From Candidatus Iainarchaeum sp. (GTDB taxonomy: Archaea; Iainarchaeota; Iainarchaeia; Iainarchaeales; 0-14-0-20-34-12), in the NCBI GenBank assembly GCA_030649345.1, contig JAUSKK010000009.1, positions 1 through 15,894 on the forward strand: a stretch of 15,894 nucleotides of DNA. Direction: 5' to 3'. Below the pieces are notes generated by a model, which ran no database searches, was not told where the DNA came from, and saw nothing but the letters and a program-made list of their open reading frames with translations. How positions within the stretch are numbered: the first letter of the stretch is position 1; each line of letters begins with the position of its first letter. The translations under genes were made by a program, and so were the position numbers. Shown here piece by piece: positions 1 through 15,894 of this stretch.

Positions 1-18
1 AAAAGATTAAGGAAAACC

Positions 19-366
19 TTAATCTTTAGCTAAGCTGTGTACCATTTTCAAAGATACTACGACTACTGCTGGAATTACCATGGTCATGACATTGGTTAAC
101 ATTTTGGTTAAGTACATTCCGACTGTTGGAACTGCTCCCAATCCTGTGCTTCCCAATCCTGAAACAATGACTAATCCAACTGTGGCTAACAAGAAGTCTT
201 TACTTTCGTGTCCTGAAACATTCAAGAATCCTACAACTAAACCTAATACAACCAATCCTGTGGATAGCATGGTTGCATCCAAGGTTACAAAGGCTGCGGC
301 TACAGCTAAAACTATTCCTAAAATGAAAGCCCAGCTTCCAATCATTTGCATTGAATTTTCGCTCAT
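19..366 (-). CDS. small hydrophobic membrane protein (about 3-4 predicted TM segments), function unknown
   Basis: 115-aa ORF, almost entirely hydrophobic and Gly/Val/Leu-rich. The reverse complement of 373-381 reads GGAGGGTGA, a Shine-Dalgarno-like site 6 nt upstream of the ATG at 366. The antisense ORF 80..403 is Pro/Thr/Asn-rich and low-complexity, so it is treated as a shadow. Confidence 0.6.
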   Translation of the reverse strand: MSENSMQMIGSWAFILGIVLAVAAAFVTLDATMLSTGLVVLGLVVGFLNVSGHESKDFLLATVGLVIVSGLGSTGLGAVPTVGMYLTKMLTNVMTMVIPAVVVVSLKMVHSLAKD

Positions 367-497
367 TAAACTTCACCCTCCTATAGGTTATACAACCCTT
401 TGATTGAATTCTTTTAATACCTTTCGTTTAATCCAGTTTCGAAGTTCGTTGATTGCCGTATTGCTTTGTTTTTATTATTTTGTTTCATTACTGTGTA

Positions 498-1655
498 ATG
501 ACTTCTGAGATTGTTTTTCCGTATGAATTTGATTCCGAAAAACGAAAAAAATCTAAAATTTACTTAAAACAAAAATTAATCACTGGCCTGTTAAATGGTT
601 TTGTAGTTCCTTTAATTTTTTTAGTTTGGATGATTTTCTCTGGCTTTGGTTTGGCTTTAGAACAATTTGCATTTTCGCTTTCTTCTGTTTTTGGAATTCC
701 TATTTTTGTTTTTTTGTTTTTAACTTTAACCGAATTGGTTGAATTTCCTTTGGGTTTTTATTCGAGTTATATTTTTGAACACAAATACCATTTATCCAAT
801 TATTCTTTGAAAGGCTGGTTTAAAGATTTCTTTAAAGGCTTGCTGTTAAGTTATGTGATTGGAATTCCTTTAATGTCTTTGGTGTTCTTTTTTATTTCCA
901 ATTTTTCAAATTGGTGGATTTTAGCTTGGCTGGTGTTAACTGTGTTTTCTGTTTTTATGGCATTCATTTATCCTGTGATTATTTTTCCATTTTTTTACAA
1001 AACTCAACCCTATCAAGATCAAGAACAAGTTCAAGCACTGCTGGCCATGGTTCAAAAAGCCGGAGTTAAAAACATTGATCGTGTTTTGCTGGCTAAAGAA
1101 AGCGAAAAATCCAAAAAACCCAATGCTATGTTTGCTGGAATGGGTAAAACCAAAACCATTGTATTGTTTGATACTTTAACCGAAAGCTTTACTTTTGATG
1201 AAACTCAAACAGTGGTTGCCCATGAGCTTGGCCATTATGTTTTCAAAGACAATTATAGATTCATTGTATTGGAAGCAGCAGCTTTATTGCCTACTTTGTA
1301 TGTAATTAATTTAGTTCTACAGTCTAGTTTTGTTTGGTTTGGAATTCCAATTATTAGTTTAGTCATTATCCCTGTGTTTGTTTTAACCAGTTTAGTGATT
1401 GAATTTTTTTCCGGTCCAATTATTCAAGCATATTCTCGGCACCGTGAATTGTCTGCAGATATTTTTGCATTGGATTTGGTTGAAAAACCATTGGCTCAAA
1501 TTTCAACTGAAAAACGTTTAGCAGACATGTCTTTAGCAGATCACAATCCAAATAAATGGATTGAAATTTTATTTTTTTCACATCCTTCTTCTCAAAAAAG
1601 AATTGATGCTTGCTATGCTTGGGCTAAAGAGCACAATTTAAAATTAGATAAATAG
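498..1655 (+). CDS. M48-family (Ste24/HtpX-like) integral membrane zinc metalloprotease
   Basis: HELGH zinc motif (VAHELGHYVF), a downstream RHRELSADIFALD motif and several N-terminal TM helices, as in M48 peptidases. The track ORF starts at TTG 453. I prefer ATG 498 (MTSEIVF...) because the A/T box tttttattatttt at 468-480 lies 18-30 nt upstream. Confidence 0.85.
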   Translation: MTSEIVFPYEFDSEKRKKSKIYLKQKLITGLLNGFVVPLIFLVWMIFSGFGLALEQFAFSLSSVFGIPIFVFLFLTLTELVEFPLGFYSSYIFEHKYHLSNYSLKGWFKDFFKGLLLSYVIGIPLMSLVFFFISNFSNWWILAWLVLTVFSVFMAFIYPVIIFPFFYKTQPYQDQEQVQALLAMVQKAGVKNIDRVLLAKESEKSKKPNAMFAGMGKTKTIVLFDTLTESFTFDETQTVVAHELGHYVFKDNYRFIVLEAAALLPTLYVINLVLQSSFVWFGIPIISLVIIPVFVLTSLVIEFFSGPIIQAYSRHRELSADIFALDLVEKPLAQISTEKRLADMSLADHNPNKWIEILFFSHPSSQKRIDACYAWAKEHNLKLDK

Positions 1656-1670
1656 AAAACTTTTTTTGAC

Positions 1671-1820
1671 TTATTTTGGCAATCGCTTTCTTACTGTAAC
1701 TGTTGGTTTGGTTATAGGTCGTTTTCCTAAAGCAGCTGATCTCCAAGCAGATACAGCCATTCCTAAAATACTTCCAGTTCTTCTAGGTTGCGGTTTTCGA
1801 ACAGGTCTAGGTCCAGGCAT
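1671..1820 (-). CDS. candidate 49-aa basic small protein (MPGPRPVRKPQPRRTGSILGMAVSAWRSAALGKRPITKPTVTVRKRLPK)
   Basis: Hand translation of the minus strand gives ATG at 1820-1818 and TAA at 1673-1671, below the ORF-track length cutoff. It fills an otherwise 217-nt gap in a very compact region. Its ATG is about 27 nt from the centre of a palindromic TATA-like box (1842-1852), which is also about 26 nt from the divergent Trm112 ATG. No homolog recognised. Confidence 0.35.
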   Translation of the reverse strand: MPGPRPVRKPQPRRTGSILGMAVSAWRSAALGKRPITKPTVTVRKRLPK

Positions 1821-1841
1821 ATATTATACTATTGCTGAACC

Positions 1842-1852
1842 TTATTTAAATA
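1842..1852. promoter_or_regulatory. palindromic TATA-like box (TTATTTAAATA), possibly serving two divergent leaderless genes
   Basis: Near-palindromic A/T box. It is centred about 26 nt upstream of ATG 1873 (+) and about 27 nt upstream of ATG 1820 (-). This matches the usual archaeal TATA-to-start spacing if both mRNAs are leaderless. Confidence 0.4.
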
Positions 1853-1872
1853 CTTATTTTCTTAATCTTTGC

Positions 1873-2040
1873 ATGCCTTTATCCCAAGAATTGCTGCAAA
1901 TCTTAGTTTGCCCTCAATGCAAAGGCGAATTAGCTTATTTAGTTGAAAAGTCCAAATTAGCCTGTAAATCTTGCAAACTGGCTTTCCTGGTTGAAAACAA
2001 TATTCCTATTTTGTTAATCGATCAAGCAGTTTCAATTTAA
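1873..2040 (+). CDS. Trm112-like / UPF0434 small zinc-ribbon protein
   Basis: 55 aa: MPLSQELLQILVCPQCKGELAYLVEKSKLACKSCKLAFLVENNIPILLIDQAVSI. It has CPxC...CxxC cysteine pairs and the typical (D/N)xIPILL ending of Trm112/DUF343 proteins. The 69-aa N-terminal extension in track ORF 1666..2040 has no support. The stop overlaps the convergent gatB stop (TTAA at 2037-2040). Confidence 0.75.
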   Translation: MPLSQELLQILVCPQCKGELAYLVEKSKLACKSCKLAFLVENNIPILLIDQAVSI

Positions 2041-3350
2041 TTTTTTATTTTGGCCAATAGTATTTCTTGAATTATTTCAACTTTTTGATTTTTGTTTTCT
2101 TGTTTTATTTTTCCAATCAAAAAATTCAATGAATTCTGTTTTCCGTTTCTATAATCTAGTACGGCTTGTTCATTTTTTTCCAATATTTGTTTTATGGCAG
2201 TCTCTAAATTGTTTTCTGAAATTTTCATTTCTGTTTTTCCGTCCAATTTGTTGCGCAGCCATTCAACTGCCTGCATTTCTTCAATTTGTTTTTCTTTCAT
2301 TTTTTGAATAATTTCAATCAAAAATTCGTTCAAAAATTCAATGGACTGTGAAATATTTCTGTATTCCAATTCATGTTTTACGTGTTTTTGAAAAAACAAT
2401 CCAGCCGTTAAAAAATCACAGCGTGAACTTATTTTTGAAAATGATTTTACTAAATTTTTTTTCGAGCAAATGGTTTGAGCTGTACTAAATGCCAGCCCTT
2501 TTTGAATTAATTGATTTCGATAATTTAGCGGATGAATGGGTGCTTGTTGAATTATGGCTTCAATCATTTTTGAATCAATGGCAAAACTTGCAATATCTGG
2601 GTCTGGAAGATGTCTGTAATCTGCGGTATCTTCTTTGTCTCTGGATTCAAACAAACATCTTGCCTTCCGGTCTAAATGAAGTGTTTTTCGCACAATTTTT
2701 TTCCCTTGAGCCATTAACATTTTTTGTCTTTGTTCTTCTAATTCTATGGCGATTTCTATATCGTGAATGGAATTTAAATTTTTAATTTCTCCGCGTTCTG
2801 CTCCAATAGAAACATTTACGTCTATTTTGAATTCTGCTCCAGTTCTGCAAAATTCCAAATAATCCAACAAGTATTTGAATTCTTTCAAAAATTCAATGGT
2901 TTCTGGCCCTGAATATAATTCTGGTTCAGTTACCAATTCCAGCAATGGAACTCCGGAACGATTAAAATTCACAGTTCCGTGTTCAAAATCATAGTCTCCA
3001 GCATCTTCTTCTGCATGAATCTCTCGAATATTTACTCCGCGAAATTTTCCTTGAATGATTAAAGGTTCTGTGGTTCGCTGGAAATTGTTGGGTAAATCCG
3101 GATAAAAATAATGTTTGCGCAAAATTTTTATTTGTTTTTTTTCGACAATGGTTCCATGCAAAAAATGGCTTAATTCAATGGCTTGTTCAATAACTGTTTG
3201 ATTCAACTTCAAGGGTTTAGCTCCAGGTTGCCCTGTGCAAATTTCACAAATATTTTCATTTCCTTTTTTTCCAACATAGTCTGCAGAACAAGCGCAAAAT
3301 AATTTGCTTTCTGTTCTAGGGTAAATATGGATTTCCAAGCCAATCTTCAT
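2037..3350 (-). CDS. gatB: aspartyl/glutamyl-tRNA(Asn/Gln) amidotransferase subunit B
   Basis: MKIGLEIHIY...KLFCACS...CEICTGQPGAKP, RKHYFYPDLP, IHAEEDAGD, NRSGVPLLELVTEP, EIKNLNS and DYRHLPDPD are all GatB/GatE-family signatures. Its position directly after gatC-gatA argues for GatB. I chose ATG 3350-3348 because it forms an ATGA overlap with the gatA stop (TGA 3349-3347). The track ORF extends to 3386. Confidence 0.9.
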   Translation of the reverse strand: MKIGLEIHIYPRTESKLFCACSADYVGKKGNENICEICTGQPGAKPLKLNQTVIEQAIELSHFLHGTIVEKKQIKILRKHYFYPDLPNNFQRTTEPLIIQGKFRGVNIREIHAEEDAGDYDFEHGTVNFNRSGVPLLELVTEPELYSGPETIEFLKEFKYLLDYLEFCRTGAEFKIDVNVSIGAERGEIKNLNSIHDIEIAIELEEQRQKMLMAQGKKIVRKTLHLDRKARCLFESRDKEDTADYRHLPDPDIASFAIDSKMIEAIIQQAPIHPLNYRNQLIQKGLAFSTAQTICSKKNLVKSFSKISSRCDFLTAGLFFQKHVKHELEYRNISQSIEFLNEFLIEIIQKMKEKQIEEMQAVEWLRNKLDGKTEMKISENNLETAIKQILEKNEQAVLDYRNGKQNSLNFLIGKIKQENKNQKVEIIQEILLAKIKN

Positions 3351-4687
3351 GGAGCATTCACCCAATTTTCCCATTTTTGTAAGCAACCCAAAACTGTTTT
3401 ATCTTCAAATTGATTTCCCATAACTTGCAATCCAATGCCTTCGCCTAAAGAAATACTTCCAGCTGGGCTTCCAATTAAATTGGCTTGAACAGTTAACAAA
3501 TCTGCAGAATACATTTGAATAGGGTCTGCAATTTTTTCACCCAAGCCAAACGGCGGGACTGGTGCCACACTGGAAATTAGGATAGGTGTTTTTTGAAATA
3601 ATTGAGTGTATTCTTTTTGCAATCTTGCTCTTGCCGTTAATGCCTTTTTGTAAAATTTTTGGCTTTCTTCTTTTTGAGTTAAATAAGTTCCCAATAAAAT
3701 TCTTCGCTTGACTTCTTTTCCTAAAACACTTCGATTGACTTTCACTGCTTCTATAATATCGCTTCCTGAAAATTGTTTTCCATACTTGAATCCATCAAAT
3801 TTTTGCATACTGCTGGAAAATTCAGCATACATGCAGGCATAATATGCTGGAACAGCTATTTTTTGCAAAGGCATTGAGTGCTCAATTACTTCCAGTCCTT
3901 TTCGTTCCAGTGTTTGAATTGTTTTTTTTATTTTTTGTTCAACTTTTGTATCTAAATTTTCCATTTGCTCTCGAATGATTCCAATTTGTGTAATTTCTTT
4001 TTTTTCTTTTAGTTTTTCTTTTTGTTCACAAAATAAATTCAGTAATGTTTCCGAGTATTGAACTGTTTTTTCCATCCAGGCAACAGTATCCAAACTCATG
4101 GCCAAGTCACTTAAACCATGCCGTGAAATAATGTCATGCGTTGGCTTAAAGGATTGAATATTGCAAAAAGTTGCCGGCAAACGAATACTGCCTCCAGTAT
4201 CCGATCCAAGGCCTATGTCGCATAATTCTGCTGAAACCGAGCATGCTGTTCCAGAACTGCTTCCGCCGCATGTTTTTCCTTTAAATTTTGGATTTTGGCT
4301 AGTTTGAAATGCACTGTTTTCTCCGCTGGAGCCGCAGGCAAATTCATCGCAATTGGTTTTTCCCAAAATAATTCCGTCTTCTTTTAGAATCTGTTCAACT
4401 ACTTTTGCAGAGTAGGGCGCGATGTATCCATCCAATGATTTGGAACTGCATTGAAACGGCAGTCCTTGTACTGCAAAAACATCTTTAATGGAAAAACATA
4501 ATCCAAATAACTTTCCATGTTTTTCTTTAGGTTTTTTTTCTAATTCATTGATTCGTTCCAACAGTTTGCCTAAAGATTCAACAGAATTAAATGCCTGCAA
4601 TTCAGATTTGCGTGCAATTTGTTCCAAGTAATTGAGTGTTCGTTCCCGTAATTCAGTTAAGGCCTTGCCTGTTTTTTTCGGCATCAT
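3347..4687 (-). CDS. gatA: aspartyl/glutamyl-tRNA(Asn/Gln) amidotransferase subunit A (amidase signature family)
   Basis: Amidase signature region GGSSSGTACSVSAELCDIGLGSDTGGSIRLPA. Length is 446 aa and the gene sits between gatC and gatB. Confidence 0.92.
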   Translation of the reverse strand: MMPKKTGKALTELRERTLNYLEQIARKSELQAFNSVESLGKLLERINELEKKPKEKHGKLFGLCFSIKDVFAVQGLPFQCSSKSLDGYIAPYSAKVVEQILKEDGIILGKTNCDEFACGSSGENSAFQTSQNPKFKGKTCGGSSSGTACSVSAELCDIGLGSDTGGSIRLPATFCNIQSFKPTHDIISRHGLSDLAMSLDTVAWMEKTVQYSETLLNLFCEQKEKLKEKKEITQIGIIREQMENLDTKVEQKIKKTIQTLERKGLEVIEHSMPLQKIAVPAYYACMYAEFSSSMQKFDGFKYGKQFSGSDIIEAVKVNRSVLGKEVKRRILLGTYLTQKEESQKFYKKALTARARLQKEYTQLFQKTPILISSVAPVPPFGLGEKIADPIQMYSADLLTVQANLIGSPAGSISLGEGIGLQVMGNQFEDKTVLGCLQKWENWVNAP

Positions 4688-4706
4688 AGTTTGCTCCTAT
4701 TTTTAT

Positions 4707-5027
4707 TCAAACTCTTCTGGAATTTGAATTCTGTTCCCAACTCGAGTTTTTATAAAATGTTTTGGGAACAACGGCAAGGCTGTTTTTTTGTTCTGGAAAC
4801 ATTTTTACAATATTTTTTGAATTTAAATGAATATGAATACAATCTTTTCGAAATTCATTTTCTTGTTTTTCGTTTGTTTGAAATCTTTCTTCTTGAATGT
4901 CTATTGTGTTTAAAGGTTCTAAAAATTTTAGAATTTCTGCCAATTCTTTTTCAAATTCTTGAAATTCTTTTTCAGTTAATTCCAGTCTGGCTAAGTGTGC
5001 TAGTTTTTCCAATTCTTCTTTTTTCAT
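4707..5027 (-). CDS. gatC: aspartyl/glutamyl-tRNA(Asn/Gln) amidotransferase subunit C
   Basis: MKKEELEKLAHLARLELTEKEFQEFEKELAEILKFLEPLNTIDI... matches the GatC pattern (hAxLARLxLxxxE). It lies 19 nt upstream of gatA. Start is ATG 5027, with ATG 5033 (MLMKK) as an alternative. The track extension to 5126 would run through the hairpin element and into the lrp 3' end, so I reject it. Confidence 0.8.
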   Translation of the reverse strand: MKKEELEKLAHLARLELTEKEFQEFEKELAEILKFLEPLNTIDIQEERFQTNEKQENEFRKDCIHIHLNSKNIVKMFPEQKNSLAVVPKTFYKNSSWEQNSNSRRV

Positions 5028-5035
5028 AAGCATTA

Positions 5036-5097
5036 CAACCCGCGTGCGGGTTGGTAACACGTGGCACTTGCGTTTCACTTCAGTGCCACAGTTTTTT
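5036..5097 (+). repeat. double-hairpin element, copy 1 (unclassified structured RNA/DNA motif plus T-tract)
   Basis: Hairpin 1 is CAACCCG(5036-5042)/CGGGTTG(5047-5053) with loop CGTG. The linker GTAACAC contains CACGTG. Hairpin 2 is GTGGCACT(5061-5068)/AGTGCCAC(5082-5089) with loop TGCGTTTCACTTC, followed by TTTTTT (5092-5097). It is collinear with copy 2 at 10965 and shows compensatory stem substitutions. It fills the whole gap between the lrp stop (5096-5098) and the gatC start. Confidence 0.6.
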
Positions 5098-5533
5098 ATT
5101 CTTTGACTGTGCGGAAAACCAAACAACTTAAGGTTGCTGCAACTCCACGAATTCCTCGAACTCTATCCAATATGGTTTCTCCAATTTTTTTTAAATTTTC
5201 TCCGCGTACTTTGATGATAATATCAAATGTTCCAGTAATAATGTAGACTTCTTCTACGCCGGGAATTTTTGCAATTTGTTTAGCAACCTCATTTTGGTCA
5301 ATGCCTGACTTGTAATCATAGGTAATCAATACCATGGAAGTTGTTCCTAAATTTAATTTTTCATAATCTGGAACAATGGTGTATTTTTTGATGAATCCAT
5401 CGGTTTCCAATTTTTTAATTCTGTCAAAAACAGTGGTTCTCGGCATTCCCAATTCTTTAGCTAACTCTTTTACACTCTTCCTAGAGTTTTCTTTTAAACT
5501 ATCAATAATTAAAGAATCTTTTTTATCCATCAT
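5096..5533 (-). CDS. Lrp/AsnC-family transcriptional regulator
   Basis: N-terminal wHTH (IIDSLKENSRKSVKELAKELGMPRTTVFDRIKKLETDGFIKKYT) plus a C-terminal RAM/AsnC_trans_reg-like domain (VLITYD...VEEVYIITGTFDIIIKV). An A/T box (reverse complement catttataaattaaata) lies about 25-35 nt upstream of the ATG, suggesting a leaderless mRNA. Confidence 0.9.
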   Translation of the reverse strand: MMDKKDSLIIDSLKENSRKSVKELAKELGMPRTTVFDRIKKLETDGFIKKYTIVPDYEKLNLGTTSMVLITYDYKSGIDQNEVAKQIAKIPGVEEVYIITGTFDIIIKVRGENLKKIGETILDRVRGIRGVAATLSCLVFRTVKE

Positions 5534-5661
5534 ATACTTATTATGTCGGTATTTAATTTATAAATGTATCACTATTCCGTCTTTTTGACAATAAAACCGT
5601 CATTAGTTTTAAATATAACCTAGTTTATTGTATTTAGTACGCAGAAAATGGGGCAAAATAC

Positions 5662-5720
5662 GGGTGGGTAGTCGCAACACCGCCTGACCGCGGTGGCAGG
5701 TCGTGATGCTAAAGCATCAC
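5662..5720 (+). other. tRNA-Asn 5'-end duplicate fused to two GC-rich hairpins (unclassified RNA-like element)
   Basis: 5656-5673 (aaatacGGGTGGGTAGTC) repeats 5746-5763 (aaatatGGGTGGGTAGTC), which is the upstream flank plus the first 12 nt of tRNA-Asn, with one mismatch over 18 nt. It continues as CACCGC(5678-5683)/GCGGTG(5690-5695) and GTGATGC(5703-5709)/GCATCAC(5714-5720). No matching 3' acceptor strand exists, so it is not a complete tRNA. Confidence 0.4.
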
Positions 5721-5751
5721 TGTCTAAAGATTAAAGTTAATCCAAAAATAT

Positions 5752-5824
5752 GGGTGGGTAGTCCAATTTGGTAGGATGCAAGGCTGTTGACCTTGGGACA
5801 CTGGTTCGAGTCCAGTCCCACCCG
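5752..5824 (+). tRNA. tRNA-Asn (anticodon GTT), no intron, CCA not encoded
   Basis: Manual cloverleaf: acceptor GGGTGGG/CCCACCC, D arm GTCC-AATTTGGTA-GGAT, anticodon arm CAAGG-CTGTTGA-CCTTG (GTT at positions 34-36), T arm ACTGG-TTCGAGT-CCAGT, discriminator G. Confidence 0.92.
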
Positions 5825-5830
5825 CTATCC

Positions 5831-5890
5831 AAACCCTTCCAGGGTTTCGATGCATCCCGGGTGGAGGATCTTCGTTTCACTTGATCCTCC
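5831..5890 (+). repeat. double-hairpin element, copy 3 (divergent stems, conserved loop)
   Basis: Hairpin 1 is AAACCCT(5831-5837)/AGGGTTT(5841-5847). The 15-nt linker contains ATGCAT and CCCGGG. Hairpin 2 is GGAGGATC(5863-5870)/GATCCTCC(5883-5890) with loop TTCGTTTCACTT. That loop shares the 10-mer CGTTTCACTT with copy 1, although the stem sequence is completely different. It starts 6 nt after tRNA-Asn. Confidence 0.5.
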
Positions 5891-5995
5891 TGAACTTAAT
5901 TGCACTTGATACTGCGTTGGCAAAAAAGAAAGAAACCGTATTTGATCAAAAGAAATCAAATTAATTTGTAATTGTTTTAAGTTGTGTGAAATTTT

Positions 5996-6850
5996 ATGAC
6001 TGATAAAAAAATTGCGTATCTTGCTGCTGTGCTAGTTGGATTATTCGCTGGTTTTATTCCAATTGGATCTAAACTAGTTATAGCAGACGTTTCGCCTTTG
6101 GTTTTTTCGTTTTTTATCCATTTATTTCAATTGCCATTTTTACTCATCGCCATGTTTTTAACTGGAGAAAAATTATTTCTTCCCACCAGTGCACGTTCAA
6201 AATATTTTTTTGCAGGAATTGTTATTTTGGGTTTGGTGGGTATTGCTCTTGTAAACTTTGGCTACTCCGGCGGCTTAGCTTTAGAGGGTGCATTTCTTTC
6301 TCGTTTGGAGCCATTGTTTGCTGGCTTGTTAGGCTTTTTGCTTTTTCGTGAAGGTTTGCATAGAAATCAATGGCTGGGAATGCTTATGGCATTTATTGGT
6401 TTATTTTTGTTTTTTTCTTCTGGTTTAATGTTTTCTGTGTTTTCAATATTTTTCTTGGCAGCTGCTTTAAGTTGGGGCTTGCAAGATGTTCTTGCAAAAG
6501 AAATTATTCATCAAGCAGGTCCTGGTTTGATGAACTTAGGTCGTGTGCTTTTCGGATCTGCAGTTTTAGGTTTTTTTGTTTTTCCAGAAATTTTGCCAGT
6601 GCTTACAGTTCACTGGATAAGTTTTTTGTTAGTTGGTTTTTTGTATTTTGGTACAAATTATTTGGGATTCTATGCTATGAAAGAACTAACTGCCGCAGAG
6701 GCTGTTTCCTTTTATTTAATGGGTCCAGTAATTTCTCTTCTTTTGTCCGCAGTATGGCTTCATGAACCAATCAGTGGTGCTCAGTTGGCTGGTGGTGCAG
6801 TTATTTTGTTAGGACTCGGTCTAGTCTCAGTTTATGCAATTAAAAAATAA
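5996..6850 (+). CDS. EamA/DMT-superfamily transporter (about 10 TM)
   Basis: 284 aa, hydrophobic throughout, with the two-fold repeat architecture and Gly-rich helices typical of EamA-domain proteins. The internal ORF 6370..6765 in another frame is a shadow. Confidence 0.85.
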   Translation: MTDKKIAYLAAVLVGLFAGFIPIGSKLVIADVSPLVFSFFIHLFQLPFLLIAMFLTGEKLFLPTSARSKYFFAGIVILGLVGIALVNFGYSGGLALEGAFLSRLEPLFAGLLGFLLFREGLHRNQWLGMLMAFIGLFLFFSSGLMFSVFSIFFLAAALSWGLQDVLAKEIIHQAGPGLMNLGRVLFGSAVLGFFVFPEILPVLTVHWISFLLVGFLYFGTNYLGFYAMKELTAAEAVSFYLMGPVISLLLSAVWLHEPISGAQLAGGAVILLGLGLVSVYAIKK

Positions 6851-7032
6851 CTAAAGCTATTCAAGATTTTATTCAAAAAAACAATCATCAGATCACTCCC
6901 ATGGCCTTATTGGCATTAAATGCCTTGCTAGAAGCTCTAAAACAGCAAAGAAAACGTTAAGTACCTATTTAAATTTTAAATGTTTTAATCTTTATTATAT
7001 CATAATTCTATGGGTGAATTGATTTTTTTTAG

Positions 7033-7425
7033 GTGGTGATTTTTTTGGCAGAAACAGAAACTCAAGTAAACACAGCAGAAATTCAGGAAGAAGAAGGAAT
7101 TGTAGATGAACGCGAATTGCCGTTTCCGCGTGCAACTATTGTGAATATGATGCGTCAATACATTGACAAAGGAAAACAAATTAAAGGACCAGTCAAAGAT
7201 GAAATGAATATTTGGTTAGGGAAATTGGTTGAAAAATTAGCCAAAAAAATGAATGCACATCCTTATACTTATGTAGATTTAGCCATGTTCAATGAAGCCA
7301 TTAAAACCTATGAACAATTAGAAGAAGTTGAAATGGAACGCGAACGAATTATTAAGTACATGGAAAAAATCAAAGCAGATTTAGACATGCTGGAAAGAGA
7401 AGTAGACAAAAAATTCAAAGTATAA
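7033..7425 (+). CDS. histone-fold protein with acidic N-terminal segment and C-terminal coiled-coil extension
   Basis: The core ELPFPRATIVNMMRQYIDKGKQIKGPVKDEMNIWLGKLVEKLAKKMNAHPYTYVDLAMFNEAIKTY aligns by eye to the helix-loop-helix-loop-helix of HMfB-type archaeal histones (ELPIAPIGRII...). A heptad-like tail follows (EQLEEVEMERERIIKYMEKIKADLDMLEREVDKK). There is no ATG before the fold, so the start is GTG 7033/7036 or TTG 7045. The latter sits 5 nt after AGGTGGTGA (7031-7039). Confidence 0.6.
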   Translation: MVIFLAETETQVNTAEIQEEEGIVDERELPFPRATIVNMMRQYIDKGKQIKGPVKDEMNIWLGKLVEKLAKKMNAHPYTYVDLAMFNEAIKTYEQLEEVEMERERIIKYMEKIKADLDMLEREVDKKFKV

Positions 7426-7428
7426 TTC

Positions 7429-7461
7429 GGAGAATTTTTTCTCCCTATTTTTTATTTTTTT
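7429..7461. terminator. hairpin plus oligo-T tracts between convergent genes
   Basis: GGAGAA(7429-7434)/TTCTCC(7439-7444) with loop TTTT, followed by T6 and T7 runs. It lies between the histone-fold stop (7425) and the stop of the minus-strand 356-aa gene (7469). Confidence 0.45.
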
Positions 7462-7468
7462 ATTTTAA

Positions 7469-8539
7469 TTATTTTTTTCTTCGAATTCTGTAAGCAAATG
7501 TTTTAGGTGCATTGGCTAAAACTCTTAATGTTTCCATTAAGCCGCGTATGCTTAATTCTTTTTCTGTGTCTGCTAACACTTCTGTTGGATGTTGTTCTAA
7601 TTTTTTTATTTCCATTTCTAAAAATCCAATGGCCTTGTTTAAATGTGTTTGAATGACTCTGGGATTTCGCTGATTTTGTGCAGCTCGCATAGCTAACTCG
7701 ACACACATAGCTGCTGCAGTTGGATAATTTTTTCTTGTTCTAGCTTTTCCCAATTCTTTTACTAAAACATAGGTTGGTTCTTTGGGAACTGCAATTAATT
7801 TTAAAATATGCTGCATGGCTGAAGCAATTCTTCCTTGTTGAACTGCACTGTGTTCTCTTAGTGTACGCAAAACTTTTACTCCACCTCTAGTTTTTAACAT
7901 TTTTTGCGCAATTTCTTTTCGTCTTTCTTTTCCTAATTTTTTTCGTCTTTTTTTTGCAATACTGGCTCTTTTTTTTGCACCCAATTTTGCTTGTCGGTCT
8001 TTGGCTAATTTTTGCATTAATTCTCTGTTTCCTTTTTCTTTAATCCATGTACTAAATCGTGCACTGGCGGGTTTCATATGCTTTATTCGTTCTGCCACTG
8101 CAACTTTTGACCAGTGTGTCCGTTGTGCTTGCCGCAAAGTTTCCCGGTCTCTTGTCATGCTGGCTCTGCGTTCTTCTGGAGTTGTTTGAGCCATCCAAGT
8201 TTGTTTAGCTCTTCTAGCACTTTCTCTTCTTTTTTCTACAGGAATGTGTTCAACGCTTTCTTTTCTCATTCTGGTTCTTTCTTCTGAAGAAAATCTACTC
8301 CAATAAGCTGTTTTTACTTTTTGTCTACGTTCATAGTCTGCCAGTTGTTTTCGTACTTGTTCTTCTGTTTCCATTCCTGCAAATCGATCAAATAACTTTC
8401 GAATCATGTGCGGCGGTGTTTGCGGCTCAACCTTTCTAGCTTTTTGCACTGCATATGTTTTTGAAACTCCTGTGTGTGCATCAAATGCTAAATTATGAAC
8501 TGCTCGCAAAGGCAAAGGCTTGTAGGGTTTTTTAGGCAT
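7469..8539 (-). CDS. very basic Arg/Lys-rich protein with internal W-x(5-7)-E-E-R repeats, unknown function (nucleic-acid binding suspected)
   Basis: 356-aa ORF. Four repeat units contain W80, W115, W143 and W165 (AYWSRFSSEERTRMRK / QTWMAQTTPEERRASMTR / THWSKVAVAERIKHMK / STWIKEKGNRELMQK). A poly-basic stretch follows (AKKRASIAKKRRKKLGKERRK), then a helical C-terminal domain. GAGG lies about 10 nt upstream of the ATG. The gene starts 28 nt downstream of the kinase gene on the same strand. Confidence 0.7.
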   Translation of the reverse strand: MPKKPYKPLPLRAVHNLAFDAHTGVSKTYAVQKARKVEPQTPPHMIRKLFDRFAGMETEEQVRKQLADYERRQKVKTAYWSRFSSEERTRMRKESVEHIPVEKRRESARRAKQTWMAQTTPEERRASMTRDRETLRQAQRTHWSKVAVAERIKHMKPASARFSTWIKEKGNRELMQKLAKDRQAKLGAKKRASIAKKRRKKLGKERRKEIAQKMLKTRGGVKVLRTLREHSAVQQGRIASAMQHILKLIAVPKEPTYVLVKELGKARTRKNYPTAAAMCVELAMRAAQNQRNPRVIQTHLNKAIGFLEMEIKKLEQHPTEVLADTEKELSIRGLMETLRVLANAPKTFAYRIRRKK

Positions 8540-8567
8540 TTAGTTTTCCTCAAGTTCTTTTATTTTT

Positions 8568-9179
8568 TTAATACCAATCGTCTCCTAGTTCTTTTATTTT
8601 TTTTGCAATAGCTCCTTTAGGATTCTGAAATAAGAATGCTTTGAGTTGATTTAAATTATGCGTTTTTCGCTTGGTGCTGGCTTTTTCAAAATCAATGATG
8701 ATTGGAGCAAATTTTTTTCCTTTTTTTTGCACAATAATATTTCTTGCTTTTCCACCCAATTGCCCGTGATCTAATTTAAGTGTATCCAATGCTTGTGCTT
8801 GCTTTAATAATTTTTCAACTACTTCTTGTATTTCTTTTTTGGAATGTTTTTCATCCAATATCCAAACATCAAAAGTAACTCCAGAAATATATTCCATTTG
8901 AATTATTTTTTTCTCTAAATCTAAACCAATAACTTTGGGCCCAATTCCAATTGTGTTGGCTAGTTTTAAGTTTTCAAATTCCCGTAAGCACATTTGATTT
9001 CTAGGACTGTCTGAACGTTCAACTTTCAAAACAATTTCTTGATTTTTTTTGTTTTTAACTAAATAAATCCAAGAACTCCAGCCTTTAGCTAAAGGCTTGA
9101 CTAAAGTTAAGTTTTTTTCCTGTAAAAACACAATTAATTGAAATGGCAAGAATTCAGTGCTTTGGTTCAATTTTCCCAT
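8568..9179 (-). CDS. small atypical protein kinase-fold protein (RIO/Bud32-like)
   Basis: 203 aa. It has a Gly-loop-like LAKGWSSWIYLV, then VLKVER (VAIK-like Lys), IQMEYISG (hinge), LDHGQLGGKARNIIV (catalytic-loop-like) and IIDFEKAS (DFG-like). GGAG lies 8 nt upstream of the ATG. Confidence 0.6.
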   Translation of the reverse strand: MGKLNQSTEFLPFQLIVFLQEKNLTLVKPLAKGWSSWIYLVKNKKNQEIVLKVERSDSPRNQMCLREFENLKLANTIGIGPKVIGLDLEKKIIQMEYISGVTFDVWILDEKHSKKEIQEVVEKLLKQAQALDTLKLDHGQLGGKARNIIVQKKGKKFAPIIIDFEKASTKRKTHNLNQLKAFLFQNPKGAIAKKIKELGDDWY

Positions 9180-9249
9180 TATTTTACTCCTAAAATTACC
9201 TTTTTAAATGTTTTATTAAACATAGTAGTAATATAGAAGTCTTTTTTTC

Positions 9250-9272
9250 AGGGATTTACTAAACAAATCCTT
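9250..9272. promoter_or_regulatory. inverted repeat upstream of the thermosome gene (candidate operator)
   Basis: GGATTT(9252-9257)-N7-AAATCC(9265-9270) lies in the divergent intergenic region, about 40-60 nt upstream of the thermosome start. No known consensus recognised. Confidence 0.25.
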
Positions 9273-9311
9273 GTATTACGATTTAATGCATAATTTTGGA
9301 GGATGAAACAA

Positions 9312-10964
9312 ATGGCAGAAGCAGGACCACAGCAAAGAGAAATGGTATTTTTACCAGAAGGAGCAAAACGAACACGAGGACGAAATGCTCAACAAATTAA
9401 TATTTTAGTTGCACGCGCAGTAGCTGAAGCAGTACGCTCAACATTGGGCCCTAAAGGAATGGACAAAATGATTGTCGATGAACTCGGAGATATTATCATC
9501 AGCAATGACGGAGCAACCATTTTAGACAATATTAGTATTGATCACCCCATTGGAAAAATGATGGTGGAAGTTGCTAAAACTCAAGACAGCGAAGTCGGAG
9601 ACGGTACAACTACTGTAGTTGTTTTAGCCGGTGGATTATTAGAAAAAGCCGAAAAATTATTGGAAGACGAAATTCATCCCAGTGTAATCATTAAAGGATA
9701 CAGAATGGCTTCTCATAAAGCAGTTGAAGTCTTGAATGAAATTGCAGATCCTATTGACATTGAAAACAAAACCATTCTCAGAGAAATTGCTTTAACCACT
9801 ATGACTGGAAAAAGTGCAGAATCTGAAAAAAGTTTATCCGATATTGTAGTAGATGCTGTTTTGCAAGTTGCTGAAAAACAAGGCAAAGAAACAATTGTGG
9901 ACAAAGATCAAATTAAAATCGAAAAAAAAGACGGCGGACATGTATCTGAATCTGAATTGATTCGCGGAATTGTTGTAGATAAAGAAATTGTTCATTCCGG
10001 AATGCCTAAATTGGTTAACAATGCACGGATTGCTTTAATCGATGTTGCTTTAGAAGTTAAAGAAACAGAGACTGACGCAGAAATTTCTATTTCTGATCCA
10101 GAACAATTGCAGGCATTTATTGACAAAGAAGAAAGCATGCTGAAAGAAATGGTGGATAGAATTGCGAAAACCAAAGCCAATGTAGTCATGTGCCAAAAAG
10201 GAATAGATGACATTGCCCAGCATTTTTTAGCCAAAGCAGGAATTGCTGCATGCCGTAGAGTCAAGAAATCGGATATGGAAAAATTATCCAAAGCTACTGG
10301 TGGAAAATTAATTTCTCGGTTAGCAGACATTTCTGAAGAAGACTTAGGTCATGCAAAAATTGTTCAAGAAAAGAAAATTGGCGGAGAGGCCATGACTTTT
10401 ATTGAAGGCTGTAAGAATCCAAAGTCTGTAACTATTTTAGTTCGCGGCGGAACAAGCCATGTAGTAGCTGAAGTTGAACGCGCTGTAGTCGACGCCGTTG
10501 GAAGTGTCAGTACTGCATTAAAAGATGGAAAAATTGTCTCCGGCGGAGGAAGTACGGAAATGCAATTATCCATGCGTTTACGAGACTATGCTAAAACAGT
10601 TGGCGGCCGAGAACAATTAGCCATTGAATGTTTTGCAGAAGCTTTAGAAATTATTCCCAAAGCTTTAGCTGAAACAGCCGGAATGGATGCCATTGACACT
10701 TTAGTTGATTTAAGATCCAAACATTCTGTTAAGAAAGGCAAAAATATTGGAGTCAATGTATTCAAAGCCAAACTTGTAGATATGTTGGCTGAAAAAGTCA
10801 TTGAACCCATGCGAGTCAAAAGACAAGCTATTGTTTCCGCAACCGAAGTAGCTGAAATGATTCTCAGAATTGACGACATTATCGCAGGCTCCAGCAAAAA
10901 CAGAGGAATGCCACCCGGTGGAATGGGTGGAATGCCTGGCGGAATGGGCGACATGGATATGTAA
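9312..10964 (+). CDS. ths: thermosome subunit (group II chaperonin, Cpn60/TCP-1 family)
   Basis: [26 protein letters not shown] and [11 protein letters not shown](A)E motifs, [12 protein letters not shown], and a C-terminal GGM-type tail ([19 protein letters not shown]). I prefer ATG 9312 because GGAGG (9298-9302) lies 9 nt upstream. The in-frame ATG 9303 directly abuts that GGAGG and is the alternative. Confidence 0.95.
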
Positions 10965-11037
10965 CAACCGGGGTGCCGGTTGGTAGCACGTGGTACTTTC
11001 GCTAACGCTACAGTACCACTGTCTTTTCTTTTTTTTC
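10965..11037 (+). repeat. double-hairpin element, copy 2, directly after the thermosome stop, followed by a T-rich tract
   Basis: Hairpin 1 is CAACCGG(10965-10971)/CCGGTTG(10976-10982) with loop GGTG. The linker GTAGCAC contains CACGTG. Hairpin 2 is GTGGTACT(10990-10997)/AGTACCAC(11012-11019) with loop TTCGCTAACGCTAC. A T-rich tract follows (tgtcttttcttttttttc). It starts 1 nt after TAA 10962-10964. Confidence 0.6.
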
Positions 11038-11087
11038 TCTTTTCTTTTTTCCGATTTATTTTTATTTAACTTATTCTATTTTTTTAT

Positions 11088-11594
11088 ATGCAGGCACACA
11101 GAAAAATTTCTCGTACACCTAGATTGAATATTGGCCAGTATTGGAAAAATTACAAGCGCGCTGCTCGTGATCCTCGCATTTCAACTGTTCAAGCTCAGCG
11201 CGGATTGTTTGCGCGTGTCTTTAAACCACGGGTTTCTCCAAGCACTCGATTTATTTTAACCCTTATTGAAAACGAGCTTGCGCAAGGAATGACTTCAGAA
11301 TCTTTTCAGCGAGCGCATGTACATGCTTTGTCTGAATTGGAACTAGTTGGTGTTCCAAAACAAAATTGTCTTCCTGAACTAAAACAAAGGTATGATCAAT
11401 TATACAACGAACTTCAATCTCTGGCAGCTTTATCTATGGACGTTAAATTAAAGCAAGCAGACTTAATGCGCAAAGGAATAGTAACTCCAAGTGAACTTTT
11501 GTTGTACAATAAATTCAGTCATGCATTCCATAATGAAGCGCATCGAAGAATATTGTTTTTATCTGAACTCATTCACTCTGTTCGTTCCAGTTAA
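11088..11594 (+). CDS. Arg-rich helical protein, paralog 1 of a tandem triplet, unknown function
   Basis: 168 aa. It shares with the next two ORFs a basic N-terminus (TPRLNIGQ), a central block (FILTLIENELAQGMTSES) and a C-terminal block (LMRKGIVTPSELLLYNKFSHAFHNE). The box TTTTTATTTAAC (11059-11070) ends 17 nt before the ATG. Confidence 0.7.
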   Translation: MQAHRKISRTPRLNIGQYWKNYKRAARDPRISTVQAQRGLFARVFKPRVSPSTRFILTLIENELAQGMTSESFQRAHVHALSELELVGVPKQNCLPELKQRYDQLYNELQSLAALSMDVKLKQADLMRKGIVTPSELLLYNKFSHAFHNEAHRRILFLSELIHSVRSS

Positions 11595-11643
11595 CTGAAA
11601 AGATACTGTACTGTTTTTATTTTCTTTAATTCTTTAATTTTAT

Positions 11644-12183
11644 ATGTTGTACAAACGTCCTCCGCTCAAAAGACCAAAATATAGGCCAAGATTAAGTATT
11701 CGTAAACCCATGCGGGAATTTACGCATTTGCTGAAAGGAACTCCTAGAGAACAACATGAAAGAGTGCGTACTCGTTTTTTTTCAGAATTTTTTAGATCCC
11801 AAACTTTTGCAGCTGGACGCTTATTATTTAATTTAATGGAGCAAGAAATTGCTAAAGGAATTTCTGAAACTTCTTCGGGGCAAATTCTTGGGCGTGCCAG
11901 AACTATCTTGAAAATTGCACGCACAAAATTAAAAGGAAAAAAAGTTTCCTCTCTTGCTGCTGAAGAAAGCTTGAAAGTAATGGTTCGAGAATTAGACCGT
12001 GATTTTGAACGATTAAGTAGATTCGGTACAAGCATGCGGTTTCGTGAAAGTGACATGTTAACTCAAGGAGTTATTGGAGTTAATGAAATGACTCCCTACA
12101 ATGAATTTATTCATGCATTCAAAGGAGAACTGGGCCTTCGAAGAACTTTGCTGGTGATTCTTAAACGAGAATTAGCTAAATGA
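11644..12183 (+). CDS. Arg-rich helical protein, paralog 2 of a tandem triplet, unknown function
   Basis: 179 aa with RPRLSIRK, LLFNLMEQEIAKGISETS and MLTQGVIGVNEMTPYNEFIHAFKGE blocks collinear with paralogs 1 and 3. The box TTTTTATTTTCT (11614-11625) ends 18 nt before the ATG. The antisense 138-aa ORF 11640..12056 is rejected because the + frame has paralog support. Confidence 0.7.
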   Translation: MLYKRPPLKRPKYRPRLSIRKPMREFTHLLKGTPREQHERVRTRFFSEFFRSQTFAAGRLLFNLMEQEIAKGISETSSGQILGRARTILKIARTKLKGKKVSSLAAEESLKVMVRELDRDFERLSRFGTSMRFRESDMLTQGVIGVNEMTPYNEFIHAFKGELGLRRTLLVILKRELAK

Positions 12184-12225
12184 TATTTTGCATACTTTTT
12201 TATTTTCTAAAATTACTATATCTCT

Positions 12226-12747
12226 ATGAAAAAACCAATTCCATTCAAACCAGTCCGAAAAGTTGGCTTGAATGTTGAACGAACTTGGCAAAAATATTCT
12301 GCCATGCGACGAGTTTATGGTGAAAATACTCGAACATTTCGTCCGCATAGATTGGCTTTGTTTAATAGCTTAGTTCGAAAACAAATTCCTTTAGATCTCA
12401 AAATTTTATTTGACGCAGTCAGTATTGAATTTGAAAAGTCACCGCGTTTAGCTAATCCCAGAGAAGCAGTCAACAGAGTTCAACGTTTTCTGCGAAGCCA
12501 TGGTGCATCGCCTGAAGAAACACCAGTCCGTTTGCGTTCTATGATTAAAGACATGCAAGGACTTTTAGATCGCTTAACTGCATTCGAGACACAGGCAAGA
12601 GTTCAACAAAAACGTTTGATGGCCAAAGGGCGAATTCAATTCACTGATTTTAAAGCCTATTCTGCGTTTGTTGCTGAATTAAAAGACCAAGTAGAAACCC
12701 GAAAACGGTTTATGGACTTATTGGCTCGAGAGTTAGGAACTGATTAG
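12226..12747 (+). CDS. Arg-rich helical protein, paralog 3 of a tandem triplet, unknown function
   Basis: 173 aa with KPVRKVGLNV, ILFDAVSIEFEKSPRLAN and LMAKGRIQFTDFKAYSAFVAELKDQ blocks collinear with paralogs 1 and 2. The box TTTTTATTTTCT (12197-12208) ends 17 nt before the ATG. Confidence 0.7.
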   Translation: MKKPIPFKPVRKVGLNVERTWQKYSAMRRVYGENTRTFRPHRLALFNSLVRKQIPLDLKILFDAVSIEFEKSPRLANPREAVNRVQRFLRSHGASPEETPVRLRSMIKDMQGLLDRLTAFETQARVQQKRLMAKGRIQFTDFKAYSAFVAELKDQVETRKRFMDLLARELGTD

Positions 12748-12761
12748 GCTGCGAGAAAATT

Positions 12762-13352
12762 ATGGCTGCAAAAAAAGTTGAATTGATTTTAGGTTTCACT
12801 GGTTTAACGCGCAGCGGAAAAGATACTGCTGCAGATTTTGTTGCTCAAAAATTTGGCTTTGCTAAAATTGACAACAACAAAGACATTCTTTGGCCTGAAT
12901 TACTGAAACGCAAACGAAAAATCACAAAAATGAATTCAGTAAAATTAGGCGATGAACTTCGAGCCCAATATGGAATGGATATTATTGCCCAAAAAACTGT
13001 GAAACTTATTCAAAAACGGAAATGGCCTAAAGTAATCATTTCAGGCATTCGTTCCAGTGAAGACATTCCTTTATTCAAGAAACTAGCCAAGCGTTTTTAC
13101 CTGATTCGAATCCATGCTTCTCTGAAAATTAGAGTAAAGCGAATGAAACAAGTGCGAATTAAAGGAGAAACTTTGAGTTCAAGAAAAGAATTACTGCAAA
13201 AAGACCAAATTGACCTGCAAAAAAAAGGCTTGCGTAAAACCCTTGCTTTAGCAGACTATTCGATTCAAAATACCGGCTCTTTAGCTGACTTAAAACAAAA
13301 TTTGGTCCAATTGGTTCAAAAACTGGAAACAAATACCTTTAAAAAGAAATAA
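12762..13352 (+). CDS. P-loop nucleotide kinase-like protein (dephospho-CoA kinase / UPF0200-like)
   Basis: N-terminal Walker A-like GFTGLTRSGKDT, as in CoaE-type GxTGxxxSGK(S/T). VIISGIRSSEDIPLF resembles the (I/V)DGIRSxEE motif of archaeal UPF0200 kinases. It starts only 14 nt after paralog 3. Confidence 0.6.
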   Translation: MAAKKVELILGFTGLTRSGKDTAADFVAQKFGFAKIDNNKDILWPELLKRKRKITKMNSVKLGDELRAQYGMDIIAQKTVKLIQKRKWPKVIISGIRSSEDIPLFKKLAKRFYLIRIHASLKIRVKRMKQVRIKGETLSSRKELLQKDQIDLQKKGLRKTLALADYSIQNTGSLADLKQNLVQLVQKLETNTFKKK

Positions 13353-13395
13353 TCCGTATCTCTATAATAAATTTTTACCTTGAGGTGGTAGACAA

Positions 13396-14085
13396 ATGAC
13401 AAGTCATGATTTTTTATCTCAGACAGGGCAATCATTGCTGGATGCAGGAACCCAAGTATGGAATTCCTTTGTTGGCTTTTTGCCTCAATTAATTGGAGCA
13501 ATTATCATTATTTTAGTCGGCTGGATTGCAGCTAAAATTTTGAAACACGCAGTTGTAATGCTTTTAGAGCATTCTACTTTGGATAAATGGGTTGAAGAAC
13601 AAAACTTAACAGCAGCCATTGGAGGAAAAAAAATTTCTCAATTGGTTGGAAGTATTACCAAATGGTTTGTAATTGCAATCTTTTTATCTCAAGCAGTTGC
13701 AACATTCAATTTAATGGTTTTAGGAAGTTTTTTAGCTAGACTTGCAGACTATATTGTATTATTTTTAGTAGCTGTAGTCATTGTATCCATTGGATTAATC
13801 GTTGGACGATATGTTCGACACTCCGTGGAAGCCACAGAACACATGCATAAAAGAGCTGTGGGAATGATTTTAGAAATAGTCTTAGTCTACATGGCTTTAG
13901 TCATTGGATTGCAGAACTTAGGCTTACGAGTCGATGTATTAGTTGACTTGTTCCGAATTGCCTTCACTGGATTCACTTTAACCATTGCCATTATAGTCGG
14001 TTTAGGCTTTGGATTGGCTTTCAAAGACCAAGCTAAAGACATTTTAGGCGACATTTCCAAAGACTGGAAAGCAACTAAAAAGTAA
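13396..14085 (+). CDS. membrane protein with repeated conserved-TM-helix motifs (MscS N-terminal-like)
   Basis: 229 aa. FLPQLIGAIIIILVGWIAAKIL recurs in degenerate form (ITKWFVIAIFLSQAV, LADYIVLFLVAVVIVSIGLIVGRYV, ILEIVLVYMALVIGLQ, FTLTIAIIVGLGFGLAF). GAGGTGG (13382-13388) lies 7 nt upstream of the ATG. Confidence 0.7.
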   Translation: MTSHDFLSQTGQSLLDAGTQVWNSFVGFLPQLIGAIIIILVGWIAAKILKHAVVMLLEHSTLDKWVEEQNLTAAIGGKKISQLVGSITKWFVIAIFLSQAVATFNLMVLGSFLARLADYIVLFLVAVVIVSIGLIVGRYVRHSVEATEHMHKRAVGMILEIVLVYMALVIGLQNLGLRVDVLVDLFRIAFTGFTLTIAIIVGLGFGLAFKDQAKDILGDISKDWKATKK

Positions 14086-14096
14086 ACCAACATAAG

Positions 14097-14131
14097 CCCT
14101 CCTTAATTGGAGGGAATTTTTCCTTTTTTTT
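14097..14131 (+). terminator. GC hairpin plus oligo-T terminator
   Basis: CCCTCC(14097-14102)/GGAGGG(14109-14114) with loop TTAATT, followed by aatttttcctttttttt. It starts 11 nt after the stop of the membrane protein gene. Confidence 0.55.
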
Positions 14132-14193
14132 AATTTTTAATTCTGCTAATTACAGTTTTTTTTATTGGTTGTATCGATTTGGAGAATACCGGT

Positions 14194-14754
14194 ATGTCAG
14201 GAAAAAATGAAAAATATCCTTTTATTGTAAAAAAAGACTTACCTTCCGCAAACCAGTTGACTGAAAAATATACCTCCATTGAACACGATTTGTCTTCTTT
14301 AGAAAAATACCATTTCAAAATCGCACGAAATAAAGACTGGAACACCATTGACATTAAATTAACTCAGCTTCCAACTGTGCAATCTTGGCATGAGTTAGGT
14401 TTATTCCAAAAAAGAGACTCTGGCAATAATCCTGTTGCAGAAATTGTTGTAAAAATAATCAAAATAAAAAATGAAATCAGTCCAGCTAAAGTTTTAGAAA
14501 AAATGCTTGAAGAAACCTATCAAGACAAAAATTTAGAAATTCTAAATCAGCAAACCTTTGATTCTTCTCAAGGTCTTGTGAAAGATGTGTTATTCAAATA
14601 TTTTTATGAAAATGTCAATTTTGTTTCCAGAATGACTGTTTTTAGCACTGGGCGAGAAATGGTTCTAATTCAAGGAAATGCCAGTGAAAAAGATTACAAT
14701 GTATTTGCCCTTGATTTTTACATGGCTATAAGTTCGTTTAATTTTGTTAAGTAG
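14194..14754 (+). CDS. hypothetical soluble protein, no recognisable domain
   Basis: The track ORF starts at TTG 14179. I prefer ATG 14194 (MSGKNEKY...), which has GGAG (14181-14184) 9 nt upstream. Composition is Lys/Asn/Glu-rich like the housekeeping genes here. The antisense ORF 14130..14354 is treated as a shadow. Confidence 0.55.
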   Translation: MSGKNEKYPFIVKKDLPSANQLTEKYTSIEHDLSSLEKYHFKIARNKDWNTIDIKLTQLPTVQSWHELGLFQKRDSGNNPVAEIVVKIIKIKNEISPAKVLEKMLEETYQDKNLEILNQQTFDSSQGLVKDVLFKYFYENVNFVSRMTVFSTGREMVLIQGNASEKDYNVFALDFYMAISSFNFVK

Positions 14755-14820
14755 GCCTAAGCTTTGATTATTGTGCATAGCATATTCATTTTAATTCTTT
14801 GAATTACTTGTTTTATAGTT

Positions 14821-14894
14821 GGGCCTGTAGCTCAGCCTGGCAGAGCATTGGTCTTATACGCCAGTGGTCAACGGTTCAAATCCGTTCAGGCCCA
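14821..14894 (+). tRNA. tRNA-Ile (anticodon TAT), no intron, CCA not encoded
   Basis: Manual cloverleaf: acceptor GGGCCTG/CAGGCCC, D arm GCTC-AGCCTGGCA-GAGC, anticodon arm TTGGT-CTTATAC-GCCAG (terminal G-U pairs, TAT at positions 34-36), variable TGGTC, T arm AACGG-TTCAAAT-CCGTT, discriminator A. Confidence 0.88.
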
Positions 14895-14954
14895 AACTGC
14901 AACTTTCTTGTAATTCAAAAAGTTTTATTAAGTTAGTTAACTGCATGTGAAACA

Positions 14955-15623
14955 ATGGCTGAAAAAATTGTATTTGCTTGGAGCAGCGGAAAAGATAGCA
15001 GCATGGCTTTGCATGTTTTGCGTGCACAATCTCAATTCAAAATTCTGGCTTTATTGACTACTGTAACTCAAGATTACGATCGAATCAGCATGCATGGAGT
15101 TCTCCGTGTTCTTTTAGAACAACAAGCTGAATCTATCGGCATTCCTTTGGATTTGGTTTATATTTCTAAAAATTCTTCCAATCAAGAATACGAAACACAA
15201 ATGAACGAAAAATTATTGTACTACAAAAATCAAGGAATTTCAGGTGTAGCTTTTGGAGATATTTTTTTAGAAGACTTGAAAAAATACAGAGAAGAAAATT
15301 TAGCTAAACTTGGCTTGCTTGGAATTTTTCCTGTCTGGAAACGAAATACTTTGGAATTAGCCAATGCCTTTATTGGCTTAGGCTTTAAAGCAATTATTAC
15401 TTGCATTGATTCAAAAGTTCTTGGAAAAGAGTTTGCAGGCCGAGAATTTAACAAACAGTTTTTAGCTGACTTGCCTTCTACAGTTGACCCATGCGGAGAA
15501 AATGGAGAATTTCATTCTTTTGTATATGCTGGTCCAATCTTTAAAACCAAAATTTCATTCAACAAAGGAGAAATTGTTTTACGAGATAACCGTTTCTATT
15601 TTTGCGACCTAGTGCCTGTATAA
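14955..15623 (+). CDS. Dph6-like / MJ0570-family PP-loop ATP pyrophosphatase (diphthine-ammonia ligase-related)
   Basis: PP-loop AWSSGKDS at the N-terminus, FGDIFLEDLKKYRE, and DPCGENGEFHSFVYAGP, all characteristic of the COG2102/DUF71 family. Confidence 0.8.
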   Translation: MAEKIVFAWSSGKDSSMALHVLRAQSQFKILALLTTVTQDYDRISMHGVLRVLLEQQAESIGIPLDLVYISKNSSNQEYETQMNEKLLYYKNQGISGVAFGDIFLEDLKKYREENLAKLGLLGIFPVWKRNTLELANAFIGLGFKAIITCIDSKVLGKEFAGREFNKQFLADLPSTVDPCGENGEFHSFVYAGPIFKTKISFNKGEIVLRDNRFYFCDLVPV

Positions 15624-15767
15624 CCCCAATATTCACCGGAAACACCGGAAGTCCACTTACTGTTTGATTTAAATATTCCATATTACCTTATTTTTGTAAC
15701 GACTAGAATGACTTAAACAAGTGTTTGGGTTGATTTAAAGTTAGTTAAATAAAAGGAGTAGAACACC

Positions 15768-15894
15768 ATGGCATTCCAAAGAGGTGGCTTCAGTAGAGGT
15801 CCACGTGAAATGCATAAAACAGTTTGTTCCGATTGCGGTGCTGAAACAGAAGTACCATTTAAGCCAATCGAAGGCAGACCTGTTTATTGCAGAG
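15768..15894 (+). CDS. CxxC-x17-CxxC zinc-ribbon protein, 5' fragment (runs off the window)
   Basis: MAFQRGGFSRGPREMHKTVCSDCGAETEVPFKPIEGRPVYCR. A Gly/Arg-rich N-terminus is followed by CxxC...EVPFKPxxGRPVYC, typical of this family. AAAGGAG (15752-15758) lies 9 nt upstream of the ATG. The gene is truncated at the window end. Confidence 0.65.
   Translation, partial: MAFQRGGFSRGPREMHKTVCSDCGAETEVPFKPIEGRPVYCR

Follow-up and report, generated by a model that had tools for sequence, protein, structure and literature searches.

Four double-hairpin elements in the intergenic gaps of a Candidatus Diapherotrites contig, a candidate lineage-specific REP-like repeat

REP elements are short GC-rich stem-loops, located mostly 3' of ORFs, many of which are transcribed and act as RNA elements (PMC3733652). 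In model archaea, transcription terminates at U-tracts and a hairpin is not needed (PMC8716108). Archaeal genomes also harbour small non-coding dispersed repeats able to form hairpins, such as the MITEs of Sulfolobus and the palindromic repeats of Methanocaldococcus jannaschii (Suyama et al. 2005, as cited in PMC2229807). We found hardly any description of small structured intergenic repeats from DPANN archaea. DPANN genomes are tiny and, to our knowledge, next to nothing has been established on the termination and processing of their transcripts.

The DNA analysed here (the window) is one entire contig of 15,894 nucleotides from a Candidatus Diapherotrites (DPANN) MAG. The original prediction had described two copies of a double-hairpin motif in the same orientation and alluded to a third. 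Both copies were confirmed at their positions and the family turned out to be larger than reported, with four homologous elements in the window (c1 to c4), every one on the + strand (Table 1). The two additional copies flank tRNA-Asn, and the alluded third copy is probably c3 or c4.

Table 1. Coordinates of the double-hairpin elements, their parts and neighbouring features in the window. Stems are in capitals and loops in lower case where letters are given.
Feature	Coordinates	Strand	Sequence, evidence or remark
Copy 1 (c1)	5034–5097	+	pattern, fold and hairpin scan; independent assembly
c1 hairpin 1	5036–5053	+	CAACCCG cgtg CGGGTTG
c1 linker	5054–5060	+	GTAACAC
c1 hairpin 2	5061–5089	+	GTGGCACT tgcgtttcacttc AGTGCCAC
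c1 T6	5092–5097	+	overlaps lrp stop codon (5096–5098, minus strand)
Copy 2 (c2)	10963–11027	+	hairpin scan, folds
c2 hairpin 1	10965–10982	+	CAACCGG ggtg CCGGTTG
c2 linker		+	GTAGCAC
c2 hairpin 2	10990–11019	+	GTGGTACT ttcgctaacgctac AGTACCAC
Copy 3 (c3)	5676–5728	+	covariance model R1, folds, hairpin scan
c3 hairpin 1	5678–5695	+	CACCGC ctgacc GCGGTG
c3 linker		+	GCAGGTC (7 nt)
c3 hairpin 2	5703–5720	+	GTGATGC taaa GCATCAC
c3 tail		+	TGTCTAAA
Copy 4 (c4)	5829–5895	+	folds, hairpin scan, shared loop 10-mer, independent assembly
c4 hairpin 1	5831–5847	+	AAACCCT tcc AGGGTTT
c4 linker		+	CGATGCATCCCGGGT (15 nt)
c4 hairpin 2	5863–5890	+	GGAGGATC ttcgtttcactt GATCCTCC
19-nt direct repeat, first copy	5655–5673	+	AAAATACGGGTGGGTAGTC; duplicates tRNA-Asn -7 to +12
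19-nt direct repeat, second copy	5745–5763	+	AAAATATGGGTGGGTAGTC; real tRNA-Asn 5' end
tRNA-Asn (GUU)	5752–5824	+	c3 on one flank, c4 on the other
lrp/asnC-family regulator	5096–5533	-	PF01037, PF13412
gatC, first of gatCAB	4707–5033	-	PF02686
Thermosome gene	9303–10964	+	3' untranslated region holds c2

With RNA and DNA parameters alike, c1 and c2 each fold as described, into a 7-bp hairpin with a loop of 4 nt, a 7-nt linker and an 8-bp hairpin, with fold z-scores of -2.6 to -4.4. The two copies are 84–88% identical and align without gaps outside loop 2, as had been claimed. Their stems show four differences over 30 positions, which are exactly the two compensating pairs named in the original prediction (C5041:G5048 in c1 is G10970:C10977 in c2, and C5065:G5085 is T10994:A11015), with no pair broken. 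By our own arithmetic, the chance of this compensation is (105/27405) x (1/9), roughly 4e-4, assuming four substitutions placed at random on stem positions. The linker core GGTTGGTARCACGTGG is found in the window at the c1 and c2 sites only (0.06 expected). The CACGTG motif attributed to the linker is present, but reaches beyond it and ends 3 nt into hairpin 2.

The four copies follow a common plan, in which hairpin 1, with a perfect stem of 6–7 bp and an AACC/GGTT core, is followed by a linker of 7–15 nt and by hairpin 2, with a perfect stem of 7–8 bp. All eight hairpins (17–30 nt) are perfect, intergenic and stable both as RNA and as DNA, and the copies have a GC content of 53–63%, compared to 35% for the window. 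In the four-copy alignment, 58 of the 59 stem cells are Watson-Crick paired, whereas slid controls gave 25–49% pairing. Eleven of the 15 pairs are altered on both sides; one-sided changes and G-U pairs are both absent. Among 500 shuffles, none matched the observed values for four of five pairing measures and a single one did for the remaining measure, further pair types. Paired perfect hairpins occur five times in the window, four of them being c1 to c4, against a mean of 0.17 and a maximum of 1 in 100 dinucleotide shuffles, i.e. about 30-fold more often. The conserved feature is the architecture and not the sequence, and these data support a maintenance of the hairpins by something sensitive to pairing. 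The proposal that the structure is selected, and not a chance palindrome, is supported by the four copies together, and further copies, whose absence would have counted against it, are present in the window. That no G-U pair is present in 59 stem cells points to a constraint equal on both strands, as expected for DNA-level palindromes or for transcripts in either orientation, and the all-Watson-Crick stems should fold equally well in both; a structure operating as RNA only is doubtful.

Homology of the more divergent copies is indicated by several shared features. Copy c3 is matched by the covariance model R1 (20 bits, E 0.0004–0.0013) and has the 8-mer CACTGTCT 3' of hairpin 2 in common with c2; its large loop has been lost entirely. 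Copy c4 carries a loop-2 10-mer, CGTTTCACTT, that is identical in c1 and found nowhere else in the window, despite differences in five of the eight hairpin-2 stem pairs between these two copies. In addition, c1, c3 and c4 were independently reproduced with 100% identity in two contigs from run SRR13727527, which are short, were obtained by exact-protein look-ups and lie entirely inside the window.

Two observations hint at multi-copy or mobile behaviour. The 19-nt direct repeat (2 matches in the window, 0.00 expected) encloses c3 and its A/T-rich tail, 71 nt altogether, and the two independent-assembly contigs share 29 nt of c4, at the end of one and the start of the other. When all four copies were checked, flanking direct repeats were absent from c2 and c4, and c1 had only low-complexity T-runs.

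The element was searched for in seven relatives (91 kb in total, thermosome 68–75% identical) and none was detected by hairpin scan or with the covariance models R1 and R2. The covariance search suggested by the original prediction recovered c3 within the window but nothing in these relatives. The thermosome stop codon (TAA, 10962–10964 in the window) runs directly into a T-rich tract in all seven relatives, and in five of them an unrelated hairpin of 9–13 bp lies right before this tract. In the window, c2 begins immediately after the stop codon, takes the slot of this hairpin and has a long T-rich tract (11020–11050) behind it. This tract, which relatives lacking the element also have, is the ancestral thermosome terminator, and the element appears to be a lineage-specific gain. 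The RIO-thermosome synteny across the left side of c2 is also ancestral. The nearest GatA homologues are 44% identical at best, so that the lrp-gatC junction has no close counterpart for comparison.

Database searches gave no described counterpart of the element. With Rfam 15, only two tRNAs of the window passed the gathering threshold; over the copies, the best scores in a search to E 10 were 7–17 bits (E 1.6–9), all under this threshold. No match to the element was obtained by BLAST against plasmids and phages. The pattern CAACCN{6,12}GGTTGGTANCACGTGG produced only chance hits in 185,579 species genomes and JGI metagenomes, as did GGTTGGTANCACGTGG in IMG/VR; the hits lay in unrelated, mostly GC-rich contigs without a second hairpin. 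This exact pattern is strict, its linker being carried by only two of the four copies in the window, and other members of the family could escape it.

Compared with known systems, the elements resemble in several respects the REP/BIME repeats of the GTAG/CGTC super-families (PMC3733652), with which they share short GC-rich stem-loops (stems of 5–13 bp, loops of 2–20 nt), a strictly extragenic location, mostly just 3' of ORFs or between co-directional genes, a frequent pairing of hairpins, a patchy, lineage-specific distribution and a plausible transcription into RNA hairpins for termination or mRNA stability. They differ by their archaeal (DPANN) host, by a much higher divergence between copies and by the arrangement of two dissimilar hairpins head to tail, whereas a head-head or tail-tail orientation prevails in REP dimers. 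Moreover, no RAYT gene was detected in the window and no unpaired GTAG/CGTC tag is found at the stem end: hairpin 1 is followed by GTAA, GTAG, GCAG and CGAT in c1 to c4, respectively, and hairpin 2 is preceded by the tetranucleotides ACAC, GCAC, GGTC and GGGT, without any tag directly 5' of the stem. A MITE has a parent IS, ends in terminal inverted repeats and is flanked by target-site duplications. In the present element, the ends (ACAACC and CCACWG) are not complementary, the arms pairing locally, and a duplication of the target-site type is seen only at c3 (the 19-nt repeat). The palindromic elements of M. jannaschii, as cited in PMC2229807, are longer and located inside genes. The GC clusters of yeast mitochondria (PMC4478555) are mobile units and likewise short, GC-rich, palindromic and intergenic in a very AT-rich genome, but they belong to an unrelated organelle and to other sequence classes, and no homology is expected. 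C/D-box and H/ACA sRNAs were rejected, as in the original prediction, since the copies have no boxes in common; in c3, CUGA lies upstream of GUGAUGC, and ACA is present only in c1, within a stem. On reading the sequence, tRNA-half and group II D5/D6 layouts were rejected too.

Bacterial intrinsic terminators (7–8 bp hairpin plus U-tract; PMC8716108) offer another point of comparison. On the + strand, c1 and c2 have a GC-rich stem of 7–8 bp followed by a T-run, and in the relatives, unrelated hairpin plus T sites occupy the corresponding position behind the thermosome gene. The copies are homologous, which terminators are not among themselves, and only c2 combines hairpin and U-tract with a gene lying 5' of it in the same orientation: no + strand gene precedes c1 and its U-run, and a U-run is missing from c4, which comes after tRNA-Asn, and from c3. 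In the sense of the minus-strand mRNA, no U-tract comes after c1, which thus does not form a hairpin-plus-U terminator there. Archaeal terminators of model species differ further in dispensing with the hairpin. The T-run included in the motif by the original prediction does follow c1 and c2, but it was rejected as a component of the element, as T5+ runs are too common (one per 100 nt on the + strand) and c3 and c4 have none.

Conservation of structure through heavy sequence change is a classic signature of functional RNA, and the copies could be related genes for small non-coding RNAs, each expressing its own two-hairpin RNA of about 55 nt from the + strand, with the loop and linker as the working part. 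Such genes would account for a structure that survives 11 double-sided pair changes, for the common strand of all four copies, for the T-runs 3' of c1 and c2 and for the loop 10-mer kept between c1 and c4 while the stems diverged; for c3, the duplicated promoter-proximal segment of the tRNA located upstream could be the driver. The interpretation given in the original prediction is only partly supported on this point. A minus-strand intercistronic or 5'-UTR structure is still a good description of c1, whereas the independent + strand RNA ending at T6 is in poor agreement with several results. Both c1 and c2 start 1–2 nt after coding sequence, which leaves no room for a promoter, and sequence reading revealed no A/T box 25–30 nt upstream of either; the T-run is inconstant and common, and that of c2 ancestral. 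The lack of G-U pairs, the loss of the large loop in c3, the lack of an Rfam match or of C/D and H/ACA boxes and the lack of a copy in the 91 kb from relatives also speak against RNA genes. A new kind of RNA gene is therefore not supported, and we consider it unlikely. A second functional RNA model invokes a trans-antisense network, in which the copies would be regulatory RNAs specific to the Asn-tRNA module: c1, carried by the minus-strand lrp-gatCAB mRNA, would pair with a plus-strand copy, either that of the tRNA-Asn trailer (c4) or that of the thermosome 3' UTR (c2), and couple their expression. The genes for tRNA-Asn and an AsnC-family regulator lie next to gatCAB, with a copy at every junction; the loops of c1 and c4 (10–12 nt), read in opposite sense, are complementary through the exact 10-mer, which would explain its retention; and minus-strand c1 co-folds with plus-strand c2 at -78 kcal/mol, compared with -56 kcal/mol for separate folds, over a pairing of about 60 nt. 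If true, the supply of tRNA-Asn, and possibly the chaperonin mRNA, would be coupled to the amidotransferase that makes Asn-tRNA(Asn). However, such complementarity is automatic for oppositely transcribed copies of any dispersed repeat, the c1/c4 co-fold gains only about 1 kcal/mol, c3 is devoid of the loop, the thermosome has no functional tie to the Asn module and, for want of orthologous loci, comparative support is lacking. We regard this network as very unlikely.

Alternatively, the hairpins could be structure-specific DNA sites, i.e. recombination or integration sites or the ends of mobile elements, recognised as folded ssDNA like attC or IS200/IS605 ends and marking acquired segments. 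The strand-symmetric Watson-Crick stems of variable sequence, all in a single orientation, are what such sites would show, and integron attC sites likewise conserve structure over sequence, have one orientation and close off gene-sized units at the 3' end. Copies c1, c3 and c4 enclose lrp and tRNA-Asn in the manner of cassette boundaries, the 19-nt repeat over the tRNA 5' end flanks c3 as att sites do, and gatCAB, given its distant homologues, was possibly acquired. Furthermore, c2 forms the left edge of a 1.8-kb segment, made of c2 and three adjoining orphan paralogous ORFs, that is missing between thermosome and kinase in L008, L009, L011, L039 and L040. Yet no element is present at the right edge of this segment or between the paralogues, the synteny across the left side of c2 is ancestral, and a flanking repeat exists at c3 only. 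Comparison of the unknown-function ORFs of the window to Pfam and PHROG revealed no transposase (Y1/RAYT or other), integrase (intI included) or HUH protein. The orphan ORFs were rejected as transposases: they match no Pfam or PHROG family, a search of 5.8 billion proteins yielded only self-matches, and the H-V-H motif seen in one of the three is not shared by the other two. The AlphaFold model, confident (pLDDT 84.6) but all-helical, has no significant match in the PDB (best MukF, E 0.19, TM 0.40). An attC site forms one hairpin, long and imperfect, in which R''/L''/L'/R' boxes (RYYYAAC...GTTRRRY) are accompanied by extrahelical bases. The elements consist of two independent perfect hairpins, and the GTTGGTA after hairpin 1 fits GTTRRRY at only five of seven positions. 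A role as DNA sites thus seems improbable to us. Finally, the copies could be unrelated terminator hairpins that look alike through convergence or chance. Single hairpin plus T-run sites do occur after other genes of the window (7429–7444 and 14097–14114), in addition to the unrelated post-thermosome hairpins of the relatives. This idea is largely refuted by the identity of c1 and c2 over the whole element, the specific strings that c3 and c4 share with them, the same order of hairpins and similar stem lengths in every copy and the excess of paired hairpins over shuffles; we find it scarcely credible.

The most likely explanation is a structured intergenic repeat of REP/MITE-like type, specific to the lineage, which would be transcribed together with its neighbours and act as a terminator or stability hairpin, a model for which our belief and our doubt are evenly balanced. 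The family would consist of short (about 45–65 nt) GC-rich double hairpins dispersed between the genes of an AT-rich Diapherotrites genome, having spread within the lineage as a palindromic repeat. With no promoter of its own, the element would be transcribed within whichever neighbour transcript crosses it, namely the thermosome 3' UTR for c2, the tRNA-Asn leader and trailer for c3 (24 nt 5' of the tRNA) and c4 (starting 4–6 nt past its 3' end), respectively, and, in the opposite sense, the lrp-gatC intercistronic spacer for c1. The copies could thereby supply stable terminal or internal hairpins to their host RNAs. Ahead of a U-tract, c2 may work as a bacterial-style hairpin-plus-U terminator or as a 3'-end protector, and c1, between two cistrons, as an exonuclease barrier or a processing or stability boundary. 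Several points count against the REP/MITE-like repeat. High copy number defines REP and MITE families, so that family status is unproven with four copies in a 15.9-kb contig; there are no terminal inverted repeats, a flanking direct repeat exists at one of four copies and there is no transposase in the window; and the divergence between copies far exceeds what is usual for recently spread repeats. Retention of the loop-2 10-mer between c1 and c4, while stem pairs changed, indicates that a purely structural role is insufficient. The shared orientation of all four copies also argues against a repeat, although it is expected one time in eight by chance.

Elements of this kind are already known and we consider the value of the finding moderate. 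A GC-rich double-hairpin module of this type would give archaea a clear counterpart to the REP elements of bacteria, a comparison that rests on its spread into the few free gaps, its occupation of the slot of the relatives' unrelated hairpin-plus-T sites and its Watson-Crick-only pairing. It would hint at hairpin-assisted termination or 3'-end protection in this lineage, as opposed to U-tracts alone in model archaea. Such repeats also break assemblies and mislead gene callers.

At the lrp-gatC junction, c1 occupies the entire 62-nt spacer from the lrp stop to the gatC start (both genes on the minus strand), in agreement with the original prediction that it fills this gap. Without c1, the two genes would be about 10 nt apart. 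The gatC ATG is at 5033 or 5027, i.e. 2 or 8 nt from c1 hairpin 1, the alternative ATG being 5033–5031. Several reading frames are free of stop codons across the element, which lengthens a spurious gatC ORF of 139 aa.

Both copies on which the original prediction was based, c1 (5036-5097) and c2 (10965-11019), are present in the window, and each folds with RNA or DNA parameters (z-scores -2.6 to -4.4) into three parts: a first hairpin of 7 bp (CAACCSG/CSGGTTG, 4-nt loop), a linker of 7 nt (GTARCAC) and a second hairpin of 8 bp (GTGGYACT/AGTRCCAC, 13- to 14-nt loop). The copies had been said to align without gaps outside the second loop, and the sole gap is indeed one position within it. The two compensated exchanges were recovered as described, C5041:G5048 versus G10970:C10977 in hairpin 1 and C5065:G5085 versus T10994:A11015 in hairpin 2; no stem position carries a one-sided difference, in agreement with the claim that no pair is broken. 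By our own arithmetic, two correctly compensated pairs would arise by chance with a probability of ~4e-4 (4 random substitutions, 30 stem positions), and the 16-nt linker core occurs in the window only at c1 and c2 (0.06 expected). The recurring double hairpin with compensated stem changes is confirmed as an observation.

Two further copies, c3 and c4, lie on the plus strand, one on each side of tRNA-Asn. Copy c3 was found with a covariance model built on c1 and c2 (20 bits, E ~1e-3), and c4 was recognised on reading the region around c3. The AACA prefix, the 7-nt linker and the GTG...CAC ends of hairpin 2 are retained in c3, whose tail CACTGTCT is identical to that of c2. In hairpin 2 of c3, compensation is seen at three more pairs and the loop is just 4 nt long. 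In c4, hairpin 1 is AAACCCT/AGGGTTT, the linker measures 15 nt, and 5 of the 8 pairs of the hairpin 2 stem (GGAGGATC/GATCCTCC) differ from c1; the 10-mer CGTTTCACTT, common to the c4 and c1 loops, occurs nowhere else in the window. The four copies were aligned with anchors set by hand; because this alignment was fitted to the hairpins, the proportion of standard pairs (58 of 59 stem cells) is partly built in. Eleven of 15 pairs changed on both sides, none changed on one side only and no G-U pair occurs; these last two results do not follow from the fitting. None of 500 shuffles reached the observed values for four of five measures; for the fifth, further pair types, one shuffle did. Pairing fell to 25-49% when the partners were slid. 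Adjacent pairs of perfect hairpins number five in the window, four of them the elements and the fifth involving the tRNA, against a mean of 0.17 and a maximum of 1 in 100 dinucleotide shuffles. Copies c1, c3 and c4 are not artefacts of the MAG assembly, since independently assembled contigs of SRR13727527 are 100% identical to the window over 1761-5856 and 5828-7568.

Features of the window (35% G+C) and of related thermosome loci. Gene order is from gene calls and Pfam matches, and genes are listed in that order.
Feature	Position	Strand	Remark
Element c1	5034-5097	plus	
Element c3	5676-5728	plus	
Element c4	5829-5895	plus	
Element c2	10963-11027	plus	
gatB, gatA, gatC		minus	gene calls, Pfam
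Lrp/AsnC regulator		minus	gene calls, Pfam
tRNA-Asn		plus	
EamA transporter			
Small protein (130-aa ORF)			function unknown
356-aa ORF	7469-8539	minus	
RIO-type kinase			
Thermosome	9303-10964		
Three tandem ORFs	11088-12747		function unknown
AAA_18/DNMK-like kinase			
tRNA-Ile	14820-14895		anticodon UAU
Short hairpins + T-runs	7429-7444, 14097-14114		unrelated to the element; after two other plus-strand genes
Thermosome 3' hairpin + T-run, L008	7822-7852		relative
Thermosome 3' hairpin + T-run, L010	2978-3013		relative
Thermosome 3' hairpin + T-run, L038	1665-1691		relative
Thermosome 3' hairpin + T-run, L039	11647-11672		relative
Thermosome 3' hairpin + T-run, L041	11638-11664		relative

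The position of c2 is, on the comparison of loci, the best evidence for a function of the element. In all seven relatives the thermosome stop codon leads directly into a T-rich tract, and in five of them an unrelated hairpin of 9-13 bp stands right before this tract, often overlapping the stop codon. As c2 lies exactly between stop codon and T-tract, it stands where other members of the lineage carry a different hairpin. There it would serve as the stem-loop of a hairpin-plus-U terminator or would protect the 3' end of the highly expressed thermosome mRNA. U-tracts alone are held to be sufficient in model archaea (PMC8716108), which makes the recurrent hairpins of this clade notable; the lineage may, unlike model archaea, use bacterial-style hairpin-plus-U ends.

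Copy c1 takes up the entire 62-nt spacer from the lrp stop to the gatC start, and its removal would leave these genes ~10 nt apart. It had been proposed to be either an intercistronic structure on the opposite-sense transcript or a plus-strand RNA of its own. The former role stands, as no plus-strand gene lies upstream and c1 would lie in a transcript of opposite sense; the latter is not supported, for want of room for a promoter. Copies c3 and c4 would be parts of the tRNA-Asn leader and trailer. To work in transcripts of either orientation, the stems would have to pair on both strands, which fits the absence of G-U pairs, although an origin or constraint at the DNA level fits it equally well. 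Several reading frames run through the element without a stop, and this produces a spurious N-terminal extension of gatC through it (139-aa ORF, 4707-5126, minus) and a spurious 61-aa ORF (5061-5246, plus), which can mislead gene callers.

Copy c3 and an A/T-rich tail, 71 nt in all, stand between the two copies of a 19-nt direct repeat, AAAATAYGGGTGGGTAGTC (5655-5673 and 5745-5763; 0.00 expected); c3 is alone among the four elements in this respect. The second repeat copy coincides with the genuine 5' end of tRNA-Asn (positions -7 to +12), and the pair resembles either a target-site duplication or an att-type repeat at a tRNA 5' end. Both have an A/T-rich box ~27 nt upstream, so that the first may still be transcribed. 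In SRR13727527, the end of one contig and the start of the next (L037 and L042) share exactly the first 29 nt of c4 (5828-5856, hairpin 1 and the start of the linker), an overlap to be expected if a k-mer were repeated elsewhere in the sample; the other contig ends (1761, 7568, 14887, 15810) lie in unique sequence, not at elements.

The element matches no known RNA family: Rfam 15 at gathering thresholds returned two tRNAs only, and permissive filters over the copies gave at best 17 bits (E 1.6). Nor do the copies share C/D boxes or show an H/ACA pocket with a 3' ACA. A MITE was rejected because the ends of the element are not mutual inverted repeats, and the attC layout, one long imperfect hairpin, because each hairpin is self-contained. 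BLAST searches of plasmids and phages gave no matches. In exact-pattern scans of species-genome, metagenome and viral collections, all matches were chance ones in unrelated contigs; since the search pattern contained the c1/c2 linker, not present in c3 and c4, what the scans show is the absence of this linker sub-type alone from those collections. In the seven thermosome loci of relatives (91 kb in total, thermosomes 68-75% identical), there is no intergenic double hairpin of this kind, and neither covariance model of the element gave a match. The lrp-gatC junction has no orthologue for comparison, since no GatA homologue exceeds 44% identity. By their defining features, the element is outside the REP, MITE, attC and known sRNA classes; its behaviour places it among small structured intergenic repeats. 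New are the archaeal (DPANN) host, the two different hairpins head to tail in each unit, and the conservation of structure over sequence.

We give an even chance to a lineage-specific family of REP/MITE-like structured intergenic repeats, co-transcribed with their neighbours and kept or tolerated as hairpins for termination or stability, a reading that rests on 16 kb of genome. Absence from relatives, minimal spacers and a GC-rich element in an AT-rich genome are typical of REP-like repeats (PMC3733652). However, the copies are far more diverged than recently spread repeats, the window contains no transposase, and this reading does not account for the perfect 10-mer that the c1 and c4 loops keep while their stems have changed heavily. 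Structure-specific recombination sites in DNA, or remnants of a mobile element, are favoured by the 19-nt repeat, the location of c2 at the edge of an inserted segment, strand symmetry and the single orientation of all copies. They are unlikely, since the window encodes no recombinase and the copies do not have the attC layout.

Independent small RNA genes are likewise doubtful: a promoter would not fit before c1 or c2, no T-run follows c3 or c4, and the plus strand has a T5+ run once per 100 nt. The lack of G-U pairs also weighs against such genes. It is very improbable that the element serves specifically the tRNA-Asn/AsnC/gatCAB module as an antisense or regulatory device, as complementarity is automatic between oppositely transcribed copies, and the sequence identities among copies contradict unrelated, convergent hairpins, which we consider scarcely credible.

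The segment that begins with c2 is 1.8 kb long and missing from relatives, where thermosome and kinase are adjacent. Its remainder consists of three tandem paralogous ORFs (168, 179 and 173 aa; the first shares 17-22% identity with the others) with basic N-termini; no element was found at its other edge or between the paralogues. Searches of 5.8 billion proteins returned self matches only, and Pfam and PHROG gave no match. An AlphaFold model of high confidence (pLDDT 84.6) is all-helical, and a structural comparison with the PDB gave no significant neighbour. The three ORFs appear, on these searches, to be a lineage-specific orphan family. The 356-aa ORF is very Lys/Arg-rich and has no match in Pfam or PHROG.

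The gatB, gatA, gatC, AsnC/Lrp-family regulator and tRNA-Asn genes adjoin one another (2037-5824) and are a complete module for forming Asn-tRNA(Asn). This module may have been acquired, since the nearest homologues of its GatA (44% identity at most) come from Aenigmarchaeota, not Diapherotrites. Within c1, GTAACACGTGG (5055-5065, linker and start of hairpin 2; GTAGCACGTGG in c2) equals what we take to be a highly conserved segment of 16S rRNA (..AGUAACACGUGG..); Rfam gave no SSU rRNA match at this site, and the likeness is probably a coincidence. In most archaea AUA is read by a modified CAU tRNA; to our knowledge, a UAU tRNA-Ile such as that of the window occurs in only few lineages, such as Nanoarchaeum.

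Follow-up and report, generated by a model that had tools for sequence, protein, structure and literature searches.

The two adjacent hairpins that lie immediately 3' of a tRNA-Asn gene at positions 5831-5890 (+ strand; element c3) are best explained as a diverged member of a family of DNA-level tandem-hairpin repeats specific to the strain and not as a conserved tRNA-linked regulator, a reading to which we assign a probability of roughly 55%. The hairpins belong to a family with a recognisable structure, and members of this family are present in one strain and absent from another. The window, meaning the whole stretch of DNA analysed, is a complete contig of 15,894 nt with a GC content of 35%. 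Proteins to which the product of its thermosome gene (9303-10964) is 65-75% identical carry the name 'Candidatus Diapherotrites' in their sources. Diapherotrites are a DPANN archaeal phylum and, judged by sequence, the organism is probably a small, Diapherotrites-like DPANN archaeon. The - strand carries gatB, gatA and gatC (gatC start at 5027) together with lrp, which encodes an Lrp/AsnC regulator (5096-5533, stop at 5096). The tRNA-Asn (GTT) gene, intron-less and without an encoded CCA, occupies 5752-5824/5825 on the + strand with c3 in its 3' trailer, and is followed by an EamA transporter gene (5996-6850, + strand). No transposase gene, Y1 included, is encoded in the 16-kb window.

Element c3 comprises two perfect GC-rich hairpins within 60 bases. 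Hairpin 1 (5831-5847) pairs AAACCCT with AGGGTTT around the loop TCC (7 bp, 3-nt loop); the 15-nt linker CGATGCATCCCGGGT (5848-5862) harbours the palindromes ATGCAT (GATGCATC) and CCCGGG as well as the heptamer CGGGTGG, which is complementary to the 3' acceptor strand of the tRNA; and hairpin 2 (5863-5890) pairs GGAGGATC with GATCCTCC over 8 bp, enclosing the 12-nt loop TTCGTTTCACTT. Folding of c3 as RNA and as DNA reproduces both hairpins. The double hairpin reported by the original prediction is therefore real, with the sequence, linker and palindromes described and without a T-tract. Its statement that the hairpin 2 stem shares no sequence with that of copy 1 (c1) is incorrect, since three of the eight positions are common to both. 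For hairpin 1 the stems of c3 and c1 (CAACCCG) agree at 5/7 positions, with a compensating change on the 3' arm for each of the two differences.

The window contains four tandem-hairpin elements, all on the + strand; the three copies listed previously stand, and a fourth, X, had been missed. The first, c1 (5036-5089), reads CAACCCG/CGTG/CGGGTTG, linker GTAACAC and GTGGCACT/TGCGTTTCACTTC/AGTGCCAC; it fills the spacer that separates the gatC start (5027) from the lrp stop (5096), runs antisense to both genes and has no + strand gene upstream. The second, c2 (10965-11019), reads CAACCGG/GGTG/CCGGTTG, linker GTAGCAC and GTGGTACT/TTCGCTAACGCTAC/AGTACCAC; it begins 1 nt past the thermosome stop codon, is followed by a long T-rich tract and is 88% identical to c1, with one compensated stem change. 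Element X (5676-5728) reads CACCGC/CTGACC/GCGGTG, a 7-nt linker GCAGGTC, GTGATGC/TAAA/GCATCAC and a TGTCT tail that is identical in c2. Linker length is 7 nt in every element but c3, where it is 15 nt. Counting perfect stems (at least 7 bp, at least 4 G/C, loops of 3-16 nt) gave six in the window compared to 1.3 +/- 1.2 in dinucleotide shuffles, and all six fall within c1, c2, c3 or X. The claim of a repeated architecture is likewise upheld, with five tandem hairpin pairs no more than 20 nt apart observed and 0.24 expected. Since c1 is antisense to both of its neighbours, the orientation of the elements does not follow transcription.

A covariance model was built from c1 and c2 and the window was searched with it without filters. 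It scored c2 at 93.5 bits, c1 at 91.1 bits and X, over its full length, at 20.0 bits (E=4e-4); c3 as a whole was not recovered, and a local match to hairpin 2 alone reached 8.9 bits (E=0.48), which is background level. The original prediction had named the failure of such a model at c3 as the result that would count against it, and this is essentially what was found, so that by that yardstick c3 is not a copy of the c1/c2 type. Nevertheless, c3 has the architecture of the family: a small-loop hairpin of 7 bp and, after it, a large-loop hairpin of 8 bp, with Watson-Crick pairs throughout. In an alignment of the stems of c1, c2, X and c3, which was made by hand and fitted to the hairpins so that the pairing counts carry this caveat, 59/59 scored cells are Watson-Crick and 11/15 stem pairs have changed on both sides, with no one-sided change and no G-U pair; the suggestion that the stems keep their pairing through changes on both sides is thereby borne out. 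Such all-Watson-Crick, two-sided change fits DNA palindromes better than RNA under selection. The conserved pairing on differing stems could also reflect selection on RNA, an observation that speaks against the DNA-level explanation.

The loop of hairpin 2 in c3 contains the 10-mer CGTTTCACTT (5873-5882, + strand), identical to 5071-5080 in c1 as had been claimed. It occurs exactly twice in the window (5071 and 5873), on the + strand and within a hairpin-2 loop in both cases; no further site was found in the window on either strand with one mismatch allowed, and none in ~148 kb from other loci, apart from re-assemblies of this same organism. The probability that a pair of such loops has a 10-mer in common by accident, estimated from how often 10-mers recur in the window itself, is ~9e-5 per loop pair and ~3e-4 over three pairs, and the presence of CGTTTCACTT in both c1 and c3 is not due to chance. 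The case for c3 as a putative family member is drawn from this common 10-mer, the identical stem sizes and the compensated 5/7 match of hairpin 1. The opposing view, that c3 is an isolated hairpin pair which resembles c1 and c2 by accident, could appeal to the background score of the c1 and c2 model on c3 and to its 15-nt rather than 7-nt linker. It is scarcely credible against a 10-mer common to equivalent loops (P ~1e-4 to 3e-4), stems of the same size with compensated differences in hairpin 1, and the fact that tandem strong hairpins are essentially absent from shuffled sequences; the tandem-hairpin and 10-mer statistics already disfavour it.

The most telling comparison is with a sister strain, a close relative from groundwater represented by three contigs (L017, L018 and L019) that were reached via the Lrp protein cluster. 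The ENA entries for this sister population are ERZ28564302, ERZ978281 and ERZ27254745. Between the window and L017 the lrp gene is identical at 420/438 positions (~96%) and the lrp-tRNA spacer at 139/139, and the differences form discrete blocks, each of them situated exactly at a hairpin element. In the lrp-gatC spacer the sister has only a stem of the hairpin 1 type (CAACCAG/GGTT/CTGGTT), compensated relative to both c1 and c2; it lacks the second hairpin of c1 and hence the 10-mer. X is absent from the sister, and the window here has a 90-nt insertion (5674-5763, +) in the 5' part of tRNA-Asn that carries X and ends with a second copy of tRNA nucleotides 1-12, giving rise to the direct repeat GGGTGGGTAGTC at 5662-5673 and 5752-5763. 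The tRNA-Asn exons are identical in the two strains, but the sister gene has an insertion of ~105 nt at position 37/38 that is missing from the window gene; this insertion is rich in perfect AT-rich hairpins, and a BHB motif is not evident in its minimum-free-energy fold. The last block covers window positions 5827-5914 and comprises c3 and a further 24 nt on its 3' side, in which CACTTGAT appears a second time (5900-5907). At this site the sister has an AT-rich hairpin of 32 nt, beyond which homology resumes at CGTTGGCRAAAAAGAAAGAAACCG; the sister tRNA-Asn is flanked by T-rich sequence where the window has c3.

Strain-specific presence and absence is consequently found for c3, for X and for the hairpin-2 module of c1. 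The sister sites of c1 and c3 hold other sequence instead of being empty, and clean insertion boundaries are not visible there. The c3 element is of a kind whose turnover far outpaces that of the flanking sequence, and it is dispensable for tRNA-Asn and gatCAB because the sister possesses the tRNA-Asn exons without c3 and without the 10-mer hairpin. Among more distant relatives, with a thermosome 70-75% identical to that of the window, 82 kb of sequence contained no family member, and the thermosome genes are followed only by short AT-rich hairpins and T-tracts. The c1/c2 core (AACC N6-10 GGTTGGTANCACGTGG) was sought as an exact pattern in GTDB genomes and JGI metagenomes, and two patterns were sought in IMG/VR; only chance matches came back, most of them in coding sequence reading GWYHVA. 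None of these three collections includes the source contig.

These comparisons bear directly on the proposal that the 10-mer is a recognition loop presented on a freely covarying stem. The covarying stems are upheld; a loop conserved throughout the family is not, because c2 has TTCGCTAACGCTAC and X the 4-nt TAAA, so that CGTTTCACTT is confined to c1 and c3. The recognition-loop reading is weakly supported: the loop is not kept in c2 and X, the sister is devoid of both loop copies, c1 and c3 lie a mere 0.8 kb apart, so that local exchange can explain the common 10-mer, and c1 runs antisense to the genes on either side of it. The complement AAGTGAAACG, suggested as a possible pairing target elsewhere, has no separate site in the window; its sole occurrence is c1 itself read on the other strand, the sense strand for lrp-gatCAB.

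This last arrangement invites a specific version of a functional loop. The sequence AAGUGAAACG (- strand), which lies in the loop of a hairpin just upstream of gatC, is perfectly complementary to the c3 loop CGUUUCACUU, and a kissing interaction between the pre-tRNA-Asn trailer and the lrp-gatCAB mRNA might couple the output of tRNA-Asn to GatCAB. In archaea without AsnRS, GatCAB is expected to convert Asp-tRNA(Asn) to Asn-tRNA(Asn). The attraction of the idea lies in an exact 10-nt complementarity between two hairpin loops beside functionally linked genes, with a predicted duplex energy of -11.5 kcal/mol, and in the lack of the 10-mer from c2, which is situated beside an unrelated gene. The complementarity is, however, automatic when repeat copies on one strand fall into two divergent transcription units, here 0.8 kb apart; the sister has the same genes and neither loop, no conservation was seen elsewhere in the 82 kb from relatives, and the spacer would have to be part of the gatCAB mRNA. 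We regard such a coupling as very improbable; were it true, a repeat would have recently been co-opted as a trans-acting riboregulator in a DPANN archaeon.

If c3 is instead a copy of a DNA-level repeat, the elements would be gained, lost and replaced as DNA between near-identical strains and would settle wherever the compact genome tolerates them, be it after a stop codon, between genes or in the leader and trailer of a tRNA. The hairpins would be maintained or propagated as single-stranded DNA structures, by analogy with REP/BIME sequences, the ends of IS200/IS605 elements, PATEs and double-hairpin elements (DHEs), and the mosaic pattern, in which c1 and c3 have a loop in common and c1 and c2 have their stems in common, may have arisen by recombination or gene conversion between nearby copies. 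The limits of this explanation are that the family is known from 16 kb and that three of the four copies are sense to a transcript, with a single orientation throughout. Any effect on RNA would be secondary. Co-transcription of c3 with tRNA-Asn, as put forward in the original prediction, is plausible because there is no T-tract or other terminator between them, and c3 is probably transcribed within the pre-tRNA trailer and removed by 3' processing; c2 may likewise provide the thermosome mRNA with a stable 3' structure ahead of the T-tract. Transcription of c3 together with the tRNA would then be a passive consequence of its location and c3 would not be part of the machinery of the tRNA-Asn gene. 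Present evidence points to no dedicated cellular function for c3.

The foremost alternative assigns the elements precisely such a function at the RNA level, as cis-acting 3'-end modules whose hairpins define or protect RNA 3' ends as stabilisers or terminator helpers, in which case c3 would shape the processing or stability of the tRNA-Asn precursor. The position of c2, with the thermosome stop codon directly before it and a long T-tract after it, at a place where the relatives have a short hairpin and a T-tract, fits this, as do the T-runs that follow the hairpins of both c1 and c2 on the + strand, the location of c3 in a tRNA trailer and of X in a tRNA leader, the maintenance of the stems by compensatory change and the restriction of all copies to one strand. 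A common cis-RNA role is argued against by c1, which is antisense to lrp and gatC and has no + strand gene upstream. No T-run of five or more follows c3, which thus does not display the intrinsic-terminator feature of a G+C-rich hairpin directly followed by a T-run; a terminator scan of the window is unenriched (13 found, 12.3 expected); the sister tRNA-Asn manages with a T-rich flank in place of c3; and the 59 cells include no G-U pair. On balance we consider a 3'-end module unlikely.

Another reading makes c3 a small RNA gene in its own right, or assigns it to an established RNA class (box C/D or H/ACA sRNA, riboswitch or tRNA-like element). It could appeal to the fact that c3 is a GC-rich island within an AT-rich genome and has a fold significantly more stable than that of shuffled sequences (z = -2.5). 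This possibility is also slight. The two tRNAs are the sole matches in a covariance-model search of the window against Rfam (E<=1), C/D boxes and an ACA box are lacking as read from the sequence, no TATA-like promoter lies upstream of c1 or c2, both of which abut coding sequence, c3 has no terminator, and the sister strain does without it. Two further suggestions were discarded. Inspected by eye, the loops lack the defining boxes for readings as box C/D, H/ACA, K-turn, T-loop, SECIS or ORB elements, and the notion that X is part of a split, permuted or intron-containing tRNA found no backing from ARAGORN, which with introns and relaxed thresholds reported only tRNA-Asn, or from Rfam, which reported nothing.

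If the elements are propagated as DNA, a candidate enzyme for mobilising them is to be found in the sister lineage, where L017 encodes a Y1 transposase with matches to Pfam Y1_Tnp and to NCBIfam transpos_IS200, the latter at E=4e-10 and below that model's cut-off. Its motifs NHVH, WS and YIENQ resemble subclass 1.1 of the TnpA-Y1 classification (PMC6006769). Comparison of the copies in L017 and L024, whose flanks differ, defined the ends of this insertion sequence (IS). Its tnpA-distal end, read antisense to tnpA, consists of the hairpin ATAGGGGC/TYC/GCCCCTAT (8 bp), a linker of 13-15 nt and a second hairpin with a 10-bp stem, one bulged base and an 11-13-nt loop, followed by TATCT. The layout closely resembles that of c3 (TCC-loop hairpin of 7 bp, 15-nt linker, hairpin of 8 bp with a 12-nt loop); furthermore, the L017 loop TCCGCTTCGCTTC matches the c1 loop at 10/13 positions, and the TRTCT tail of the IS end is present again in c2 and X.

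The resemblance does not extend to detectable homology. A covariance model (R2) built from the two IS right ends found none of c1, c2, c3 and X, its best score in the window being 6-7 bits (E>2), and Smith-Waterman comparison of the elements with the IS gave scores at shuffle level; the R2 result speaks against the proposal that the elements are homologous to the sister-lineage IS right end. The loops of the two IS copies are unlike each other, so the loop is not obviously read by TnpA. IS200/IS605 peel-and-paste transposition leaves no target duplication, and none is visible at c1, c2 or c3; X is surrounded by the 12-nt direct repeat. Candidates for a Y1 target tetranucleotide upstream of the elements (TTAC, TAAC and ATCC) proved inconsistent, and a supposed tnpA 3'-end relic downstream of c3, where TTAATTGC resembles TTAGATTGC, aligned locally at shuffle level and was discarded. 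We therefore put forward the IS200-type HUH Y1 transposase of the sister lineage as the leading candidate mobiliser only tentatively, with the odds against it.

The family can be likened to several known systems, and the specific tests did not establish membership of any of them. The subterminal hairpins of IS200/IS605 elements such as IS608 and ISDra2 (PMC6006769, PMC5027513) are small DNA hairpins read on one strand, and the strand-specific orientation of our elements recalls them, as does the right end of the sister IS with its small hairpin, 13-15-nt linker and large-loop hairpin. In contrast to the perfect stems of the c elements, the IS hairpins are imperfect and contain a bulged base in both L017 and L024; moreover, no guide or target tetranucleotide was identified and no tnpA is adjacent to the c elements. 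PATEs are transposase-less derivatives of IS200/IS605-type elements in Haloquadratum walsbyi that can be as short as 52 bp, carry fused IS605-type terminal palindromes, are heterogeneous in sequence and account for differences between strains (PMC3119063). They are comparable in being short, non-coding and strain-variable, with two near-terminal palindromes and no terminal inverted repeats, and the sister lineage has an IS200-type element with a c3-like two-hairpin end. They differ in that no sequence- or model-level homology of c1, c2, c3 and X to the IS ends emerged, the two hairpins of one c element are unlike each other, and X has a 12-nt target duplication whereas PATEs have none.

REP/BIME sequences and their RAYT (TnpA-REP) transposases have been described from bacteria (PMC3733652, PMC6006769). 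Like our elements they are GC-rich extragenic hairpins of 20-65 nt, located mostly just downstream of genes, with mosaic hairpin types, fixed-length linkers and strain variation, and transcribed copies can stabilise mRNA or terminate transcription. The consistent GT[AG]G/CGTC tag at the foot of the hairpin is absent from the c elements: of the four, c2 alone shows GTAG, at a distance of 3 nt from the stem; the corresponding letters are GTAA in c1 and GCAG in X, and c3 lacks a counterpart (CCCGGGT precedes hairpin 2). A REP/RAYT system is further marked by a RAYT gene with the repeats on its flanks (REPtron) and by tens to hundreds of copies in a genome; here four copies lie in 16 kb. In addition, no RAYT was seen in the 16-kb window and the host is a DPANN archaeon. 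The DHEs of Allomyces and Schizosaccharomyces mitochondria, together with repetitive hairpin elements and GC clusters (Paquin et al. 2000 via PMC2800124; PMC10085805), provide a third parallel. They consist of two adjacent GC-rich hairpins in the intergenic regions of an AT-rich compact genome, often next to tRNA genes, whose structure is kept while the sequence varies and whose insertions differ between close relatives. They are organellar and fungal and have no sequence relationship to the elements reported here, which makes the likeness an architectural analogy to elements defined by description.

Were the explanation by DNA-level repeats true, very small DPANN genomes would also carry fast-turnover hairpin repeats defined by structure, and these would reshape the borders of genes among strains that are otherwise ~96-100% identical, down to the leader and trailer of a tRNA gene and perhaps its intron content. 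Repeats of this kind are already well known, as REP/BIME from bacteria, as PATEs from haloarchaea and as DHEs from mitochondria, and the finding does not open up a long-standing question; a limited literature search turned up no account of them from Diapherotrites. If a link to an IS200-type Y1 transposase were proven, REP-like biology would be extended to DPANN archaea. On the practical side, such repeats matter for the annotation of tRNA genes, for the appraisal of GC-rich islands taken as candidate RNA genes, and for assembly and binning, since the Logan contigs break inside c3, at 5828-5856. Look-ups with the window proteins yielded short Logan contigs identical to the window and otherwise no further DNA. 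The independent Logan assemblies of run SRR13727527 (L016 and L001) have the same sequence as the window.

The 3′ flank of tRNA-Asn (GTT; window 5752-5825, + strand) is a rearrangement breakpoint, because the window and the sister strain, a close relative represented by groundwater contigs, continue into different genes past the site of c3, the double-hairpin element (5831-5890, + strand) located in the tRNA trailer. Synteny between the window and the sister contig L017 ends about 70 nt downstream of c3 (window 5915-5938), beyond which the window encodes an EamA transporter with just 27% identity to its best non-self homologue, and the sister carries an unannotated 130-aa gene without a match in NCBIfam. 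In run SRR13727527, two Logan contigs that match the window both break within c3 (the end of L016 and the start of L001; window 5828-5856). Their 29-nt overlap lies between the two hairpins and points to branching of the assembly graph, caused either by a repeat or by population heterogeneity at c3.

The 5′ part of the window tRNA-Asn contains a 90-nt insertion compared to the sister strain (region 5662-5763). It is bounded by a direct repeat of tRNA nucleotides 1-12, GGGTGGGTAGTC (5662-5673 and 5752-5763), that continues imperfectly upstream into CAAAATAC / CAAAAATAT. The downstream repeat copy restores a complete tRNA-Asn gene, and the native promoter region now lies upstream of a 12-nt tRNA fragment followed by element X (5676-5728, + strand). 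The exons of the sister tRNA-Asn (L017 about 1915-2092, - strand) are identical to the window gene and are interrupted at the canonical intron position 37/38 by an insertion of ~105 nt, built from perfectly paired AT/polypurine hairpins together with a copy of AAAGAAAGAAACCG, a motif also present downstream of the gene; ARAGORN makes no call for this interrupted gene.

The sister lineage also harbours an IS200-type insertion sequence in two genomic contexts (L017 about 756-1420 and L024 about 318-1041), encoding a TnpA of 126-159 aa with the motifs NHVH, WS and YIENQ. One end of the element bears a nested GC-rich hairpin and a hairpin with a 7-bp stem and a 14-nt loop. The other bears a double hairpin, and in the L017 copy this end immediately borders an SMC-like gene at its stop codon.

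Several sequence resemblances are apparent within and beside c3. The arms of hairpin 2, GGAGGATC / GATCCTCC, followed by TGA (5863-5893), are similar both to a Shine-Dalgarno sequence and to the 16S rRNA 3′ terminus. In the linker, CGGGTGG (5856-5862) mimics the tRNA-Asn 5′ end GGGTGG and is complementary to CCACCCG, the 3′ acceptor strand of the same tRNA. The octamer CACTTGAT forms a direct repeat; its first copy (5877-5884) spans the loop and 3′ arm of hairpin 2, and the second, 23 nt downstream (5900-5907), may be the debris of another element copy or the footprint of a repeat-mediated deletion.

Elsewhere in the window, three tandem genes (168, 179 and 173 aa; 11088-12747) directly downstream of c2, another double-hairpin element (10965-11019, + strand), have no match in Pfam or NCBIfam, and a search for cluster relatives at an identity of at least 90% found none. 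Paralogy is clear for the first and second genes (24% identity, E=3e-12) and marginal for the third (E=0.04). A tRNA-Ile with the anticodon TAT (14820-14895) also occurs in two contigs of related Diapherotrites-like organisms (L011 9581-9654 and L013 15581-15654). The contig opens with an AT-rich hairpin (2-27) whose 11-bp stem is perfectly paired, AAAGATTAAGG / AAAA / CCTTAATCTTT.

Follow-up and report, generated by a model that had tools for sequence, protein, structure and literature searches.

REP sequences and terminator hairpins of bacteria block exonucleases or aid termination, and in bacterial operons REPs act as intercistronic protective elements. REP/BIME repeats are short GC-rich imperfect palindromes of intergenic DNA that occur in both orientations, often between cistrons or just 3′ of a stop codon. 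Compensatory changes preserve their stems and, when transcribed, the repeats form 3′ exonuclease barriers or weak terminators. They are present in tens to hundreds of copies per genome of their bacterial hosts, as one palindrome or as two inverted REPs. Intrinsic (Rho-independent) terminators, including those with tandem hairpins, combine a GC-rich stem and a loop of 3-8 nt with a U-tract that has to follow within about 2 nt. In eukaryotes, a lineage with related transcription machinery, a conserved 3′ stem-loop ends the abundant replication-dependent histone mRNA. Small non-coding dispersed hairpin elements also occur as MITEs and as IS200/IS605-derived PATEs. REP-like elements in archaea have been reported computationally (PMC12306157). 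The REP tag is given as a GTAG/CGTC tetranucleotide at one end (PMC3733652). Term-seq of four model archaea revealed U-tracts without preceding hairpins, and archaeal termination needs only U-tracts (PMC8716108).

The window analysed here (15,894 bp, GC 35%) is one entire contig of a Diapherotrites (DPANN) archaeon, in which a small family of structured repeats, not described before, was found. Family members consist of an 18-nt hairpin 1, a 7-nt linker and a hairpin 2 closed by CGU...ACUG. Their contexts are unrelated: copy 2 (c2) lies on the 3′ side of the thermosome gene, copy 1 (c1) in the lrp-gatC spacer (antisense), copy 4 (c4) 5′ of tRNA-Asn, and a fourth copy 3′ of tRNA-Ile in a related locus, L014.

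All four copies are extragenic, as REPs are, and their hairpins of 18-30 nt resemble the REP type (a GC-rich imperfect palindrome of 20-40 nt) in that the stems are maintained by covariation at 8 of 15 pairs. However, three copies are known within the source's 15.9-kb contig, two unrelated hairpins are joined by a linker of fixed length (7 nt), and the host is a DPANN archaeon. Where REPs have a GTAG/CGTC tag and a RAYT, GTAG is found in c2 only and no transposase-like ORF in the window. c1 and c2 share with intrinsic terminators a U-rich tract within 2 nt of hairpin 2 and, for c2, a position directly downstream of a stop codon. Nevertheless, their 8-bp stems carry loops of 13-14 nt and were not called by a consensus scan, the thermosome genes of the closest relatives terminate with a T-tract alone, and archaeal RNA polymerase stops on U-tracts without a hairpin (PMC8716108). 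The c4 and L014 copies have no T-tract after the element, so association with a terminator is not a property of the family. The analogy with the histone stem-loop is functional only, with no sequence or structure similarity and no known binding protein; the histone element is specific to a gene family, whereas the double hairpin is not. As in MITEs and PATEs, one copy (c4) is flanked by a direct repeat (~20 nt), with none at c1, c2 or the L014 copy. In place of the TIR and TSD of MITEs, the element has ends (ACAACC.../...CCACWGT) that are not inverted repeats. Furthermore, the left- and right-end hairpins of IS200/IS605 are alike but the two hairpins here are unlike each other, and no target tetranucleotide is conserved (the 4 nt before the AAC core are TTAC, TAAC and TCGC).

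The double hairpin after the thermosome stop codon

The features of the window are collected in Table 1. A sequence-only reading had described a double hairpin directly 3′ of the thermosome TAA, followed by a T-rich tract; both hairpins, which are stable, and the tract were recovered. The distance from the stop codon had been put at 1 nt and is in fact 0 nt, as hairpin 1 starts at the base following TAA. The structured element itself is present as proposed, but the end assigned to it, 11037, falls within the T-tract, and the structured part stops at 11022. Hairpin 2 can be extended to 10986-11022 (RNAfold -14.3 kcal/mol extended). The MFE of the whole fold is -27.4 kcal/mol; against dinucleotide shuffles, z is -3.9 for the + strand and -5.0 for the - strand.

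Table 1. Features of the 15,894-bp window. Protein-gene assignments are from Pfam.
Feature	Position	Strand	Details
gatB	2037-3386	minus	Pfam
gatA	3347-4687	minus	Pfam
gatC	4707-5027	minus	Pfam
c1	5036-5091	+	hairpin 1 5036-5053, linker 5054-5060, hairpin 2 5061-5089, then T6 5092-5097
lrp, Lrp/AsnC regulator	5096-5533	minus	Pfam
Direct repeat CAAAATACGGGTGGGTAGTC	5654-5673	+	duplicates 5743-5763; directly 5′ of c4
c4, divergent member	5675-5722	+	hairpin 1 5678-5695, linker 5696-5702 (7 nt), hairpin 2 5703-5720
tRNA-Asn(GUU)	5752-5825	+	between c4 and c3; ARAGORN; Rfam tRNA 65.9 bits
c3, double hairpin	5831-5892	+	just 3′ of tRNA-Asn; 10-mer CGTTTCACTT common to c1 hairpin-2 loop
EamA transporter gene		+	Pfam
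Thermosome (group II chaperonin)	9303-10964	+	TAA 10962-10964; Pfam Cpn60_TCP1 E=5e-182
c2 hairpin 1	10965-10982	+	7-bp stem CAACCGG/CCGGUUG, loop GGUG; RNAfold -10.8 kcal/mol
c2 linker	10983-10989	+	GUAGCAC, 7 nt
c2 hairpin 2	10990-11019	+	8-bp stem GUGGUACU/AGUACCAC, 14-nt loop; RNAfold -11.9 kcal/mol
T-rich tract	11023-11055	+	T4, T8, T4 and T6 blocks, 24 T in 33 nt; read from sequence
Three unannotated ORFs	11088-12747		3′ of thermosome gene
AAA_18 kinase-like gene, MscS-like gene, tRNA-Ile(UAU), diphthamide synthase gene			3′ of the three ORFs, in this order

The T-rich tract is presumed to be the oligo-T terminator of the thermosome gene. The proposed position of the module, at the extreme 3′ end of the thermosome transcription unit and before a multi-block oligo-T tract, agrees with the layout of the sequence, and as claimed no credible minus-strand gene lies near c2. 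No promoter-like TATA was found 5′ of c2, where the sequence is GC-rich and coding. If expressed, c2 would be the tail of the thermosome mRNA. Hairpin 1 begins within the footprint of the terminating ribosome. The thermosome protein is 100% identical to a protein of a 'Candidatus Diapherotrites archaeon' MAG at NCBI, and 75% identical to its best match outside its own genome.

Paralogous copies and covariation

The proposed paralogue of c2 in the lrp-gatC spacer, antisense to the operon, was confirmed as c1. It fills the 68-nt spacer (lrp stop 5096, gatC start 5027, both genes on the minus strand), where the expected transcripts are those of the minus strand and the + orientation of c1 is antisense to the operon. 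No convincing TATA box was found 5′ of c1 on the + strand. The two copies are 77% identical over 62 nt by blastn within the window (+1/-1 scoring, E=1.3e-9) and 80% identical in a MAFFT alignment. Their stems differ at 4 of 30 positions, and all four differences make two compensatory pairs, C-G to G-C in hairpin 1 and C-G to U-A in hairpin 2; four random stem changes would do so by chance with a probability of ~4e-4, a rough combinatorial estimate that was not computed by a tool. Differences are also found at 6 of 14 positions of the hairpin-2 loop and at 5 of 11 of the 3′ tail. Coding potential of c1/c2 in the + frame was rejected: the two copies differ by non-synonymous changes and an indel, and Pfam has no match for the antisense ORF of 112 aa that ends at 5029. 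An independent Logan assembly of run SRR13727527 matches c1 (in one of its contigs, L089) and c4 base for base, and these copies are therefore not assembly artefacts.

Covariance models were built from c1 and c2 (R1), from c1, c2 and c4 (R2) and from all four sequences (R3). c1 scores 94.5 bits against R1. The same model, built without c4, found that copy at 5675-5731 (+) with 17.9 bits (E=2.4e-4 within the window). c4 ends 30 nt upstream of tRNA-Asn and shares the geometry of the other two copies, in which hairpin 1 spans 18 nt, the linker 7 nt, and UGUC follows hairpin 2. R2 identified one further member in 1.05 Mb of related DNA, at 14082-14139 of L014 (29.5 bits, E=1.8e-6), and this is a clear homologue of c4. 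E values of 1e-17 to 1e-19 are reached with R3 alone, a model that already includes the matched copies, and R3 found no additional members in the same 1.05 Mb. Known copies thus number three in 16 kb of the source, one in 21.6 kb of L014 and none in ~1 Mb of other relatives. A model match in locus L051 lies within a 950-aa ORF and was discarded as a false positive.

L014 is part of a 1.24-Mb JGI contig, and its thermosome is 66% identical to that of the window. Its copy lies ~2.4 kb downstream of the thermosome gene and beside a tRNA, starting 2 nt 3′ of an intron-containing tRNA-Ile(UAU) and ~110 nt upstream of ileS (TIGR00392, 878 bits). Positions 13978-14247 of L014 comprise this tRNA gene, the c4-like element and ~110 nt of more GC-rich hairpins before ileS, which is an arrangement of tRNA, structured spacer and cognate synthetase in an archaeon.

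The linker is 7 nt in all four copies. It starts with GTAG (c2), GTAA (c1), GCAG (c4) or GAAG (L014), and together with the preceding stem G it gives the family consensus GGNARNNC. The hairpins have a GC content of 44-78%, compared with 35% for the contig. Both the c4 and L014 copies run in the same direction as their tRNA genes.

Hairpin 1 of c2 covaries with its counterparts in c1, c4 and L014. When the four copies are aligned, 96.7% of cells are base-paired and both partners have changed in 8 of the 15 pairs, a level reached by none of 500 shuffles and not approached by any slid register; these figures come from an alignment that was fitted to the structure of the model. There are no G-U pairs among the 58 paired cells, every pair being Watson-Crick. 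Such pure stems are what REP-like palindromes, or hairpins that act as DNA, should show, and the absence of G-U fits a palindrome under constraint in both strands or as DNA. Because the stems are purely Watson-Crick, both strands fold equally well, and the functional strand, which the sequence-only reading took to be the + strand, is not assignable from sequence alone.

The surroundings of c4 are unusual. The ~20-nt direct repeat (CAAAATAYGGGTGGGTAGTC) of Table 1 corresponds to 8 nt upstream plus the first 12 nt of tRNA-Asn, and the two repeats bracket c4 and an AT-rich tail, ~70 nt in total. Upstream of the first repeat, at 5608-5617, the sequence TTTAAATATA resembles a TATA box and is close to the consensus. 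The c4 region looks like an insertion into or beside the tRNA-Asn gene in which the 5′ end of the gene would have been regenerated. On the other side of tRNA-Asn, c3 is a possible relative of the family, with a 15-nt linker and a third CGGGTGG tRNA-5′-like segment. Its membership was not supported, as it scores 9.8 bits (E=0.47) with R1 and is absent from the R3 matches up to E=5 with filters off.

Further searches gave little outside this set. A scan of genome contigs for the exact pattern CAACCN{7,11}GGTTGGTANCACGTGG gave a single chance match, in Lactiplantibacillus, and a metagenome scan with an exact pattern of 23 specified bases gave none, both being searches that diverged copies would escape. 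Exact-pattern scans of viral sequences returned chance matches only, one in a coding region and four in GC-rich phage coding regions (the latter for the c4/L014 pattern). A permissive Rfam 15 scan of the whole window, which covers the C/D, H/ACA and Hgc RNA families, detected nothing at E<=1 except two tRNAs, with the same outcome around the L014 copy. Complements of the linker (GTGYTACC), sought in the window as sRNA targets, were found only in the elements themselves. Readings as C/D-box, H/ACA or BHB RNA (C/D boxes and a conserved ACA box are absent) and as SECIS, DGR hairpin, integron attC, tRNA-half or D-arm-like elements were rejected from the sequence, the defining boxes or geometry being absent.

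Thermosome 3′ regions in related archaea

The sequence-only reading had suggested a conserved two-hairpin module before the T-tract, and had named its absence from the thermosome 3′ regions of close relatives as a refutation. At the sequence level that absence was found, which speaks against a conserved module specific to thermosome genes. In the five closest orthologues (L001, 73%; L002, 70%; L004, 70%; L087, 75%; L088, 72% amino acid identity), a T-rich tract directly follows the thermosome stop codon, with no hairpin, and the 3′ regions of L001, L002 and L004 have z values of ~0. Covariance models detected no copy adjoining the thermosome gene in 80 further related JGI loci (~1.05 Mb). In view of the T-tracts that directly adjoin the stop codon in the five closest loci, the simplest history would be insertion or duplication of a unit of ~58 nt between TAA and a pre-existing oligo-T terminator.

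Unrelated hairpins are nonetheless recurrent at this position. Among 69 distinct thermosome 3′ regions of relatives, 20 have an MFE z<-2. These regions hold one, two or three unrelated GC-rich hairpins, mostly with a T-run within ~10 nt (e.g., in L007, L009, L015, L016, L023, L025, L026, L030, L040 and L056). With ORF-based controls, z<-2 was found for 32% of 56 thermosome 3′ regions, while the share was 13.7% among 416 other genes and 12.8% among 367 upstream regions; at z<-3 the values were 27%, 6% and 4.9%, respectively (Fisher OR=3.0, p=0.0013; Mann-Whitney p=0.004). Hairpins with a T-run are ~2-4 times commoner after the relatives' thermosome genes than after other genes. It therefore looks as if a 3′ stem-loop is favoured after thermosome genes. 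The bacterial-type terminator motif was found in the 3′ sense position of 45 of 470 genes, against 22 antisense, 23 upstream and 7 in shuffles. No paralogue within its own locus was found for the hairpins of any of the 20 regions tested, and the c1/c2 pair is the exception. Across the window, 13 short hairpins with a T-run were found and 12.3 expected, which is no enrichment. Given that archaeal termination proceeds on U-tracts alone, c2 and the hairpins of relatives would be an addition to the terminator and not a requirement for it.

Gene neighbourhood

The gatCAB genes encode the Asp-tRNA(Asn) amidotransferase and, with the Lrp/AsnC regulator gene, adjoin the gene for its substrate, tRNA-Asn (window 2037-5825). 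c1 and c4 flank lrp on both sides in the same direction. The top non-self match of GatA is just 44% identical (Aenigmarchaeota), and the gatCAB genes are missing from the thermosome-linked loci of relatives; together these observations suggest lateral acquisition of the region, or its loss in relatives.

On the other side of the thermosome gene, c2 adjoins a block of three tandem, mutually paralogous ORFans (168, 179 and 173 aa; 11088-12747), which separates the thermosome gene from the AAA_18 kinase gene. ORFans 1 and 2 are 24% identical (E=3e-12). No homologues beyond the three proteins themselves were found among 5.8 billion proteins searched, and no Pfam, PHROG or NCBIfam entry matches them. 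In relatives, the kinase gene is directly 3′ of the thermosome gene, without the ORFan block. A tRNA-Ile(UAU) gene downstream of the thermosome gene is widely syntenic in relatives, and several of these tRNA genes in loci L007-L086 are flanked by unrelated strong hairpins. Two simple hairpins with T-runs, unrelated to the double-hairpin family, lie a few bases 3′ of stop codons in the window, one (7429-7444) after the 7033-7425 ORF and one (14097-14114) after the MscS-like gene.

Origin and role of the element

The preferred explanation, held with about even confidence, is that c2 belongs to a lineage-restricted family of REP-like double hairpins and now serves as the 3′-end structure of the thermosome mRNA, with a likely protective or termination-assisting role. 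Copies of the family would have dispersed through intergenic DNA in the manner of bacterial REP/BIME repeats, and c2 would have reached its place, between the thermosome TAA and an oligo-T terminator already there, as an insertion or a duplicate. The thermosome mRNA would then carry the ~58 nt of c2 as its last part ahead of the U-tracts at which archaeal RNA polymerase, with aCPSF1/FttA, would terminate. This would leave the mRNA with a 3′-terminal double stem-loop of -27 kcal/mol, which most likely blocks 3′-to-5′ exonucleolytic decay and may assist pausing or termination. c1, being intercistronic, could likewise protect the lrp segment of the lrp-gatCAB transcript. Stabilisation of the 3′ end was among the roles first guessed for the module, and the recurrence of non-homologous hairpins with T-runs after thermosome genes lends it indirect support. 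Against the preferred reading, only three copies in 16 kb and one in another genome are known, where REPs are defined by high copy number, and neither a transposase or RAYT-like gene nor a TIR or TSD lies alongside c1 or c2. Moreover, the c4 type has a counterpart, kept in shape by compensatory changes, in a genome with a thermosome of only 66% identity, a pattern that suits a functional RNA better than a selfish repeat. The missing T-tract after the c4 and L014 copies and the start of hairpin 1 within the footprint of a terminating ribosome also count against it.

Chance formation of a GC-rich inverted repeat is effectively excluded. The lack of a window-wide enrichment of short hairpins with T-runs would be in keeping with it, but the c1/c2 paralogy, the compensatory covariation and the matches of models built independently of the copies they found (c4 with R1, L014 with R2) are not. 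A thermosome-specific, vertically conserved 3′-UTR regulatory module, as first envisaged, is very improbable: the position directly after the stop codon of a probably highly expressed gene and before a T-tract would suit it, but, by sequence and by covariance model, the element follows the thermosome gene in none of the five closest relatives or the 80 further loci, and the remaining family members are in non-thermosome contexts. It is also unlikely, though less so, that the element is a selfish or neutral DNA insertion without a role at the thermosome gene, such as a relic of a mobile element or recombination site (a ssDNA-hairpin transposon end, a MITE-like element or an att remnant) tolerated at this position. 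Its absence from orthologous sites, the Watson-Crick character of all stem pairs, the direct repeat duplicating the tRNA-Asn 5′ end around c4 and its AT-rich tail, the bracketing of lrp by c1 and c4 in direct orientation and the border of c2 with an ORFan block missing in relatives all agree with an insertion of this kind. However, neither TIRs nor TSDs are found at c1, c2 or the L014 copy, the window has no transposase or integrase gene, compensatory changes maintain the stems, and the enrichment of hairpins in relatives' thermosome 3′ regions argues that structure there is selected.

The other substantial alternative, again an unlikely one, is a functional RNA motif of the + strand, conserved in Diapherotrites and located in pre-tRNA leaders or trailers and in the thermosome 3′ UTR, which would act as a protein-recognised 3′-end or processing tag or be released as a small RNA with sibling copies. 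Fixed geometry, a conserved unpaired linker and eight covarying pairs in four copies from two genomes speak for such a motif across 66% thermosome identity, as do the co-orientation of three of the four copies with the adjoining gene (thermosome, tRNA-Asn, tRNA-Ile/ileS), the T-runs after both c1 and c2 on the + strand and the full-length model matches in + orientation only. Evidence to the contrary comes from c1, which is antisense to its operon with no convincing TATA box upstream, and from the complete lack of G-U pairs. In addition, the element is missing from ~78 other related loci, all closest relatives included, has no Rfam match and finds no linker complement elsewhere in the window. 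A more specific conjecture, which is correspondingly doubtful, would make the element a new archaeal RNA signal that is recognised by a protein and marks or processes the transcript ends of heavily used genes in Diapherotrites. Its module would be the 18-nt hairpin, the GGNARNNC linker and the second hairpin closed by CGU...ACUG, and its targets the thermosome mRNA and the pre-tRNA leaders or trailers next to gatCAB and ileS.

Implications

If the RNA-signal conjecture were true, the element would be either the archaeal counterpart of the stem-loop/SLBP system of histone mRNAs or a regulatory element linked to tRNAs. The thermosome 3′ hairpins that recur in the clade would then point to hairpin-assisted 3′-end formation in DPANN archaea, in contrast to the hairpin-independent U-tract model derived from four model archaea. 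If the preferred REP-like reading holds, the locus would document REP-like structured repeats in a DPANN archaeon and provide a concrete case of a repeat that ended up at the 3′ end of an abundant mRNA and probably works there as its stem-loop, in a domain whose terminators are thought to do without hairpins. The practical impact would be modest, namely improved ncRNA and repeat annotation of DPANN MAGs, in which GC-rich islands of this family are neither genes nor assembly artefacts. The more useful lead may be the enrichment of hairpins with T-runs after thermosome genes in Diapherotrites-like archaea (~2-4 times), which makes it testable whether some archaea use hairpins for mRNA 3′-end stability or termination.

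Follow-up and report, generated by a model that had tools for sequence, protein, structure and literature searches.

Introduction

Leaderless archaeal mRNAs begin at the start codon itself, and the TATA box of their promoters is centred about 26 nt further upstream. Several small helical proteins of basic character bind nucleic acids and have a charged arm at the N terminus, among them Dps, which has a basic N-terminal tail, PriC, and capsid and nucleoid proteins whose arms are rich in Arg. Part of the archaeal "genomic dark matter" consists of hypothetical protein families confined to particular DPANN lineages (PMC6393860; PMC9258230).

The genes described here, P1, P2 and P3, lie on a contig of 15,894 nt (15.9 kb) of Candidatus Iainarchaeum sp., which was analyzed in its whole length and is referred to as the window. 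The thermosome encoded next to them has its best matches in Candidatus Diapherotrites. Like the dark matter families, P1-P3 are small, unannotated, restricted to a narrow lineage, expanded into paralogs, and placed in a variable slot between conserved genes. Most dark matter families have members in several genomes, whereas P1-P3 have none outside the single contig. They nevertheless yield a confident predicted fold.

Results

Three arginine-rich genes in tandem

P1, P2 and P3 are consecutive open reading frames (Table 1). In each, the ATG is the first start codon available downstream of an in-frame stop; the frames open at 11070, 11638 and 12211. BLASTP aligned P1 with P2 over the full length (E = 3e-12, 24% identity), P1 with P3 collinearly (E = 0.016), and P2 with P3 at E = 0.041. 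The significance of the paralogy was assessed by Smith-Waterman comparison against 1000 composition-preserving shuffles. None of the 1000 shuffles scored as well, and z was 18.0 for P1 and P2, 11.9 for P2 and P3, and 6.1 for P1 and P3. In control comparisons with the unrelated basic neighbors kin and o130, local z ranged from -0.9 to 0.0 and semi-global z from -1.0 to 1.3. P2 is the central member, most similar to each of the other two, and P3 is the most diverged. With similarity beyond composition, collinearity over the full length and the same order of helices in the P1 and P3 models, P1-P3 are collinear, anciently duplicated tandem paralogs, as the original prediction had it. The age of the duplication is apparent from the identity at third codon positions, which is 0.38-0.43 compared to 0.31 expected at random. 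The coding DNA is only 38-43% identical among the three genes.

The three proteins had also been predicted to share three motifs. The strings given for the C-terminal block were found verbatim in all of them. P1 and P2 contain the N-terminal PRL(N/S)I motif and the central E-x-E-(L/I)-A-x-G block, whereas P3 has them only in part (GLNV and SIEFEKS). Most of the invariant positions hold hydrophobic or structural residues (L, F, G, Y), and no catalytic-looking set was seen among them.

The predicted arginine richness relative to the neighborhood held up. The ratio R/(R+K) is 0.61-0.62 in P1-P3 and 0.00-0.36 in the other genes, with the exception of o356 (0.50), and arginine accounts for 9.5-13.4% of the residues, compared to 0-6.6% in neighboring genes other than o356. 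Preference for arginine over lysine in an A+T-rich genome, despite native GC3, points to selection for arginine itself.

The failure to find homologs anywhere and the overlap of P2 with an antisense open reading frame of 138 aa (11640-12056) would both fit if the P1-P3 frames had arisen by chance or lay in pseudogenised or non-coding DNA. We regard this as very unlikely. It is very improbable that DNA of 35% G+C stays free of stops for about 170 codons in three frames in a row, and a base composition estimate puts the chance of a run of this length at ~3e-6 per frame. The mutual similarity of the proteins is significant, and the AlphaFold2 models of P1 and P3 are both confident and concordant. 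Moreover, the genes have the coding-type gradient GC1>GC2>GC3 (e.g. 0.52/0.38/0.28) that is also found in the thermosome gene, and their synonymous codon usage does not differ from that of the rest of the contig (p = 0.10). P1, P2 and P3 are real protein-coding genes. Since it is the + frame that has paralogs, the antisense frame was taken to be a shadow ORF. No extra copies or pseudogenes of P1-P3 were found in the window.

Table 1. Position of the genes and upstream elements in the window.
Feature	Position	Strand	Description
Thermosome 3' region	10965-11050	+	two G+C-rich hairpins, then long T-rich tract
Box 1	11059-11070	+	TTTTTATTTAAC; starts at -29, ends 17 nt before P1 ATG; putative TATA box
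P1	11088-11594	+	ORF, 168 aa, pI 10.3, 9.5% Arg
Box 2	11614-11625	+	TTTTTATTTTCT; starts at -30, ends 18 nt before P2 ATG
P2	11644-12183	+	ORF, 179 aa, pI 11.1, 13.4% Arg
Box 3	12197-12208	+	TTTTTATTTTCT; starts at -29, ends 17 nt before P3 ATG
P3	12226-12747	+	ORF, 173 aa, pI 10.8, 12.7% Arg
P-loop kinase gene (AAA_18 / PRK08356-like)	12762-13352	+	14 nt downstream of P3; conserved

Putative leaderless promoters

The equally spaced box that had been reported upstream of each ATG was confirmed in all three copies (Table 1). The 9-mer TTTTTATTT is identical (9/9) in the three boxes, starts 29-30 nt before each ATG, and occurs 11 times in the window, compared to 4.0 expected occurrences. Similarity extends beyond the boxes: the 32 nt from box 2 to the P2 ATG are 72% identical, in register, to the region upstream of P1 (repeat family D1), and at box 3, 18 nt share 89% identity with box 2 and the sequence flanking it (repeat family D9).

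As in known leaderless promoters, the T/A-rich box spans positions -30 to -19 from the ATG and there is no Shine-Dalgarno sequence, the last 20 nt upstream of P1-P3 containing no GGAGG-like motif. The upstream regions thus have the features expected of leaderless promoters, namely a TATA-like box centred ~25-27 nt upstream of the start codon and no Shine-Dalgarno sequence. They differ from the known cases in the unusually high T content of the box, which reads TTTTTATTT and not TTTAWATA, and in its doubling as an oligo-T tract directly past the previous stop codon. A Shine-Dalgarno motif is present for the thermosome, RIO, o356, gatA and MscS-like genes.

The same box geometry is found upstream of other genes in the clade. 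TATA-like hexamers start at -30 to -26 in 12 of 49 clade genes, a count from which the triplet was excluded, and in 0-6 genes in each of the other 5-nt bins. The association between a missing Shine-Dalgarno sequence and the presence of a box was only a trend in the clade sample (16/36 vs 6/25, p = 0.11). Box geometry and the clade peak support putative leaderless promoters for P1-P3, and the in-silico evidence suggests that leaderless T-rich TATA promoters are a common gene-start architecture in Iainarchaeota.

A single operon of P1, P2, P3 and the kinase gene, transcribed from the box upstream of P1, would account for four genes on one strand with short gaps of 49, 42 and 14 nt. The internal boxes would then be attenuating terminators or relics of the duplication: their T5-T6 runs are an archaeal termination signal, and their equal spacing could be mere inheritance. 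We consider this arrangement unlikely. All three boxes still match at 9/9 positions, whereas identity has fallen to about 40% in the DNA around them and in the coding sequences, and the box position matches the clade-wide peak. P2 and P3 lack a Shine-Dalgarno sequence, whereas o356, the one clear internal cistron here, after RIO, has GAGGA. These patterns strongly suggest that the three copies have separate leaderless mRNAs, each transcribed from a T-rich TATA-like box of its own.

A box of this kind is found with the kinase genes of relatives, whose upstream regions box 1 resembles. Because the kinase gene of the window has no box of its own and starts 14 nt after the P3 stop codon, the third transcription unit is probably P3-kinase, with both genes co-transcribed. 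Of the three separate leaderless units that had been proposed, box geometry, missing Shine-Dalgarno sequences and the clade peak are in favor, but the third would not be separate, as it probably runs into the kinase gene.

The T5 run of box 2 could also terminate the P1 transcript. More generally, the T5-T6 runs in the boxes could be archaeal terminators, instead of or besides TATA boxes.

A lineage-specific insertion in a conserved block

The triplet interrupts an otherwise conserved block of genes, which comprises the histone-like o130, RIO, thermosome, kinase and MscS-like genes. In four relative lineages (L001/2, L005, L007, L008/9), the kinase gene, the ancestral neighbor of the thermosome gene, follows it at a distance of 30-85 nt. 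In a fifth (L003/4), the slot between the two is taken by three unrelated genes. No P-like open reading frames were found in the loci of the five syntenic relatives. Since the thermosome gene is directly followed by the kinase gene in the four lineages, the triplet is a lineage-specific insertion and not a conserved partner of the thermosome. The possibility raised in the original prediction, that copy number and linkage to the thermosome gene are conserved, therefore did not survive the comparison, with the genes absent from the thermosome-kinase junction in four lineages and unrelated ones in the slot in the fifth.

The RNA of the thermosome 3' region is predicted to fold at -27.4 kcal/mol (z = -3.8 vs shuffles). 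The spacer between the thermosome and kinase genes of relatives contains a comparable T tract, but the hairpins are absent. The region is likely the thermosome terminator and the upstream border of the insertion.

At a distance of 2.5 kb, the conserved block contains another inserted gene for an arginine-rich near-orphan, o356 (net charge +52). A homolog of o356 with 57% identity lies on one 2.3-kb ENA contig (sample ERZ27297570) that does not reach the thermosome junction, and scans of genomes and metagenomes for o356 found nothing. Among the genes in the L003/4 slot, one encodes a 150-aa protein with 14% Arg and a pI of 11.6 that is not homologous to P1-P3.

The variability of the slot downstream of the thermosome gene, including its arginine-rich occupant in L003/4, and the presence of o356 nearby raise the question of a mobile element. 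The triplet could have come with an unsampled virus or mobile element, as its cargo or as what is left of it, or could be a conflict-related gene array that evolves fast and landed in an insertion hot spot. Its products would then serve that element, e.g. as a nucleoprotein or an anti-host or anti-virus factor, and not to host housekeeping. ORFan status together with tandem expansion of paralogs is typical of conflict genes. However, we found no integrase, transposase or other element gene near the triplet, no convincing flanking direct or inverted repeats or att sites, and no tRNA gene beside the insertion. Foreign origin by composition was rejected, as codon usage and GC3 are native. Searches of IMG/VR contigs, PHROGs, PADLOC and BFVD, and tblastn searches of INPHARED phages and PLSDB plasmids, gave no P1-P3 matches. 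With none of these marks of an integrated element or provirus found, we think an element origin improbable.

Search for relatives

A family was accepted if at least one paralog reached its curated cut-off score or E<=1e-3, and none did. The best Pfam matches scored 13.0-15.2 bits against cut-offs of 23.3-27, belonged to a different family for each paralog, and were lacking for P2. NCBIfam, PHROGs and PADLOC gave nothing with E<0.01, and a profile of all three proteins had no match among PDB sequences, which bears out the statement that no domain is recognised. A full HMMER profile scan of 1.84 billion cluster representatives (~15 billion proteins) returned only P1-P3 themselves, and a word-index search of 5.8 billion proteins with the three-paralog profile only self matches. 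Pattern and tblastn scans of GTDB genomes, IMG/VR and JGI metagenomes gave no P-like match. On the window itself, Rfam identified only two tRNAs. Judged by these searches, P1-P3 are an ORFan family, carried among the data searched by this one contig, and so an even narrower DPANN family than had been guessed. "Categorically new" is used here in the sense that no relatives were found; it does not mean that a new mechanism has been demonstrated.

Kinship to other basic proteins in and around the locus was considered as well. P1-P3 do not match the histone fold (PF00808), which is matched by 3 of 7 members of the neighboring o130 family (best E 2.3e-4); against o130, local z was -0.7 for P1 and -0.2 for P3, and semi-global z was 1.3 for P1 and 0.2 for P3. 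Kinship to o356 was rejected (hhalign probability 0.4%, full-length shuffle z<=0.9), and so was kinship to the 150-aa protein of L003 (z at most 2.7, for P3). The best N-terminal match of P1-P3 to either of the two had p = 0.013 before multiple-test correction.

Predicted fold and charge

AlphaFold2 models of P1 (pLDDT 84.6, pTM 0.76) and P3 (pLDDT 83.6, pTM 0.75) rest on an alignment of three sequences, and idealised helices can score well. The P1 model has six or seven helices (15-26, 33-44, 51-66, 70-86, 91-121 with 123-128, and 134-167), and the P3 model has six in the same order (17-31, 35-51, 56-71, 78-91, 98-133, 139-169). Together with pI values of 10.3-11.1, this agrees with the all-helical basic proteins that had been predicted. 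Structure comparison, proposed earlier as a check, gave no Foldseek match with E<0.2 for the P1 model against PDB and BFVD or for the P3 model against PDB. ESCRT-III/PspA, ferritin/Dps, Cas11 and rod-shaped-virus capsid folds were not among the matches listed, and ferritin-like and other helical bundles differ from the models (TM<=0.43, E>=0.2).

The first matches of the P1 model were to the MukF N-terminal domain (PDB 1t98, 9gm7; E = 0.22-0.47, probability 0.69-0.89, TM 0.38-0.40, rmsd ~10.5 Å), which is likewise helical and of similar length. A MukF/kleisin assignment was rejected, the values falling short of TM>0.5 and E<1e-3. For the P3 model, the best E was 0.9 and MukF was not among the 50 matches listed. 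PriC (PF07445) was rejected too: P3 scored 15.2 bits (E = 0.021, cut-off 23.3) over 39 residues of the 174-position model, and P1 and P2 had no match.

These two weak leads, and a neighborhood rich in genes for translation and ribosome biogenesis (RIO kinase, GatCAB, Trm112, tRNAs), are what one might see if P1-P3 belonged to a known family diverged beyond the reach of the searches, for example a ribosome or RNA-processing factor, a kleisin/MukF-like or PriC-like DNA-transaction protein, or a Cas11-like small subunit. We find this distinctly improbable. Neither lead recurs in another paralog, and the three-sequence profile found nothing in PDB sequences or the 1.84 billion representatives. Partner genes (MukB/MukE, cas) are absent from the window, and the organism is archaeal. 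The relatives do entirely without P genes, which argues against a core housekeeping role.

The net charges of P1, P2 and P3 are +12, +20 and +17, and within the first 60 columns of the alignment they already amount to +12, +12 and +11. Eight columns are basic in all three proteins, compared to 1.2 expected (0/2000 shuffles), so that the conserved positive charge lies nearly all in the N-terminal third. In length (~170 aa), pI and all-alpha structure, and in the placement of charge in a disordered Pro/Arg/Lys N-terminal arm and the adjacent helices, P1-P3 are like the small basic helical binders mentioned above. Unlike members of those groups, they match none of them by sequence or fold, and the resemblance is one of kind, not of membership. 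No nucleic-acid-binding fold or motif was recognised in P1-P3. Charge and composition suggest nucleic-acid or chromatin binding.

Discussion

The results show that an ORFan family was inserted between the thermosome and P-loop kinase genes of an Iainarchaeota/Diapherotrites-like DPANN archaeon, and then triplicated in tandem, each copy carrying its putative promoter along. Native codon usage and near-saturated synonymous sites indicate that the genes have been resident for a long time. The array would now occupy the ancestral promoter position of the kinase gene, which the third transcript probably reaches. The products would be small, non-enzymatic helical proteins. Their Pro/Arg/Lys-rich N-terminal arm and first two helices may bind a polyanion, most likely RNA or DNA, and the compact helical body and the long C-terminal helical hairpin may serve folding and homo- or hetero-oligomerisation among the paralogs. 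An oligomerising nucleic-acid-binding protein is our best guess for P1-P3. For the explanation as a whole, that is an inserted and triplicated ORFan family with its own promoters and oligomerising nucleic-acid-binding products, we estimate a probability of about 0.45, slightly short of even odds.

Should the proteins be produced and bind nucleic acid, the locus would be a compact example of a private family with a new predicted fold, ancient triplication and its own promoters, inserted among conserved housekeeping genes of a symbiotic archaeon with a reduced genome. It would bear on how DPANN archaea acquire lineage-specific functions, and on how much of the "dark matter" is truly without relatives. 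On present evidence, P1-P3 remain a well-documented set of hypothetical proteins and open no long-standing question.

A more far-reaching reading is that P1-P3 are a new fold or family of Arg-rich chromatin- or RNA-associated nucleic-acid binders that arose, or diverged past recognition, in one Iainarchaeota lineage, and that they act as a hetero-oligomer of three paralogs. We hold it to be doubtful. If true, P1-P3 and the unrelated Arg-rich o356, whose gene is inserted next to one for a coiled-coil histone, would be examples of private nucleoid or RNA-handling proteins invented by DPANN archaea with reduced genomes.

Acidic proteins, membranes and polyphosphate are further possible binding partners of basic Arg-rich proteins.

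Three tandem genes are old paralogs

The Arg-rich genes P1, P2 and P3 were originally predicted to be paralogs of low identity that arose by an old duplication, and pairwise comparison bears this out. BLASTP aligned P1 with P2 over the full length (E = 3e-12), P1 with P3 collinearly (E = 0.016) and P2, the central member of the triplet, with P3 (E = 0.041). Because the proteins are compositionally biased, the alignment scores were also compared with those of 1000 shuffles. None of the 1000 reached the observed score for any pair, with local z values of 18.0 (P1-P2), 11.9 (P2-P3) and 6.1 (P1-P3), versus -0.9 to 0.0 (semi-global -1.0 to 1.3) for two unrelated basic neighbours, the P-loop kinase and the histone-fold-like o130. 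With 17-22% amino-acid identity, and third-codon-position identity of 0.38-0.43 against 0.31 expected from composition, the duplication is, to judge from the sequences, old. The predicted common C-terminal block was found in all three proteins; the PRL(N/S)I motif and the ExE(L/I)AxG block were clear in P1 and P2 and partial in P3. One short P1/P2 patch, encoding YN(K/E)F(S/I)HAF, is 88% identical on a 42% nucleotide-identity background, which would point to very strong constraint or else to a small tract of gene conversion.

Table. Coordinates of features in the window and at thermosome loci of relatives (L001-L008).
Feature	Locus	Coordinates	Strand	Remarks
P1	window	11088-11594	+	168 aa; frame opens 11070
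P2	window	11644-12183	+	179 aa; frame opens 11638
P3	window	12226-12747	+	173 aa; frame opens 12211
Antisense ORF	window	11640-12056	-	138 aa; overlaps P2 almost fully
Box 1	window	11059-11070		TTTTTATTTAAC; ends 17 nt before P1 ATG
Box 2	window	11614-11625		TTTTTATTTTCT; ends 18 nt before P2 ATG
Box 3	window	12197-12208		TTTTTATTTTCT; ends 17 nt before P3 ATG
P1/P2 patch, P1 copy	window	11505-11528	+	24 nt
P1/P2 patch, P2 copy	window	12097-12120	+	24 nt
Thermosome 3' region	window	10965-11050	+	right behind thermosome stop
P3-kinase spacer	window	12748-12761		14 nt
P-loop kinase	window	12762-13352	+
o356	window	7469-8539	-	356 aa; 12.4% Arg, 12.4% Lys; net charge +52; pI 11
o130	window	7033-7425	+	conserved in the relatives compared
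o130 homolog	L001	4273-4623
o130 homolog	L003	2199-2618
o130 homolog	L005	4214-4687
o130 homolog	L006	188-565
o130 homolog	L007	5246-5671
o130 homolog	L008	5212-5715
Arg-rich protein	L003	7763-8215	+	150 aa; 14% Arg, pI 11.6
Arg-rich protein	L004	3409-3861		identical to L003 copy
tRNA-Ile (UAU)	window	14820-14895	+
tRNA-Asn (GUU)	window	5752-5825

The triplet consists of native genes

Each ATG is the earliest start available after an in-frame stop, so that the start positions are firm. At the 35% G+C of the window (the entire 15,894-bp contig), base composition puts the estimated chance of a stop-free run of about 170 codons near 3e-6 per ORF, and there is hardly any room for the view that P1-P3 are not genes. 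Neither P1 nor P3 has an equivalent of the ORF antisense to P2, and since the plus frame alone has paralogs, that ORF was judged to be a shadow ORF. G+C decreases from the first to the third codon position in P1 (0.52/0.38/0.28) much as in the thermosome gene (0.54/0.36/0.28), and synonymous codon usage of the triplet did not differ from that of the remaining contig (summed chi-square p = 0.10); the genes are shown to be natively adapted.

Arg makes up 9.5% (P1), 13.4% (P2) and 12.7% (P3) of residues, pI values are 10.3-11.1, and the ratio R/(R+K) is 0.61-0.62, versus 0.00-0.36 in the other genes of the window with the exception of the Arg-rich o356 (0.50). As GC3 is native, the Arg excess falls on codon positions 1 and 2, which suggests that Arg itself has been selected, not that the composition is foreign.

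Searches for relatives

The original prediction recognized no domain, and our searches likewise found no relative. A three-sequence profile matched only P1-P3 themselves among 5.8 billion proteins and, using HMMER without filters, among 1.84 billion representatives of about 15 billion proteins. Matches in Pfam, NCBIfam, PHROGs, PADLOC and PDB sequences were all within noise, and the weak ones did not recur between paralogs. Scans of contigs (GTDB genomes, IMG/VR, JGI metagenomes) and tblastn against phage and plasmid collections detected no relative either.

AlphaFold2 models of P1 (pLDDT 84.6, pTM 0.76) and P3 (pLDDT 83.6, pTM 0.75) are confident and have the same helix order. The N-terminal arm is basic and disordered; it leads into four helices, each 12-17 residues long, and these into a two-helix hairpin with helix lengths of 30-36 residues. 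Foldseek returned nothing with E < 0.2 for either model. The best match of P1, the N-terminal domain of MukF (TM 0.38-0.40), did not recur for P3 (best E 0.9) and was rejected.

The family is thus shown to be an ORFan. It matches none of the sequence families and solved folds compared, and is new by absence of relatives, not by mechanism; that it is a known family diverged past detection appears quite improbable. Lineage-specific hypothetical proteins are common in archaea, above all in DPANN genomes (PMC6393860, PMC9258230); for this reason the family should not come as a great surprise to specialists. Nevertheless, a triplicated, confidently folding family with no relatives among about 15 billion proteins is worth modest follow-up.

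Insertion between thermosome and kinase

The thermosome has its nearest homologs (65-75% identity) in Candidatus Diapherotrites (Iainarchaeota), which belong to the DPANN archaea. Loci around seven of these thermosomes were compared, by tblastn of window proteins for the first three and by gene order from called genes and Pfam for the other four. The conserved block reads o130 / RIO-type kinase (-) / [Maf] / thermosome (+) / P-loop kinase (+) / MscS-like (+). In L001/2, L005, L007 and L008/9 only 30-85 nt separate thermosome and kinase, and in L003/4 the slot holds three unrelated genes; linkage of the triplet to the thermosome is therefore not conserved. A search with hmmsearch --max detected no P-like ORF in L001-L005 (lowest E = 0.38). 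Such an ORF would not fit into L007 or L008/9, where the kinase comes directly after the thermosome, and the window holds no further copies. The triplet is therefore a lineage-specific insertion into a variable slot. We regard this, like the paralogy and the reality of the genes, as shown, with very high confidence.

An unsampled mobile element might instead have brought in the triplet as cargo, or the triplet might be a conflict-related array. This is unlikely, given native codon usage and the lack within the window of an integrase, flanking repeat or tRNA junction beside it.

Just downstream of the thermosome, L003 and L004, from another Diapherotrites-like lineage, encode an Arg-rich protein that is not homologous to P1-P3. 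Arg-rich orphans have thus been placed in this slot independently in two lineages. The thermosome 3' region of the window contains two G+C-rich hairpins, AACCGGGGTGCCGGTT and GTGGTACT...AGTACCAC, followed by a pyrimidine/T tract about 35 nt long (fold energy -27.4 kcal/mol, z = -3.8); the T tract recurs in relatives, the hairpins do not.

Promoters and transcription units

The A/T boxes predicted 17-18 nt before each ATG are exactly positioned. They start at -29/-30, and their 9-mer TTTTTATTT occurs 11 times in the window versus 4.0 expected. Among genes of the window and five relative loci (L001, L003, L005, L007, L008) whose upstream spacer is 60 nt or longer, a TATA-like hexamer starts at -30 to -26 in 12 of 49 (triplet excluded), against 0-6 in all other 5-nt bins; this is the geometry expected of leaderless archaeal mRNAs. 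Gene starts of the clade fall into two classes, one with a GGAGG-like Shine-Dalgarno motif 5-16 nt upstream, the other with the hexamer in its place, which suggests leaderless mRNAs for the latter, although splitting hexamer occurrence by Shine-Dalgarno presence gave a trend only (16/36 versus 6/25, p = 0.11). No Shine-Dalgarno motif precedes P1, P2 or P3; such motifs are present at the thermosome (GGAGG), RIO (AGGAG), o356 (GAGGA), gatA and MscS-like genes.

The box is identical at 9 of 9 positions in the three copies, versus 38-43% identity of coding DNA, and the box-to-ATG stretches are in register (P1/P2 72% over 32 nt, P2/P3 89% over 18 nt). The promoter was therefore duplicated together with the gene and then conserved. 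T5-T6 runs within the boxes could also serve as terminators.

Kinase genes of relatives have a T-rich box of the same kind about 17-20 nt before the ATG, and their upstream sequences resemble those before P1-P3 (CTTTTTTATTTTTATTC in L008; ACTTATTCT common to L005 and P1). As the sequences are of low complexity, homology of the boxes is not proven. The window kinase (best NCBIfam match PRK08356, 2.8e-16; also resembling the kinase domain of an anti-phage dCTP deaminase model, 1.3e-9) has no box and has lost its own upstream spacer. Most likely, the array has come to separate the kinase gene from its ancestral promoter, and this gene would now be co-transcribed with P3. Of the three separate leaderless units predicted, the third thus probably does not end at P3: we strongly infer three leaderless promoters, with the last unit reaching into the kinase gene. 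A single operon, an alternative that concerns transcription architecture only and is compatible with the others, has a low probability.

Possible function

Apart from one E and one R, the residues invariant among P1-P3 are all L, F, G or Y, so the products are presumably non-enzymatic. Net charges are +12, +20 and +17, to which alignment columns 1-60 contribute +12, +12 and +11, and eight columns have a basic residue in each of P1-P3 versus 1.2 expected (0/2000 shuffles). The conserved Arg-rich N-terminal third may serve to bind a polyanion, with RNA or DNA the most plausible ligands, and the helical body and C-terminal hairpin may drive oligomerization, possibly among the three paralogs. Polyanion binding taken alone falls somewhat short of an even bet. 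For the whole picture, from genuine, paralogous ORFan genes, insertion, three leaderless promoters and the P3-kinase unit to polyanion binding and oligomerization, we estimate a probability of about 0.45.

Other features of the locus

By sequence comparison, o356 is unrelated to P1-P3. It is inserted between o130 and the RIO kinase, a position that is empty or taken by another gene in relatives. Its start lies 28 nt behind the RIO stop and, given this gap and the GAGGA motif, it is probably co-transcribed with RIO. The sole homolog among 5.8 billion proteins (P0125, 57% identity) is encoded on a 2.3-kb ENA contig (ERZ27297570), where the genes match these neighbours in order and size.

Three of seven o130 family members match the histone-fold profile PF00808 (best E 2.3e-4), and o130 itself weakly matches the histone-fold protein Dpb4 (E 0.058). 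A long C-terminal helix is common to all members, in keeping with the coiled-coil (DNA-bridging) histones reported from Iainarchaeota (PMC11390915). The GTG start called for o130 is probably wrong, as homology begins near residue 24.

The window also encodes tRNA-Asn and a tRNA-Ile with anticodon UAU, the latter uncommon in archaea, where AUA is usually decoded by a modified CAU tRNA.
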